Shown: positions 1 through 43,887 of the stretch, piece by piece | Position numbering within the stretch: the stretch's first letter is position 1 | Layout of the letters: each line of letters opens with the position of its first letter | Source of the DNA: a virus | Taxonomy: Duplodnaviria; Heunggongvirae; Uroviricota; Caudoviricetes | DNA: 43,887 nucleotides | Strand: one strand, 5' to 3' | IMG/VR virus record: IMGVR_UViG_3300032007_000048 | Location: 64,001 to 107,887 of that record | Notes under the pieces: model-generated | Database searches by the model: none | The model's input: only the letters and a program-made list of their open reading frames with translations | What the model was told of the DNA's origin: nothing | Made by a program: the position numbers and the translations under genes

Positions 1-3000
1 ATAGCGTTGTCAGCGAATCCAATCTTCATGTTGTCACCACTTTCAGTAATCTTGATTTGTTTGTCAGTTCCAATGAACATTGCCTTGACCGATGATAAGA
101 TTGTTGTTGACAAATTGTTAAGCAGTTGGTTAACCTCATCTTTGGTATAATAACCATCCTTTGTCACACCACTCAAATCAAGAAGTCTGTCATTAAGGTC
201 ATTAAATGCCTCAGCAATAACTTTCTCATCAATCTCATAGGCTTCTTTGGTAATATAGTTCTCAATAACAGAACCACTTAACTCATCAATCTTGTCATTA
301 AGGTCTTCCAAACCATCCTCAGTTGCGGCACTTAACTGTCTTAATTCTTCCCTAAGACCATCAAGACCACTTGTGTCACCACTTACTGTGTCAATTCTGT
401 CATTAATATCGTTAAGTGCTTGGGCTATCACATATTCTTTCTCATTGAACACTTCTTGAGTTAAGAACTTGTCATCAGCCTCAGTCTTGTTATAGTAATT
501 GCTTGGGTCAAATATACTGGTTAAAGGAATATAAATGTCCTCTTTTTGACCTTCAACACCCTCATTGAAAGTGATAATCAAGCAAGTCTCTCCTGAATGT
601 GTTCCACCTGAGGCGGTATCAACTGTCACACTGTCAACCATTCCGTCCTTGATGAAATCAGTGGCATCAATAGTGTCAATAACCTCACCTAACTTGTTGT
701 AGAAACAAATTGTCTTGGCACTTTCAACATACTCAGCATCACCAAACAGATTTTGGTTAATATTATTAATAATGTTTTGGTCAGCCTCTTTCCTTTCGGT
801 TGTTTCAGCACTTAACGCTTCCCACAACATTGTGTCACCACTTTGTCTATCAATGATTTCCTGAGCAAGTTTATCATCAAGTTCCTCATCAGCAGCAATC
901 CTTTCAACAGTCTCAGCACTTAAAGCAGCCCATAATTCGTCATCAGCGGCAGTCCTGTCAATAATTTCTTGAGTTAACGCACTTTCAATCTCATTTTCCC
1001 TTGCGATTGCCCTATCAATCTCATTTTGTAAATCATCCTGCATTGAGTCAAGATAATCGGCAAGGTTCTCATCACCATGACGCATGTCAGAGGTTTTGTT
1101 GGAAACATAATATCTGATGTCACCATCAACACCACTTTGGGGGTGATAGTATCTGAGAAGATTGTTATTGTCAGCGTCTTCTTGTGTCCCAATGGGTGTG
1201 TGTGTTAAAGGGTCACTGAAAGTTGTGTTAATAATATTTCTAATTGAACCTGGTTTAAGATAACTACCGTCAAGTTGTGCAATCTTATCTTCAACTCTAC
1301 CACTTAAAATCGCAACACTTTCATTTGTTGCTAAACCACCTTGGCCAACCCTTGCATCAAACACATTGTTTTCAAGTGTAAGATATGTACCTGCGGTATA
1401 AACAGGAATTAAGTCACTTAATGGTATAATGATAGGCTCTTTACCTGAATCTGTATTGAAAATTAAAACAAGATTGTTATTCTCAAGATATGCTCTGTCA
1501 AGCATTCCATCCTTAACAAATTTATTAGCATTAACTTTACTAAGTTCAATATCATCTTTACCTCTAAGAACAATATACTCAACATCATCCTCTTTAACAA
1601 TAGCAACAGATAAGTTCGCCTTTAAACCGTTAACGTCCTGAGTTAAAACATTATCAGCAGCACTGATTTTTAAAGTGACTTTTGTAACATCATCTGCAAC
1701 TGTAACATCAATAGCGTTTTCACCAACAACAATGTTATCTTCAATCTCATCAATTCTATCAGATAATGCGGCATTTGCAGCCTGTCTATCAGCAATTTCC
1801 TGAGTTAATGCACTTTCAATCTCATTTTCTTTTGCAGTTGCTCTGTTAATTTCGTTACTTACAACATTGGTTAAAATCGCATCAGCCTCTTCTCTTTCAG
1901 AAGTCTCAGTTGCTAAATTAGTGACAATTTCGTTTTCTTTATTTGTTGCTCTTTCAATCTCACTTGTTGTAGCAGCACTTAATTCGGTAATTTTATTTTC
2001 CAAATCAGAAGTTGAAGTTTCTAATTCAGATATTTTGTTGTTTGTTTCTGAAATAAATGATTCAGTACTTGCGCTTAAATTGTCAACCTTATCCTCAACA
2101 GTCTTTAATGCGCTGTCAAGTATAACATCAGCACTGTCAAGAGAAGTTGCAATTTTGATATAGTTTGCTAAATCATCAGGGTCAACATTATGTGGTTTAT
2201 AACTACCATCTTCTGCTAAACCGGCACCTACTTGAGTTGCATCAAGTTCGTCTTGTAAATTATTTTCTTTTTCAGTTGCTCTATTGGTTTCTTCCTCAAC
2301 AGCATTGTCAATGGTATTTTGAACACCATCTAATTTAACACCATTAGGTGAAACTGATAAGAAATCCTCACTTGTCTCATCAATTTTAACTGAAACAATA
2401 TGATTGTCAACCTTTAAACCATCCGCAAATTCACTTTCCTCAAGGAATGATTCAACATTGATTGCAACTAATTCATATAAACCGGTATTCTTTTGATAAA
2501 TAAAACAAAGTGCAGCTTCACCTGTTCCGTCAATAATATTGGGCCTTGTATAATCCTCAAGTCTATCATCAACATGTCCAAGGTATGCTCTATATAACGA
2601 ACTGTCTTTATAAATTTTAACAACTTCGTCACCTAATTTATGACCCTCACCATCAACCAACTCATATTGTTCTTTAACATTAGTTTCCAAACCTGTGGTA
2701 ACTTTGTTGAAATGTAAACCTTCAACACTTGTTATAAAATCGGTTAAAGAATGGTCATGATGAATTAACTGTCCTTCATGGCCATCAGCAATGCGTACAT
2801 TATCAGAAGTTAAATTAAATTTCAAGACATTGTTTTCAGGTTCGGCAACTATTGACTTACCTGTATCACCTTCCCATTGTCCATCATTATTTATTTCAAT
2901 ACTTTTAACAACAACAGAATCAAGTTCTTCAAGTGCCTCCTGTGTTTCAGTAACAGCACTTTCCAATTCATTGATTTTATCTTGGATACCTTCAATATCA

Positions 3001-3320
3001 GCAATAGCATCCTCAATTTCCTGTTTTAATTCATCAGTAATTGCAGATAAGGATTGAATGTCTTCCTCATATTTGGCACTGTCAATAACGTGATACTCTG
3101 ATAAAACGCCATCACCTGTTTCGCCTGACATACCAATAGCCAAAAGAGCATGCTCCTTATCATTATCCATATATTTAACAACAAGGGGTTCGCCAATAAG
3201 TGACTCGACAAATGATTCGGAAAGTCTTTTTTCTTCATTAACTAAATCCGAAAGATAAGCCTTAGCGTCTTCCCTGGTGTTAAACGCAATACTTTTATGT
3301 CTAAACTGTAATCTTGCCAT
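1..3320 (-). CDS. Large acidic coiled-coil virion/tail-associated protein, partial (runs off the left window edge, >1100 aa)
   Basis: ATG at 3320 (MARLQFRHKSIAFNTRED...). Absent from the ORF track, consistent with no stop inside the window; frame checked open at 3-62 and 2163-2220. Contains ELWAALSAETVERIAADEEL-type segments like the upstream gene. Confidence 0.8.
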   Translation of the reverse strand, partial: MARLQFRHKSIAFNTREDAKAYLSDLVNEEKRLSESFVESLIGEPLVVKYMDNDKEHALLAIGMSGETGDGVLSEYHVIDSAKYEEDIQSLSAITDELKQEIEDAIADIEGIQDKINELESAVTETQEALEELDSVVVKSIEINNDGQWEGDTGKSIVAEPENNVLKFNLTSDNVRIADGHEGQLIHHDHSLTDFITSVEGLHFNKVTTGLETNVKEQYELVDGEGHKLGDEVVKIYKDSSLYRAYLGHVDDRLEDYTRPNIIDGTGEAALCFIYQKNTGLYELVAINVESFLEESEFADGLKVDNHIVSVKIDETSEDFLSVSPNGVKLDGVQNTIDNAVEEETNRATEKENNLQDELDATQVGAGLAEDGSYKPHNVDPDDLANYIKIATSLDSADVILDSALKTVEDKVDNLSASTESFISETNNKISELETSTSDLENKITELSAATTSEIERATNKENEIVTNLATETSEREEADAILTNVVSNEINRATAKENEIESALTQEIADRQAANAALSDRIDEIEDNIVVGENAIDVTVADDVTKVTLKISAADNVLTQDVNGLKANLSVAIVKEDDVEYIVLRGKDDIELSKVNANKFVKDGMLDRAYLENNNLVLIFNTDSGKEPIIIPLSDLIPVYTAGTYLTLENNVFDARVGQGGLATNESVAILSGRVEDKIAQLDGSYLKPGSIRNIINTTFSDPLTHTPIGTQEDADNNNLLRYYHPQSGVDGDIRYYVSNKTSDMRHGDENLADYLDSMQDDLQNEIDRAIARENEIESALTQEIIDRTAADDELWAALSAETVERIAADEELDDKLAQEIIDRQSGDTMLWEALSAETTERKEADQNIINNINQNLFGDAEYVESAKTICFYNKLGEVIDTIDATDFIKDGMVDSVTVDTASGGTHSGETCLIITFNEGVEGQKEDIYIPLTSIFDPSNYYNKTEADDKFLTQEVFNEKEYVIAQALNDINDRIDTVSGDTSGLDGLREELRQLSAATEDGLEDLNDKIDELSGSVIENYITKEAYEIDEKVIAEAFNDLNDRLLDLSGVTKDGYYTKDEVNQLLNNLSTTILSSVKAMFIGTDKQIKITESGDNMKIGFADNA

Positions 3321-3347
3321 ATTATTTATGTATTTTATATTTTAATA

Positions 3348-5543
3348 TTATTCAGGTAATTCTCCAAAATTGGCATCAAGTGTTATAGGAATTATGTTAC
3401 CGTTTTCTCTTAACAAAGTAAGTGCAGGTTCATTAGCAACATTTGCTGAAATTGTATATGGTTCATCAGCAATTGATTTTCCATCAACCTCATCAATTTT
3501 CTCATCAAGTGCTTGTTCAGCCGCAGTAGCCCTGTCAATTTCCTCAAACAAAGCGTTTTCAATAGCGTCTTCCCTTTCTTTAGCCCTTGCTTCCTCAGCG
3601 TCAATATTGTCCTGAAGTTCCTCATCGGCTGCGATTCTCTCAGCGGTCTCAGCACTTAGTCCGTCCCATAGTTCCTCATCAGCGGCAATCCTATCAGCGA
3701 TTTCTTGGGTCAAAGCACTTTCAATCTCATTTTCTCTTTCAGTTGCCCTCTCAGTCTCAGCGTCAATATTGTCCTGAAGTTCCTCATCGGCTGCGATTCT
3801 CTCAGCGGTCTCAGCACTTAACGCATTCCATAATTCTTCTTCCGCTTCTTGTGCCCTCTCAGTCTCAGCCTCAATCATTTCCTGTAACATAGTGTCACCA
3901 CTGATTCTTGCGGCTTCCTCAGCGTCAATATTGTCCTGAAGTTCCTCATCGGCTGCGATTCTCTCAGCGGTCTCAGCACTCAACGCATCCCATAATTCCT
4001 CAATAGCCTCATCAAACTCTTTTCTTAGTGCCTCAGAAGTGTCCATTAATATCTGTGTTCCATCCTCTTCCTCATATACTCTCCATTCATGGTATCTGTC
4101 ATCAGTGGTTTCAGGGTCGTTGTCATAATCAACAATAACAATAGAGTCACCAGGAACCATTTGTTTCTTAATCCACTCTGAACCGTCCCATTCGTTGACG
4201 AAAAAAATACCTTTAGTTGTGACAGCATCCTCAAGGTTTTCCCAATCAGGTGAGATTACACCACCAACCTCATTGAAACCAATGTTGATTGATGTCCAAA
4301 CCTGTGCGTAATCTTTTTCCTCATCAGTAATAAGGACACAAGGAACAGTATGACCCATGATGCTTTCATACTCTTTGAATTCCATGTCCTCATAGGTGTA
4401 GTCCTTAACAAGCCTTAATGAAAGTCTTGAACTTGGTTTTGAACCTTCCTGAAGAACTTTTCTTGTGTCAAATGAGAATGTTCTTGTATAATAGTTTTTC
4501 TGTAATTTGGTTTTTGCCGCAGTTGCGGTTGGTGTGTCAGTCCAGAAAGATGCGACCTGACCAACACCCTCAATATCGGAGTCCTCATCACCAATGATTG
4601 GTCCTCTTGAACCCTCACCATATCCACAAGGGACTATGTGTATGGTTGACACGGAACTACCTGCGTCATCAGGCAAATTGTCCTCACCACCGACAGGTTT
4701 GCCATCCTCAGTCTCTTCACTTTTTTCCCATGAGGAGATTGACTTGGCTCTTGCACCTGCGTCTTTACCTGTCCAAATATTAATGTCATCAATGTCATGG
4801 CAAACAATATCATCACACTCATCTGAGCAATAGTCAGGACATTCGGCTGCGATAAGCATGTTATCCCAGTCTTCCTTGGTCGGAACCCTCCAATCCAATC
4901 CTTGTTCAGCAAGCAAACATTTAAGTTGCTCAATTTCCTCATAAGTGTACAACCTACCAAACTTGGTAAACAACTCTTTGGTGACAATTCTTGTGCCTTT
5001 TGAATAAACACCCTCAGGTATGACATTTTCCTTGTCAGTCAAATCAATGAAGTATTTGGCAGGTGCGTATGTACCTGTCCTCTCAACCTCTGAAAGTCTT
5101 AAAGGATTGATTACCCTACCGTCACCGTTAATAGTACCATCAGTGGCAACCTTAACTGATTTACCAAGAATTTTCTTGATTTTGTCCTCAATATCTTTCT
5201 CAACAAGAAAACCGTCAACACTTTGTGTTGTGCCATCCTCAAAAGTGACAGTCAATATACCGTTTTCCTTGTCATACTCAAGAGTAAATTTTTCATCAGG
5301 AATAATGGTTTTAAGTTGCTCACCATTAAGTCTGGTTAAAATCAATTCCTTTGTGTCTTTGTTAAAATCAACTTTCTTGATGTCCATACCCCTAAGGAAA
5401 TAGAAGTTAGCGTCAATCTCACTACTGAGAAGACTACAGTTCTTGGTTCTATCACCTTTATAATCAGATACTAATTTGAAATATGTTACACCGTTTATCT
5501 CACAAAGAATATCGTTCTTCTTATTTATTAATGTATTTGCCAT
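3348..5543 (-). CDS. FISUMP (Fib_succ_major)-like domain protein with C-terminal coiled-coil repeats; probable virion fibre/adhesin
   Basis: Motifs GRLYTYEE, WRVPTKEDW, FWTDT, SLRLVKD resemble the FISUMP domain. Start moved from 5594 to ATG 5543 (MANTLINKK), downstream of a CTATTTAT motif. Confidence 0.7.
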   Translation of the reverse strand: MANTLINKKNDILCEINGVTYFKLVSDYKGDRTKNCSLLSSEIDANFYFLRGMDIKKVDFNKDTKELILTRLNGEQLKTIIPDEKFTLEYDKENGILTVTFEDGTTQSVDGFLVEKDIEDKIKKILGKSVKVATDGTINGDGRVINPLRLSEVERTGTYAPAKYFIDLTDKENVIPEGVYSKGTRIVTKELFTKFGRLYTYEEIEQLKCLLAEQGLDWRVPTKEDWDNMLIAAECPDYCSDECDDIVCHDIDDINIWTGKDAGARAKSISSWEKSEETEDGKPVGGEDNLPDDAGSSVSTIHIVPCGYGEGSRGPIIGDEDSDIEGVGQVASFWTDTPTATAAKTKLQKNYYTRTFSFDTRKVLQEGSKPSSRLSLRLVKDYTYEDMEFKEYESIMGHTVPCVLITDEEKDYAQVWTSINIGFNEVGGVISPDWENLEDAVTTKGIFFVNEWDGSEWIKKQMVPGDSIVIVDYDNDPETTDDRYHEWRVYEEEDGTQILMDTSEALRKEFDEAIEELWDALSAETAERIAADEELQDNIDAEEAARISGDTMLQEMIEAETERAQEAEEELWNALSAETAERIAADEELQDNIDAETERATERENEIESALTQEIADRIAADEELWDGLSAETAERIAADEELQDNIDAEEARAKEREDAIENALFEEIDRATAAEQALDEKIDEVDGKSIADEPYTISANVANEPALTLLRENGNIIPITLDANFGELPE
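3594..3980 (-). repeat. Three identical 63-nt copies at a 162-nt (54-codon) period
   Basis: ctcagcgtcaatattgtcctgaagttcctcatcggctgcgattctctcagcggtctcagcact starts at 3594, 3756 and 3918; encodes SAETAERIAADEELQDNIDAE. Confidence 0.9.
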
Positions 5544-5758
5544 ATTCTTAAATGTATATAATTTATTTTCTTTATAAATAGTGTGTAATTTCAATAAATT
5601 AACATTTTAGACCACAAAAAAAGAAAAAGATTATGTAACCTTTTGATAATATGACAATATTTCGAAAAATATGGGGCTTTTTTATGTAAGGTATAGTGAT
5701 TTTACTTGTTGTTGTGATATTTATTGGTATAATAATAAATAAAATTATTAGATTAATC

Positions 5759-6763
5759 ATGGGTCAATTCGTACATAAATTCAATACAATCGCCGAATAT
5801 AACACCGCAAGAAAAGAAAAATATAAGCGACCTTGGACTTCATATGTGATTGAAAATAAAGAGGTGAAGTTTAATAAAACCGAGGAAGAAAAAGAAAGGG
5901 AGAGAAAACTTCAAACACCTTTGACATTTGAAATAACGGATGGTGGTGATATTTATTGGAAAGCATATAGTACTGCTTTAACTAAAACCATTGAATATAA
6001 TTTAAATGAAAGCGGATGGACATCTATTACAAGTAATAACGGCTCATCAGTACCAAGTATATCAGTTGTGTCAGGTGACATTATTCAATTCCGTGGAAAT
6101 AACACCACATATGGTACTGACACTTATTATAGTACATTCAGTGGTAGTACGGCACAATTTAAGGTCAAAGGAAATATAATGTCCTTGACTAACTCAACCA
6201 ATTTCAGTACACTAACCACATTATCAAACATTTACACATTTCGTAGTTTGTTTTACAACTGTACAGGTTTAACTGATGCAAGTGAATTACTGTTACCTGC
6301 AACAACATTAGCAAATAATTGTTATGTTAGCATGTTCTATGGTTGTACAAGCCTTACTACTGCGCCTGAGTTACCTGCAACCACATTAGCAAGAACTTGT
6401 TATGGCAGTATGTTCGAAGGTTGTACAAGCCTTACTACCGCACCTGAGTTACCTGCAACTACATTAACAGAAGGTTGTTATTATATGATGTTCGAAGGTT
6501 GTACAAATCTTATCCAAGCACCTGAATTACCTGCCACTACATTAACAAAAGATTGTTATGTTAGCATGTTCTATGGTTGTAGGAAACTTAATTATATAAA
6601 ATGTCTTGCCACTGATATATCAGTAAGTGCTTGTACATTCTATTGGGTAAGTGGTGTGGCATCAACAGGTACATTTGTCAAGGCGGCATCTATAACATCT
6701 TGGCCAACAGGTACACATGGTATTCCAGAAGGTTGGACAGTACAAGACGCTCAAGATATTTAA
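5759..6763 (+). CDS. BspA-type leucine-rich repeat protein
   Basis: Four 26-aa repeats LPATTL..CY..MF.GC..L..APE. Start moved from GTG 5696 to ATG 5759 (MGQFVHKF). Confidence 0.8.
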   Translation: MGQFVHKFNTIAEYNTARKEKYKRPWTSYVIENKEVKFNKTEEEKERERKLQTPLTFEITDGGDIYWKAYSTALTKTIEYNLNESGWTSITSNNGSSVPSISVVSGDIIQFRGNNTTYGTDTYYSTFSGSTAQFKVKGNIMSLTNSTNFSTLTTLSNIYTFRSLFYNCTGLTDASELLLPATTLANNCYVSMFYGCTSLTTAPELPATTLARTCYGSMFEGCTSLTTAPELPATTLTEGCYYMMFEGCTNLIQAPELPATTLTKDCYVSMFYGCRKLNYIKCLATDISVSACTFYWVSGVASTGTFVKAASITSWPTGTHGIPEGWTVQDAQDI

Positions 6764-6784
6764 AAGGTAAATAGTGAATACAAT

Positions 6785-6819
6785 AAAAAAGAGAGGTAAG
6801 TATTTACCTCTCTTTTTTT
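6785..6819. terminator. Bidirectional intrinsic terminator
   Basis: A6-GAGAGGTAA-gtat-TTACCTCTC-T-run between convergent genes. Confidence 0.85.
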
Positions 6820-8845
6820 AACATAAGAAATCGTTGTTTATTATACTGAAATTAACAAAACCGTTATATATTCTAAAATCCTTTATGTCACCAATAAATG
6901 TGCCGCAGAAAGACTTTTCTATTGGAAATATATAATTTGAAGTCCAATAATAATCAGGTAAGATTGTTTCAAGTAATCCTTGTGTACCACCACCAAGTGA
7001 GATACTGAATGGAACAGCCTCTTGTTTCTGATAGTCATCATTTAGTTCCCTGAAATTAAATTCATTCAGTTCCTTACTGATGAATTTAAGAAATCCGTTT
7101 ACATAAAAGTATAATCTCATTTTTCTTTTTCCCTTGTATCTGTCGCATTTTTCAGATGATGGGTTTATTATGACAATTCTAATATAAACAGTGTTCCACT
7201 CATCAGGTTTAATTATTCCGTCTTTTGAATACTCCTCTTCAACGGTATAATGTTGGTCATTATCAGCGTCACAGTCCAAAACACCATATCTATAACCAAT
7301 AGCACCGTTTTCGGTTATTCTTAAACCGAATGTATTGTTTTTAATGTCCTTATAAATGTTATATGGTATGGCGTTTTCTTCCTGATATTTATAAATGTCA
7401 TGTACTGTGTAACCGGTTGAGGTTCTGTTCATAATAGGAAAATAATTTATATTACTCCAATCTTGTCTACCTGTCAATGTCACTTTGGTGTTCTCAATCC
7501 AATTTTTTGTCGTGAAACCTTCAGGTGTCCTGTCGAACATGAGGAACTTGTTATCTGACTCTATTTGATAGTAGCCCTTTTTGGTAATCAGGTGTCCAAA
7601 AGTGTCAGCGATTTTTTTCTCATCAATATCAGCGTCATCAGCGAAATACCCCTCTTCAATTGACTTGTCACTGTCAGGGCAAATATCCTTGTGTGAGTAC
7701 TCATCTCCGAAATAATCCGCACAGTCAGGTTTTTCAGGCTTAGGTTGTGGTTTAGGACAAGAGTCACAACAGTGTGAGTCTTCCTCATATTTGTAATCAT
7801 ATAGACTTGACACATGCCAATCATAATCAGGTATGCTTGTTATATGACATTCACATCCGTCATATGGGTATGGTTTATATTTTGGTTTCGGTTTAGGCTG
7901 TGGTTTGGGTTCCTCTTTCTCTTCCCAACAGAAATCCATGCTGTCCATGTCAATATAATTGTCATCGAAATAAGAAATAGGATTTCTTCTCTCACACTCA
8001 ACACTACCGTCATTATAATAGTCCATATGTACAGGTCGCTCATCTTCTGTCAAATCAGTAAGATAATCCTTAACATGAACGATTTTGTTTTGTAAGTCAA
8101 CCGTATCACCACTTTCGTCACAAGTATATGGGGCAAAATAACCGTCAGTCATGACACTTTCCCTTTTAAGGGTCTCTGTGACCGCACTGTCCATTTTGTA
8201 CAAATTAGAGAATTTGTTTTCGGCTCTTGTACCCATATAGAAAAACAAACCGTTATTCTCAGGATGTATATGATTAACGGTTCTCACACCGATTTCATAA
8301 TCAGTTCTTGGTCTTAACTTGAAATAAAGACCCCATTCGGTATCAGGACCATTTGGAAGTGTTTGATATTTAAAACCGTGAAGTTTGTAAAATCCTTGAT
8401 AAAAACCGCCTTGGAAACTAATATATTTCTCATCATCATTATAGTACATGGGATATTCAAAATCCAATGTATTACCGGTTACCGGTGACAAGAAAAACCT
8501 TGTGTCACCCTCAGGTATGTCATATGTGCTTCCTGTTAATATATTAAGAAAGTCTTGGTTCGAAATTCTGTCTTTCCTAAAATGGATAAGGCCGTTGTCA
8601 ATACCGGTGAAACCAATGTCTTCCATCAGCACACCTTCGTTAACGGCATCTTGCCATTTAACTGTTGAGTAAAGAATACCATCTTCTATGTTCAATGATG
8701 AAAAATCGGCAAGTAATTGGTTATCCACATTAAAACACCCATAAGCCTCACCCCTGTAAAGCATATAGTCCCAATATTCGTCCCTATATATTTTACAGTC
8801 AAGACTTCTTGTGCTGTTATTTTTTATATTTTGATATGTTAACAT
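6818..8845 (-). CDS. Hypothetical protein, probable virion structural protein
   Basis: 675-codon ORF, likely ATG 8845, preceded by CTATTTAT; internal Pro/Lys/Cys-rich linker. Confidence 0.6.
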   Translation of the reverse strand: MLTYQNIKNNSTRSLDCKIYRDEYWDYMLYRGEAYGCFNVDNQLLADFSSLNIEDGILYSTVKWQDAVNEGVLMEDIGFTGIDNGLIHFRKDRISNQDFLNILTGSTYDIPEGDTRFFLSPVTGNTLDFEYPMYYNDDEKYISFQGGFYQGFYKLHGFKYQTLPNGPDTEWGLYFKLRPRTDYEIGVRTVNHIHPENNGLFFYMGTRAENKFSNLYKMDSAVTETLKRESVMTDGYFAPYTCDESGDTVDLQNKIVHVKDYLTDLTEDERPVHMDYYNDGSVECERRNPISYFDDNYIDMDSMDFCWEEKEEPKPQPKPKPKYKPYPYDGCECHITSIPDYDWHVSSLYDYKYEEDSHCCDSCPKPQPKPEKPDCADYFGDEYSHKDICPDSDKSIEEGYFADDADIDEKKIADTFGHLITKKGYYQIESDNKFLMFDRTPEGFTTKNWIENTKVTLTGRQDWSNINYFPIMNRTSTGYTVHDIYKYQEENAIPYNIYKDIKNNTFGLRITENGAIGYRYGVLDCDADNDQHYTVEEEYSKDGIIKPDEWNTVYIRIVIINPSSEKCDRYKGKRKMRLYFYVNGFLKFISKELNEFNFRELNDDYQKQEAVPFSISLGGGTQGLLETILPDYYWTSNYIFPIEKSFCGTFIGDIKDFRIYNGFVNFSIINNDFLC

Positions 8846-8891
8846 TACAATATAGTTTATCACCTATAAATAGTCTTTTTTTCTTGTTTTG

Positions 8892-8923
8892 TTTGTTTTT
8901 GTTGTCTTAATTTTGTATTTTTG
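8892..8923 (+). promoter_or_regulatory. Bacteroidota sigma-A-type promoter
   Basis: TTTG (8892) N20 TATTTTTG (8916-8923) upstream of 8940. Confidence 0.6.
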
Positions 8924-8939
8924 TTAAAAATAAAATTTC

Positions 8940-9878
8940 ATGGAAAAAATGTTCATAGAAACAATTACAAACACCACAAAAGAGTTCAATAAAATAGTTG
9001 AGAAAAAACGACTTTTTGAACAAAGGGAAAAAATATGTCAAAAACTTTTAGATGAGTCCTATGGTTCGTTTAAAGGGCAATACCAATCAGTTAAAAACAT
9101 AACTAATGAAATAATAAGAAAATATAACAACTACGAATATATTAGTGATGGGAAAAAAGTTATAATAAAAGCGAGTGGTAATGTTATTGGTGTTGGTAAT
9201 ATAAATTTGTTTGTATATTGGAGTTTATTTGATGGTGATACTGATATTGTTAGTGGGGAGAGTACTGTTGATGATAACAATACTTTAACAGTGACTTTAA
9301 ATGTTAAGAAAGGGAAAACGCCATATTATAACATATCTTCAACAATGGCGCATGAAATAATGCATTGTTTTCAAATAAAATTACCTAAAGTTAAAGATGT
9401 TAATGTTAATTCAATGATATTATACAAATATTTACCATCGTTTTTTAGTGTTGCCCCATTGTTCAGTTATTATTTTTTCTATGGAATGTATATTACATTT
9501 TTTATCGAAAGGACTGCCAATATATCTTCTGTATCAAATTTTATGGAAGAGTATTTCAAAAATAGAGATAAAAACAAAATTACAACTTTAGAATATCAAA
9601 ATGCTATTGAAAAATGTGACAAATATCAAATATATGAAGAAGTGCTGAGAAATTTAAAAAATATACCAATTGAACTAAAAGATATTGAGTACATAAACAA
9701 ATGTTTGACAGGAACATTTAAAAACATGTACGATAATAATAAAAATATTATTCTTTTCAATCCACAGACATTTAATGTTGAGGTTTACATTTCCAAGAAA
9801 AAAGAGGAAATCATAAAACTTTGTCAAGAGACAATTGAAAAAATGCACAAGAACATAATAAATTTTATTGAAAACTAA
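8940..9878 (+). CDS. HExxH-motif hypothetical protein, paralog 1
   Basis: STMAHEIMHCFQ; long blocks shared with the next ORF. Confidence 0.75.
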   Translation: MEKMFIETITNTTKEFNKIVEKKRLFEQREKICQKLLDESYGSFKGQYQSVKNITNEIIRKYNNYEYISDGKKVIIKASGNVIGVGNINLFVYWSLFDGDTDIVSGESTVDDNNTLTVTLNVKKGKTPYYNISSTMAHEIMHCFQIKLPKVKDVNVNSMILYKYLPSFFSVAPLFSYYFFYGMYITFFIERTANISSVSNFMEEYFKNRDKNKITTLEYQNAIEKCDKYQIYEEVLRNLKNIPIELKDIEYINKCLTGTFKNMYDNNKNIILFNPQTFNVEVYISKKKEEIIKLCQETIEKMHKNIINFIEN

Positions 9879-9882
9879 TAAA

Positions 9883-10842
9883 ATGGATAAACGCTTAACA
9901 GTTAAAGAATTGTTTAAAGAAAGTAATTGTGTTAGTGACATTAAAATAAGAAAAATTTTACACGAGCAATATGAGTTGTTAACTGAGAAATTAATTGATG
10001 AGTCTTATGGTTCGTTTAAAGGCCAATATCAGTCAGTTAAAAACATGGTAAAACAAGTGTTTAATAAAATTGATAATGGTGAGACTATTAATAACGGCAT
10101 TGAATCAATAATTAGAGTAAACGGAAATATTGAAGGTGTGGGAAATGTAACACTCATTGTGCATTGGTCACTAATCAATGACACAGTAGAATTACCTGTT
10201 AGTGGGAAAAGTTTTTATGAAAACAATGAGCACAAAATTGTTCTATATGTAAAATATGGTAACACACCTAAGTATGACATATCAAGTACAATGGCACACG
10301 AAATAATGCATTGTTTCCAAAAGGAATTACCAAAAGTCAAAGATGTCAATATTAACTCAATGATTTTATATAATTATTTACTATATTTTCAAAGTCAAGC
10401 ACCTGAAGAATTTAGCCATTATTTCTTTTATGGGATGTACATTACTTTCTTTATAGAAAGAACAGCTAACATATCTTCAGTGTCAAATTTCATGGAAGAA
10501 TATTTCAAAAATAGAGACAAAAACAAAATTTCGACTTTAGAATATCAAAACGCCATTGAAAAATATGATAAATACCAAATGTACGAAGAGGTGTTAGAAA
10601 ATATGTTACATAGAGAGATTAAAAATGACGATATTAAATATATAAACAAATGTTTAACCGGTAAGTTTAAGAATATATACAATCATAATGAAGACATTCT
10701 TTTATTTGACCCACAAACATTTAATGTTGAAGTCTATATTTCTAAGAAAAAGGAAGAGATTATAAAACTTTGTCAAGAGACAATTGAAAAAATGTATAAG
10801 AATATAATAAATTTTATCGAAAACTATTATGGAAGAGATTAA
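9883..10842 (+). CDS. HExxH-motif hypothetical protein, paralog 2
   Basis: STMAHEIMHCFQ; tandem duplicate of 8940..9878; likely ATG 9883. Confidence 0.75.
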   Translation: MDKRLTVKELFKESNCVSDIKIRKILHEQYELLTEKLIDESYGSFKGQYQSVKNMVKQVFNKIDNGETINNGIESIIRVNGNIEGVGNVTLIVHWSLINDTVELPVSGKSFYENNEHKIVLYVKYGNTPKYDISSTMAHEIMHCFQKELPKVKDVNINSMILYNYLLYFQSQAPEEFSHYFFYGMYITFFIERTANISSVSNFMEEYFKNRDKNKISTLEYQNAIEKYDKYQMYEEVLENMLHREIKNDDIKYINKCLTGKFKNIYNHNEDILLFDPQTFNVEVYISKKKEEIIKLCQETIEKMYKNIINFIENYYGRD

Positions 10843-12046
10843 CAACAAAACAATTATCAGAAACATTTCGTTTGACCAAACGGAGATATTATATAATATA
10901 ATGAGATTATATAATAATGGTGAGCCATTTGAATGTGATATCACGGCGAGTGAGTTAAAGTTTTATCAGAAAAACAAACAAAACAAATATGACATACCGA
11001 TTCCAAAAATACTGATGGATGTTTGTCCGCAAAGGGAAGACATTATTAAGATAACGCCGTTTCAAAAATTGCCGTTGGAAGACAACAGTCTACAAAGTAT
11101 TGTTGTTGATTTGCCTTTTGTGGTTTCTCCAAGGAACACGCCATCAAAAACAATAAATATACGAGAGGGGAACAATCTGATTAGTAACAGGTTTTCTTCC
11201 TTTTATCCTGCCGATGAGTTGTTTGAAAACATTTATTGGTGGATAAAAGAATGTTATAGGGTATTGAAAGATGATGGGATTTGTGTGTGGAAAATGCAAA
11301 GCACTGTCTCAGGTGGTCGTGAGTGTTGGTCCTCTCCCTTTTCATTTATGGTTGCTGACAAAGTGGGCTTTTATGTTGAGGATGAGTTCATACTTGAAGC
11401 CAAGGCAAGAATTGTCGCCACATCCCATTTTCCTAACGGACAACAACACGCAAGAAAGTATACATCCACTTTTTGGGTGTTCAAAAAAGACGATAAACTT
11501 GCGATGAAAAACAGTTGTTTCAGATGGCTTGAGTTATGTGAGATGCAGGAGCTTGAAGGAAAGGTTTGGTCGGATAACAAACAGAATAAGGAACTTAATA
11601 ATGTACTTGACACCAAATATTCTGAAGGTAAGAACATAAAAAAAGCCAGACGAAAAAGGCAAAATAAGAAAACACCTAAAGAGGAGAAGAAAAACGTCAA
11701 TATGGTTAACGCAATCCAACCCACAATCATTTTCTATGACAAGAAAGGTCAGGTTATTGACACTATTAATACCACTGAATTTGTTAAGGACGGAACGGTT
11801 AAAGATGTTGGTGCGGTTTTGATTAAAACACCTAAGAAAAGAGGTAGGAAATCATATGAGATATTACAATATAATAAAAATGGTGATTTCATTAGATTAT
11901 GGACATCACTTGATGAGATACAATCTAAGTTAGGTTATTCCAAAGCGTCTATTTCCCAATGTGTAAATGGAAAGATAAGGACAAGCGGTGGTTTTGTTTG
12001 GAGGAGAAAAAATGATAACATTGAAGTCAACAGAACATTACAATAA
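10829..12046 (+). CDS. DNA amino-methyltransferase-like protein with C-terminal NUMOD1-like DNA-binding module
   Basis: SIVVDLPF (DPPY-like motif IV), ECYRVLKDDGICVWKMQ; C-terminus ILQYNKNGDFIRLWTS...SISQCVNGKIRTSGGFVWR. Confidence 0.65.
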   Translation: MEEINNKTIIRNISFDQTEILYNIMRLYNNGEPFECDITASELKFYQKNKQNKYDIPIPKILMDVCPQREDIIKITPFQKLPLEDNSLQSIVVDLPFVVSPRNTPSKTINIREGNNLISNRFSSFYPADELFENIYWWIKECYRVLKDDGICVWKMQSTVSGGRECWSSPFSFMVADKVGFYVEDEFILEAKARIVATSHFPNGQQHARKYTSTFWVFKKDDKLAMKNSCFRWLELCEMQELEGKVWSDNKQNKELNNVLDTKYSEGKNIKKARRKRQNKKTPKEEKKNVNMVNAIQPTIIFYDKKGQVIDTINTTEFVKDGTVKDVGAVLIKTPKKRGRKSYEILQYNKNGDFIRLWTSLDEIQSKLGYSKASISQCVNGKIRTSGGFVWRRKNDNIEVNRTLQ

Positions 12047-13184
12047 CATATTACAAAAATATAAAAAACAAACAAGGGAGTTTTATGACAAAGCGTTCCG
12101 TCCACATGATGTGATTGGAAAATGTATGAACGCATACAGAACTTGGATTAAAACAACAAATGACACTACCTTGGAAAGTTTTTTTAACTACTATTTGACC
12201 AATGTTAAATCAGAGGATACTTTTGTGTCATTATCTAATGTTTTAAGTTATTTGACAAATTTGCCTAAAGAAGATATGCTTGATTTGTTGGTTCGTCATG
12301 TGATAATTGAGACATATTTTGGAGGACAGGTTGAGAATTATGTCATTGATTACATTAAAAAGCAAAAAGGTACTGAGATAATAAACCTTGATAAAGAAAC
12401 CAAGGAGTTGTTTGACAGGAAATATGGTGTTGACATAGTTTTTACATTTGAAGGTAAAACATATTTCGTACAGGTTAAACCAATATCATTTTTTCTTGGA
12501 AAAGCGGAAACAACTATTACCGATAGGATTAACGCTCTTAATGAAGTGAGACTTCTAAAAGAGAAATATCCGCAATACAAAGATGCGATTTTGAAATTTT
12601 GCGTGTATGACTCTGAAAAACAAGGTTTCTTAACCATTAGAAACAGTATTTTTGTGGACTTGGACAAAAAATATTTTGACAGGGACACGAAAATGTTTTG
12701 GTACGATTTTTGTAGGAACAATAAAGAAAATTTTAATTTTGTTATGGAACAAACTGAAAAGAAATTAAACTATTATGATGGCGATATTGTACCTGAGGAT
12801 GACACCATTTTTGTTTTTGGCTCTAATCCTGAGGGAAGACACGGTGCAGGTTCAGCACGAGTTGCGGTTAAACAGTTTGGAGCGATTTATGGAAAAGGTG
12901 AAGGACTGCAAGGAAACTCATATGCGTTACCCACAACTGAGTTAAGGTACAACTATCCTAAAATGACATTGGCTACCATCACCAAAAACATACAAAAACT
13001 TTATAATTGCGCAAGACAACATCCTGAAAAAAAGTTTAAAATCGCATATCGAAATAAACCTGATGAGGTAACACTATGTGGTTATAGTGGTAAACAGTTA
13101 CAGGAGTGTTTCAAAAACGCTGGTGAAATACCTGAAAATATATGGTTTTCAAAGGAATGGATAATTTCAGGCAATTTGGTCTGA
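12012..13184 (+). CDS. PD-(D/E)XK restriction-endonuclease-like domain fused to a macro-like (A1S_2505-type) domain
   Basis: N-half GVDIVF...YFVQVKP; C-half IFVFGSNPEGRHGAGSA...GEGLQGNSYALPT. Start moved to ATG 12012. Confidence 0.6.
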   Translation: MITLKSTEHYNNILQKYKKQTREFYDKAFRPHDVIGKCMNAYRTWIKTTNDTTLESFFNYYLTNVKSEDTFVSLSNVLSYLTNLPKEDMLDLLVRHVIIETYFGGQVENYVIDYIKKQKGTEIINLDKETKELFDRKYGVDIVFTFEGKTYFVQVKPISFFLGKAETTITDRINALNEVRLLKEKYPQYKDAILKFCVYDSEKQGFLTIRNSIFVDLDKKYFDRDTKMFWYDFCRNNKENFNFVMEQTEKKLNYYDGDIVPEDDTIFVFGSNPEGRHGAGSARVAVKQFGAIYGKGEGLQGNSYALPTTELRYNYPKMTLATITKNIQKLYNCARQHPEKKFKIAYRNKPDEVTLCGYSGKQLQECFKNAGEIPENIWFSKEWIISGNLV

Positions 13185-13220
13185 AATTTGCAGTAAGGTA
13201 AAGAAAACATTTTTTTAGAA

Positions 13221-14282
13221 ATGGCTGAAAAAAATTATTATGATATTTTAGGTCTTGATAAAAATTGCAGTCAAGAGGACATAAATAAAAAGTTCAAAAA
13301 ACTTGCATTACAGTACCACCCAGACCGTTGGGTAGGTAAACCAGAAAAAGAGCAAAAGGAGGCTGAGGAAAAGTTTAAAGAAATTAATGAAGCCTATCAA
13401 ACATTATCTGACCCTGACAAGAGGGCGCAATATGATAATCCAAATCCTTTTGGCGGTGCCAATGGTTTCAATCCCTTTGCTGGTTTTAATCCTTTTGGTG
13501 ATGACCCCTTTGGTGGTTTCAATCCTTTTGGTAGGGGTAATGTAAGACAAGAGCATATAAATGTCGGTAGTGATATTCACACTACGATAAACATAACATT
13601 GTCAGATGCGTACAATGGTGGTAAGAAAAAAATAACCATTGAGAAACAGGTACATTGTTCTGACTGTAATGGAACTGGTTCTGCTGATGGTGAGGAAACC
13701 ACATGTCCCCATTGTCACGGTACAGGTATGATAAGTAAAAAAACTGTTGAGGGGTATATGACATCAATAATCTCATCACCATGTCCACATTGTCATGGAA
13801 CAGGGAAAATTATTAAAAACCCTTGCAAGTCTTGTAATGGAACAGGATTGAAAACCAAGACAGTGATGCAAGAAATAGAAATACCGAAGGGTGTTTTTGA
13901 TGGTGTACAGATTGTTTATGAGGGTCTTGGTAATGAACCGAAAGGCAAAGGAAAAAATGGTGACCTTATAATTCAATATAGAGTTGAAAACAGTGACTAT
14001 TTCAAAGTCAAAGGTATTGACATTATACATGAGGAAAACATAAAATTTAATGAGGCAATGCTTGGTTGTGAGCGTGAAATTAGTTTTATGGATGGTACTA
14101 AGCAAAAACTGACAATACCTGAAGGTACGAAAGACAATACACAATTCACTTACAAAAACAAGGGTATGTTTAATTTACAGACAAGAGACGGATATGGTAA
14201 TTATATTGTTGTTGTTAAATATGTTTATCCAAACAAATTGAGTGATGAACAAAAAAAGATATTGGAGGGGTTTAAATGGTAA
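13221..14282 (+). CDS. dnaJ: DnaJ chaperone
   Basis: J domain with HPD, G/F-rich region, four CxxCxGxG repeats. Confidence 0.95.
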   Translation: MAEKNYYDILGLDKNCSQEDINKKFKKLALQYHPDRWVGKPEKEQKEAEEKFKEINEAYQTLSDPDKRAQYDNPNPFGGANGFNPFAGFNPFGDDPFGGFNPFGRGNVRQEHINVGSDIHTTINITLSDAYNGGKKKITIEKQVHCSDCNGTGSADGEETTCPHCHGTGMISKKTVEGYMTSIISSPCPHCHGTGKIIKNPCKSCNGTGLKTKTVMQEIEIPKGVFDGVQIVYEGLGNEPKGKGKNGDLIIQYRVENSDYFKVKGIDIIHEENIKFNEAMLGCEREISFMDGTKQKLTIPEGTKDNTQFTYKNKGMFNLQTRDGYGNYIVVVKYVYPNKLSDEQKKILEGFKW

Positions 14283-14947
14283 AAGAGATAATAGTGGGTG
14301 AGAACCTTATAAACCATATTAAAGAATATGATGTGATATTAGTCGGTACATCTATCAAAAATTGTTTTGGTAATGGTTTTCAGTACGATATTGGTTTGAA
14401 TTTTCCTGATGTCCTTAAAGTAAACAGAAAAACAAAATATGATGACCCTAACAAGTTAGGAACATGTGAGGTCGTGACATCATATCAGAAAAAAGGTTTT
14501 CCGTTGTTTGTTATATGTTACATCACAAAAGGTAGATACAGACCTGATATACAACCTGATGCTCTTGATTATAACGCGTTAACAAATTGTTTGGAATTGG
14601 TAAATAAACATTTCAAAGGCAAAAAAATAGGCACGACACTTATAGGTAATTCAAATTATGAGGCAGGTGGTAACGCCAAAAAAATATATGATATAATTGC
14701 GGACACTTGTGATGATGTTGATTTATATATTTACGATTTTGAACAGGAAAATTATAAGGAAAAAATAAGAAACACATTTGTTAATATAGTCAAAGACTAT
14801 AAAACCAATAACATTACACTTGAAGAATATCAGGACAGAATGAAAAAATTTTGTTGGGAAAAATCATTTGGAATATATACACCTATGCCTGATATGTCTT
14901 TGACTGAAATAAGAAATGAAATTAAAAGGTTAAAGTACAATGATTGA
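14276..14947 (+). CDS. Macrodomain-like hypothetical protein
   Basis: YDVILVGTSIKNCFGNGFQ and ALTNCLELVNKHF.GKKIG pattern. Confidence 0.5.
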   Translation: MVKEIIVGENLINHIKEYDVILVGTSIKNCFGNGFQYDIGLNFPDVLKVNRKTKYDDPNKLGTCEVVTSYQKKGFPLFVICYITKGRYRPDIQPDALDYNALTNCLELVNKHFKGKKIGTTLIGNSNYEAGGNAKKIYDIIADTCDDVDLYIYDFEQENYKEKIRNTFVNIVKDYKTNNITLEEYQDRMKKFCWEKSFGIYTPMPDMSLTEIRNEIKRLKYND

Positions 14948-15410
14948 AGCATTTAGTTTTAAAAAGTTCAATAATGAGAAAATAGAAAATATTGAAGACT
15001 ATGTTAAGGACTATTGTTCTAACCATAAAGATATTGACATAATGGTGGGTACTGATTCCCAAAACAAAGGGCAAAAAACATATTATTCTACTGTTATCGC
15101 TTTATATACACCAGGACATGGCGCACATTGTCTTTTCAAAAGATGGAACACGTCAAAGGAAAGGGTAAGAAACACAAGGCTCATGAATGAGGTTGCGGCA
15201 TCAATAGAGACTGCGGAATCAATTAAAGAAAAAACCGGTATTAAACCGAAATATATTGATATTGACATAAATCCAAATCCCAAATTTAAATCCAATGAGG
15301 TCTATTCAGCCGCTAAAGGTTGGATTGAAGGGCTTGGATATGAGGTAAGATTTAAAACATTCGGACCACTTGTGACTACAATGGCAGATTGGATTGTTAA
15401 AGGAAATTAG
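14940..15410 (+). CDS. RNase H-like YkuK/DUF458 family protein
   Basis: IMVGTDSQ, RLMNEV, IDIDIN, ADW motifs. Confidence 0.7.
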   Translation: MIEAFSFKKFNNEKIENIEDYVKDYCSNHKDIDIMVGTDSQNKGQKTYYSTVIALYTPGHGAHCLFKRWNTSKERVRNTRLMNEVAASIETAESIKEKTGIKPKYIDIDINPNPKFKSNEVYSAAKGWIEGLGYEVRFKTFGPLVTTMADWIVKGN

Positions 15411-15412
15411 AG

Positions 15413-15919
15413 ATGTGTAAAAACAAACGAATTTTATTTCTTGATATTGATGGTGTTTTGTCTTCAATACCGTTTTTAATGACAGGCAAAGGTTATGTTG
15501 ACCCTGAAAAATGTAAATTACTTAATGTGCTTAATGATTATAATGTTGAGGTAGTAATATCATCTTCATGGGGTTATGATAACGGAAGAACAGAAAAAAC
15601 ACTAAAGGAATGTGGTCTTGAATTACCGATTATAGGTTATACTGAACATTTTCATGTTGATTGGATGTGTAGGGGTAATGAAATAGAAAAATGGTTAATT
15701 GATAATTTCAAGGGGATAGCAACAAAATACGGTAAAGACCGAAACGGTGTTCCATACTATAAGCATAGGTATCATGAAGACCAAGTTCCATATGAATATG
15801 TGATAGTTGATGATGACACAGACTTTTTGTTAGGCCAAAAAGATAATTTCATACACATTGATGAAAACACGGGAATAACAGAAAAAGACATTGAGAAAAT
15901 AATTGATATACTCAAATGA
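15413..15919 (+). CDS. HAD-superfamily protein (HAD_SAK_2-like)
   Basis: ILFLDIDGVL, VISSSW, RGNEIEKWL, YVIVDDD. Confidence 0.8.
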   Translation: MCKNKRILFLDIDGVLSSIPFLMTGKGYVDPEKCKLLNVLNDYNVEVVISSSWGYDNGRTEKTLKECGLELPIIGYTEHFHVDWMCRGNEIEKWLIDNFKGIATKYGKDRNGVPYYKHRYHEDQVPYEYVIVDDDTDFLLGQKDNFIHIDENTGITEKDIEKIIDILK

Positions 15920-15946
15920 ACCATGTCAATTTGACATGGTTTTTTC
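15919..15946 (+). terminator. Intrinsic terminator
   Basis: AACCATGTCAA-t-TTGACATGGTT followed by T-run. Confidence 0.8.
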
Positions 15947-15973
15947 CATGACTTTTGTTTTTTATATTATTTA

Positions 15974-16110
15974 GGGAATGATATACTTGTTGGCTAACAC
16001 CACTTTATATCTCAGCGATTCACAGGGTTCGTAACCTCTTCCCTCCACGCCATGCAGTCGTTCCCTCGGCTGTCTTTTATTTCTATAAACCTATAAGGTT
16101 TTGTTTTTCT
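15974..16110 (-). ncRNA. Probable omega/reRNA scaffold of the TIR-flanked tnpB
   Basis: GC-rich structured tract at the tnpB 3' end (GACAGCCGAGGGAACGACTGCATGGCGTGGAGGG...), hairpin GATATA/TATATC inside the end; position typical of TnpB guide scaffolds. Confidence 0.6.
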
Positions 16111-17210
16111 AATGCAATCCTTTTTACATTAATAGCCGCATTAACATCCCTGTCATGGTGTTCACCACATACAGGACACGCCCATTGTCTATCAGATAAT
16201 TTTAATTCCCTGTTAACATATCCGCAACAATGACATAATTTACTGCTTGGTTCATACCTACCTATGAACACAATGTTTTTACCGTACCATTCAGATTTAT
16301 ATGTGAGTTGTCTGACAAATTCACCCCAAGCGGCATCACTTATTGCTTTTGCGAGATGATGATTCTGTTCTATTCCTTTTACATTTAAATCTTCAAGACA
16401 AATCGTGTCATGCTTCCTAACTAAATCAGTGGATAATTTGTGAATGAAATCATTACGTTGATTGGTTATGCTCCTATAACACTTTGCGACTTGTAATCTT
16501 GCTTTTTCATGGCGATTTGAACCTTGCTTGGTTCTCGCAAATGTCTTTTGCCAATGAGCAAGCATTTTTTGTGATTTATCAAGGTGTTTTGGGTTGCTAT
16601 ATTTTGTACCATCAGATAAAATGGCATAATCCTTAATTCCAAGGTCAATACCAACAGTGGTTTCTGTTATAATTGTTTTTTTATCATTGTTTGATTGTTG
16701 ATTATCAACAACAACTGATACCCAATAAGTACCACATTTATCCTTTGAAACTGTTACCGTGCCTTGTTTAGATGTATCTTGATTCCATGTACGGTTTTTG
16801 CAAAGTTTAATCCATCCCATTTTTGGAATTTTTACTTTCCAATTTTCAAAATCAAAATGGGCACAGTTAATGAACTTAGCCGATTCTCTTGATTTTTTCT
16901 TGGATTTGAAATTTGGGTAATTTGATTTTTTACGGAAAAACCCAGTAAATGCATTTTCAAGGTTTCTTAGTGATTGTTGTAGTGATTCGTTAGCACATTC
17001 ACAAAGAAATGAGGTTTCGTTTTGTTGTTTTAATACAGTTAATTGTTTTGCTAAATCATTATATGATATGGATTTACCATATTCTTTATATGTTTGTGTT
17101 TTTATTTTAAGCCCCCAATTATAGATATACCTTGCACATCCGAAGAACTTATTTAAAAGTTGTTTTTGTTCTTCTGATGGTAGGATTTTATATTTGTATG
17201 CTTTAATCAT
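16083..17210 (-). CDS. tnpB: RNA-guided endonuclease TnpB
   Basis: N-terminal KAYKYKILP, RuvC VGIDLG / CLEDL / DRDVNAA intact, CxxC...CxxC zinc finger. Confidence 0.92.
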   Translation of the reverse strand: MIKAYKYKILPSEEQKQLLNKFFGCARYIYNWGLKIKTQTYKEYGKSISYNDLAKQLTVLKQQNETSFLCECANESLQQSLRNLENAFTGFFRKKSNYPNFKSKKKSRESAKFINCAHFDFENWKVKIPKMGWIKLCKNRTWNQDTSKQGTVTVSKDKCGTYWVSVVVDNQQSNNDKKTIITETTVGIDLGIKDYAILSDGTKYSNPKHLDKSQKMLAHWQKTFARTKQGSNRHEKARLQVAKCYRSITNQRNDFIHKLSTDLVRKHDTICLEDLNVKGIEQNHHLAKAISDAAWGEFVRQLTYKSEWYGKNIVFIGRYEPSSKLCHCCGYVNRELKLSDRQWACPVCGEHHDRDVNAAINVKRIALEKQNLIGL

Positions 17211-17243
17211 TACATATATAAATAGTTAATAAAAGTGAAAAAG

Positions 17244-17274
17244 TTTGTTTTTATTTAAAAAATTTATATATTTG
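17244..17274 (+). promoter_or_regulatory. Bacteroidota sigma-A-type promoter inside the element, facing outward toward the primase gene
   Basis: TTTG (17244) N19 TATATTTG (17267-17274). Confidence 0.65.
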
Positions 17275-17355
17275 CAGTGGCTGAGTTAAAGGGAACACCT
17301 TAGCCAACATGTATATCGTTCCCATTATTTATTTGTATTTTTGTAAAAAAAAGAT

Positions 17356-18381
17356 ATGTTACCAATAGAAGTCAGGCAGGTGTACAACATATTAGTCTCA
17401 ATATTGGGTGAATCCAAACAAGGTGGATTCAGCACTAATGAGACTCAATATCAGTTTAACTGTCCTTGGGAGACAGTGGAAAACGGCGGCACACCTGACA
17501 TGAAATACAATTTGGAGGTTTCTTTGTCTTTGGGAAAATTTCACACATGGTGTTGTAATCATGGTGGAACGATATCAAGGTTAATCAAGAGATGGGGTAG
17601 CAGTGAAATGTTATCAGACTATTTCTCTGTTATTAAAGACCTTAAAGAAAACAAATATTATGACCTTGATTTGTTCAAAGATAACGAAAATACTTTATTT
17701 GGTACTACAAACAACCTAACATTACCACCAACATATACAAAAATTAATTTAGAGAAATGTAGAAAAAACAAACTAGTTGAATATCTCAAAAAAAGAAACA
17801 TCACGCAAGATATAATTGACTTTTACAACATCGGTTATACCACTTGGGATGAGGAGAAATGGCAAGACAGAGATAGAATAATAATTCCTTCTTATGATTG
17901 TAACGGTGATTTGAATTATTGGGTTGGAAGAGATTTTTCAGGTAATCCCAAAAAAACAAAATACAAAAATTGTGATGTTGACAAGAAAAAAATAATCTTT
18001 CAAGAGGAAAAAATAAAATGGTGTGCGGACATATGGCTTTGTGAAGGTGCGATTGATTGTATTTACGGTAACGGAAACACAGTGTCTTTATTAGGTAAAT
18101 CATTAACCAAAGACAGTGAACTATATAAAAACTTATATAACAAAGCCAACGCGAATGTGATTATTTGTCTTGATGGTGATGTTGATAAGACTGAAATCAA
18201 AAGAATGTATAGTTTACTTAACATAGGAAGATTAAGAAATAAAATTTGGTATGTTGAATTGGGTAGTGACACACTACCTTGGAAAGATTTTGGTGAGGCA
18301 TATGAGCAGGGTGGAAAACAGAATATGATAAAAATTTTTAAAAATAAAAAACAATTCAATGAGATTGAGTTGTTAGTCTAA
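17356..18381 (+). CDS. DNA primase (TOPRIM)
   Basis: QYQFNCP...FHTWCC zinc-site-like N-terminus, RIIIPSY, YWVGR, WLCEGAIDC, CLDGD. Confidence 0.8.
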   Translation: MLPIEVRQVYNILVSILGESKQGGFSTNETQYQFNCPWETVENGGTPDMKYNLEVSLSLGKFHTWCCNHGGTISRLIKRWGSSEMLSDYFSVIKDLKENKYYDLDLFKDNENTLFGTTNNLTLPPTYTKINLEKCRKNKLVEYLKKRNITQDIIDFYNIGYTTWDEEKWQDRDRIIIPSYDCNGDLNYWVGRDFSGNPKKTKYKNCDVDKKKIIFQEEKIKWCADIWLCEGAIDCIYGNGNTVSLLGKSLTKDSELYKNLYNKANANVIICLDGDVDKTEIKRMYSLLNIGRLRNKIWYVELGSDTLPWKDFGEAYEQGGKQNMIKIFKNKKQFNEIELLV

Positions 18382-18387
18382 AAAATA

Positions 18388-18759
18388 ATGTTAAAAACAA
18401 CAAAACCAATGGCATATAAGAAAAAATTAACTGATAATGAGTTTGTGGAACTTGTTATTAACAAAGAACTGGAAATCGCAGGTGCTGATATGAGATATGC
18501 TGATATCATCAAACTGACGAAAGATGAGCAACAGAAAATGCAATGGTGGACTAAATACACTTTCAAGACACTTGAACAGTTTCTTGAATGGAGACAATTT
18601 TTCTACGACCATTTTTATGATTGGCAACCGAAATCAGTAAAGAAAAGCACAATGGAAAGAGAATTTCAATGGTGGAATCTCCAATGGGGTCTCAAGTATG
18701 ACTTCGACTATGAGGAAATCGCAAAACATGATGAACAACAAAAAAAGAAAAAGAAATGA
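18388..18759 (+). CDS. Hypothetical protein
   Basis: 123-aa ORF in a tightly packed + strand run. Confidence 0.65.
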   Translation: MLKTTKPMAYKKKLTDNEFVELVINKELEIAGADMRYADIIKLTKDEQQKMQWWTKYTFKTLEQFLEWRQFFYDHFYDWQPKSVKKSTMEREFQWWNLQWGLKYDFDYEEIAKHDEQQKKKKK

Positions 18760-19604
18760 GTGACATAAAAAAAATAATAGCATGTGCTGATATACACATG
18801 CCAAACCTTCGTGGCATTAAAGAACTGAAAAATATCTTGTCATCATTTATTGAACAGTGTAAAGAGATTGTTAACTCAGAGGAAGACAATGATTGTGTCA
18901 GGATAGTTGTCGCAGGTGACTTGTTCACTAACAAAATTGACTGTTCAAATGAGAGTATAATCGCGACGCATTGGTTCCTTTCGGAATTAGGAAACATCTG
19001 TAAAACAATTGTTATCGCAGGAAATCATGACATGTTAATGAACAATACGGACAGAATTGATTCAATAACACCAGTATTTGAAATCAGTAATATGAAGAAT
19101 GTCGGATACCTTGACAAACATCTCAATTACAAATCAGGATGTTATAGGGATAACAATGTCGTATGGTGTCTTTATTCTTCTTTTGACGGTTTTAACACTC
19201 CTGATATCAAAGCGGCAAAAACAAAATATGGTGAGGACAAAACATATATCGGTTTAATCCATGGTGATGTTAATGGTGCGGTAACCGTAACTAACTATGT
19301 TACAGAGAATGGTATTGACCCTAATGTTTTTGAAAATTGTGATTTTGTTATTGCTGGTCATATTCATAAAAGACAGGAAATCAAGAAAAATGGTGTGAAA
19401 GTGGTTTATTGTTCCTCCATTAATCAAAAAAACTTTGGTGAAAGTATAACCGAACATGGTTTTGTCGTTTGGGACATATCAAATAAAGATGATTACACAT
19501 ATGAATATGTTGATGTGCCTAATCCTGATGGCGGTTATTATAAATTTTCCATAAATAACATTGATGATATTAATAATGATATGGAAGAATTAATCAATTT
19601 ATAA
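18756..19604 (+). CDS. Metallophosphoesterase, SbcD/Mre11/gp47-like nuclease subunit
   Basis: ADIH, AGDLF, GNHD, GHIH motifs. Confidence 0.85.
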   Translation: MSDIKKIIACADIHMPNLRGIKELKNILSSFIEQCKEIVNSEEDNDCVRIVVAGDLFTNKIDCSNESIIATHWFLSELGNICKTIVIAGNHDMLMNNTDRIDSITPVFEISNMKNVGYLDKHLNYKSGCYRDNNVVWCLYSSFDGFNTPDIKAAKTKYGEDKTYIGLIHGDVNGAVTVTNYVTENGIDPNVFENCDFVIAGHIHKRQEIKKNGVKVVYCSSINQKNFGESITEHGFVVWDISNKDDYTYEYVDVPNPDGGYYKFSINNIDDINNDMEELINL

Positions 19605-19644
19605 TAATAGTAGTGAAAGATTTGTTAAAATAATTGAGTGATTT

Positions 19645-20586
19645 GTGGTTCTATCAGAAGAAAAAATAATAAGATTAGTCGAAGAAAGAGGTGTTGCCGC
19701 ATCAAAATATAATAATGTAGCTAAAGAAATTATTAAATATTGTCAAGATTTCATATGGAAAAACAAATTTACCGGAACCACAAATTTTGTACTTCCAAAC
19801 GAAATTACACAAAAAATTGATTTTGTTGAAAATCTTTATCTTGAAATTACGGTTACTGAAAATGTTAATGGTAAATTTTTGAGTGGTGGGGGAAAAACAA
19901 CAGTAAAATACACAAACGAAATTGTTAACGGTAAATTAAAAAACGCTAAAATTTTTATATATGCTTATTCTTACAAACATGTTTTGTACACTAAAACTAT
20001 CTTGACATCATTGTATCATGAACTAAACCATGTGTACGATTACTATCAAGATATAATTAATAATTGGGGGTTTGCAAGAAGATATGCGAACAGTGCAGCA
20101 AAGTCAAAAATTGACACGGCTGACATACAAATTGATGATTATCTTAAAGAAATTTTAGAACTTATTATTTATGGATTATTTTCAGAAACTGAACTAAACG
20201 CTTTAATAACGTCTGTTTATGGTTCTTTACAAAGCTGTAATTCAGAGAGAAAAAATTTCAGACATGACATTCAAGAAAGTCAAGCATATTGTCTATATAA
20301 GAAAATAAAAGAAATTTTACCTGATTTGTTTCGTGCGATTAACAATGATAATTATCATCAAATAAACGCAAGTTTACGAAAAAGTGGAATAAACATTAAA
20401 CCATATCATGATGGACTATTATCATTTAAAAAAGAATTTAGAAAAAAAATCAATTTTAGATTGAACAAGCTAATTAAAGGTATTGGTAGTGCGGCATCAG
20501 TTTATTACGATGATAAAGAAATTGAACCTATAACGGATGAAATCACACATGTTAATCCGCCAATGTTGTTAAAACATGAGGACTAA
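19645..20586 (+). CDS. HExxH-motif hypothetical protein
   Basis: SLYHELNHVY. Confidence 0.65.
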   Translation: MVLSEEKIIRLVEERGVAASKYNNVAKEIIKYCQDFIWKNKFTGTTNFVLPNEITQKIDFVENLYLEITVTENVNGKFLSGGGKTTVKYTNEIVNGKLKNAKIFIYAYSYKHVLYTKTILTSLYHELNHVYDYYQDIINNWGFARRYANSAAKSKIDTADIQIDDYLKEILELIIYGLFSETELNALITSVYGSLQSCNSERKNFRHDIQESQAYCLYKKIKEILPDLFRAINNDNYHQINASLRKSGINIKPYHDGLLSFKKEFRKKINFRLNKLIKGIGSAASVYYDDKEIEPITDEITHVNPPMLLKHED

Positions 20587-20590
20587 TATT

Positions 20591-20622
20591 TTTGCTTTTT
20601 AAAATAACTTTTTATATATTTG
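20591..20622 (+). promoter_or_regulatory. Bacteroidota sigma-A-type promoter
   Basis: TTTG (20591) N20 TATATTTG (20615-20622) upstream of clpP. Confidence 0.65.
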
Positions 20623-20639
20623 TTAAAAATTAAAATATT

Positions 20640-21341
20640 ATGAATTATAAGTTAAATGATTTTGAGAAATTTGCCATTGACAAAGGCGTTAGTACAAGTA
20701 AAACTAATGGATACAACAACATGCTTAAAAACAGAATCATAAGTCCTACAATTATTGAGGAAAGACCACTTAATGTTGCGTCAATGGATGTGTTTTCTGC
20801 CTTGATTAGAGAGAAGATTATTTATCTTTCAGGTGAAATTGATGGTGATACCGCAAGTGTGATTAACGCACAACTTCTTTATCTTAATTCAATTTCAGAT
20901 ATTGATGACACAATTAAAATGTTCATATCAAGTGGTGGTGGTTCGGTTATTGATGGGTTAAGTATCAGAGATACATGTAATTTTGTGTTACCTGATGTTG
21001 CTACTTACTGTATGGGAATGGCCGCATCAATGGCATCAATACTCTTGTCATCAGGTGTGAGAGGTAAAAGATACGCATTACCTAACAGCACAATTATGAT
21101 TCATCAGGTTGCGTCATACAATGGGTATTTGAAAAACGCTGACCTTCAGATTGAGGCAAGAGAATCACAAAAATGGCAAAATATCCTTTACAATATATTG
21201 GCTGAAAATACAGGTAAGACATTTGAGGAAATTGAAAAGGACGCTGATAGAGACCATTGGCTGATGCCTAATGAGGCACTTCCTGGTGTATATGGAACTT
21301 ATGGTCTTATTGATGAAATTATAACAAAGTCAAAAGAATAA
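20640..21341 (+). CDS. clpP: ClpP protease proteolytic subunit
   Basis: MDVFSAL...RIIYL-type start, ISSGGGS, GMAASMA (Ser), IMIHQ (His), DADRDHW. Confidence 0.92.
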   Translation: MNYKLNDFEKFAIDKGVSTSKTNGYNNMLKNRIISPTIIEERPLNVASMDVFSALIREKIIYLSGEIDGDTASVINAQLLYLNSISDIDDTIKMFISSGGGSVIDGLSIRDTCNFVLPDVATYCMGMAASMASILLSSGVRGKRYALPNSTIMIHQVASYNGYLKNADLQIEARESQKWQNILYNILAENTGKTFEEIEKDADRDHWLMPNEALPGVYGTYGLIDEIITKSKE

Positions 21342-21344
21342 ACA

Positions 21345-22904
21345 ATGAGTGTTAACATTATTGTTGCCGTGGGAAACTATGTACCAAATCATGGTTTCCC
21401 TATTGGTATAAAAGGAAATATGCCTTGGCATAATAAGGCGGATTTAAAATGGTTTAAAGACACAACAACAGGACACCCTGTTATTATGGGTAGAAAAACA
21501 TTTGAAGCGATTGGTCATCCACTTCCAAACAGAATGAATATTGTTGTTACTTCAAGAACTCACATATGGCAAGATAATACCGATACCAATATTAGAATAT
21601 GTGATAAACTTGAAGAGGCAATAAAATTTGCCAAGACGATTGATGAAGAAATTTTCATTATTGGTGGCGCAAGTATATATGACTATGCTTTATCACAAAA
21701 TCTTGTTGATAAGGTTTTAATTGATATGCTTGCGGTTGATGTACCTGATGCTGACACATTTTTTCCTGATATTGTCACCAACAATGAATGGGAGGAAGTA
21801 GGAAGACCAACAGAAATAGAAAACAGAAAAGCATACGCCATGACTTATGTTAAATGTAAAGGTCTCAATAATCATGTTGATGAACAATATCTTGATTTGG
21901 TTAATGATATTATTGAACACGGTGAAACCAAAGATACAAGAGCCGGTAAAACAAGGTCTTTGTTCGGTAAACAGTTAAGGTTTAACCTTAAAGAAGGTTT
22001 ACCCATCCTCACCACCAAAAAGGTTTATACAAAAGGAGTTATTCATGAGCTTCTTTGGTTTCTTAAAGGCGACACCAATATAAAATATTTGGTTGAAAAC
22101 AATGTTCATATTTGGGATGATGATGCTTATAGGTATTACCTTGAAGTGGTTAAAAGATGTAAAGGTGTTGAAGGGTATGAAAAAGCCTACAGTAAAGAAA
22201 TTTTCCTAAAATTTGTCAGACTAGGAAGTTTTGGTGAACATTTGTACAATAACGACAAGTCAGTGTATCATTATGGAGACCTTGGACCTGTCTATGGAAA
22301 ACAATGGACAAATTGGGACGGTATAAATCAAATTAAGGAAGTTATAGAAAAACTTAAAACTAATCCTGATGATAGAAGATTGATTGTCTCTGCTTGGAAT
22401 GTTGGTAAACTTCATGATATGGCATTACCACCTTGTCATTATTGCTGTCAATTCTATACAAAAGAAATGACATTGGAAGAAAGACTTAAATATTATGAGG
22501 ATAATGTCGGTATAAGGATGCACGAAAATAATTATGAACTCCTTGACGAATGGGATATTCCAAGAAGAAAATTAAGTTGTATGTGGAATCAGCGCAGCGT
22601 GGATTGTGGTTTAGGTTGGTGCTTCAACGCACTTTCATACTCAATCCTAACACATATGATAGCACAATGTGCTAATATGGATGTTGATGAACTTATATTT
22701 TCAGGTGGTGATGTACATGTTTATGAAAATCATATAGAACCTTTAAAAGAACAATTATCAAGAAACCCACATATGTATGCTTTACCAACACTTAAATTAA
22801 ACCCAAACATAACTAAAATAGAAGATTTCACTTACGAAGACATAAAAATTGAAGGATATAGGTCATATCCAGCAATCAAAATGCCTCTTAGTGTTGGATT
22901 GTGA
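21345..22904 (+). CDS. thyA: Bifunctional dihydrofolate reductase-thymidylate synthase
   Basis: N-terminal DHFR (MPWH...DLKWFK, VIMGRKTFE, IIGGASIY); C-terminal TS (LPILTTKK, GPVYGKQW, ALPPCH, QRSVD, GDVHVY). Confidence 0.95.
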   Translation: MSVNIIVAVGNYVPNHGFPIGIKGNMPWHNKADLKWFKDTTTGHPVIMGRKTFEAIGHPLPNRMNIVVTSRTHIWQDNTDTNIRICDKLEEAIKFAKTIDEEIFIIGGASIYDYALSQNLVDKVLIDMLAVDVPDADTFFPDIVTNNEWEEVGRPTEIENRKAYAMTYVKCKGLNNHVDEQYLDLVNDIIEHGETKDTRAGKTRSLFGKQLRFNLKEGLPILTTKKVYTKGVIHELLWFLKGDTNIKYLVENNVHIWDDDAYRYYLEVVKRCKGVEGYEKAYSKEIFLKFVRLGSFGEHLYNNDKSVYHYGDLGPVYGKQWTNWDGINQIKEVIEKLKTNPDDRRLIVSAWNVGKLHDMALPPCHYCCQFYTKEMTLEERLKYYEDNVGIRMHENNYELLDEWDIPRRKLSCMWNQRSVDCGLGWCFNALSYSILTHMIAQCANMDVDELIFSGGDVHVYENHIEPLKEQLSRNPHMYALPTLKLNPNITKIEDFTYEDIKIEGYRSYPAIKMPLSVGL

Positions 22905-22973
22905 AAAATAATTTGTTTTTCGCTTTACTTTTTAATCTTTTATGCTATTTATTAGTATAAGAGATTTTTAGTT

Positions 22974-24116
22974 ATGATAGGATACATTTATAAAATTATA
23001 AATAATAAAACAAACAAGTTTTACATCGGGTCCACATTAAACCCCAAAGTAAGAAAAGAAAGACATTTTAACGAACTAAAGTCTAATAAACATCATTCAG
23101 TTTATTTACAGAGAGCATACAATAAATATGGCGGTGAAAATTTTGACTTTGTGATAATTAAAGCAAGAGAATTCTCATCAGAAGAAGAACTTAGGGCATT
23201 AGAAGAAAGATACATTAATTTTTGTTGGAATAGTGGAAAATTGTATAATGTTTCAAAGAACGGAAGTGGTGGGGATATTGTTTCATATCATCCTTTTTTA
23301 AATAAAATAAAAGAGAAACAAAGAATTGCAACTAAAAATAGATGGGACTCAAAAACTGATGAGGAAAAACAAGTGTATTCTGAAAAATTGAGAGGAAAGG
23401 GAAACCCAAATTTTGGCAATAAATGGACTAAAGAACAACGGGAAAAGGCATCTAAAGAAAAGAAGGAATATTTTAAAACACATGATAATTACATAAAAGG
23501 AAAAACATTTGAAGAAGTGTATGGAATAGAACGAGCAGCAGAAATAAAACAAAAATTATCAGTGTCTTTTTCAAAAAGAACTGGTGAAAAAAATTCTTTT
23601 TATGGAAAACATCATACTGAAGAAACTAAGAAAAAACTTTCAGAACAAATGAAAGGTAAAATTCCCGCTGATGCTAAAAAGGTTCGATACAACGGAATTG
23701 TTTATGAGTCAGCAATGGAATGTTCAAAAAAGACCGGTATAAATTATCTTACAGTTTGTTATAGATGTAGAGAACAAATTTATGGTTTTTCTTATGTTGG
23801 TGAAGAAAAAACAAAACGAGAAGCAAAAAAAATGTGGAATTTAGAAGATTGTGAAATTATTGCAAAAACATGTAAAACAAAGAAAGAATTTGAACAAAAA
23901 AATGCTTCAGCATATCAATGGGTTTTAAAAAATGGATATATGAAAGAATTTTCGGAAAAATATTTCATAGAATTGAGACATAGATGGACACTTGATGAAG
24001 TTTTAAAAATTGCAAAAAAATATTCATCTTATAGTGAGTTTTGGAATGCGGAAAAGAAGGCTGTTTCTGCTATGAAGAGAAACAAATGGAATAATATAGT
24101 AAAAAACATCTTTTAA
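22974..24116 (+). CDS. Free-standing GIY-YIG homing endonuclease with NUMOD3-like motifs
   Basis: GYIYKI...FYIGS; GKGNPNFG, GEKNSFYGKHHTEETKKKLS; CTATTTAT at 22945. Confidence 0.88.
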   Translation: MIGYIYKIINNKTNKFYIGSTLNPKVRKERHFNELKSNKHHSVYLQRAYNKYGGENFDFVIIKAREFSSEEELRALEERYINFCWNSGKLYNVSKNGSGGDIVSYHPFLNKIKEKQRIATKNRWDSKTDEEKQVYSEKLRGKGNPNFGNKWTKEQREKASKEKKEYFKTHDNYIKGKTFEEVYGIERAAEIKQKLSVSFSKRTGEKNSFYGKHHTEETKKKLSEQMKGKIPADAKKVRYNGIVYESAMECSKKTGINYLTVCYRCREQIYGFSYVGEEKTKREAKKMWNLEDCEIIAKTCKTKKEFEQKNASAYQWVLKNGYMKEFSEKYFIELRHRWTLDEVLKIAKKYSSYSEFWNAEKKAVSAMKRNKWNNIVKNIF

Positions 24117-24328
24117 TTTATACTGTTGGTGATGTGCATGTATATGAAAACCAAATTGAAATTTACGAAAAAGAGCAAAAAAATAGAAACCCACACATGT
24201 ATGGGCTTCCTAAATTATGGATTAATCCTGAGAGAAAAAATATAGAAGAGTTTACTTATGATGATATAAAAATTAAAGAATATCAGTCATATCCATCAGT
24301 AAAATATCCTTTATCTGTTGGTCTTTAA
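24113..24328 (+). pseudogene. thyA: Displaced, divergent 3' end of thyA
   Basis: LIYTVGDVHVYEN...PLSVGL; about 41/65 aa identical by hand alignment to the C-terminus of 21345..22904; no 5' part. Confidence 0.85.
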
Positions 24329-24329
24329 T

Positions 24330-24467
24330 TTATATGGGTCTTCTATATATAATTTTTCTAACAGAAGTTTTTTTAACTGTTGTGTTAGGTGTTTTTTTCG
24401 CCACTGTTTTCACCACTTGTTTAACCGGTTGTTTTACCTCAGTTTTTTGTTTACATGAACATGCCAT
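24330..24467 (-). CDS. Small basic hypothetical protein (45 aa)
   Basis: MACSCKQKTEVKQPV...RRPI; CTATTTAT motif at 24487-24494 on its strand; below the ORF-track size cut-off. Confidence 0.6.
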   Translation of the reverse strand: MACSCKQKTEVKQPVKQVVKTVAKKTPNTTVKKTSVRKIIYRRPI

Positions 24468-24512
24468 ATCAGTTTAATTTTTTGTAATAAATAGTTAAAT
24501 AATTTAAAAAAC

Positions 24513-25382
24513 ATGACACTTTTTGAAGAAATTGTCCAAGAACTAAATGAAGAGTTAGGAATCAGTCAATTGGTTTCTGACACAACGAATATCTTAATTT
24601 CCGATATTTCCAAAGATGCTAAGAAACAACCATATAGTGATGTTAAAAATGGTTGTTTAAAAAACTACCCCCTTTTTGGTAAAAAATACAATGTGTTTTA
24701 TACATTGTATTTTTTCGAAACGATGAAAGACAAAGAAAAAACACAAAACAGCAACCCAGGTAGGTCAACCAAAAAAAACGATATTTATGTTTCGGTATGT
24801 TATATTAAAGAAATTAACAAATACATAGACTACGATGGTACTACACAGCATGAATTAGAACATGTATACCAAATTGTTAAATCAAAAAAGTACCTTTTGA
24901 CACCCCAAAGTGTACCAATATATCAAACCGCAGTGAACTTAATAACGAATGGTATAAGTAAACAAAATTTTTACGAAACACTTGTTGGGTTTACGATTTA
25001 TTATAACAACAAATTTGAAAAAGATGCATTCGCTAATGATATATACCGTACAATAATTGACAATCCGCAAAAAGAGCCAATGGAAACGGTAAAAAAAACT
25101 GATACCTATTCTAATATTGTGCTTATTGAAAAATACATGGAAAGTGACTCAATATTTACAAGACAGATAATAGAAAATATTGTTTTTAAAAATTTTAACA
25201 AACATTACAAATGGTGGTACAATATAGCAAAAAAAGTAGTTAACAATTACAAAACCAAAATTGGTAAAATTTTAGCTAAGGCGCATAAAGATTTGTATAG
25301 TGAAAACAGTTTGGTAAACATCAATAAAAAAATTTTGGAAGAAAACCCGTTTAAATTAGAAGATTTTTTAAAAAATCCTTGA
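24513..25382 (+). CDS. HExxH-motif hypothetical protein
   Basis: TQHELEHVY. Confidence 0.65.
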   Translation: MTLFEEIVQELNEELGISQLVSDTTNILISDISKDAKKQPYSDVKNGCLKNYPLFGKKYNVFYTLYFFETMKDKEKTQNSNPGRSTKKNDIYVSVCYIKEINKYIDYDGTTQHELEHVYQIVKSKKYLLTPQSVPIYQTAVNLITNGISKQNFYETLVGFTIYYNNKFEKDAFANDIYRTIIDNPQKEPMETVKKTDTYSNIVLIEKYMESDSIFTRQIIENIVFKNFNKHYKWWYNIAKKVVNNYKTKIGKILAKAHKDLYSENSLVNINKKILEENPFKLEDFLKNP

Positions 25383-25453
25383 TTTTTTTTGAAAAAAATC
25401 AGATTTTTTTAAATGATTATATATTTATATACGGAAAAAAAAGAAAACATATT

Positions 25454-25576
25454 ATGAGTCAATGGTTTAATACATCAGTAATTTTTGAGGCTAATAGACA
25501 TTATAGTCTCAGTATTGCTGTACCCACAAGTGAACAACCATCACTCAAAAAAAAGGTAGGAGTAAGGAAAACATGA
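25454..25576 (+). CDS. Possible small protein or leader peptide (40 aa)
   Basis: ATG 25454, preceded by ATATTTAT, followed by an AACCTCC/GGAGGTT-T-run hairpin. Confidence 0.3.
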   Translation: MSQWFNTSVIFEANRHYSLSIAVPTSEQPSLKKKVGVRKT

Positions 25577-25688
25577 GAAAAAACAAGTAACACATAGGTT
25601 TCTAACCACAACATATTTTCCCAACCTCCTAGTAAAAAATTCCTTCAACAAAAAGAATTAAAAACTTTGGAGGTTTTTTTATTTATTT

Positions 25689-25703
25689 TGGTACGATATT
25701 TGT
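25689..25703 (+). promoter_or_regulatory. Sigma-54-like -24/-12 motif at the head of the tRNA array
   Basis: TGGTACG-ATAT-TTGT, 15 nt before tRNA-Trp. Confidence 0.55.
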
Positions 25704-25717
25704 AAGATAGTTAATAT

Positions 25718-25792
25718 GGAAGCGTGGTGTAAATGGTTAAGCATAGCATCCTCCAAAGTTGCCTGATGAGAGTTCGAATCTTTCCGCTTCTG
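25718..25792 (+). tRNA. tRNA-Trp(CCA)
   Basis: Cloverleaf; GCATC-CTCCAAA-GTTGC. Confidence 0.85.
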
Positions 25793-25800
25793 CAAAATTT

Positions 25801-25874
25801 GTTTCAGTGGTGAAGTGGTTTAACACATCAGTCTGCAAAACTGACATCCGTGAGTTCGAATCTCACCTGAAACT
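25801..25874 (+). tRNA. tRNA-Cys(GCA)
   Basis: TCAGT-CTGCAAA-ACTGA; U73. Confidence 0.92.
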
Positions 25875-25880
25875 CAAAAT

Positions 25881-25963
25881 GGGTACTTGGTGGAACGGTA
25901 GACACGCATGCCTTAGGAGCATGTATCCTTCGTGATGTGAGAGTTCAAGTCTCTCAGTGCCCA
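25881..25963 (+). tRNA. tRNA-Leu(TAG)
   Basis: CATGC-CTTAGGA-GCATG; long variable arm. Confidence 0.9.
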
Positions 25964-25976
25964 CAAAATAAAATAA

Positions 25977-26050
25977 GGGCGAGTAGCTTAGTTGGTTAAA
26001 GCACTTGACTGATATTCAAGAGACCGTAGATTCGAGTTCTACCTTGCCCA
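25977..26050 (+). tRNA. tRNA-Ile(GAT)
   Basis: CTTGA-CTGATAT-TCAAG. Confidence 0.9.
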
Positions 26051-26074
26051 CAAAAAACATAAAATTTAATGATT

Positions 26075-26230
26075 ATGGATAATATTTTGGAAAATCATAA
26101 ACAGTTGGAAGAAGAATTTAAAAACCATAGTGGTTATACAATGGAAACATTTTTGAAAGAAGTGTTGAATTACACAGATGATTTTGATGTGAAAAATATT
26201 ATTTTTGTACATAAAAATTTGGGTTTTTAA
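26075..26230 (+). CDS. Small hypothetical protein (51 aa)
   Basis: MDNILENHKQLEEEFK...NLGF between tRNAs. Confidence 0.5.
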   Translation: MDNILENHKQLEEEFKNHSGYTMETFLKEVLNYTDDFDVKNIIFVHKNLGF

Positions 26231-26249
26231 AAAAATAGTAATATATTTG
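26218..26249 (+). promoter_or_regulatory. Bacteroidota sigma-A-type promoter
   Basis: TTTG (26218) N20 TATATTTG (26242-26249) before tRNA-Leu(AAG). Confidence 0.65.
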
Positions 26250-26260
26250 CAACACAATTT

Positions 26261-26343
26261 GGGTGCTTGCTGGAATTGGTAGACAGGCATGCCTAAGGAG
26301 CATGTGTCTTAATGACGTGAGAGTTCAAGTCTCTCAGTGCCCA
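26261..26343 (+). tRNA. tRNA-Leu(AAG)
   Basis: CATGC-CTAAGGA-GCATG; near-duplicate of the Leu(TAG) gene. Confidence 0.9.
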
Positions 26344-26424
26344 CAACCACGTATGTTTTTCGGATTTTTAAACCGTAGGAAGATGAGATACGTTGACTTC
26401 TAAATTCAAAAAGAATTTAATTAC

Positions 26425-26509
26425 GGGAGTGCGGCTCAGATGGTGGATGGGCACTGGACTGTAAATCCAGCACAATGACACACAGTTAGTTCGAATCTAA
26501 CCACTCCCA
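26425..26509 (+). tRNA. tRNA-Tyr(GTA)
   Basis: CTGGA-CTGTAAA-TCCAG; long variable region. Confidence 0.9.
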
Positions 26510-26524
26510 CAAAAAAAAGAAATT

Positions 26525-27202
26525 ATGACTGAAATAGTTCTTACTGAAACTGATTTAAAAAATATAATAGAGAAAAGTGTTAAAAATGTTATGATGGAAA
26601 CATCACGCAGACAAAAAGCACAACAAGCAATACAAGGAACTAATCGTAGGGTTAGAACAATGGCTATTATTTCAGCAGAAAATCCTATGGGTAATAAGGC
26701 TGAAAAAGAATATAATCAGCAAGCAAGTAATGAATTAGAAAGACAACTTAGTATTGGACATTATAAATATTTTAAAGTAAAAGGTAACTATGATGGTATT
26801 GAGAATTCTATAATGGTATATAATATCACTATTGAAGATACACTTTATCTATGTTACAAATATAACCAAGAAAGTGTGATATTTGTTGATATGCAAAACG
26901 ATGGAGAAGTTTCATACCAATATTGGGAAGGTGATGACAAGCACTCACAGTTAAAACTTCAACATGAAGAGCATGAAATTGTAGATGCTACCGATGATGA
27001 CAACTACTATACACAAATATCCAAGCATTTTAAATTTAGAATACCTTTTTTTGAACAAGTAAAGAAAATATATGATGATTTGGCTTTGAGAGAAGATACT
27101 ATTGATATAGACAAAATTATAACAGAAAGTCTTGAACCAACTCGCACAGGTAAATCAAAATATTTTAAAAGAGGTCAATTGTACGGCAAAAATGTTAAAT
27201 AA
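26525..27202 (+). CDS. Hypothetical protein (DUF3293-like), paralog of 36084..36860
   Basis: AIISAENP, GNYDGIENSIMVYN, KYNQESVIF; N-terminal LTETDLKNIIEKSV motif. Confidence 0.65.
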   Translation: MTEIVLTETDLKNIIEKSVKNVMMETSRRQKAQQAIQGTNRRVRTMAIISAENPMGNKAEKEYNQQASNELERQLSIGHYKYFKVKGNYDGIENSIMVYNITIEDTLYLCYKYNQESVIFVDMQNDGEVSYQYWEGDDKHSQLKLQHEEHEIVDATDDDNYYTQISKHFKFRIPFFEQVKKIYDDLALREDTIDIDKIITESLEPTRTGKSKYFKRGQLYGKNVK

Positions 27203-27233
27203 TATTAAAATTTGTTTGTCTTTTTAATGCCTT

Positions 27234-27248
27234 TGGCATGATATTTGT
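27234..27248 (+). promoter_or_regulatory. Sigma-54-like -24/-12 motif
   Basis: TGGCATG-ATAT-TTGT. Confidence 0.55.
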
Positions 27249-27273
27249 AAAACACATAATAGTTCTTTGAAAA

Positions 27274-27465
27274 ATTATATTGAGTGAGGAGATATGGAAT
27301 GGAATCGGTATTTTCTGAAGTACGCTACAGGGAAAAGGAAAATACATCAGGATTCAATAGGTGTACAGATAATATTGAAAGAATTTGCGCAAACAACAAT
27401 ATTATCCAAGGCGATGGGTGTCATATTCAACTGTAGGTAATTTCTGACCAGTAACTCAATATAAT
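27274..27465 (+). ncRNA. Unidentified structured RNA candidate
   Basis: 12-bp closing stem, internal 8- and 10-bp stems, CTACAG/CTGTAG crossing pairing. Confidence 0.55.
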
Positions 27466-27467
27466 AT

Positions 27468-27541
27468 ACCCTCTTACACCAATTGGCAGAGTGAATAGAT
27501 TCAAAATCTATGAAGTCTCAGTTCGAATCTGAGAGAGGGTA
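27468..27541 (+). tRNA. tRNA-Leu(CAA), short variable loop
   Basis: ATAGA-TTCAAAA-TCTAT; variable region GAAGT. Confidence 0.85.
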
Positions 27542-27568
27542 CAAATTTTATTTTTTAATTTTATTGTT

Positions 27569-27805
27569 ATGAGTAAAAAGAAACACACAAAGAAAAATTC
27601 ATTTACCCCAAGAAGGGACGCTAATGAAAATGTTAGAAACAGTCTTATTGAGAAAAAGAGACTTATGTTGGCAAGACAAAAGAGGCTTGAAAAGTTGAGA
27701 GCGGAATATGAGAAAATGAACTCTGTCGCACCTACAACAGCAGCCACAATGCCAAAAAACGAAGATGTGGTAAATGATGCAACAACTGAAACTACTGAAA
27801 AGTAG
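27569..27805 (+). CDS. Small basic hypothetical protein
   Basis: 78-aa ORF between tRNAs. Confidence 0.55.
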   Translation: MSKKKHTKKNSFTPRRDANENVRNSLIEKKRLMLARQKRLEKLRAEYEKMNSVAPTTAATMPKNEDVVNDATTETTEK

Positions 27806-27814
27806 TTTATAATT

Positions 27815-27886
27815 GGGGATGTCGTATAAGGGTTATTACTGCGGACTGTTAATCCGTCTATCTTGGTTCGAATCCATGCGTCCCCG
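27815..27886 (+). tRNA. tRNA-Asn(GTT)
   Basis: GCGGA-CTGTTAA-TCCGT. Confidence 0.9.
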
Positions 27887-27913
27887 CAAAAAAAAATGTT
27901 AAAATTTATATTT

Positions 27914-27928
27914 TGGCACGATTTTTGA
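27914..27928 (+). promoter_or_regulatory. Sigma-54-like -24/-12 motif
   Basis: TGGCACG-ATTT-TTGA upstream of the intron-containing tRNA-Gln. Confidence 0.55.
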
Positions 27929-27958
27929 AATAAAAAGAAACAGTTCTTTGAAATAAAT

Positions 27959-28585
27959 TGAAGGCTCGTCTAAAGGTAAGACATGGGATTTTGAAAAAAT
28001 CGAATGCTTCAAAAGAAATTTTGTATGTAGAATTCTCCAAATTCGGTGAAGGCTAAGTAATCATATAAGAGTGTGTTTGTCCGAGAGGGCATTGTAAATC
28101 ACGAGATTATCCGAGAGGATATAACAGATGAGATATATGCTAATACCGAGCCAATGTTATAGTTTTGCAGGGGATTCGAGTTCCCACATATGGACAAAGT
28201 GTAATTCTTTGTGCAAGGTGTAGCAAACGGAGCATGTAAAACTTAGACAGTGTGTAGAGACTAGATGGAGAAAACCTAAGTTGAAATGGAAGAAGAGTAA
28301 TATTCCACATCCGTAAGAATATATATTATTTCAATAAGGATTGAGTTTATAAGAAAGTACTTAGAGACTGATGCTTCCTACTTGCGCAAGATTTCAATAT
28401 GGTTAAGGTATAGTCCAGACCACAAACAATGTAAATTGCAGTAAACGGGATAAATATATAGCAATATGTTCCTTCACCAACCATGAGAGGTGGGTAAATA
28501 TCATCCTGCAATTGAATGCTAGTTGGTAGTGAAAGCTATAGTGGTATGGGTTCCCAGAATAGAGGTTCGATTCCTCTGCCTTCAA
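27959..28585 (+). tRNA. tRNA-Gln(TTG), split: exons 27959-27992 and 28549-28585
   Basis: Joined exons give TGGGA-TTTT|GGT-TCCCA with complete acceptor (TGAAGGC/GCCTTCA), D and T arms. Confidence 0.88.
27993..28548 (+). ncRNA. Group I intron (556 nt) after U35 of tRNA-Gln
   Basis: P AAATTCGGTGAA 28039, Q AATACCGAGCC 28142, R TGTAGAGACTA 28253, S AAGGTATAGTCC 28405; P7 GACTA/TAGTC; P3 TTCTCC/GGAGAA; terminal G. Confidence 0.9.
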
Positions 28586-28597
28586 CTAAAAATTAAT

Positions 28598-28628
28598 TTT
28601 GTTGTAAAAAAAAAGATTTATACATTTG
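28598..28628 (+). promoter_or_regulatory. Bacteroidota sigma-A-type promoter
   Basis: TTTG (28598) N19 TACATTTG (28621-28628). Confidence 0.6.
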
Positions 28629-28717
28629 CAATGAAATTAATATTTCTTTGACAATACTGATAAATACAAATTATTTTATTGAATATGTGAAATTGAAAAT
28701 AAAATATGGTCACGAAG

Positions 28718-28824
28718 GCTGAGGTGGTGCGAATTGGAAGACTCGTAGGGGTAATACCCAGTTCAGGCGAGTAACCTGCATTATCCTTTGATAATGACTG
28801 TCGGTTCGAATCCGACTCTCAGCA
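28718..28824 (+). ncRNA. tRNA-Leu-like RNA with degenerate anticodon arm and two extra hairpins
   Basis: Acceptor GCTGAGG/TCTCAGC-A, perfect T arm GTCGG-TTCGAAT-CCGAC, Leu-type D loop; 107 nt. Confidence 0.6.
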
Positions 28825-28950
28825 TACTATGGTGACTTTCTTAATAAAGAAAAAACTGACAGTAGCATTGAATAGATGTTTAACAATATTATTAAGACTT
28901 TTCTTAATAATCGTTAATGGTGACAGAGTTCAGAATAATCTTTATTTTAC

Positions 28951-29760
28951 GGTGAGGTGGCAGAGTGGTCTAATGCAGCGGTCTTGAAAATATTTTCAAT
29001 TTTTTTCATACTATTTATATATAACAATACAAATATGTTAACGCTGATGTTAATGGCAGTTATAATATTATGAAAAAAAGCAGTCCCAAACGCATTTGCG
29101 AATGGGATAGAGGGTTTAGGAGTTAACCCATTAGTTTTAACTATAAAGAAATAATTTACTATTTTATTTCATACTCTTGAACAATGTGTAATTTGAGTGC
29201 GCTAAAAGAAATTTTAGATGTAGAACCTCCCTAATTCGGTGAAACCTTAACAGATAATGCTGATGGTAATACCGAGCCAATGTTAAGGTAACAACAGATT
29301 GCCGTTGTTTTAAAATAAGTGTAGTAAAGCCTACAGTGCCTTAGACAGTGTGTAGAGACGATATGGGAGGAACCTAAGTTGAAATTGTATAAGTGGAACT
29401 AGAATTAAAGAAGTGAATTGACACGATGCGTTTATACGAAGCTTGAAGGTGCTGAGGTAAACTTATACATCTTGCAAGGTTTCAATAAGGTTAAGATAGA
29501 GTCCAGACCACAAACAAAACAAACACTCACAAAACGTTGGGGAAACACTACGGAGAACATGAAAGCGATATATCGTGAGTATGCAGGTTGGCGTAGAGTA
29601 TAATTGTAGAGACGTTTTCGTAGTTAGATAATACTATGCCTCAGTTAAGTGGGGACATTCGAATAAATTGTGTTTCTTGTTTTGGTAGCGAAAGCTATAG
29701 TGGTAAGGAAAACCGCCGGTCGTGATGAGCGACCCCTGAGTTCGAATCTCAGTCTCACCG
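28951..29760 (+). tRNA. tRNA-Ser(TGA), split: exons 28951-28985 and 29708-29760
   Basis: Joined exons give GCGGT-CTT|GAAA-ACCGC, long variable arm, G73. Confidence 0.88.
28986..29707 (+). ncRNA. Group I intron (722 nt) after U34 of tRNA-Ser, with a ~200-nt insert in the P1 loop
   Basis: P 29232, Q 29268, R 29351, S AAGATAGAGTCC 29493; P3 CCTCCC/GGGAGG; terminal G. P7 is imperfect (GACGA vs GAGTC). Confidence 0.85.
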
Positions 29761-29772
29761 CGGAAAAAAATT

Positions 29773-29899
29773 CGGAAATTAGTGTAACAGTAACACGGTG
29801 ACTTTTTTATTTGCGTTTTTTGGAAAAAAAATGTACAGCAACATTCTGTTATAAAATTATTGGGTGTCACAGTTCAAGGTGCAAATCCTTGGTTTCCGA
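29773..29899 (+). tRNA. tRNA-Pro(TGG)-like gene with a 56-nt insert in the anticodon loop (function uncertain)
   Basis: Acceptor CGGAAAT/GTTTCCG-A, D arm GTGT/ACAC, anticodon stem GTGAC/GTCAC, T arm CAAGG-TGCAAAT-CCTTG. Confidence 0.6.
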
Positions 29900-29914
29900 C
29901 AAATTATCACATAT

Positions 29915-29951
29915 TTTGCTACATTTTCAAACCCTTTGAAAATGTAGCAAA
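29915..29951. repeat. Perfect 17-bp inverted repeat with 3-nt loop
   Basis: TTTGCTACATTTTCAAA-ccc-TTTGAAAATGTAGCAAA. Confidence 0.85.
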
Positions 29952-29975
29952 TTTTATGATAAAAACTTATAAATT

Positions 29976-30146
29976 AATTAGTTTCACATCCCAGTGATGG
30001 GTGATAGTTGGCATTAGAGTAATGGGTTATCCGGAAAAAATCACATTACACTTGCTGAGTGGTAATAATCGAAAGGCGCGCTAATAAAACGCCACTCCAT
30101 AGGCTTCTTGTTGAATTCATTGGCAGAGATGGAACAGAAACTAATT
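29976..30146 (+). ncRNA. Unidentified multibranch structured RNA candidate
   Basis: 10-bp closing stem AATTAGTTTC/GAAACTAATT; internal GTAATG/CATTAC, GAGTGG/CCACTC, TCCAT/ATGGA. Confidence 0.45.
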
Positions 30147-30152
30147 ATTTTT

Positions 30153-30225
30153 CGGGATGTAGTTCAGTTGGTAGAACACTTGGTTTGGGACCAAGGGGTC
30201 GTACGTTCGAGTCGTATCATCCCGA
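30153..30225 (+). tRNA. tRNA-Pro(TGG)
   Basis: CTTGG-TTTGGGA-CCAAG; C1:G72, A73. Confidence 0.92.
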
Positions 30226-30235
30226 CAAAATTTAT

Positions 30236-30310
30236 AGTCATATGGTGTAATTGGTTAACATGCCACCCTGTCACGGTGGAGATTTACGGGTTCGAACCCC
30301 GTTATGACTG
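30236..30310 (+). tRNA. tRNA-Asp(GTC)
   Basis: CCACC-CTGTCAC-GGTGG; G73. Confidence 0.92.
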
Positions 30311-30404
30311 CTCATATTGGAGCATGGTGATTTTTCTTTTTTTTGAACAACTTATAGTTCAAAACTTGATTTTTTCACATTTTTCTGTATATTTATATAA
30401 AAAA

Positions 30405-31232
30405 ATGGTTATGTTTATAGATATAAGTAATGATGATAAAAAACATAAAGTATATGAACTATTCAAGTCATTTTCTACCAAAAAAGAAATTTATGAATAT
30501 TATGGTGTTTGTAGCAATACTGCAAATATAAGATATATCAATAAGGTAGCAGAAGAAATTGGTTTTGATTTTGGTTGGTATAAAGAAAAGAAAAAACGTT
30601 ATTGTGTTAAATGTGGTAAGGAATTAATCTCTGGGCAAAAAAAGTTTTGTTCATCGTCTTGTGCTGCTTCTTTTAATAATAAAAATAGAGTCTTAAGTAC
30701 CGAAACAAAAGAAAAGATATCTTTGAAACTAAGAACTAATACTCTAACAAATAGAAAAAGGAACGGTTCCGGATATAAACAAAATCTTTATACATTTAAA
30801 GAGAGGCTTTTTAGGGAAGGGATAAAAGAGCGAAAATGTGAAAGGTGTGGTATTACGGAGTGGATGGGTGAAAAAATTGTTTTACAATTGCATCATATTG
30901 ACGGAAATAAACAAAATAATGCAATTGACAATATACAAATACTCTGTCCAAACTGTCATTCTCAGACCGATAATTTTTGTGGAAAAAACATAGCAACAAA
31001 TAAGGAAATAACTTGTTGTAAAGGTTGTGGTAAACCACTAGCATATAGGACAGTTCATGGTTATTGTCTTACATGTTACAGAGAAAGACTTGATACCGTA
31101 AAACACAAACCAGAAAAAGAAACATTAGCAAATGATTTCTTAGAAATAAAAACATTTGCAGGACTTGCGAGAAAATATTCCGTAAGCCCAACAACAGTGA
31201 AAAGATGGCTTATTGATTATGGAATAATTTAA
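30405..31232 (+). CDS. Free-standing HNH endonuclease
   Basis: CERCG...LQLHHIDGNKQNNAIDNIQILCPNCHSQT. Start moved from 30108 (which overlaps two tRNAs) to ATG 30405. Confidence 0.88.
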   Translation: MVMFIDISNDDKKHKVYELFKSFSTKKEIYEYYGVCSNTANIRYINKVAEEIGFDFGWYKEKKKRYCVKCGKELISGQKKFCSSSCAASFNNKNRVLSTETKEKISLKLRTNTLTNRKRNGSGYKQNLYTFKERLFREGIKERKCERCGITEWMGEKIVLQLHHIDGNKQNNAIDNIQILCPNCHSQTDNFCGKNIATNKEITCCKGCGKPLAYRTVHGYCLTCYRERLDTVKHKPEKETLANDFLEIKTFAGLARKYSVSPTTVKRWLIDYGII

Positions 31233-31240
31233 CTGTGTAA

Positions 31241-31325
31241 GCGTCCATGGCGCAATTGGTAGCGCATCTGACTTTTAATCAGAGGGGTCCGTAAGGCGTT
31301 ATGGGTTCGAGTCCCATTGGACGCA
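31241..31325 (+). tRNA. tRNA-Lys(TTT) with a 17-nt variable region
   Basis: TCTGA-CTTTTAA-TCAGA then GGGGTCCGTAAGGCGTT before the T arm. Confidence 0.85.
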
Positions 31326-31348
31326 CAATTTTTAAAAATATTATTTAT

Positions 31349-31975
31349 GCTTCGGTAGCTCAGTGGATAGAGCAACTGCCTTTAAGTAATTGATAATCAA
31401 TTAATTAGGAGTGCACTAAAAGAAATTTTAGATGTAGAAACTTCCAAATTCGGTGAAAGCTAAGTATAAAATCAAATCAGACACTCTATATGAGTCGGAC
31501 AGGTGAAGAGTCCTGTTAATATATGCTAATACCGAACCAATGTTAAAAACAAATACTCACCTCGTTTGCAAAAGGTGTTAATTGGGAATGTAATGAAAAG
31601 GCGTTATTGCATAGAAGGCAAATATATGCAATTAAGCTACATTTCAGTATTTGTAATAGACAGTGTGTAGAGACTAGACGGAAGAAACCTAAGTTGAAAT
31701 TTGGATTTTAAAATTAAAACAAACTGTGCAGGAAAGCGACCTGCTATTCGGGGTAAGAACAAACCCTAATCCAATCTTGCAAGATTTCAATATGGTTAAG
31801 GGATAGTCCAGACCACAAACAATATAAAGACCCGAAATAAGAGGAACATAAAAGGGATGTTACGGAATGACTGCAATCCTCTTGTGCTGTAGGTCATTTT
31901 TAGTCTTATATTGGTAACGAAAGTTATAGTGGTAAGCTAAGCAGTTGGTCCTGCGTTCGAGTCGCAGCCGAAGTA
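31349..31975 (+). tRNA. tRNA-Arg(TCT), split: exons 31349-31382 and 31937-31975
   Basis: Joined exons give ACTGC-CTT|CTAA-GCAGT; acceptor GCTTCGG/CCGAAGT. Confidence 0.88.
31383..31936 (+). ncRNA. Group I intron (554 nt) after U34 of tRNA-Arg
   Basis: AAATTCGGTGAA, AATACCGAACC, TGTAGAGACTAG, AAGGGATAGTCC; P7 GACTA/TAGTC; P3 CTTCC/GGAAG; terminal G. Confidence 0.9.
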
Positions 31976-31982
31976 CAAAAAA

Positions 31983-32014
31983 TTTGTTTTTGTCAATTAA
32001 TATTTATATATTTG
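31983..32014 (+). promoter_or_regulatory. Bacteroidota sigma-A-type promoter
   Basis: TTTG (31983) N20 TATATTTG (32007-32014). Confidence 0.65.
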
Positions 32015-32139
32015 CAATGTAAGTTATTTGACAATGTTGAAAAATTAGAAACTAAACAATAGCAGAAATTCAATAGTTGTTTTATTGGTTCCATTATAAT
32101 AATGGCTGCTCATATTCTATTAAGTAATTTTTAGAATGA

Positions 32140-32410
32140 AAATACTAGTTAGTCATATGGGTGTGTTGTGGACTATATGACCTTGGCATGTGAGGTTAAC
32201 GCAGAATAACGGAATACGATTGACATGCATCCGTTTTTTGAAAAATGAAGTTGTTGGGGATTAGCATATTTCCTTAGCCAACACACTATAGAATGAGCCA
32301 TTCTTGATGTTGAAAGGAAAACCTACACGGTTAGGTAGAGGACTGGCCAAAACAAAAATGGTTGTGGCTAAACCGTTAATATCTTTTTTGTACTATCAAG
32401 TAGTTTTTTA
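32140..32410 (+). ncRNA. Pseudoknot-rich structured RNA candidate
   Basis: No ORF; consecutive hairpins and two crossing pairings (see findings). Confidence 0.5.
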
Positions 32411-32421
32411 GATATTTTTTT

Positions 32422-32484
32422 AGGAAACATACAGCAAATTATTTTATTGAAATTGTCATTTTCAAACAAAAATGTTTCCTGTTA
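32422..32484 (+). ncRNA. ACAGCAA stem-loop element, copy with an Asp-like anticodon hairpin
   Basis: AGGAAACAT-ACAGCAA...ATGTTTCCT-GTTA enclosing TTGAAA-TTGTCAT-TTTCAA. Confidence 0.55.
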
Positions 32485-32758
32485 TTTTTCTATCATTAAG
32501 GTATGCAGAATTTGAATTTTCAATAGAAAGAAGTCCTGTTGGGTTATTCCTGTCAACCACATTAGAAGAAGAATATAGATTGGAGCAATGTATTTGGCTG
32601 GGGTGTGGTTAAAATTTGCGATGGGTATGCGTAGGTAAGCAACATTAATTCCAAATATAGGTGCGGAAGTAGCGTAAAGAGGTCGCATTGGGCTAATATA
32701 GTGAAAAGTCCCTCACAACATACTGTGACAACATGGAGGAATAAATGGGCGTATTTTT

Positions 32759-32833
32759 GGGAGTGTAGCTCAGTTGGTTTAGAGCATTTGACTTACATTC
32801 AAAGGGTCAGGGATTCGAATTCCTTCATTCCCA
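32759..32833 (+). tRNA. tRNA-Val(TAC)
   Basis: TTTGA-CTTACAT-TCAAA. Confidence 0.9.
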
Positions 32834-32841
32834 CAAAGAGA

Positions 32842-32940
32842 TACTTGAAAGGTAATCATTGATGATGAAAGTGGTGTACACACTTTTTAGGTGGTTTCAA
32901 CTGGGTAGCGGTGTGTTTGTGGATTCGCACGTTCAAGTAA
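32842..32940 (+). ncRNA. Degenerate cloverleaf, tRNA-Tyr-like
   Basis: TACTTGAA/TTCAAGTA closing stem, ATCA/TGAT hairpin, AAAGTG-GTGTACA-CACTTT; no canonical T loop. Confidence 0.4.
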
Positions 32941-33027
32941 CAACATAGAGAAGTTGCAAATTTTCTATGGCTCTCAGCATAAAAACGGTTCACGAATCTA
33001 GTCTAAAATCGTTTATTTTTAAATATT

Positions 33028-33101
33028 GCGGGGTGGAGCACAACGGTTAGTTCAAGGCACTCCAAGCCTGAGATGTCGGTTCGATTCCGATTGTCACCTC
33101 A
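33028..33101 (+). pseudogene. Degenerate tRNA (Gly-TCC-like)
   Basis: T arm GTCGG-TTCGATT-CCGAT, AGGC-ACTCCAA-GCCT; lacks U33 and has a distorted acceptor stem. Confidence 0.5.
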
Positions 33102-33236
33102 AATCCGAAAACAATTGCACATTGCAAGTAGGTGGTGGTATCCTGTTTATTAAAACAAACTAACCTAAGAACAAAATATTTTTAGGTTCAAGTCTTTTTT
33201 TCGCAACAAAAGACTATTTATAATAAAAACAATTTT

Positions 33237-34202
33237 ATGACTACCTTATATACACAAGAAGAATACAATTCATCTAAGTCAAGTGATTTATTGCCACTTA
33301 AATGTGAGCACTGCGGAAAAACTTTTTATGTACAAAAAAATCTTATTACACACGAACTAAACAATCTTCGTGGTAGATGTAAGTTTTGCTCAATGGATTG
33401 TTTTTATGAAAGTAAAAAAACTAGAATTAAAGTTTATTGTGAAAAATGCGGTAAAGAGTTCGAAATCAAGAAAAATGTTTATAATGATTCTAAAACAAAA
33501 CATTTTTTTTGCTCTCACTCATGTGCAGCATCTTTTAATAATGTTACGAGAGATGCAATGAGTGACGAAACAAAGGAAAAAATAAGGCAGTCTTTAAAAC
33601 AACATTATAAATCACTAAATAAGCAAGTAAATTTTGAAGAAAAAAAAGATGTTAAACACAGAGAAAGGAAAAAAAGAACATGCAAAGTTTGCGGAAAAAC
33701 GTATTATTATTCTACTCTGTTTCCAGGTACCACAAAAGTAGTATGTAGTAAAGAGTGTAGCGAAACGATAAAAAAGCATAAAAAAGAGTTTTTGTCACAA
33801 GAAACAATTGAAAAATTAAGAAATGCGGGTAAAAACTCTGCAAAATCTCAAGCAGATAAAAGGCGTTCGAAAAACGAAAAATATTTTTGCGAACTATGCG
33901 AAAAATATTTTAAGGATGTAAAACACAATGTTCCAATGTTTAACGGTTGGGATGCTGATGTAATAATTGAAGACATAAAAACTGCGATTTTATGGAACGG
34001 AAAATGGCATTATGAAAAAATTACAGAAAAGCATTCTATAGAACAAGTTCAAAAACGAGATTCAATAAAAATTGAAGAGATAATAAAAATGGGTTATAAG
34101 CCATACATCATAAAGGATATGGGTAAGTATAATCCTTTGTTTGTTGAAGAAGAATTTAAGAAATTTATTAAGGAAACACACAGCAAGTTTTTCATGGATT
34201 AA
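33237..34202 (+). CDS. Free-standing putative homing endonuclease (Cys-rich repeats plus PD-(D/E)XK-like C-terminus)
   Basis: CEHCGK, CEKCGK...FCSHSCAA, CKVCGK; WDADVII...AILWNGKWH; CTATTTAT at 33214. Confidence 0.7.
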   Translation: MTTLYTQEEYNSSKSSDLLPLKCEHCGKTFYVQKNLITHELNNLRGRCKFCSMDCFYESKKTRIKVYCEKCGKEFEIKKNVYNDSKTKHFFCSHSCAASFNNVTRDAMSDETKEKIRQSLKQHYKSLNKQVNFEEKKDVKHRERKKRTCKVCGKTYYYSTLFPGTTKVVCSKECSETIKKHKKEFLSQETIEKLRNAGKNSAKSQADKRRSKNEKYFCELCEKYFKDVKHNVPMFNGWDADVIIEDIKTAILWNGKWHYEKITEKHSIEQVQKRDSIKIEEIIKMGYKPYIIKDMGKYNPLFVEEEFKKFIKETHSKFFMD

Positions 34203-34282
34203 GAATTTTGTTCTTGGATACAAAAATTTGAGGTTTGCGGTTCAAATCCGTCCCGTCTTATGGACGTTAAATGTTTCCTGTA
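34171..34282 (+). ncRNA. ACAGCAA stem-loop element with tRNA-like interior, overlapping the end of the endonuclease ORF
   Basis: AGGAAACA-c-ACAGCAA...TGTTTCCT-GT; interior TTTTGT/ACAAAA hairpin and GCGG-TTCAAAT-CCGT T arm. Confidence 0.55.
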
Positions 34283-34346
34283 AAATTAACATCACTCGAA
34301 GAGCGTATGTTTTGGCTGGCCGCACTGCCGTAAATGCGGTATTTTT

Positions 34347-34423
34347 GGGGTAGTGGCTTCAATGGTACAGCAACACCCTTGCACGGTGTCATTTTGCAGG
34401 TTCGAATCCTGTCTATTCCACCA
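34347..34423 (+). tRNA. tRNA-Ala(TGC), CCA encoded
   Basis: ACACC-CTTGCAC-GGTGT; G3.U70. Confidence 0.9.
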
Positions 34424-34840
34424 AGTATACCACTTGTGAGGCTTCGAAGTCAAGTGGAGAACTAATTATAATATTTTAAAAGTACTAGTTAATTTTTGTA
34501 TATTATAATAAGGTTGTAAAAAGTTGGTGCAAATCCTGATACTTGACCAATACTGATTGTTGTGATGTTGCAGAACAGTTAAAAGAGCCAACATAGGTAT
34601 AGAGGGAAACTTAACCTTCTGAACTATTAATCGAGGATTATTCTCTTAATTGAAGGCATGATGTTAAGATAAAGGATAATTACAATTAGTTGTTTATAGA
34701 AAATTGTTCGACCCATGAAGGAGTGATGTTTTAGAGTATGTTCACCTGTACAGGGATAAACACAGGCATGTGGCGAGTTTTTTTGGTACACTTCTTAGAA
34801 CAAAAACAAAGAAAATTAACAAAACAGGTATTTTTTTTAT

Positions 34841-34913
34841 GGGGCTATCATCTAGTGGTCAAGGATATAGGATTTTCATTCCTATCACACGGTTTCGAAT
34901 ACCGTTGGCCCTA
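34841..34913 (+). tRNA. tRNA-Glu(TTC)
   Basis: TAGGA-TTTTCAT-TCCTA. Confidence 0.9.
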
Positions 34914-34925
34914 CAAATAAAATTA

Positions 34926-35066
34926 AGAAAACTAACAGCAACATTTTTATGTTTTTAAATTTTGTCCGCCATTTCAAATCCACAGGACAAATAGTTTAAT
35001 TGCAAAAACATCTAATGTAAATTAGAAGATAAGGTTGGAGTCCTAAAACTGTGGTAATGTTTTCTG
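34926..35066 (+). ncRNA. ACAGCAA stem-loop element with tRNA-like interior
   Basis: AGAAAAC-ta-ACAGCAA...GTTTTCT-G; interior CCACAG/CTGTGG, GTTT/AAAC, TCTAA-TGTAAA-TTAGA, AGG-TTGGAGT-CCT. Confidence 0.5.
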
Positions 35067-35080
35067 AATATTTTTAACAT

Positions 35081-35156
35081 GGAGTTATTGGTGTTAATGG
35101 TCGAAGCATGTCAGATTGTGGTTCTGAAGGAAAGAGTTCGAATCTCTTATAACTCC
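35081..35156 (+). tRNA. tRNA-His(GTG)
   Basis: TCAGA-TTGTGGT-TCTGA; encoded G-1:C73. Confidence 0.92.
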
Positions 35157-35213
35157 CAAATTTTTAGGTAAATGAACTATTTATTAGTAAATAAGGTTTA
35201 ATTAGAGTATAAT

Positions 35214-35453
35214 ATGGGTGAAAAAGCATTGGCAATAATAGGAACAATAGGTTTAATTCTTTTCAATGTATTAGTTGTGATGATGATTATCAATTTATTC
35301 GTACTTGAGAAAGTAAGTCTTTTTTGGTCATTACCATTAAGTATTGCGTTCTTAGGTTTCGGAATTTATTTTGATGTTATTGTAATTAAATGGTATATTA
35401 GCAAAATAAAAAAATATTTTAATAATAGAAAAAAGAAAGAAGAAAATGTTTAA
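35214..35453 (+). CDS. Small membrane protein (two hydrophobic segments)
   Basis: Hydrophobic 79-aa ORF with basic tail; CTATTTAT at 35177. Confidence 0.65.
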   Translation: MGEKALAIIGTIGLILFNVLVVMMIINLFVLEKVSLFWSLPLSIAFLGFGIYFDVIVIKWYISKIKKYFNNRKKKEENV

Positions 35454-35649
35454 AAATTTTTTTGAGAAATACAAGTTACAATTGTGGGCATTGTTTATCT
35501 TATTGTTAGATATTGCCGGAATATGTGGCATATATGTCAGTGGTTATCCAATGGGTATTTTAGTTTTTTTCATTGTAGGTTTGGTTATGGTTCCGTTTAA
35601 TTGGATAATTATCACCGCATTGAAAGACGAAAAAAAGAAAAAGAAGTAA
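35446..35649 (+). CDS. Small membrane protein (two hydrophobic segments)
   Basis: Hydrophobic 67-aa ORF overlapping the previous stop. Confidence 0.65.
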   Translation: MFKNFFEKYKLQLWALFILLLDIAGICGIYVSGYPMGILVFFIVGLVMVPFNWIIITALKDEKKKKK

Positions 35650-35793
35650 AAAAAGTTTGTTTTTTTTTTTACATTTATTTATATATTAACAAAAGAGACA
35701 TCCTGAACGGTTAGTAAGGTCCCCTTGGGCGCGTTTTCGAATATGCAAGTAGCAGGGTTCGACTCCCTAATACGATGGGTTCCACAAAGGGGT

Positions 35794-35942
35794 AAGAATA
35801 ATAGGAAGCCGTACTTCCGAATTTACGCTTGTGGACTATCCAACTATGGATGACAGACTCAGCAATGAGGCACTAAAAAGTAGTGATAGGTTGAAGCAAG
35901 AAATTGAAACTTATAGGTTTTTATAAGTTTCTTTATACGGTG
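35794..35942 (+). ncRNA. Orphan copy of the TnpB guide-RNA (omega/reRNA) scaffold
   Basis: 35794-35904 aligns without gaps to 38546-38656 (97/111 identical by hand); both are followed by a hairpin and TATACGGTG; no tnpB ORF here. Confidence 0.82.
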
Positions 35943-35987
35943 GTTATGGTTTTTCGCCATGGTTTTCCTTATAAATCATGGCTTCAT

Positions 35988-36059
35988 GCCTCCTTAGTAT
36001 AAAGGTTATTATAACTGATTTGTAATCAGTAGATGTTGGTTCGATTCCGACAGGAGGCT
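35988..36059 (+). tRNA. tRNA-Thr(TGT)
   Basis: ACTGA-TTTGTAA-TCAGT. Confidence 0.92.
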
Positions 36060-36083
36060 CTAAATTTTTAAACACCACAAACA

Positions 36084-36860
36084 ATGAAAATAACTGAGTC
36101 TCAATTAAAAACAATAATATTTGAAAGCACAAAAACTGTGCTTAATGAAATAAAAGAAAACAACAGGAAGTCATTTCCTTCTGACGAAAGGATTAATGTT
36201 TCACATTATTCAGAAAATTCTTATTTGGTGCCAATAACTGAAACAAATGCCAAAAGGATGCTTGCAAGACATAGTGATAATGGTTATATTGTTATTAGTC
36301 CATGTAGGTCAAATCCTGAGGAATTAGGTATTAACCCTAATGACCCCAATGTTGAAGAAAAAAGCAAACATATTAATAACGAAAGAGTGAAGGATTTTAT
36401 TAATATTCTAAGAAAAAAACATCTTTCATATACACCGGTTTATGGTGGTTTTATCGAAAACCTTGGTTCTGAGACAGAAAAAAATGTTTATGAGAAATCA
36501 TTTATGGTCTATAACAGAACAACTGACGGTAATGTATTTGGAATAGATAAACTTTATGATTTCGGTATTGAAATGTCAAAAAAATATAATCAAGATTCTT
36601 TTTTATTTAAAAAGGGTAATGAAAACCCAAAATATATAACTAAAAACGGAGAGATTGATATGGAATTTGGCTCTGATGCTACTTTTAATGATTTCTCTCA
36701 GGAATATTTTACTGATTTACATAAAAATAGTGAAAAATACAAAAACAATGGCGGAAAGCCAACAAGATTTACTTTTGTTGAATCATATGTAAATCCGCCA
36801 TGTGGCTCAATTAGTTCAAGAGCACCAAGAAGTGCAAAAGGTGAAGTTTTTATATATTAA
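36084..36860 (+). CDS. Hypothetical protein (DUF3293-like), paralog of 26525..27202
   Basis: YIVISPCRS, YGGFIEN...EKSFMVYN, KYNQDSFLF; N-terminal ITESQLKTIIFEST motif. Confidence 0.65.
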   Translation: MKITESQLKTIIFESTKTVLNEIKENNRKSFPSDERINVSHYSENSYLVPITETNAKRMLARHSDNGYIVISPCRSNPEELGINPNDPNVEEKSKHINNERVKDFINILRKKHLSYTPVYGGFIENLGSETEKNVYEKSFMVYNRTTDGNVFGIDKLYDFGIEMSKKYNQDSFLFKKGNENPKYITKNGEIDMEFGSDATFNDFSQEYFTDLHKNSEKYKNNGGKPTRFTFVESYVNPPCGSISSRAPRSAKGEVFIY

Positions 36861-36892
36861 TTTTTTCCTCCTTGTCATTTCTTTGACAAGTT

Positions 36893-37253
36893 AAACACAA
36901 ACTTGTTCTATTTTTAGCATAGAACCTTGCCAAGTGCGTCAGGTAATAGCATGGAATAGTGTACATATGTCCATGTAATATGAGACCACAACGAACCGAT
37001 GGGATGCTGACATATCTTGTACTTAGGAACATAATACATAAATCCTAAGAGATGCACCTTGCCAACAGGTGGGTAAAACCTTGTAAAGAGAGATAGTGAT
37101 GAAAAACACTCTGCCGAGGCCAATGAGATAATATCAATAAAGGTGGTACAGCATCTGAAGTAGTTTAAAAGGGAAGTAAAACACTCCAAAGGTAATGCAA
37201 TCCTCGTAAAGCCGAGGTTCCTCAGTCGCAGTGATGTAGTAAAGTTTGTGTTT
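36893..37253 (+). ncRNA. Unidentified ~360-nt structured RNA candidate
   Basis: 12-bp closing stem AAACACAAACTT/AAGTTTGTGTTT, many internal stems, G.U pairs favour the + strand. Confidence 0.55.
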
Positions 37254-37421
37254 ATTTTAAAAAAAAAATAGTTTATTATCTGGGGGCTTCTAAACAATTT
37301 TTTCTCTTACAGGGTTATTAACAGTTAAATAAAATTCTAAGAAAAAGTCTTAATAATCAAGATTTTTTCAAAACATAAACTATTTATAAAAGGATTGGGT
37401 TATAAACCCCATTGTTTGATA

Positions 37422-38678
37422 ATGATATTAAGAACAGTTAAAATAAGGTTATATCCTAATAAGGAACAGGAACAAACACTTAACAAAGTGCTTGGATGCT
37501 ACCGATTTGTCTATAATCAAATGCTTGCACATAAACAAAAGGCTTATAATGCGGACAAAACTAATGTTGGTCTTTGCGAATTATCAAAATTCTTTCACGG
37601 AGAACTACTGAAAAACGAACAATATTCTTGGTTGAAAGAACAAAATACCAAGGTAATGAAACAAGCAATAAGACAGATGTTGTCTGCTTATGATGGCTTC
37701 TTTACTCTTGGTAAAGGGTTTCCTAAATTCAAAACCAAACACAACGACAATTCAGCATTGTTCCCTTATGAAGCAATATCTAAAACAAATACTTTTAAAA
37801 CTAAACATATCTCCTTAACTAAAAATCTGAAAAACCTGAAGTTCCGTTGTTCAAACTTATATTTCAATAGATTGAAAACCTATAAGGACAATATAAAGTG
37901 TGCTACCTTATCGAAAACCAAGAGTGGTAAATACTACTTATCTGTCCTTTTATCCATGAATGAAGAAGAATTCAGACAATTCAGACACACAGGTAACAGA
38001 GTTGGCATTGACCTTGGTGTAAAGGATTTTGTAATTACTTCTGATGGGGAAGTATTTGAAAATAAACACTTCTTTAAAAAAAGTGAAAACAAAATCAAAA
38101 AGTTACAAAGACAATTGTCCAAGAAAGCCAAAGGCTCAAACAACAGAAACAAGGCAAGAGTTAAACTTGCAAAAGAATTTGAACGTTTAAACAATCAAAG
38201 AATTGATTATGTTCACAGTGTTGTCAATTCATTATTGGAAAATTATGATTATGTTTTCATGGAGAACCTGAATGTTCAGGGGATGCTAAAGAATCATAAG
38301 TTATCTAAAGCAATACAAGAGGTTGGTTTTTATGCATTTAAAAATACACTAAAGAACAAAGCAATATTGAATAACAAGTTTGTGATTGAAGTTGACCGAT
38401 GGTTTGCAAGTTCAAAGACTTGTCACTGTTGTGGTTATGTTTACAAGGGACTGACACTTGACGAACGATTGTGGGATTGTCCTGAATGTGGAGAGCACCA
38501 TGATAGGGATTTGAATGCTGCGATTAACATTTTAAAGGAAGGAGAAAGAATAATAGGGAGCCGTACTCCCGAATATACGCTTGCGGAGAAACCAACTGTG
38601 GATGACAGACTCAGCAATGAGGTACTAAAAAGCAGTGTTTCGTTGAAACAAGAAATGGGAACTAAGAATTGTTCATAG
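37422..38678 (+). CDS. tnpB: RNA-guided endonuclease TnpB (no transposase in the window)
   Basis: MILRTVKIRLYP, RuvC VGIDLG / FMENL / DRDLNAA intact, zinc finger; start moved to ATG 37422; CTATTTAT at 37380. Confidence 0.92.
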   Translation: MILRTVKIRLYPNKEQEQTLNKVLGCYRFVYNQMLAHKQKAYNADKTNVGLCELSKFFHGELLKNEQYSWLKEQNTKVMKQAIRQMLSAYDGFFTLGKGFPKFKTKHNDNSALFPYEAISKTNTFKTKHISLTKNLKNLKFRCSNLYFNRLKTYKDNIKCATLSKTKSGKYYLSVLLSMNEEEFRQFRHTGNRVGIDLGVKDFVITSDGEVFENKHFFKKSENKIKKLQRQLSKKAKGSNNRNKARVKLAKEFERLNNQRIDYVHSVVNSLLENYDYVFMENLNVQGMLKNHKLSKAIQEVGFYAFKNTLKNKAILNNKFVIEVDRWFASSKTCHCCGYVYKGLTLDERLWDCPECGEHHDRDLNAAINILKEGERIIGSRTPEYTLAEKPTVDDRLSNEVLKSSVSLKQEMGTKNCS

Positions 38679-38704
38679 TTTTTCTTAGATTTCTATATAC
38701 GGTG
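38546..38704 (+). ncRNA. Cis guide-RNA scaffold overlapping the tnpB 3' end
   Basis: Homologous to 35794-35942; position typical of TnpB omega RNA. Confidence 0.8.
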
Positions 38705-39213
38705 TTTTAGGTTCTAATAAAGCAACTGAGGACAAGATTAAACTGTTTCCCAACATTAGGGACTGTGTTAGAGTTTGTGAAGATATAAAGGACAAGGTTA
38801 AAACTGTTACAGGAAAAAATGTGCTTGTTTGTGTATATGGTGATGGTTGTTTCCATAGTCCAATGATTAATGGTATTTTAGGTACTTCCATCAATGAATT
38901 TGCTGACCCAATTACAATGCCAGCTTATACTGACCCTGAAATATTTGAGTCAACACCTAATGAGATTAAAATTAAGGCATTTGCCGATGATAAGTATAAA
39001 GAGTTACATGGTACTGAACTTGATGATGCCATTAGGAATGAGGTTAAAGAAAACAATAACCATAATTTGGTAGGAAACATGACATCACAAGGTACCACAC
39101 CAAGGCAATATAGGGATTTGATTGCGTCACTTTGCGATTTGGTTAGTGGTTCAGGACAGAAAGGTACACCAATAGTTTTTATTAAAAATTACTTTGGAAC
39201 TTACGCCAGTTAA
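38698..39213 (+). pseudogene. C-terminal fragment of a coenzyme F420-0:glutamate ligase-like protein
   Basis: Open from YGVLGSNKATED through VYGDG, SQGTTPR, SLCDLVSGSGQKGTPIV; begins at the tnpB element end; N-terminal part not seen in the window. Confidence 0.55.
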
Positions 39214-39223
39214 ATATTAAAAT

Positions 39224-39254
39224 AAAAGCCATAGGTTTTTTCCTATGGCTTTTT
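39224..39254. terminator. Bidirectional intrinsic terminator
   Basis: AAAAGCCATAGG-loop-CCTATGGCTTTT between convergent ORFs. Confidence 0.85.
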
Positions 39255-39258
39255 GGTT

Positions 39259-39633
39259 TTATATCTGTTGGTTGTTCAACATAGACCTCAATTTAATTGC
39301 TTCTTCATCATCAAATGAATAAATGTCACCATCGTCATTTGTCTCATGGTTAAGGCATTTATAAAAATAACTTCTTGCGCTATCTTTATCTTTTTCTGGC
39401 CATAATTTATATGCGAATTGTGCTTTATCAATACCTTTTGATTTCAATTGGTTTATGACTCTTGACTTAGACTTTTTATCGTTGGACTTGGTTTCTTTAT
39501 CATCTTTTTTCTTATCATCAGATTTAGTTTCTTTGTCTTCAGATTTAGTCTCATTGTTATAATAATCAAAAAAACTTTCTCTAATAATTTTTTTGATTGT
39601 GCTTTTTAATATTTTTTCTTCCTTAATAGTCAT
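39259..39633 (-). CDS. Hypothetical protein
   Basis: 124 aa; N-terminal LKSTIKKIIRES motif; CTATTTAT at 39653-39660 on its strand. Confidence 0.7.
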   Translation of the reverse strand: MTIKEEKILKSTIKKIIRESFFDYYNNETKSEDKETKSDDKKKDDKETKSNDKKSKSRVINQLKSKGIDKAQFAYKLWPEKDKDSARSYFYKCLNHETNDDGDIYSFDDEEAIKLRSMLNNQQI

Positions 39634-39687
39634 AACATTAAATATTTTTATAATAAATAGTTAGAAATCTAAAAAGATACTGTGTTT

Positions 39688-39702
39688 CGGCACGATTTTT
39701 GT
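39688..39702 (+). promoter_or_regulatory. Sigma-54-like -24/-12 motif
   Basis: CGGCACG-ATTT-TTGT upstream of 39741. Confidence 0.5.
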
Positions 39703-39740
39703 AATAAAAATATGTGTTTTAAAAAAATTATTATTTTGTT

Positions 39741-39989
39741 ATGATTAGCGCATTGTTTAATGAATTTTATTGGTTTGGTCTTTTACTCAGTGGGTTTGTT
39801 GTGTTGGGTGTTCTGACAATCAAAACCATTTGTTATGATGAAAAGCATACAGTTGTGACATTGTTATGGTTTGTTCCAATTATATTCAGTTGGTATTACC
39901 TTGTTATTATTGTGGTTTGGTATGTACTTAAATTCATATGGTATATGCTTGAATGGGTTTGGCTAACATTAAAAGATATTTTTTGTTAA
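39741..39989 (+). CDS. Small membrane protein
   Basis: Hydrophobic 82-aa ORF. Confidence 0.6.
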   Translation: MISALFNEFYWFGLLLSGFVVLGVLTIKTICYDEKHTVVTLLWFVPIIFSWYYLVIIVVWYVLKFIWYMLEWVWLTLKDIFC

Positions 39990-40026
39990 AAAGAAAAAAA
40001 TTGATATTTTTGTAAAAAATAGTATT

Positions 40027-40512
40027 ATGCAATTTAAAGGAACACTTGTGATTACTGACCCCTGTTATTTGGTAAGTTATTATGGGTCATGTTTAATGAA
40101 AAGAGATACCATCTACGGTGATTGGTCATGTATGACATATCCAGGAAAAATGGAAGAAAATAACAAACCGATAGATTGGGATGACTATTATTTTAACTTT
40201 TTCAATGAATACAATTTTTCTGGTTTGGAAAAAGAAGAGAAGGAAAAAAAGTTAGAGACATTTAAAAAATTTAAAAACGAATGGAAAGATAACATTTTGG
40301 GTGAGTTTTGTGCTGACTCAGGTCAAGTGGGTGTTTTTGACTATGACAAACTAAATGATACTAATAAAGAATGGATAAAAACACATGATTGGTGTGCCAC
40401 TGTTATTGAAGATTTTGATGGAAATATTGAATTTGTTGTGGATACTAATAATAATTTGCATGTTGTTGGTACAGGAAACAAGGATTTTTTCACAGTCCAA
40501 AGCGAATTTTAA
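40027..40512 (+). CDS. Hypothetical phage protein
   Basis: LVITDPCY, TIYGDWSC, FCADSGQVGVF motifs. Confidence 0.7.
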   Translation: MQFKGTLVITDPCYLVSYYGSCLMKRDTIYGDWSCMTYPGKMEENNKPIDWDDYYFNFFNEYNFSGLEKEEKEKKLETFKKFKNEWKDNILGEFCADSGQVGVFDYDKLNDTNKEWIKTHDWCATVIEDFDGNIEFVVDTNNNLHVVGTGNKDFFTVQSEF

Positions 40513-40536
40513 ACTAAAAATTGATGTGCAATAAAT

Positions 40537-40971
40537 ATGACTACTGAAAATTATGTCTCGTTTGAGACAGCTAAACTTTTGGACGCAAATCAGTTTTATA
40601 GTGATGAATGTACTGCGATATACGACAATGGCGACTATGGAACATTTGTAAGAGATAGTGCAATTTTTGATTATGGCGCGGAGGACTACCTTCAATATAT
40701 GAATGGTGATGAATGGAAAAGATTTGGATATTATCTTGCTCCAACTCTTCAAATGGCAATGAAATGGTTGAGAGAGGAACATAACCTTCACTGTGATATT
40801 AGTTATGATTTCAGATTAGGCTGGTGTATTCAAATAACTTCCCTAAAAGAGGTTGTCCAAGACCATGATACGGAGATGAAAACCTATCTTCCACATAAAG
40901 CGGTTAACTATACCACTTATGAAGAAGCTGCTGATGCAGCAATAAAATATTGTTTAATAAATTTGATTTAG
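40537..40971 (+). CDS. Hypothetical phage protein, paralog of 41496..41909
   Basis: ENYVSFETAKLL, APTLQMAMKWLREEHN, YEEAADAAIKYCLINLI. Confidence 0.7.
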   Translation: MTTENYVSFETAKLLDANQFYSDECTAIYDNGDYGTFVRDSAIFDYGAEDYLQYMNGDEWKRFGYYLAPTLQMAMKWLREEHNLHCDISYDFRLGWCIQITSLKEVVQDHDTEMKTYLPHKAVNYTTYEEAADAAIKYCLINLI

Positions 40972-40973
40972 AT

Positions 40974-41477
40974 ATGACAAGAGAAGATGTAAAAAATTTG
41001 TTAAAGTTCATTATCCGCAAGTGTGACCTCATAATAAACAACAAAAACTATACGGCTGATGAATATGTACAGGATAAGGTTGAAGATATCGCTGAAATGT
41101 GCAATAGGGTTTTAGATGGACAATTCGGCGAAATTGTTCCCAATCCCAACGTTGCCGACGAGTCTTTTGTTATAGTGACGAACACTAAGACAGGAAAATG
41201 GTTTCGTGCAAAAAAATACAACCTTTCCGTAGATATGACTTTTAGGGTAACACCAAATGACATAAAGGATACCATCCCTGTTATTGGTACGTATCGTTTA
41301 GCCGATGTCATGACCATCACAAAGAAAGAACTTGTCGGCGACAATGCGGAAATTCATGTTGAAATTTTCAACAAAGATAAAATAAAACAAGATGAATTTT
41401 TCTTGTATAATGCTTGGATAAGTAGTATTAATTTTGAAACAAATGAAATTGTTCTTAGTTGTGACTGGATAGAATAA
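40974..41477 (+). CDS. Hypothetical protein
   Basis: Likely ATG 40974. Confidence 0.65.
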   Translation: MTREDVKNLLKFIIRKCDLIINNKNYTADEYVQDKVEDIAEMCNRVLDGQFGEIVPNPNVADESFVIVTNTKTGKWFRAKKYNLSVDMTFRVTPNDIKDTIPVIGTYRLADVMTITKKELVGDNAEIHVEIFNKDKIKQDEFFLYNAWISSINFETNEIVLSCDWIE

Positions 41478-41495
41478 CATAAAATTAATTTAGAT

Positions 41496-41909
41496 ATGAT
41501 AACAGAAGACTACGTTAGTTTTGAAACCGCTAAACTCTTGAAAGAGAAAGGGTTTGAAGGGAAGATGCACACATTCTATACTGAAAAAGGAACAGAAATG
41601 GAATCAGCGTATGTGGTTCCAAGCGCATTTTTCCCAATCTATCGTCCAACCCTTCAAATAGCCATGAAGTGGCTCAGGGAAGTGCATAATATACACATAG
41701 AGATAGAGGCGATAAAGCCATACGGTCGAGATGTGCTGTTACGCAGCGCAGTTCCCCTCAACGGGGTTAAGTATCACGCTTCAATCGTCCATATTGATAA
41801 ATGGAACGAGGACTTAAACGAATTCCAATGGAAAGGCATACCTTCCAGCGATTCTTATGAACAAGCCTGTGAAAAGGCCATTAAGTATTGCCTTGAAAAT
41901 TTGATTTAA
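41496..41909 (+). CDS. Hypothetical phage protein, paralog of 40537..40971
   Basis: EDYVSFETAKLL, RPTLQIAMKWLREVHN, YEQACEKAIKYCLENLI. Confidence 0.7.
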   Translation: MITEDYVSFETAKLLKEKGFEGKMHTFYTEKGTEMESAYVVPSAFFPIYRPTLQIAMKWLREVHNIHIEIEAIKPYGRDVLLRSAVPLNGVKYHASIVHIDKWNEDLNEFQWKGIPSSDSYEQACEKAIKYCLENLI

Positions 41910-41910
41910 T

Positions 41911-42045
41911 ATGACACGAGAAGAAAAGGAACAATTTAAACAAGATATTGAAATGCTTATGGAAATAGCATTTGATGGTGCATGTATAGGTCAATATGAA
42001 TTGAATTTATTAGAACGAATAAGAACAAGACTAAAAGAATTATGA
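41911..42045 (+). CDS. Small hypothetical protein (44 aa)
   Basis: MTREEKEQFKQD...LKEL fills the gap and overlaps the next start (ATGA). Confidence 0.55.
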   Translation: MTREEKEQFKQDIEMLMEIAFDGACIGQYELNLLERIRTRLKEL

Positions 42046-42431
42046 TACAACAAGATAAAGATTTACTTTTGCGTGATTTGAGCGCAAGGTTGCCTTATGG
42101 AGTAAAATGTCAAACAAAAAATGGCATAGGCACATTGATTAGTGTTGAATATTCGTTCGGAGAGAATCTTGTCTATGTTGATTTTGGCCGTTCAGAAGCA
42201 GAAGAATATGATTTGAACGATGGCGATACAGTAAAGCCTTATCTTCGTCCAATGTCTTCTATGACTGAGGAAGAGAAAGAAGAGATGGCTAAAATGTCAA
42301 CATTAATAAACTCTATTACATTGGTTAAAGAACTTGGAGATTGGCTTAACGCTCATTACCTTGATTACCGTGGACTTATACCTATGGGTTTAGCATTAGA
42401 AGCACCAGAGGATATGTATAAAACTGATTAA
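42042..42431 (+). CDS. Hypothetical phage protein
   Basis: LLLRDLSARLPYGVKC, KPYLRPMSSMTEEE, GLIPMGLALEAPEDMY. Confidence 0.7.
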   Translation: MIQQDKDLLLRDLSARLPYGVKCQTKNGIGTLISVEYSFGENLVYVDFGRSEAEEYDLNDGDTVKPYLRPMSSMTEEEKEEMAKMSTLINSITLVKELGDWLNAHYLDYRGLIPMGLALEAPEDMYKTD

Positions 42432-42434
42432 GTT

Positions 42435-42680
42435 ATGGATATAATTAAAACGCTTGGTGATTTTCGAAGATTAACCAAAGATTTGGATGACGATTTTTCT
42501 ATTGAATTTCGCATAAGAACAAGGGTTTCTGATGAAGAATTAAAAAACAGAAGGTATCCTTATCCTTATGACACTGAATACTTTGATGGGTTTGAGTTCG
42601 ATGATATTGGCCATAGTGATAAAGTGATATGCTTTGGAGTTACGTTGGAAGCACCTAAAGATATGTATAAAACTAAATAG
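42435..42680 (+). CDS. Hypothetical protein
   Basis: 81 aa; ends LEAPKDMYKTK, like the preceding ORF. Confidence 0.6.
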   Translation: MDIIKTLGDFRRLTKDLDDDFSIEFRIRTRVSDEELKNRRYPYPYDTEYFDGFEFDDIGHSDKVICFGVTLEAPKDMYKTK

Positions 42681-42683
42681 AGT

Positions 42684-43799
42684 ATGACAAGAGAAGAAGC
42701 AATAAATCTGGTTAAACAAGTATTACCTTGCTTGAATATTGATGAAAAAATTCGAGAAGGTTTTGAAACTCTTATTCCTGAACTCAAGGAGAGCGAGGAC
42801 GAGAGGATGCTTAGAGAAATTAAAAGGTACCTTAAAGAACAAGGTGATAAACCAACTGGATTGCCAAATGGTACTGTTGCTGTATCCGATATGATTGCTT
42901 GGCTCGAAAAAAATAAAGAGCAGAAGCCAGCAGAGTGGGACGAAGACACTAAAACCAATCTTGATAGAGCTTTGCAAATCATTAAGAAAGCAAAAGGTAC
43001 ACTCCAAGGTTATCAATCTGACGATGGTATCTATGAGTGTGATAAGGCAATTGAATGTCTTGAGCATTTTCTTTATAGAGGTCTTGAAACAGAGAAGTCA
43101 GTAGAGTGGAGTAAAAACGATACTGTCTTTCTTAATGAAATTACAGACTTTTTTGAAAACAAAACAGTTAGACTCCAGCACGAGCTAGACATGTATGCAC
43201 ATTGGTTAAAATCCCTTCCTGAAAGATTTATTCTCCAACCAAAACAAGAGTGGAGCGATGAAGATAAGAAATTGATAGACGATGTAATTAACAGTCTGTG
43301 TTGTTATCAGAATACCCTGTCGGATTATCAAAAAGAAATCGTTGGTGAAGAAATACGAAAACTCAAATTACTCAAGCCACAGCTAAAGCAAGAGTGGAGC
43401 GAGGAGGATGAAAAGTGTATCAAAGACATTATTGATTGCCTTAAATATCTTGAGATGAAGGACACAGAACGACAATATAACGGAGACCGAATTGTCAATC
43501 CAAGACGTTATGCAGATATGATTGCTAAACTCAAATCCCTCCGTCCTCAATCAAAGCAAGAATGGAGCGATGAGGATAAAGGCTTATTGCTTAAGTGTAT
43601 TTCAGCACTTCAGAATAGTGGCAATTGGTTTCTTGCGGATAAACTCTCATCCCTCTGTCCCCAGCCTTCATGGAAGCCCACAGAGGAGCAAATGAGGGCA
43701 TTGGATAAGGCAATCCCTTTGTGTCTGGGAGTGGTTGGGCGTAATGAAATTGCGCCTCTGGAATCTCTCTACGAACAACTCAAGAAACTACAGAGTTAA
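42684..43799 (+). CDS. Hypothetical phage protein with repeated PKQEWSxEDxK modules
   Basis: EWDEDTK, EWSKNDT, QPKQEWSDEDKK, KQEWSEEDEK, KQEWSDEDK, SWKPTEEQM. Confidence 0.7.
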   Translation: MTREEAINLVKQVLPCLNIDEKIREGFETLIPELKESEDERMLREIKRYLKEQGDKPTGLPNGTVAVSDMIAWLEKNKEQKPAEWDEDTKTNLDRALQIIKKAKGTLQGYQSDDGIYECDKAIECLEHFLYRGLETEKSVEWSKNDTVFLNEITDFFENKTVRLQHELDMYAHWLKSLPERFILQPKQEWSDEDKKLIDDVINSLCCYQNTLSDYQKEIVGEEIRKLKLLKPQLKQEWSEEDEKCIKDIIDCLKYLEMKDTERQYNGDRIVNPRRYADMIAKLKSLRPQSKQEWSDEDKGLLLKCISALQNSGNWFLADKLSSLCPQPSWKPTEEQMRALDKAIPLCLGVVGRNEIAPLESLYEQLKKLQS

Positions 43800-43887
43800 A
43801 AAGTGGGAAAGATGAGAATGGTTGAAGAACTTACGAAATCGGTTTAGAAAAAGTAAAAAAATGTACTGAAATTTTGATTTTGGCACA

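Follow-up and report, generated by a model that had tools for sequence, protein, structure and literature searches.

A probable IS1595-derived tnpB cassette in a large cattle-gut phage, with an omegaRNA scaffold predicted to end at the transposon tip

Introduction

How does a gene for a TnpB nuclease come to lie between terminal inverted repeats (TIRs) and a duplicated target, and where would its guide RNA end in such a setting? In the published view, prokaryotic TnpB proteins occur almost only with the scarless transposases of IS605 and IS607 elements. The question is raised by a stretch of 43,887 nucleotides, here called the window, within a 108-kb IMG/VR record that CheckV estimates to be 30% of a large phage; the phage is present in cattle-gut metagenomes from ten studies. 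A first-pass annotation, made from the sequence of the window, proposed that tnpB had been captured here by a non-autonomous element of the DDE type and that the guide scaffold ends inside one of the inverted repeats.

That annotation also took the arrangement to be unheard of, which was too strong a premise, because DDE-associated TnpBs with inverted ends have been published (PMC10691335). Six such branches (DDE-1 to DDE-6), with inverted terminal repeats and with IS630 named, were described by Altae-Tran et al. (2023, PNAS; PMC10691335), who also reported solo TnpBs with ends matching those of transposase-bearing copies and mobilised in trans (PMC10691335). A 2026 review names ISL2, IS630, and IS1031 as DDE partners of TnpB (PMC13565253). 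The main texts of PMC10691335, PMC13565253, and PMC10711439 make no mention of IS1595, and the papers found to contain both IS1595 and TnpB draw no link between them.

The element in the window

The element occupies positions 15974–17323 (1350 bp). It has the terminator hairpin (15919–15941) that follows a HAD-domain gene on one side and the promoter region of a primase-like gene on the other; its features are collected in Table 1. The two arms of the TIR are 24 nt each and complementary at 22 of 24 positions (92%), and ATTATTTA abuts both of them on the outside. A search of the 43.9-kb window with the 24-nt end pattern, allowing up to three mismatches, returned exactly these two matches, against 0.00 expected from 100 shuffles. 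The length, the repeats, and the perfect duplication given in the first-pass annotation were thus all found again.

The sole long ORF within the element is tnpB, whose product contains the Pfam domains HTH_OrfB_IS605, OrfB_IS605, and Cas12f1-like_TNB and matches the NCBIfam models IS200_TnpB, guided_TnpB, and IS607_TnpB with 410, 333, and 230 bits, respectively. The RuvC residues D189, E273, and D355 and the four zinc-finger cysteines (C4) are invariant among eight relatives, and the protein is accordingly predicted to be catalytically intact, as had been supposed. The ORF list contains neither a transposase nor any second ORF inside the 1350 bp, in agreement with the earlier description of an element that lacks a transposase, and neither a Y1_Tnp domain nor an IS1595 DDE domain was found in the 108-kb record, which represents about 30% of the phage. 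In a sequence comparison, the left-end interior (17211–17299) had an additional imperfect inverted similarity to the 3' part of the omegaRNA scaffold.

Table 1. Features of the tnpB cassette in the window, and elements with the same ends in related phages
Feature	Position	Strand	Remarks
Predicted guide part of omegaRNA	15954-15973	(-)	Right-end flank: target-site duplication copy 15966-15973 and bases beyond; position deduced from scaffold end at 15974
Target-site duplication copy 1, ATTATTTA	15966-15973		Single copy kept in empty allele
TIR, tnpB-distal (right end in tnpB orientation)	15974-15997	(+)	Doubles as predicted omegaRNA scaffold 3' end
OmegaRNA scaffold (predicted)	15974-16094	(-)	Covariance model R1 match at 15966-16094 (-), 57 bits
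Hairpin 1 of omegaRNA	16054-16073	(-)	Apical loop GGGAA, 16061-16065, pairs with UUCCC, 15974-15978
tnpB, 375 aa	16083-17210	(-)	Predicted intact RuvC D-E-D and C4 zinc finger; Pfam, NCBIfam, relatives
Left-end interior, 5' of tnpB	17211-17299	(-)	Presumed tnpB promoter
TIR, tnpB-proximal (left end)	17300-17323	(-)	22/24 match to other arm
Target-site duplication copy 2, ATTATTTA	17324-17331		Abuts left TIR
Candidate TAM, AAAT	17331-17334	(-), tnpB strand	AAA outside duplication, and its first base T
Same-end elements in related phages	L008:6021-7048; L010:585-1486; L018:6203-8044; L030:4535-4699; L032:4060-5806; L033:2702-5491		8-bp duplications, swappable cargo

Empty and occupied sites

Contigs of four public runs were aligned to positions 14300–19000 of the window. 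In two cattle-gut samples from another study (X5 and X6), contigs join position 15965 directly to 17324, skipping 1358 bp; eight letters are common to both sides of the joint, and the flanks are identical to those of the window. The skipped length is that of the element plus one copy of ATTATTTA, so the joint represents an empty allele with a single ATTATTTA. An 8-bp repeat would be too short to create such a joint in a 31-mer assembly. According to the first-pass annotation, the capture would be contradicted by relatives that lack tnpB and keep both repeats, or by an empty site that does not reduce to one copy of the target. The allele that it proposed to look for is present in both samples, with one ATTATTTA and with both repeats gone.

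Depth in the same two samples was about 3.8 over the flanks and the joint and 10–50 over the element (3–10 times that of the flanks), and loose ends run from the TIRs into other flanks; an element about 99% identical is therefore also present at other sites in these communities. The occupied allele was found in a third study (X3), in one 16-kb contig. This copy has 4 nt missing at 15967–15970, in the right-end copy of the duplication and within the predicted guide. Contigs of a metatranscriptome (X8) cover parts of the element; they give neither strand nor ends and may be DNA. A second joint in X5 and X6, from 16078 to 17236, skips 1157 bp, very nearly the extent of the tnpB ORF, with ten letters between the two sides. 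It could be taken as a tnpB-less derivative consisting of ends and omegaRNA only, but with only 22 letters on one of its sides the joint is unreliable, and this reading was set aside.

Elements that share the ends

In IMG/VR, 29 loci contain the outermost 18 nt of the ends (GGGAAYGATATACWTGTT), many of them in contigs of about 400 kb. At eight of these loci inverted pairs lie 165–2790 bp apart, and seven of the eight pairs are flanked by perfect 8-bp duplications. One such element (L017), the ends of which are identical to the left end in the window over its outermost 18 nt, carries a 315-aa transposase of the IS1595 family (PF12762, 3e-44, with a zinc ribbon; NF033547, 211 bits) and is flanked by the duplication AATAATAA. 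Other cargo within GGGAAYGATATACWTGTT ends includes an Lcl_C-like protein, BspA-type LRR proteins, a protein with Big_2 and LRR domains, and unknown ORFs, and one copy with the same ends is a cargo-free MITE of 165 bp. In MAGs of Bacteroidales and Prevotella, the same ends enclose IS1595 transposases in autonomous elements (L237, L206, and L198), with the duplication AATATTTT in L237. A scan of bacterial contigs with the 18-nt end gave 105 loci, where about 70 were expected by chance according to our own arithmetic, and one block of them was a coding sequence that is conserved; loci were kept only if they had extended ends, a paired end, or a transposase.

These comparisons support the placement of the element as a non-autonomous member of an IS1595 lineage common to gut Bacteroidales and their phages. 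Having no DDE transposase of its own, it is filed as a non-autonomous IS1595 derivative rather than as an IS proper. The proposed capture of TnpB by a DDE-type element is borne out, in that the same ends and 8-bp duplications hold an IS1595 transposase (L017, L237), other cargo, or, in the MITE, no cargo at all; the linked transposase that the first-pass annotation suggested searching for was found both in a phage (L017) and in Bacteroidales genomes (L237 and L206).

The TnpB lineage

The TnpB of the window has 329 relatives in IMG/VR and at least 575 further matches in the JGI metagenome collection, while no relative above 45% identity was found in cultured phages. Nearly all relatives at 49–90% identity have inverted repeats of the GG[G/T][A/G]AYNATATAC type. 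The locus L246 has a 90%-identical TnpB and the window's end type at a different site, with the duplication TTAATAGT. It is one of 11 copies, among 42 unique tnpB-bearing ones, with a duplication that matches at seven or more of eight bases, compared with seven of eight non-tnpB pairs that have 8-bp duplications. The smaller share among tnpB-bearing copies may be due to older insertions, recombination between copies, or errors in calling the left end. Among the loci compared (L061–L140 and L246–L285), L119 and L121 have the right flank in common and a left junction that differs by 4 nt.

The relatives at 45–47% identity are without these ends and belong to classical IS605 elements with a divergent Y1 TnpA. 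The R1 covariance model, although built from the clade with inverted repeats, still matches the omegaRNA of two of these IS605 relatives (L308 and L296). The distribution fits a scenario in which an IS1595 element would have captured a tnpB-omegaRNA module of the IS605 type.

The omegaRNA and the start of the guide

The region 3' of tnpB was aligned over 40 distinct relatives. The aligned omegaRNA consists of hairpin 1, a long-range stem, hairpin 2, and hairpin 3, the 3' arm of which falls within the right TIR. The five terminal bases of the element are complementary to the apical loop of hairpin 1, and a change in one is matched by a change in the other: the pairing is GGGAA/UUCCC in the window and GGUAA/UUACC, GGUGA/UCACC, GGAAA/UUUCC, or GGUAG/UUACC in other copies. 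In this helix (helix 2, the pseudoknot) 98.5% of the pairs are formed, and two of the five pairs are changed on both sides. The counts at the varying pairs are UA 33, GC 6, and AU 1 at one and GC 20, AU 17, and GU 2 at the other; the sequences are related, so the independent changes are fewer than these cell counts suggest. In control versions slid by 1–3 columns, 23–44% were paired over the whole structure. At 22 loci, loop and right end both read GGTGA and the left end reads GGTAA. The loop thus tracks the right end and not the left, which places the constraint on the RNA and not on the TIR as a transposase site. A search of 15800–17500 against Rfam returned no family. Folded as a single sequence, the 3' region scored no better than its shuffled versions (z −0.9), so covariation was used instead.

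A pseudoknot of this kind is known from ISDra2, where positions −6 to −2, beside the guide, pair with a loop about 100 nt upstream (PMC10097598), and an IS607 TnpB likewise depends on this interaction (PMC10711439). The omegaRNA was compared with those of ISDra2 (PMC10097598) and ISXfa1 (PMC10711439). Homology to the ISDra2 pseudoknot, together with the covariation, supports a scaffold that would run to the tip of the TIR and a guide that would lie in the flanking DNA. Conservation in the IS605 outgroup ends 2 nt past the pseudoknot strand. The earlier claim of a scaffold ending in the TIR is therefore upheld, since the hairpin-1 loop covaries with the final 5 nt at the right end, in the manner of the guide-adjacent pseudoknot of ISDra2. 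The companion claim, that the guide starts with the duplicated target, is supported as well, with one reservation: the guide is predicted to lie in the flank and the duplication, and the first base of the duplication, T at 15973, may still belong to the scaffold.

Sequences flanking the insertions

Flank sites were read in tnpB orientation and reduced to unique ones, 42 on the left and 60 on the right. On the left, A is found at −11 in 27, at −10 in 30, and at −9 in 35 of the 42 sites, and T at −8 in 35; the full AAAT is present at 16 of the 42 sites only. On the right, the first base (+1) is T at 55 of the 60 sites, and a mirror-image TTT at +9 to +11 is absent (25, 18, and 23 of 60). In the non-tnpB ends of the same family, A at −9 is shared (21 of 28), while A at −11 (8 of 28), A at −10 (9 of 28), and T at −8 (13 of 28) are less frequent, with Fisher p values of approximately 0.003–0.004 for each of these three positions. 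Because A at −9 is common to elements without tnpB, part of the motif reflects the target preference of the transposase itself.

The site in the window, ACAAA and then TAAATAAT, fits the motif. In the empty site, AAAT stands directly 5' of the sequence that would match the guide, which is consistent with its being the TAM, as this is where a TAM must lie. The oriented motif is a hint that TnpB may carry out RNA-guided, TAM-dependent DNA cleavage. The conserved T may be the last base of the TAM, the first base of the guide, or the last base of the scaffold. For the last of these there are precedents: the IS605 outgroup keeps one or two bases after the pseudoknot strand, ISDra2 keeps one or two scaffold bases past it (PMC10097598), and IS607 elements take up one right-flanking base (PMC10711439).

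The surroundings of the left end are themselves recurrent. The same 11–14 nt beside it (17324–17334; ATTATTTATTT on the plus strand) are found in three different contexts, namely the window, a 351-kb contig that encodes a TnpB of 55% identity (L072), and another site of a near-identical element in X6; either a preferred target or a phage promoter motif that has been conserved could account for this recurrence. A TTTGTATTTTTGTAA-type motif at 17335–17352 is conserved 5' of the primase-like gene in related phages (L054, L056, L059, and L060) and is probably a phage promoter. The element is inserted just upstream of this motif, and with one duplication copy the spacing is that of L060. In related phages found through the primase-like neighbour, the adjacency of the HAD-domain and primase-like genes is not kept, so these phages provide no true empty site.

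How the element may spread

The element is mobile by a process that depends on the TIRs and makes target duplications, its relatives have an IS1595 partner, and an omegaRNA has been maintained whose scaffold is predicted to reach the tip of the right TIR. We consider it likely, with good though not complete confidence, that the locus is a non-autonomous IS1595 tnpB cassette whose omegaRNA spans the TIR, whose guide is taken from the flank, and which would also spread by homing. An IS1595 DDE transposase, supplied in trans by host-borne or phage-borne copies, would bind the TIRs of about 24 bp, insert the element into AT-rich DNA, and duplicate 8 bp. The omegaRNA would be transcribed from the 3' part of tnpB onwards, across the entire right TIR; the last five bases of its scaffold would form the guide-adjacent pseudoknot with the hairpin-1 loop, and the guide would start in the duplicated target. 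In phage genomes that co-infect or replicate, the TnpB-omegaRNA complex could then recognise and cut the empty allele, which offers AAAT, a single copy of the target, and the far flank. With an occupied genome as the repair template, the element would be copied in. The occupied allele would be spared, as the TIR splits the motif from the target and AAAT is followed there by only seven matching bases before the left TIR. Such copying is termed non-restorative homing in a review that covers homing for plasmids and phages (PMC13565253). We infer that the element homes into empty alleles in this manner, and homing would suit phages, which replicate and recombine during co-infection. Since excision by a DDE transposase leaves a break in any case, the benefit of TnpB is less obvious than in IS605 elements (PMC13565253).

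A broader version of this reading, which we hold only tentatively and at somewhat less than even confidence, would make the whole TnpB lineage (49–90% identity, with copies in the hundreds among phages of the gut and rumen) a homing module of IS1595 transposons. The right TIR would be dual-coded, as transposase site and as pseudoknot strand, the 8-bp duplication would be the seed of the guide, and only insertions next to AAAT would home. A restriction of homing to such insertions would explain the oriented flank motif.

It is also conceivable that the locus is an ordinary IS200/IS605 element of the IS1341 type, with tnpB only, moved by a Y1 TnpA, and that the TIRs and the duplication are coincidental. 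The best NCBIfam match, IS200_TnpB at 410 bits, and the homology of the omegaRNA to that of IS605 relatives (the R1 matches to L308 and L296) are what such an element would have. Coincidence is nevertheless hard to reconcile with a TIR pattern expected 0.00 times in shuffles, with eleven independent 8-bp duplications, with an exact empty site, with the same ends around an IS1595 transposase, and with a 108-kb record that has no Y1_Tnp. The empty allele and the family of same-end elements refute this explanation, whose residual probability is negligible. Somewhat less improbable, though still very unlikely, is a scaffold that stops before the TIR, in which case the guide would be the fixed repeat and TnpB would target the transposon ends of the family and not the flank. 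Close relatives differ in a short stretch that separates the conserved scaffold from the repeat, and in L047, which has a TnpB of 70% identity, the GTATATCATTCCC end is missing and the similarity to the window ends after ...AGATAGTAAATC, both of which would suit a guide that begins at the repeat. The variable stretch, however, makes up the 5' arm and the loop of helix 5, a hairpin that covaries with the inner repeat; the hairpin-1 loop covaries with the five terminal bases of the repeat, at the right end only; and conservation in the IS605 outgroup likewise ends 2 nt past the pseudoknot strand.

The alternative that deserves most weight, although it too is improbable, is that TnpB is a passenger without a role in the spread of the element, be it a tool of the phage against competitors or neutral cargo, as the LRR genes are in sister elements, and that the flank motif stems from the transposase or from the local phage promoter context. 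Unrelated cargo is found within the same ends, A at −9 is common to all ends of the family, and the insertion in the window lies in a conserved promoter region 5' of the primase-like gene, as a passenger would allow. Against this stand four flank bases (A at −11, A at −10, T at −8, and T at +1) that are specific to tnpB copies and fixed to tnpB orientation, the absence of the mirror TTT at +9 to +11, and the persistence of the association over TnpBs of 49–90% identity with a maintained omegaRNA.

Relation to known systems

Like the members of the DDE-1 to DDE-6 branches, the element has tnpB within symmetrical TIRs, the 3' end of tnpB less than 250 bp from the transposon end, and solo copies with ends like those of transposase-bearing ones; it differs from them in its partner, IS1595, and in its host, a large Bacteroidales phage. 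With IS200/IS605 elements of the ISDra2 type it shares the TnpB family, an omegaRNA with a guide-adjacent pseudoknot, and relatives at 45–47% identity, whereas it has no Y1 transposase and, instead of asymmetric hairpin ends, TIRs and a target duplication.

Members of the IS1595 family that carry passenger genes are on record in ISfinder, among them elements with ISNwi1-like ends ('ggnnatTAT') and 8-bp duplications. The family likeness extends to ends beginning with GG, 8-bp duplications, passenger genes, MITEs, and, in relatives of the element, a transposase that matches NF033547 and PF12762; the copy in the window differs in being without a transposase. To our knowledge, no described IS1595 member carries tnpB.

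Fanzor1 and Fanzor2* elements were reportedly described from eukaryotes and their viruses by Bao and Jurka in 2013. As in the phage element, a TnpB-family nuclease is there the cargo of cut-and-paste transposons with TIRs and duplications, the TIR contributes to the scaffold of the guide RNA, and this RNA extends past the transposon end. Fanzor1 has lost the pseudoknot, whereas the phage TnpB lineage keeps it. Inverted repeats and duplications are built into the guide scaffold of Fanzor elements in eukaryotes and their viruses (Yoon et al., 2023, NAR; PMC10711439). The Fanzor duplications, which are short and mostly invariant, have become part of the scaffold, while the duplication described here is 8 bp long and variable; at most its first T could therefore be scaffold, and the rest would have to be guide.

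The general arrangement of TnpB with a DDE transposase having been published, what is added here is a natural empty allele, the covariation of a pseudoknot between loop and transposon end, an AAAT flank logo, and a phage family of elements that swap cargo. The locus is a natural case, with empty and filled alleles, of a TnpB alongside a DDE transposase that makes variable target duplications. Its lineage points to a guide RNA refitted to a foreign transposon end, with the pseudoknot strand as the tip of the TIR. The empty allele gives a testable pair of TAM and target, and it bears on the role of OMEGA nucleases as homing endonucleases among phages. As a compact nuclease of 375 aa with a defined scaffold, the protein is an ordinary candidate for characterisation.

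Other TnpB-related sequences of the phage

An omegaRNA-like orphan scaffold at 35794–35965, in a tRNA array, is dissimilar to the scaffold of the element and has no match to the R1 model; it is that of another TnpB type. The phage also has a second tnpB outside the window (G000:C1, approximately 20900–22413; L002:1220–2764), which has 68% nucleotide identity and shares the right end. The stretch from its left end to the gene holds a conserved structured leader, to which the R1 model gives weak matches only (19 and 18 bits), and a 36-nt repeat in two to three copies, with about 30 nt of spacer. In this mini-array the spacers differ among L002, L052 (1581–1900), and L053 (11930–12210). The left inverted repeat is intact in L052, and the mini-array of 36-nt repeats therefore lies within the transposon.

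Follow-up and report, generated by a model that had tools for sequence, protein, structure and literature searches.

Probable group I ribozymes of the bacterial tRNA type in three split tRNA genes of a large gut phage

A large, uncultured phage of the cattle gut carries genes for tRNA-Gln, tRNA-Ser and tRNA-Arg that are each interrupted within the anticodon loop. Here we analyse the three inserts, which lie on the plus strand of a 43,887-nt stretch of the phage's 108-kb record (this whole stretch is hereafter the window). We find that, very probably, they are group I introns of the bacterial tRNA design (IC3, Azoarcus/Anabaena-like) that lack an ORF and are catalytically active. A preliminary description of the window had proposed group I introns in the anticodon loops of three different phage tRNAs, and this proposal is supported by covariation across the intron family, by RNA circles whose ends are as predicted and by an allele that lacks the intron.

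The exons of tRNA-Gln(UUG) lie at positions 27959–27992 and 28549–28586, those of tRNA-Ser(UGA) at 28951–28985 and 29708–29761, and those of tRNA-Arg(UCU) at 31349–31382 and 31937–31976. Removal of the intervening segments (27993–28548, 28986–29707 and 31383–31936) yields clean tRNAs, which ARAGORN calls from the joined exons as tRNA-Gln(ttg) of 72 nt, tRNA-Ser(tga) of 89 nt and tRNA-Arg(tct) of 74 nt; in intron mode, the program calls the same three split genes. Each rejoined tRNA has a complete 5-bp anticodon stem, U33 and a purine at position 37. The last nucleotide of the 5′ exon (U-1) is U in all three genes, with insertion after nucleotide 35 in Gln (U35) and after nucleotide 34 in Ser and Arg (U34), and every insert ends in GTGGTA-N-G. 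A syntenic relative, L043, has the same Gln junction in an intron-less allele and an identical Ser 5′ exon. Two core motifs of 16–17 nt occur exactly three times each in the window against 0.07–0.16 expected, so the triplet of inserts is not due to chance. The three split genes are the sole Gln, Ser and Arg tRNAs within the record, and both default ARAGORN and the Rfam tRNA model miss all of them, as anticipated for standard finders. The three split tRNA genes, with these coordinates and features, are thereby confirmed as first described.

The inserts are homologous to one another and contain the classical P, Q, R and S elements. The 556-nt, ORF-less Gln intron (27993–28548), delimited by motif coordinates, covariation, absence from L043 and RNA depth, comprises an internal guide sequence (IGS) at 27998–28004 (AAUC|GAA), P2 (28005–28032), P3/P4 (28027–28050), P7/P3′ (28245–28273), the P8 receptor (28273–28287 and 28391–28405), P7′/P9 (28405–28429) and the L9 hairpin to ωG (28523–28548). 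The corresponding elements of the 554-nt, ORF-less Arg intron (31383–31936), which is delimited by motif coordinates, covariation, an RNA circle junction and its likeness to L043, are the IGS at 31405–31411 (UUAG|GAG), P2 (31412–31439), P3/P4 (31434–31457), P7/P3′ (31658–31686), P8 (31686–31700 and 31784–31798), P7′/P9 (31798–31822) and L9 to ωG (31911–31936). In the Ser gene, motif coordinates, covariation and an RNA circle define an ancestral core of 529 nt (29179–29707) with the IGS at 29191–29197 (AUUU|GAG), P2 (29198–29225), P3/P4 (29220–29243), P7/P3′ (29343–29371), P8 (29371–29385 and 29479–29493), P7′/P9 (29493–29517) and L9 to ωG (29682–29707). The longest ORF inside any insert is 61 amino acids, in keeping with the earlier statement that no endonuclease is encoded.

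To the extent that it varies, this architecture is supported by covariation. P2, P3 and the L9 hairpin covary across the three introns; the preliminary description had noted covariation of P2, P3 and P9. RNAalifold on 28 family members recovered P2–P9, with P7 placed manually, and compensatory changes were found in seven of nine pairs of P2, four of five of P3, three of nine of P4–P5, all seven of distal P8 and four of five of the L9 hairpin, as well as in P9; P6 and P7 are invariant and thus uninformative on covariation. Between 96 and 100% of cells in the core helices are paired in this alignment, which supports a group I core that runs from P3 to P9, with its P3/P7 pseudoknot and P4–P6 stack. 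P7 reads G(A)GACUA/UAGUCC in 28 of 28 sequences, with a G-C pair beside a bulged A that we take to be the equivalent of Tetrahymena C262/A263/G264-C311. The L2 and L9 loops are GAAA tetraloops, and 11-nt receptor sequences lie in P8 (CCUAAG...UAUGG) and P5 ((G/A)GCUAAG...UAUGC) of the Gln and Arg introns, with variants in the Ser intron (UAAGG in P8; CCUUAAC...GAUGG in P5). U-1 faces a guide G in the three window introns and in 26 further family copies. In the search with group I models proposed at the outset, the Rfam model Intron_gpI (RF00028) is silent on the window, at the gathering threshold and at E ≤ 10. RF00028 also fails on compact or short family members; these phages have another compact intron, with the same motifs, which Rfam aligns to Intron_gpI at 39.7 bits (cutoff, 50). 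Williams notes that the 12 seeds he used included no bacterial sequence (Williams 2020, bioRxiv 10.1101/2020.01.27.920355).

The guide sequences match their own tRNAs. The Gln guide AAUC|GAA pairs at seven of seven positions with exon sequences UUU|GGUU, the Arg guide UUAG|GAG at seven of seven with CUU|CUAA, and the Ser guide AUUU|GAG at six of seven with CUU|GAAA. Family-wide, 154 of 196 guide positions pair with the ligated junction (shuffles, 110.8 ± 5.6; none of 10,000 reaches the observed value). The suggestion that each guide is retargeted holds in that the guide tracks its target, but P1 is identical (GAG:CUU) in Ser and Arg, and P10 alone differs. The 3-nt P1 (GAG) reads the generic C32-U33-U34, which is common to Ser(UGA), Arg(UCU), Leu(UAA/UAG) and Lys(UUU), and P1 alters only with a shifted insertion position (GAA in Gln, GGU in Leu after nucleotide 33, GUG in CAU tRNAs). 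Guide retargeting is mostly a change of P10.

We propose that the 7-nt guide, directly 5′ of P2, would form P1 between its three 3′ nucleotides and the final three of the 5′ exon, including a U-1·G wobble, and P10 between its three to four 5′ nucleotides and the beginning of the 3′ exon; in this way the guide would read the anticodon loop itself. An exogenous G would attack after U-1; ωG would then dock at the P7 G-C pair beside the bulged A, and the exons would be ligated, presumably by a protein-independent reaction, to give a normal, functional tRNA. The GAAA tetraloops of L2 and L9 would dock in the 11-nt receptors of P8 and P5. Once excised, the introns would circularize, that of Arg at full length and that of Ser at an internal, guide-matching CUU site.

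RNA circles are indirect but specific evidence of ribozyme activity, that is, of transesterification at the splice sites. A 554-nt Arg circle, whose junction (31936→31383) coincides exactly with the predicted intron ends, is present in RNA runs X3 and X16, from two cattle-gut metatranscriptome studies, as contigs of 584 nt (554 + 30) with 0–2 mismatches; this junction is absent from DNA run X4. A 529-nt Ser circle (29707→29179) is represented by a contig in RNA run X9, and one X3 contig starts at 29179. The junctions of both circles use exactly the terminal G of GTGGTA-N-G, as expected of ωG. Intron RNA also accumulates: RNA depth is 300–1000 in the introns against 1–45 in the flanks, roughly 10–50-fold, and DNA depth is flat at ~37, where depths are summed across contigs at least 90% alike, to which relatives' introns contribute, and the RNA libraries could include some DNA. 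For the Gln intron, the depth in run X3 is ~390–450 against ~36 in the flanks. Full-length circles come from a pathway that leaves the exons unligated, so the circles prove catalysis and splice-site choice rather than tRNA production. No RNA with ligated exons turned up among the total-RNA contigs, in which mature tRNAs are out of reach. Among group I introns, Tetrahymena gives L-15 and L-19 circles, and nuclear introns give full-length ones. The excised Azoarcus intron forms C and C′ circles (PMC13168695). As in these known circles, ωG here joins either an internal, guide-chosen site (Ser, just after CUCUU) or intron nucleotide 1 (Arg), although the present circles come from environmental metatranscriptome contigs and not from a defined assay; they may have formed after splicing or by a route that begins with 3′ hydrolysis.

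The Ser gene departs from this simple picture. Excision of 28986–29707, originally described as the Ser intron, does restore tRNA-Ser, but its first 193 nt (28986–29178) are a secondary insertion at the 5′ splice site that had gone unnoticed. In L043, GGTCTT runs straight into GAACAATG, without this segment, which is bounded by a duplicated TCTTGAA and is unique within the 108-kb record. At 29178/29179 it introduces a pseudo-5′ splice site (CUCUU|G), which gives the Ser intron a competing internal 5′ site. Because the abundant Ser RNA begins at 29179, the gene may yield a tRNA retaining the 193-nt insert. It is possible, though we lean against it, that ribozyme activity is preserved and the Ser gene functionally damaged, cleavage at 29178|29179 leaving 193 extra nucleotides in the anticodon loop, so that only the Gln and Arg tRNAs work. 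The ancestral 5′ end of the intron in L043 is the equivalent of 29179, abundant contigs and the circle start exactly there, RNA depth is ~0–46 over the insertion (0–46 at 29012–29150) against 350–990 across the core, and the same 6-nt P1 is available at both sites, with the inserted CUUGAA site nearer the guide. The same data, however, fit splicing at 28985|28986 and subsequent classical circularization at an internal site that matches the guide, as happens in Tetrahymena and Azoarcus (PMC13168695). Long P1 loops seem tolerable, to judge from four other family members (L021, L035, L014 and L013) in which inserts of 85–180 nt separate the guide from the 5′ splice site. The gene is also the only tRNA-Ser in the record.

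Relatives of the introns extend well beyond this phage. The family comprises ~45 IMG/VR loci in large gut and rumen phages of 100–400 kb, and seven or more tRNA species serve as its hosts. The guide follows the target, and the tree of the family does not follow the host tRNA; the view that one intron lineage occupies several tRNA species is supported. The three window copies are not recent duplicates of one another: the Gln and Arg introns fall in one well-supported clade and the Ser intron elsewhere. A survey of relatives, suggested as a check on mobility, provided both further tRNA targets and an intron-less allele: L043 has a tRNA-Gln gene, 71/72 identical, that is joined exactly at the predicted junction (breakpoints 27993/28549), and DNA run X4 contains a second intron-less Gln allele. 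The tRNA-Arg gene of L043 with its intron is 626/628 identical to that of the window (intron alone, 552/554, 99.6%) against 85–89% in the flanks. The tRNA array contains and adjoins free-standing genes for HNH and GIY-YIG endonucleases. One of them, an HNH gene between the split Ser and Arg tRNAs (30408–31232, plus strand; Pfam PF01844, 24.2 bits; blastn matches to genes for phage HNH homing endonucleases), is by its context a candidate trans-acting homing enzyme.

The introns are two to three times larger than compact family members (185–193 nt), with ORF-less extra RNA in P5, P6, P8 and P9, and such expansions could be protein-binding platforms if splicing in vivo needed a phage or host cofactor (a chaperone or maturase-like protein). 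We consider this unlikely, as nothing is missing from the core, the tetraloops or the receptors, the sequence of the expansions is poorly conserved and no cofactor candidate was identified. That the introns are kept for the benefit of the phage, and are not purely selfish, strikes us as quite improbable: they might delay or gate tRNA maturation, shield anticodon loops, up to the time of splicing, from anticodon nucleases of the host or destroy the targets of tRNA-directed homing endonucleases, and the circles may have a role. The family is widespread with a highly conserved core across many large phages, intron RNA stands well above its flanks and endonuclease genes lie within the tRNA array; against this, a selfish element would fit both the patchy distribution and the existence of an intron-less allele in a close relative, and stable excised introns are common in group I. 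Hardly credible, finally, is the idea of inserts that are dead relics within three tRNA pseudogenes. Rfam does not recognize them, but compensatory covariation, invariant catalytic elements, intact exons with perfect stems and the conservation of the Arg intron above its flanks all speak against decay, and circles with exact ends contradict it.

Among known systems, the active group I introns that we favour most resemble the IC3 introns of bacterial tRNAs, such as those of Azoarcus tRNA-Ile(CAU) and of cyanobacterial and plastid tRNA-Leu(UAA) (‘Leu.3Ug’); the Azoarcus intron docks its L2 and L9 tetraloops in P8 and P5 receptors. Shared features are anticodon-loop insertion, U-1, ωG, a guide that reads the loop via P1 and P10, the lack of an ORF, GAAA tetraloops in L2 and L9 with 11-nt receptors in P8 and P5, and, for Ser and Arg, the classical 34/35 position. 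By eye, in the seed rows quoted from Williams, the 5′ design GAG-UGC-P2(GAAA)-AUGUAGAA-P3 and the 3′ design AAGGGAUAGUCCAGACCACAAACAA...GAAA...GUGGUAAG are also common to both; in those rows, GGAG-UGCA-GAAA-AUGUAGAA is shared by the window introns, Rba190.Arg.3Ug and other seeds, and ‘aagggauaguccag accac aaacaa ... gaaa ... guggu aag’ by the window introns and the bacterial seeds. The window introns differ from the IC3 introns in residing in phage rather than cellular tRNA genes, with three copies in one array, in the Gln(UUG) host and 35/36 position, in their invisibility to RF00028 and in size (554, 556 and 722 nt against roughly 200–300 nt), the last owing to extra, unconserved RNA in P5, P6, P8, P9 and, in some cases, the P1 loop. 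The four bacterial host tRNAs listed as established in the preliminary description are outdated, since the seeds of Williams 2020 include Ser.3Ug, Arg.3Ug, Lys.3Ug/4Ug and Leu.2Ug (for example, Rba190.Arg.3Ug, Mun3.Ser.3Ug and Mle24.Lys.3Ug; bioRxiv 10.1101/2020.01.27.920355); these seeds include neither the Gln(UUG) host nor the 35/36 position.

Phage group I introns, which spread by homing, are known from T4 td, nrdB and sunY, SPO1, Twort and cyanophage psbA, mostly of subgroup IA and in mRNAs, and ORF-less group I introns can be mobilized by free-standing endonucleases. The window introns are likewise phage group I ribozymes with free-standing HNH and GIY-YIG genes nearby, but they interrupt tRNAs. 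According to a 2014 review, every phage intron known at that time interrupted a protein-coding gene, even though phage tRNA genes are many (PMC3984707). Devoto et al. (2019, PMC6784885) reported ‘enigmatic introns’, at least one of them tRNA-like, in the tRNAs of Lak megaphages and, after testing against Rfam, assigned them to no class. Like the window introns, these split tRNA genes in gut phages of very large size, vary in presence among close relatives and are highly conserved where present; here, in contrast, ribozyme class, structure and RNA products are identified. We found no paper describing such group I introns in phage tRNA genes.

The window introns are very probably of a known kind, the bacterial tRNA type, in an undescribed niche, phage tRNA genes. 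The family may move, presumably by transposition, or be lost precisely at the DNA level, and moving between tRNAs with a common C32-U33-U34 would need little beyond a change of P10.

Removal of nucleotides 27993–28548, 28986–29707 and 31383–31936, followed by joining of the flanks, produces canonical tRNA-Gln(UUG), tRNA-Ser(UGA) and tRNA-Arg(UCU) genes, as the preliminary description had stated. The window forms the last 43.9 kb of a 107.9-kb record (roughly 30% complete according to CheckV, G+C 33.8%) and contains a tRNA array, with 16 tRNAs called by default ARAGORN and 15 by the Rfam tRNA model. Neither tool reports anything at the three split sites, as had been anticipated for standard tRNA finders. 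ARAGORN in intron mode calls the same three genes; this mode often misplaces boundaries and misnames the tRNA, and the boundaries were re-derived from the conserved 3′ end together with a check of the anticodon arm, by fixing the 3′ end at the conserved intron end and then scoring all possible 5′ boundaries. In each gene the best boundary gives a complete 5-bp anticodon stem, U33, a purine at position 37, a U at −1 and a G ending the intron, in agreement with the exon and intron ends originally proposed, and it places the insertion after nucleotide 35 in Gln and after nucleotide 34 in Ser and Arg, again as assigned. The longest open reading frame within any insert is at most 61 amino acids, in line with the claim that none encodes an endonuclease. 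The split genes raise the tRNA count of the fragment from 16 to 19, and no other Gln, Ser or Arg tRNA occurs anywhere in the 107.9-kb record. Default tRNA finders and Rfam overlook such genes, so that tRNA counts for large phages of the gut and rumen are too low.

The three inserts can be aligned with one another, and two core motifs of 16–17 nt occur exactly three times in the window (0.07–0.16 expected). Classical group I P, Q, R and S elements are recognizable by eye in all three: P4 is UUCGGU/ACCGA(G/A), P7 is G(A)GACUA/UAGUCC with a bulged A, and the two strands of P3 change together (Gln UUCUCC/GGAGAA, Ser CCUCCC/GGGAGG, Arg CUUCC/GGAAG). The Rfam Intron_gpI model has no match in the window at the gathering threshold or at E ≤ 10, and none at E ≤ 1 on seven related loci; given its silence on the window, we tested the structure on relatives. 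RNAalifold, applied to 385 well-occupied columns of 28 curated introns (with the near-identical Arg copy of the related phage locus L043, IMGVR_UViG_3300028048_000103, excluded), recovers P2, P3, P4, P5, P6, P8, P9 and a terminal hairpin. Compensatory changes affect seven of nine pairs in P2 (96% of cells paired) and four of five in P3 (99%), bearing out the covariation reported for these helices, as well as three of nine pairs in P4–P5 (98% of cells paired), all seven pairs of distal P8 and four of five pairs of the L9 hairpin (99% paired). P9 is 100% paired, and P6 and P7 are without variation across the 28 introns. Both L2 and L9 carry GAAA tetraloops, and 11-nt receptor motifs are present in P8 (CCUAAG...UAUGG) and P5 ((G/A)GCUAAG...UAUGC). 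In the Azoarcus IC3 intron L2 docks in P8 and L9 in P5, a scheme that the tetraloops and receptors of the phage introns fit. A compact 221-nt tRNA-Leu intron of one of the related phages (L005), which has the same junction motifs, aligned to Intron_gpI at 39.7 bits, with the helices placed as assigned for the family. Comparison by eye with seed rows of the bacterial tRNA-intron alignment of Williams 2020 (bioRxiv 10.1101/2020.01.27.920355) indicates the same design, including a 5′ part with 'GAAA ... AUGUA GAA' and a 3′ end 'aagggauaguccag accac aaacaa ... gaaa ... guggu aag'. From the structure and these comparisons we assign the inserts to the bacterial-tRNA-type (IC3-type) group I introns, enlarged by unconserved expansions of P5, P6, P8 and P9. 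The silence of Rfam on the family is taken to reflect low model sensitivity and not as evidence against a group I identity.

The family extends to many other large phages. An exact search of IMG/VR with one core motif returned 47 loci, mostly on contigs of 100–410 kb, and BLAST identified true homologues in about 45 of them; the 29 introns with exon-defined ends make up the curated set. A blastn search of the region against 50,697 GenBank phage records matched only tRNA and HNH fragments, so that at blastn sensitivity no cultured relative carries these introns. The guide could not be located at L013, the tRNA identity of L045 is doubtful (a damaged CAU tRNA is possible), and the 977-nt intron of L047 has a guide that suits Lys and not Leu. 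A single match to a Gln-intron-specific 19-mer at L108 was rejected as a chance hit and not an intron. Complete, compact members of 185–193 nt reside in tRNA-Ser(UGA) (L022:299–570, L034:160–430 (−), L036:2032–2307 (−) and L041:5218–5498); they have minimal P5, P6, P8 and P9, give no Rfam Intron_gpI match and are shorter than the 205-nt Azoarcus intron. Also near the tRNA arrays of related large phages are a GOLLD RNA (L022:2215–2488, 72.6 bits, clipped at the locus end) and a tmRNA gene (L041:5509–5910, 107 bits).

The guide consists of the 7 nt directly 5′ of the UGC that opens P2 and is complementary to the ligated exon junction. As described earlier, the guides of the window (P10 part-P1 part) match their own junctions: AAUC-GAA pairs with the Gln junction UUU-GGUU and UUAG-GAG with the Arg junction CUU-CUAA at 7/7 positions each, and AUUU-GAG pairs with the Ser junction CUU-GAAA at 6/7. 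The Met(CAU) introns, with guide GAUU-GUG, likewise reach 7/7. Anchoring of the guide succeeded for 28 of the 29 curated introns; across these, 154 of 196 guide–junction positions pair, compared with 110.8 ± 5.6 after shuffling of guides among introns, and none of 10000 shuffles attained 154. The hosts of the curated set comprise at least seven tRNA species: Ser(UGA), Arg(UCU) and Leu(UAG), cut after nucleotide 34; Leu(UAA), after 33 or 34; Lys(UUU), after 34 or 36; Gln(UUG), after 35; and a CAU tRNA (Met or Ile2), after 36. Every intron inserted after C32-U33-U34 has GAG as its P1 part; other P1 sequences (GAA, GGU or GUG) occur only where the insertion position is shifted, and the P10 part varies by tRNA; retargeting is therefore mainly a change of P10. 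The proposal of a retargeted guide thus holds in that guide tracks target, and is narrowed in that P1 shifts only with insertion position. Close to its 3′ end the Gln intron has AAUUGAAUGC (28510–28519), which resembles its own guide region, AAUCGAAUGC (27998–28007), a similarity that may be due to chance or to partial duplication.

An IQ-TREE phylogeny of 286 core columns, which replaced a FastTree tree without support, does not cluster the introns by host tRNA: it requires 15 label changes, against a minimum of 7 and a shuffle mean of 16.3. Support for most deep branches is weak, and only three well-supported clades were used; recombination between introns may be a further source of blurring in the tree. 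The Gln and Arg introns of the window fall in one clade (97/98) with one Arg and one Ser intron of other phages, the Ser intron of the window lies outside it, and well-supported branches force at least three origins of Ser(UGA) hosts.

Matches to the region come from numerous bovine gut DNA runs and also from several metatranscriptomes, and contigs of three cattle-gut RNA runs from two studies (X3, X9 and X16) and one DNA run (X4) were placed on 27900–32050. For the Arg intron, 584-nt contigs in X3 and X16 (0 and 2 mismatches) have ends overlapping by 30 nt and join 31936 to 31383, defining a 554-nt circle closed exactly at the two terminal intron nucleotides that had been predicted; the joint is absent from DNA run X4. 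For the Ser intron, a 559-nt contig in X9 closes 29707 onto 29179, a circle of 529 nt, and an X3 contig also begins at 29179. In further joints the conserved intron 3′ end is linked to different guide/P2 sequences, and thus circles of relatives are present too. RNA depth is 300–1000 over the three cores versus 1–45 over exons, spacers and the HNH gene, and DNA depth is flat at about 37. These data show transcription, build-up of excised intron RNA and transesterification by omega-G, the last intron nucleotide, at the predicted sites, and the exact-end circles in rumen metatranscriptomes point to ribozyme activity in vivo. A pathway in which the exons stay unligated can likewise produce full-length circles. 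None of the 15 joints listed, out of 42, is a ligated-exon joint, a result that is neutral on splicing because mature tRNAs cannot show in contigs of total RNA. The spacer upstream of tRNA-Pro (29957–30152) has an RNA depth of about 527 in X16 and 71 in X9, in contigs whose flanks differ from the window, and may be an abundant small RNA common to relatives.

The inner start of the Ser circle coincides with a feature of the gene itself. The Ser 5′ exon of L043 matches that of the window exactly and runs directly into GAACAAUGUGUAAUUUGAGUGC, the equivalent of position 29179, so that 28986–29178 is a 193-nt insertion at the Ser 5′ splice site. It is flanked by duplicated UCUUGAA, has no second copy in the genome and has only modest predicted structure (z = −2.6). 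The same 6-bp P1 is possible at both CUU-GAA sites, and the abundant Ser RNA starts at the inner one. This pattern fits splicing at the outer site with later circularization at the inner site, which has a parallel in the Tetrahymena and Azoarcus introns, known to circularize at guide-matching sites (PMC13168695); it also fits splicing at the inner site, in which case the tRNA would retain the 193-nt insert. Inserts of 85–180 nt also separate the splice site from the guide in other family members, and an inner ACUU pseudo-site is present in two of these. At L021, L035, L013 and L014 the point of insertion is precisely the 5′ splice site, and a duplicated exon-like CUU/ACUU pseudo-site adjoins the guide; the inserts of L021 and L035 (about 165 nt) are homologous (73% over about 150 nt), and homology also links the inserts of L013 and L014 (87% over 61 nt).

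L043 is syntenic with the window across the tRNA array at 85–96% identity, and the search for intron-less alleles in relatives succeeded there: its tRNA-Gln lacks the intron, equals the spliced window gene at 71 of 72 positions and breaks the alignment at 27993/28549. A second Gln allele that lacks the intron, and whose anticodon stem differs, is present in DNA run X4. For an intron-less Ser allele, the exact 24-mer was unmatched in IMG/VR; the Arg-junction 24-mer matched 53 contigs, mostly small and apparently unrelated, which were set aside. The tRNA-Arg of L043, together with its intron, is identical to that of the window at 626 of 628 positions, with flanks at 85–89%, a pattern that fits recent gene conversion of the whole cassette. 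In place of the tRNA-Lys(UUU) that the window has at 31241–31326, L043 carries a hybrid intron linking the Ser 5′ half with another Lys tRNA's 3′ half, and window 29516–31302 is deleted.

Several candidate mobility genes surround the introns. The Ser and Arg genes flank a free-standing HNH gene (30408–31232); an I-TevI-like GIY-YIG/NUMOD3 free-standing endonuclease gene (22974–24116) lies just upstream of the tRNA array, following a fused DHFR–thymidylate synthase gene (the pair spanning 21345–24116); and a gene within the array (33237–34202) has weak zinc-finger Pfam matches and also matches a PHROG annotated as HNH endonuclease. The window further encodes an IS transposase (phrog_506; 16083–17210), a TnpB (OrfB_IS605/Cas12f-like; 37395–38678) and, inside the array, a SAM-lyase-like gene (26525–27202). 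At 28718–28823 lies a tRNA-like element whose acceptor stem and T arm (GUCGG UUCGAAU CCGAC) are good but whose middle does not fold into D and anticodon arms; Rfam scores it as tRNA-Sec at 20 bits (E 1.5), ARAGORN is silent, and it is about 78% conserved in L043. The tRNA-Lys(UUU) at 31241–31326 has a 13-nt variable region, unusual for a class I tRNA.

Overall, the original observation stands and its interpretation is supported with these refinements. The statement that bacterial tRNA introns are known mainly in four tRNAs is out of date, as Williams 2020 expanded the set from 4 to 21 types; tRNA group I introns of the IC3 type were already known, and the undescribed niche consists of tRNA genes in large phages of the gut and rumen. 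A 2014 review of bacterial group I introns placed all phage introns then known in protein-coding genes (PMC3984707), Devoto et al. 2019 (PMC6784885) presented the tRNA introns of Lak megaphages as previously unreported and 'enigmatic' and left them unclassified, and in the literature searched we found no paper on group I introns in phage tRNA genes; the present family fills this gap. It is an improbable but conceivable extension that this is a generalist lineage whose P1 GAG, reading C32-U33-U34 of many U34 tRNAs, would let it spread to further tRNA species of large phages through reverse splicing or illegitimate homing, with only P10 needing later tuning, and that the split loop or the circles may serve the phage. 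If so, the benefits could include evading anticodon nucleases or tRNA-directed endonucleases and timing tRNA supply. The family constitutes a natural retargeting series, with one scaffold in at least seven anticodon loops and forms ranging from a compact 185 nt to an expanded 720 nt, useful for studies of guide evolution and intron transposition and for ribozyme engineering.

Follow-up and report, generated by a model that had tools for sequence, protein, structure and literature searches.

What is the role of a TnpB guide RNA scaffold that has no tnpB gene of its own and sits in the tRNA array of a huge gut phage? The scaffold, hereafter the orphan, occupies positions 35794-35941 (+ strand) of the window, which is the whole stretch of 43,887 nucleotides that was analyzed. 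This stretch spans bases 64001-107887 of an IMG/VR virus record that is 107,887 bases long and has an estimated completeness of about 30%. Public phage records that match the scaffold DNA are Prevotella Lak megaphages, and the region is contained in sequencing runs of gut samples from cattle and sheep. The region has 16 tRNA genes, and the orphan is positioned between a conserved tRNA-like remnant and a tRNA-Thr gene starting at 35988. A tnpB gene at 37422-38678 is located 1.5 kb downstream and carries a second scaffold at its 3' end; these two are the only copies of the scaffold family in the whole 108-kb contig, and the orphan is thus present once. The original prediction, which was made from the sequence of the window, had described a TnpB guide scaffold among tRNAs with a guide differing from that of the tnpB-linked copy, and this description holds.

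The structure of the orphan was compared with that of scaffolds still attached to their nuclease genes. Aligning 28 non-identical copies, all of them located at the 3' ends of full tnpB genes, yielded a consensus structure of 24 base pairs, 13 of which showed compensatory changes. A covariance model (R1) built from these 28 tnpB-linked copies only, with the orphan excluded, matched the orphan over its full length (35797-35941) with a score of 147.8 bits, compared with 152.1 bits for the local tnpB-linked copy (38546-38703, + strand). The orphan keeps every one of the 46 columns that do not vary among the linked copies, even though its nearest sampled relative is only 83% identical to it. The P1 hairpin (GGAAG/CTTCC, 35804-35818) corresponds to RNAalifold columns 8-12/18-22, where three of five pairs covary among the 28 copies, and is followed by nested long-range helices (35828-35900) that surround a variable central hairpin and pair 35828-35832 with 35896-35900, 35836-35840 with 35885-35889 and 35844-35847 with 35880-35883. 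A 3' hairpin read from the sequence (35906-35931) has a perfect 10-bp stem (35906-35915/35922-35931) and leads into the conserved end TTTATACGGT; the equivalent hairpin varies in sequence across the family and retains its pairing. All helices of the orphan are intact. The full-length R1 score, the invariant columns and the intact helices together indicate that the orphan is a full member of this omegaRNA family, with homology to the right end of tnpB and a conserved structure supported by covariation. Some family members (L010 7981-8160, L034 481-663 and L040 5119-5301) have an extra hairpin of about 30 nt inserted in the 5' half of the scaffold.

Comparing the two local copies directly shows how they differ. 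Over the 111 nt of an ungapped comparison (35794-35904 versus 38546-38656) there are 14 differences, corresponding to 87.4% identity, and 12 of these fall in six base pairs of the consensus structure. Five pairs (35806/35816, 35836/35889, 35837/35888, 35839/35886 and 35846/35881) are changed on both sides with pairing kept, the sixth (35832/35896) reads U.G in the orphan but C.A in the tnpB-linked copy, and the remaining two differences (35823 and 35871) are unpaired. When 14 differences were placed at random, not one of 1,000,000 trials affected both partners in at least five pairs. The 87% match with mostly paired differences that had been reported is therefore real. Downstream of the matching region, both copies continue with a hairpin that differs in sequence and then TATACGGT before they diverge, as had been described, with the correction that the conserved end of the scaffold is ...ATACGGT and the G that follows already belongs to the flank or guide. 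The absence of a tnpB remnant 5' of the orphan was likewise confirmed, as the homology to TnpB found by tblastn begins no earlier than residue 372-374, already inside the scaffold.

The paired differences had also been taken to mean that the scaffold was kept by compensatory changes after it was orphaned, and this part of the prediction did not survive comparison with the family. Helices of the orphan type (CTATC/GATAG and ACTA/TAGT) already occur at the 3' ends of intact tnpB genes in Lak-A1 (L003), L016, L028 and others, and the helices of the local tnpB copy recur in L013. Since the orphan-type helices are linked to tnpB elsewhere, the two copies must represent two lineages that diverged while both were tnpB-linked. 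Moreover, TnpB proteins 66-72% identical to the local one are found with either version, local-type helices in L013 and orphan-type helices in L016 and L028, and thus the differences lie within what the clade tolerates. As judged from these alignments, the compensatory changes are evidence of a family-wide constraint on the RNA and not of upkeep after orphaning; the orthologous orphan pairs in the sample (L043/L044, L036/54/60/78 and L066/88) are too similar to reveal constraint that acted after orphaning.

That the orphan was inserted among the tRNA genes is revealed by a contig from a sister phage, L089, in which a neighboring protein is 98% identical. L089 joins 35793 directly to 35939-35942, with a GGT that is ambiguous at both ends, so that its empty site reads ...AAAGGGGT followed immediately by GGTCATGG..., also written as ...AAAGGGGT followed by GGTCATGGTTTTTCGCC.... 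An identical 148-base skip is present in contigs of runs X22 and X23, which come from another study. The orphan is thus a precise 148-base insertion beside GGGT (35790-35793, + strand), which is the predicted target-adjacent motif (TAM) of the insertion. These boundaries of 148 bases, together with the R1 score, exclude an origin of the scaffold as an arm of an attachment site. GGGT is found at the left junction of the orphan, of the local tnpB element and of ten other independent insertions, 12 in all, and the right end of the scaffold is ...CGGT or ...CTGT. Viral and metagenome contig collections were searched for more alleles of the orphan site and yielded the L089 contig only; a further candidate, L090, was discarded as an unrelated, GC-rich chance match.

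The empty allele also explains the guide. The predicted guide of the orphan is the flank directly 3' of the scaffold (35942-35961, + strand), and apart from one mismatch in 20 bases it matches the sequence to the right of the empty junction in L089, so that the left motif and the 3' flank together reconstitute the unoccupied target. The mismatch, T in the orphan and C in L089 at 35945, is at the fourth base of the guide and hence TAM-proximal, and L089 is the one empty allele that is fully sequenced. TAM-proximal mismatches usually block cleavage. The guide differs from that of the tnpB copy because the insertion site is different and not because it was reprogrammed, as had been supposed; a guide matching the orphan's own empty site, which is what L089 reveals, was an outcome that the original prediction itself had listed as speaking against it. 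The prediction had further proposed that the guide is aimed at host or rival-phage DNA. The rival half of this proposal stands insofar as a sister phage is matched, and the host half does not. When the guide was scanned for exact matches against 596 Gb of bacterial sequence, with each prokaryotic species represented by one genome, 19 matches in unrelated phyla were returned, where we estimate about 9 by chance. The one match in Bacteroidales that was inspected (L093) lies in a coding stretch, VVMVFR, which we take to be nuoK-like; it has TGGT rather than GGGT adjoining and carries the C variant. A host target was therefore rejected, as the matches look like chance or codon convergence and the one that was inspected lacks GGGT. 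Within the window, the guide has no second match.

If the orphan acts in trans, it needs a compatible nuclease, and the gene at 37422-38678 (+ strand) is predicted to encode one. Its 418-residue product matches the Pfam families OrfB_IS605, Cas12f1-like_TNB and HTH_OrfB_IS605, exceeds the cut-off of the NCBIfam guided_TnpB model with 305 bits and aligns with ISDra2 TnpB (E 5.7e-51) with the RuvC Asp/Glu/Asp residues and the zinc-finger cysteines conserved, all of which is consistent with an active RNA-guided nuclease. The left end of the element (37316-37421, + strand), delimited by the junction with site A of L089, is directly preceded by GGGT (37312-37315) and bears a TAAC(A/T)GTTAA motif that is also present at the left ends of other elements and of several miniature copies. 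At the other side, the linked scaffold (38546-38703) overlaps the 3' end of the gene and is followed by its guide (38704-38723, + strand), which is identical to site B of L089. The stop codon of this tnpB is TAG (38676-38678); Lak-type relatives read TAG as sense, with many of their tnpB genes containing in-frame TAGs, and read-through here would add 13 residues encoded by the 3' hairpin of the gene's own guide RNA. TAG ends 5 of 30 long frames in the window and thus may be a true stop. Two further tnpB genes in the contig (window 16119-17210, - strand, and G000:C1:21163-22263) are 36% identical to the one studied here, and their right ends do not match the scaffold family.

The tnpB element has also left its mark on the surrounding genome. 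Site B in L089 is preceded by GGGGT and lies inside an intact, 382-residue F420-ligase-like gene (L089 6249-7397). The window retains a C-terminal remnant of this F420-ligase-like (CofE-like) gene (38689-39210, + strand), which is truncated at the right end of the tnpB element and matches positions 97-218 only of Pfam F420_ligase, and the N-terminal part is absent from the whole contig. Relative to L089, the left flank of the element corresponds to site A (...ACAGGGT, window 37312-37316) and the right flank to site B (GGGGT followed by GTTTTAGG..., 38700-38704). In L089 the two sites are separated by 1.77 kb (5100-6890) comprising a tRNA-like gene, a 275-residue gene and, from its N-terminus onward, two thirds of the F420-ligase-like gene, and this segment is found nowhere in the contig. 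Since sites A and B both read GGGTGTTTT, the arrangement suggests that the element inserted first and that a deletion next to it, between copies of the motif, came later. An IStron, in which a group I intron with tnpB splits the F420-ligase-like gene and the ORF at 36084-36860 serves as the upstream exon, was considered and rejected, since that ORF is unrelated to the N-terminus of the F420-ligase-like protein, no group I match was found and L089 reveals an insertion with a 1.77-kb deletion. Neither tnpB nor the scaffold was found in the L089 contig. As the guides of the orphan and of the tnpB-linked copy both match L089, both would be directed at the sister genome, with about 3 kb between their sites. 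Upstream of tnpB and outside the element, a conserved, non-coding and strongly structured stretch (36861-37310) is shared with L089 (4778-5109); in contigs of three runs, one of them an RNA-library contig with a depth of 638, a different sequence of 16 bases takes the place of its central part (37088-37192). This stretch may be an abundant unnamed RNA.

The orphan and its presumed nuclease can be compared with several known systems. Stand-alone omegaRNAs occur in bacteria and work in trans, but their role in biology is still given as unknown (PMC10691335). The orphan has no adjacent effector and a compatible effector elsewhere in the genome, and on the strength of its sequence we consider 35794-35941 (35941 being the last base of the scaffold) to be a stand-alone omegaRNA gene with no tnpB and no recognisable left end. 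As summarized in PMC10691335, the trans-acting omegaRNAs of Altae-Tran et al. 2021 share with it a mobilized scaffold with neither effector nor transposase beside it, a guide that corresponds to the flank and a compatible effector encoded in the same genome. The orphan differs from the systems described in that summary in being located in a huge phage rather than a bacterial chromosome, in lying co-directionally in a tRNA array and in being a single copy in 108 kb, for which we infer a function in trans.

A second group of known systems retains transposons by means of TnpB. Meers et al. in 2023 reportedly described homing or retention by TnpB for transposons of the IS605 and IS607 families. 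As in TnpB homing and retention (Meers et al. 2023; Zedaveinyte et al., 10.1101/2023.11.20.567912), the guide here would be transcribed from the right end and target a TAM plus flank equal to the unoccupied site. TnpB cutting of empty donor sites leads to recombination that restores the element, and thereby the transposon is retained (10.1101/2023.11.20.567912). The CboIStron, with TAM TGGG and a scaffold end, UCGG, that imitates the motif, is particularly similar in its G-rich motif (GGGT here) and motif-mimicking end (...CGGT here, ...UCGG there) (10.1101/2023.11.20.567912). The present case departs from IS605 and IS607 homing in that the contig encodes neither type of TnpA and the orphan lacks a left end. 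Without a left-end motif, the orphan as it stands should not be movable by a transposase, and with TnpA missing as well, it would spread only by cut-and-copy between co-infecting genomes.

The original prediction had likened the scaffold to IS607-type elements and RAGATH-18 RNAs, and neither assignment was supported. The G-rich motif with a shared junction core (GGGT in 12 insertions) and the motif-mimicking end are traits of the IS607 type, whereas neither the protein profile nor a neighboring serine recombinase supports it. The IS607_TnpB profile NF038280 gave 162 bits against a cut-off of 350, and the IS200_TnpB profile NF038281 gave a higher score, 341 bits, against a cut-off of 425. Neither a serine recombinase (Resolvase domain) nor a Y1_Tnp domain was found in the 108-kb contig, which covers about 30% of the genome, and the resolvase genes of two complete relatives, Lak-A1 and G004, are not adjacent to any tnpB. 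By protein profile, the TnpB is nearer the IS200/IS605 type than the IS607 type but passes only the general TnpB model, and solo-tnpB element is the name that suits the element best. With RAGATH-18 (RF03064), the core helices and the motifs CUUGUGGA...UGAAGCAAGAA can be aligned along all 71 positions of the model, but the match of the orphan core (35828-35902) scored 30.2 bits against a gathering score of 44.9, a threshold that none of 12 family loci reached, and relative to RAGATH-18 the phage scaffold is extended by a 5' hairpin, a hairpin in the center and another at the 3' end. Miniature derivatives of IS200/IS605 elements (PATE- or MITE-like) are resembled by some family members (L039, L049, L061 and L066), in which the left-end motif is joined directly to the scaffold. 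The orphan of the window differs from such derivatives, which have both ends and multiple copies: it has no TAAC(A/T)GTTAA upstream and is the only orphan in the contig. The possibility raised earlier that it is simply one of many MITE copies is thus not borne out.

Scaffold-only copies are not peculiar to this window. Pattern scans of IMG/VR detected at least 84 scaffold copies in large phage contigs, which were classed by tblastn. Among the 84 matches listed, about 35 follow a full tnpB, about 24 consist of a whole scaffold with no more than about 30 nt of upstream tnpB sequence, a few are intermediate and two are cut inside the scaffold (L056 and L059); overall, there are about 27 scaffold-only copies to about 35 linked ones in the huge-phage contigs among these matches. 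Truncation points lie within about 40 nt of the 5' edge of the scaffold in 19 of 26 cases among the matches listed (binomial p ~1e-23, assuming uniform breakpoints and independent copies), and because several orphans may share one event, the true significance is lower and still strong. Orphans of the main subfamily scored 106-162 bits with R1, which is the range of most linked copies, and in a leave-one-out comparison orphans deviated from the invariant columns no more than linked copies did. Four complete or nearly complete genomes had the following numbers of linked and orphan scaffolds: 4 and 4 in G002, 4 and 1 in G003, 1 and 0 in G004, and 3 and 0 in Lak-A1. Across the four genomes in which scaffolds were paired with TnpB domains, every genome with an orphan also has TnpB genes.

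The orphans are also unevenly placed. Among the matches listed, 11 of 27 orphans lie in tRNA arrays, compared with 4 of 31 full elements (Fisher p = 0.02, with copies counted regardless of shared ancestry), and all 11 are co-oriented with the tRNAs. The clearest case is G002, an independent 388-kb phage, where three orphans lie in one 15-tRNA array (L117, G002:C1:304500-312500; scaffolds at 1765-1901, 5928-6067 and 6600-6739), all on the tRNA strand, and for two of the three scaffolds the distance to the following tRNA is 21 and 38 nt.

Expression of the orphan was assessed from contigs of a bovine metatranscriptome (X1), which do not resolve RNA ends and may include DNA. The left junction of the orphan is spanned by a contig free of mismatches (35687-35854) at a depth of 22.6, compared with 3-6 in flanking bins, and a second contig (35825-35901) has a depth of 23.2. 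Further downstream, a contig spanning 36088-38637 has a depth of 75.7 and a contig past the right end of tnpB a depth of 10.5. Such uneven depth fits RNA better than contaminating DNA, and these contigs weakly suggest that the orphan region is transcribed. The RNA-library contigs of X1 also include one extra-hairpin variant of the scaffold, with the insertion at 35845. A sigma-70 promoter scan around the orphan, a search that left promoters of the Bacteroidota type outside its scope, found none directly upstream. The conserved tRNA-like remnant directly upstream of the insertion site (window 35690-35793, L089 3762-3856) has a GGTTCGACTCC T-arm; neither ARAGORN in several modes nor Rfam called a tRNA in 35690-35790, and a lone T-arm-like hairpin is all that is recognizable there. 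Upstream of this remnant, L089 has a TATATTTG box of the TAnnTTTG type, which is that of the Bacteroidota -7 element, and similar boxes precede several orphans (L031, L032, L039, L043 and L061).

The explanation that we favor, with a probability of roughly 55%, is that the orphan is a homing or retention element which consists of a guide RNA only and relies in trans on the TnpB of 37422-38678. The orphan RNA would be transcribed together with the tRNA array and bound by this TnpB, whose own scaffold has the same architecture, single-stranded motifs and ...ACGGT end. The TnpB-RNA complex would then cut GGGT plus guide in unoccupied alleles, either those of co-infecting relatives or copies that have lost the insert, and recombinational repair would copy the insert back. 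Acting together, the orphan and tnpB-linked guides would direct cuts at two sites about 3 kb apart in a sister genome.

The main alternative, rather less likely, is that the orphan is an inert relic. A full tnpB element would have inserted at GGGT, its left end and tnpB would have been deleted later, and what is present today would be a young leftover with no function. This history would account for the missing left end and for the lack of a transposase in the contig and of a recognized promoter, and intermediate stages of decay do exist elsewhere, as L025 has a frameshifted tnpB, L027 has a 100-residue remnant, and L056 and L059 are cut within the scaffold. Another deletion adjoins the tnpB element in the same window, and the mismatch to the known empty allele falls in the seed of the guide. 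Decay is harder to reconcile with a structure and 46 invariant positions that are intact despite at least 17% divergence from every sampled copy, although a recent source outside the sample would also explain the intact structure. Nor would a relic be expected from breakpoints that cluster at the 5' edge of the scaffold across the family instead of being spread over tnpB, from orphans that as a class score like linked copies, or from the occurrence of the orphan in RNA-library contigs at a depth above that of its flanks.

An improbable alternative is that the orphan is an RNA exapted in tRNA arrays with no part in cleavage by TnpB, acting as a processing or spacer element in the tRNA transcript or as a decoy for the TnpB of a rival. 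The enrichment of orphans in tRNA arrays and their uniform orientation there, including the three in one 15-tRNA array, are what such a role would predict. The co-orientation could equally stem from an insertion bias, however, and the features that are conserved match those of tnpB-linked scaffolds exactly; every orphan in the four paired genomes co-occurs with TnpB genes, and no specific alternative activity is indicated. Least likely is a spacer-like guide reprogrammed against the host or an unrelated rival phage as a minimal CRISPR-like weapon. The two guides do differ, and stand-alone omegaRNAs that act in trans have been described (PMC10691335). However, the guide runs on directly from the flank and constitutes the orphan's own unoccupied site in L089, it has no other match in the window, and the 19 matches in 596 Gb are scattered over unrelated phyla, with TGGT in L093.

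Stand-alone omegaRNAs as a kind are already known from bacteria, and what is new here is their occurrence in a huge phage, the tRNA-array setting, the natural filled and empty alleles, and the recurrence across a family. A full-text literature search returned no description of omegaRNAs in phage tRNA arrays or of the family-wide pattern, in which scaffold-only copies are common in huge phages, cut precisely at the 5' edge of the RNA, enriched in tRNA arrays and co-oriented with the tRNAs. With filled and empty alleles in natural populations, an intact nuclease adjacent and a second guide against the sister genome, a role in homing or in competition is directly testable.

A broader proposal, which we put forward tentatively and consider doubtful at present, is that huge gut phages keep guide-only TnpB elements in their tRNA arrays as natural tRNA-guide RNA polycistrons. 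Transcription of the array and cuts by RNase P and RNase Z at the neighboring tRNAs would release the omegaRNAs, which would supply a single TnpB with several guides that target unoccupied alleles in sister phages infecting the same cell. If functional, such arrays would be a natural counterpart to engineered tRNA-guide RNA arrays, and, if the proposal is true, these phages would harbor a nuclease-free class of homing element and a form of phage-against-phage marker exclusion.
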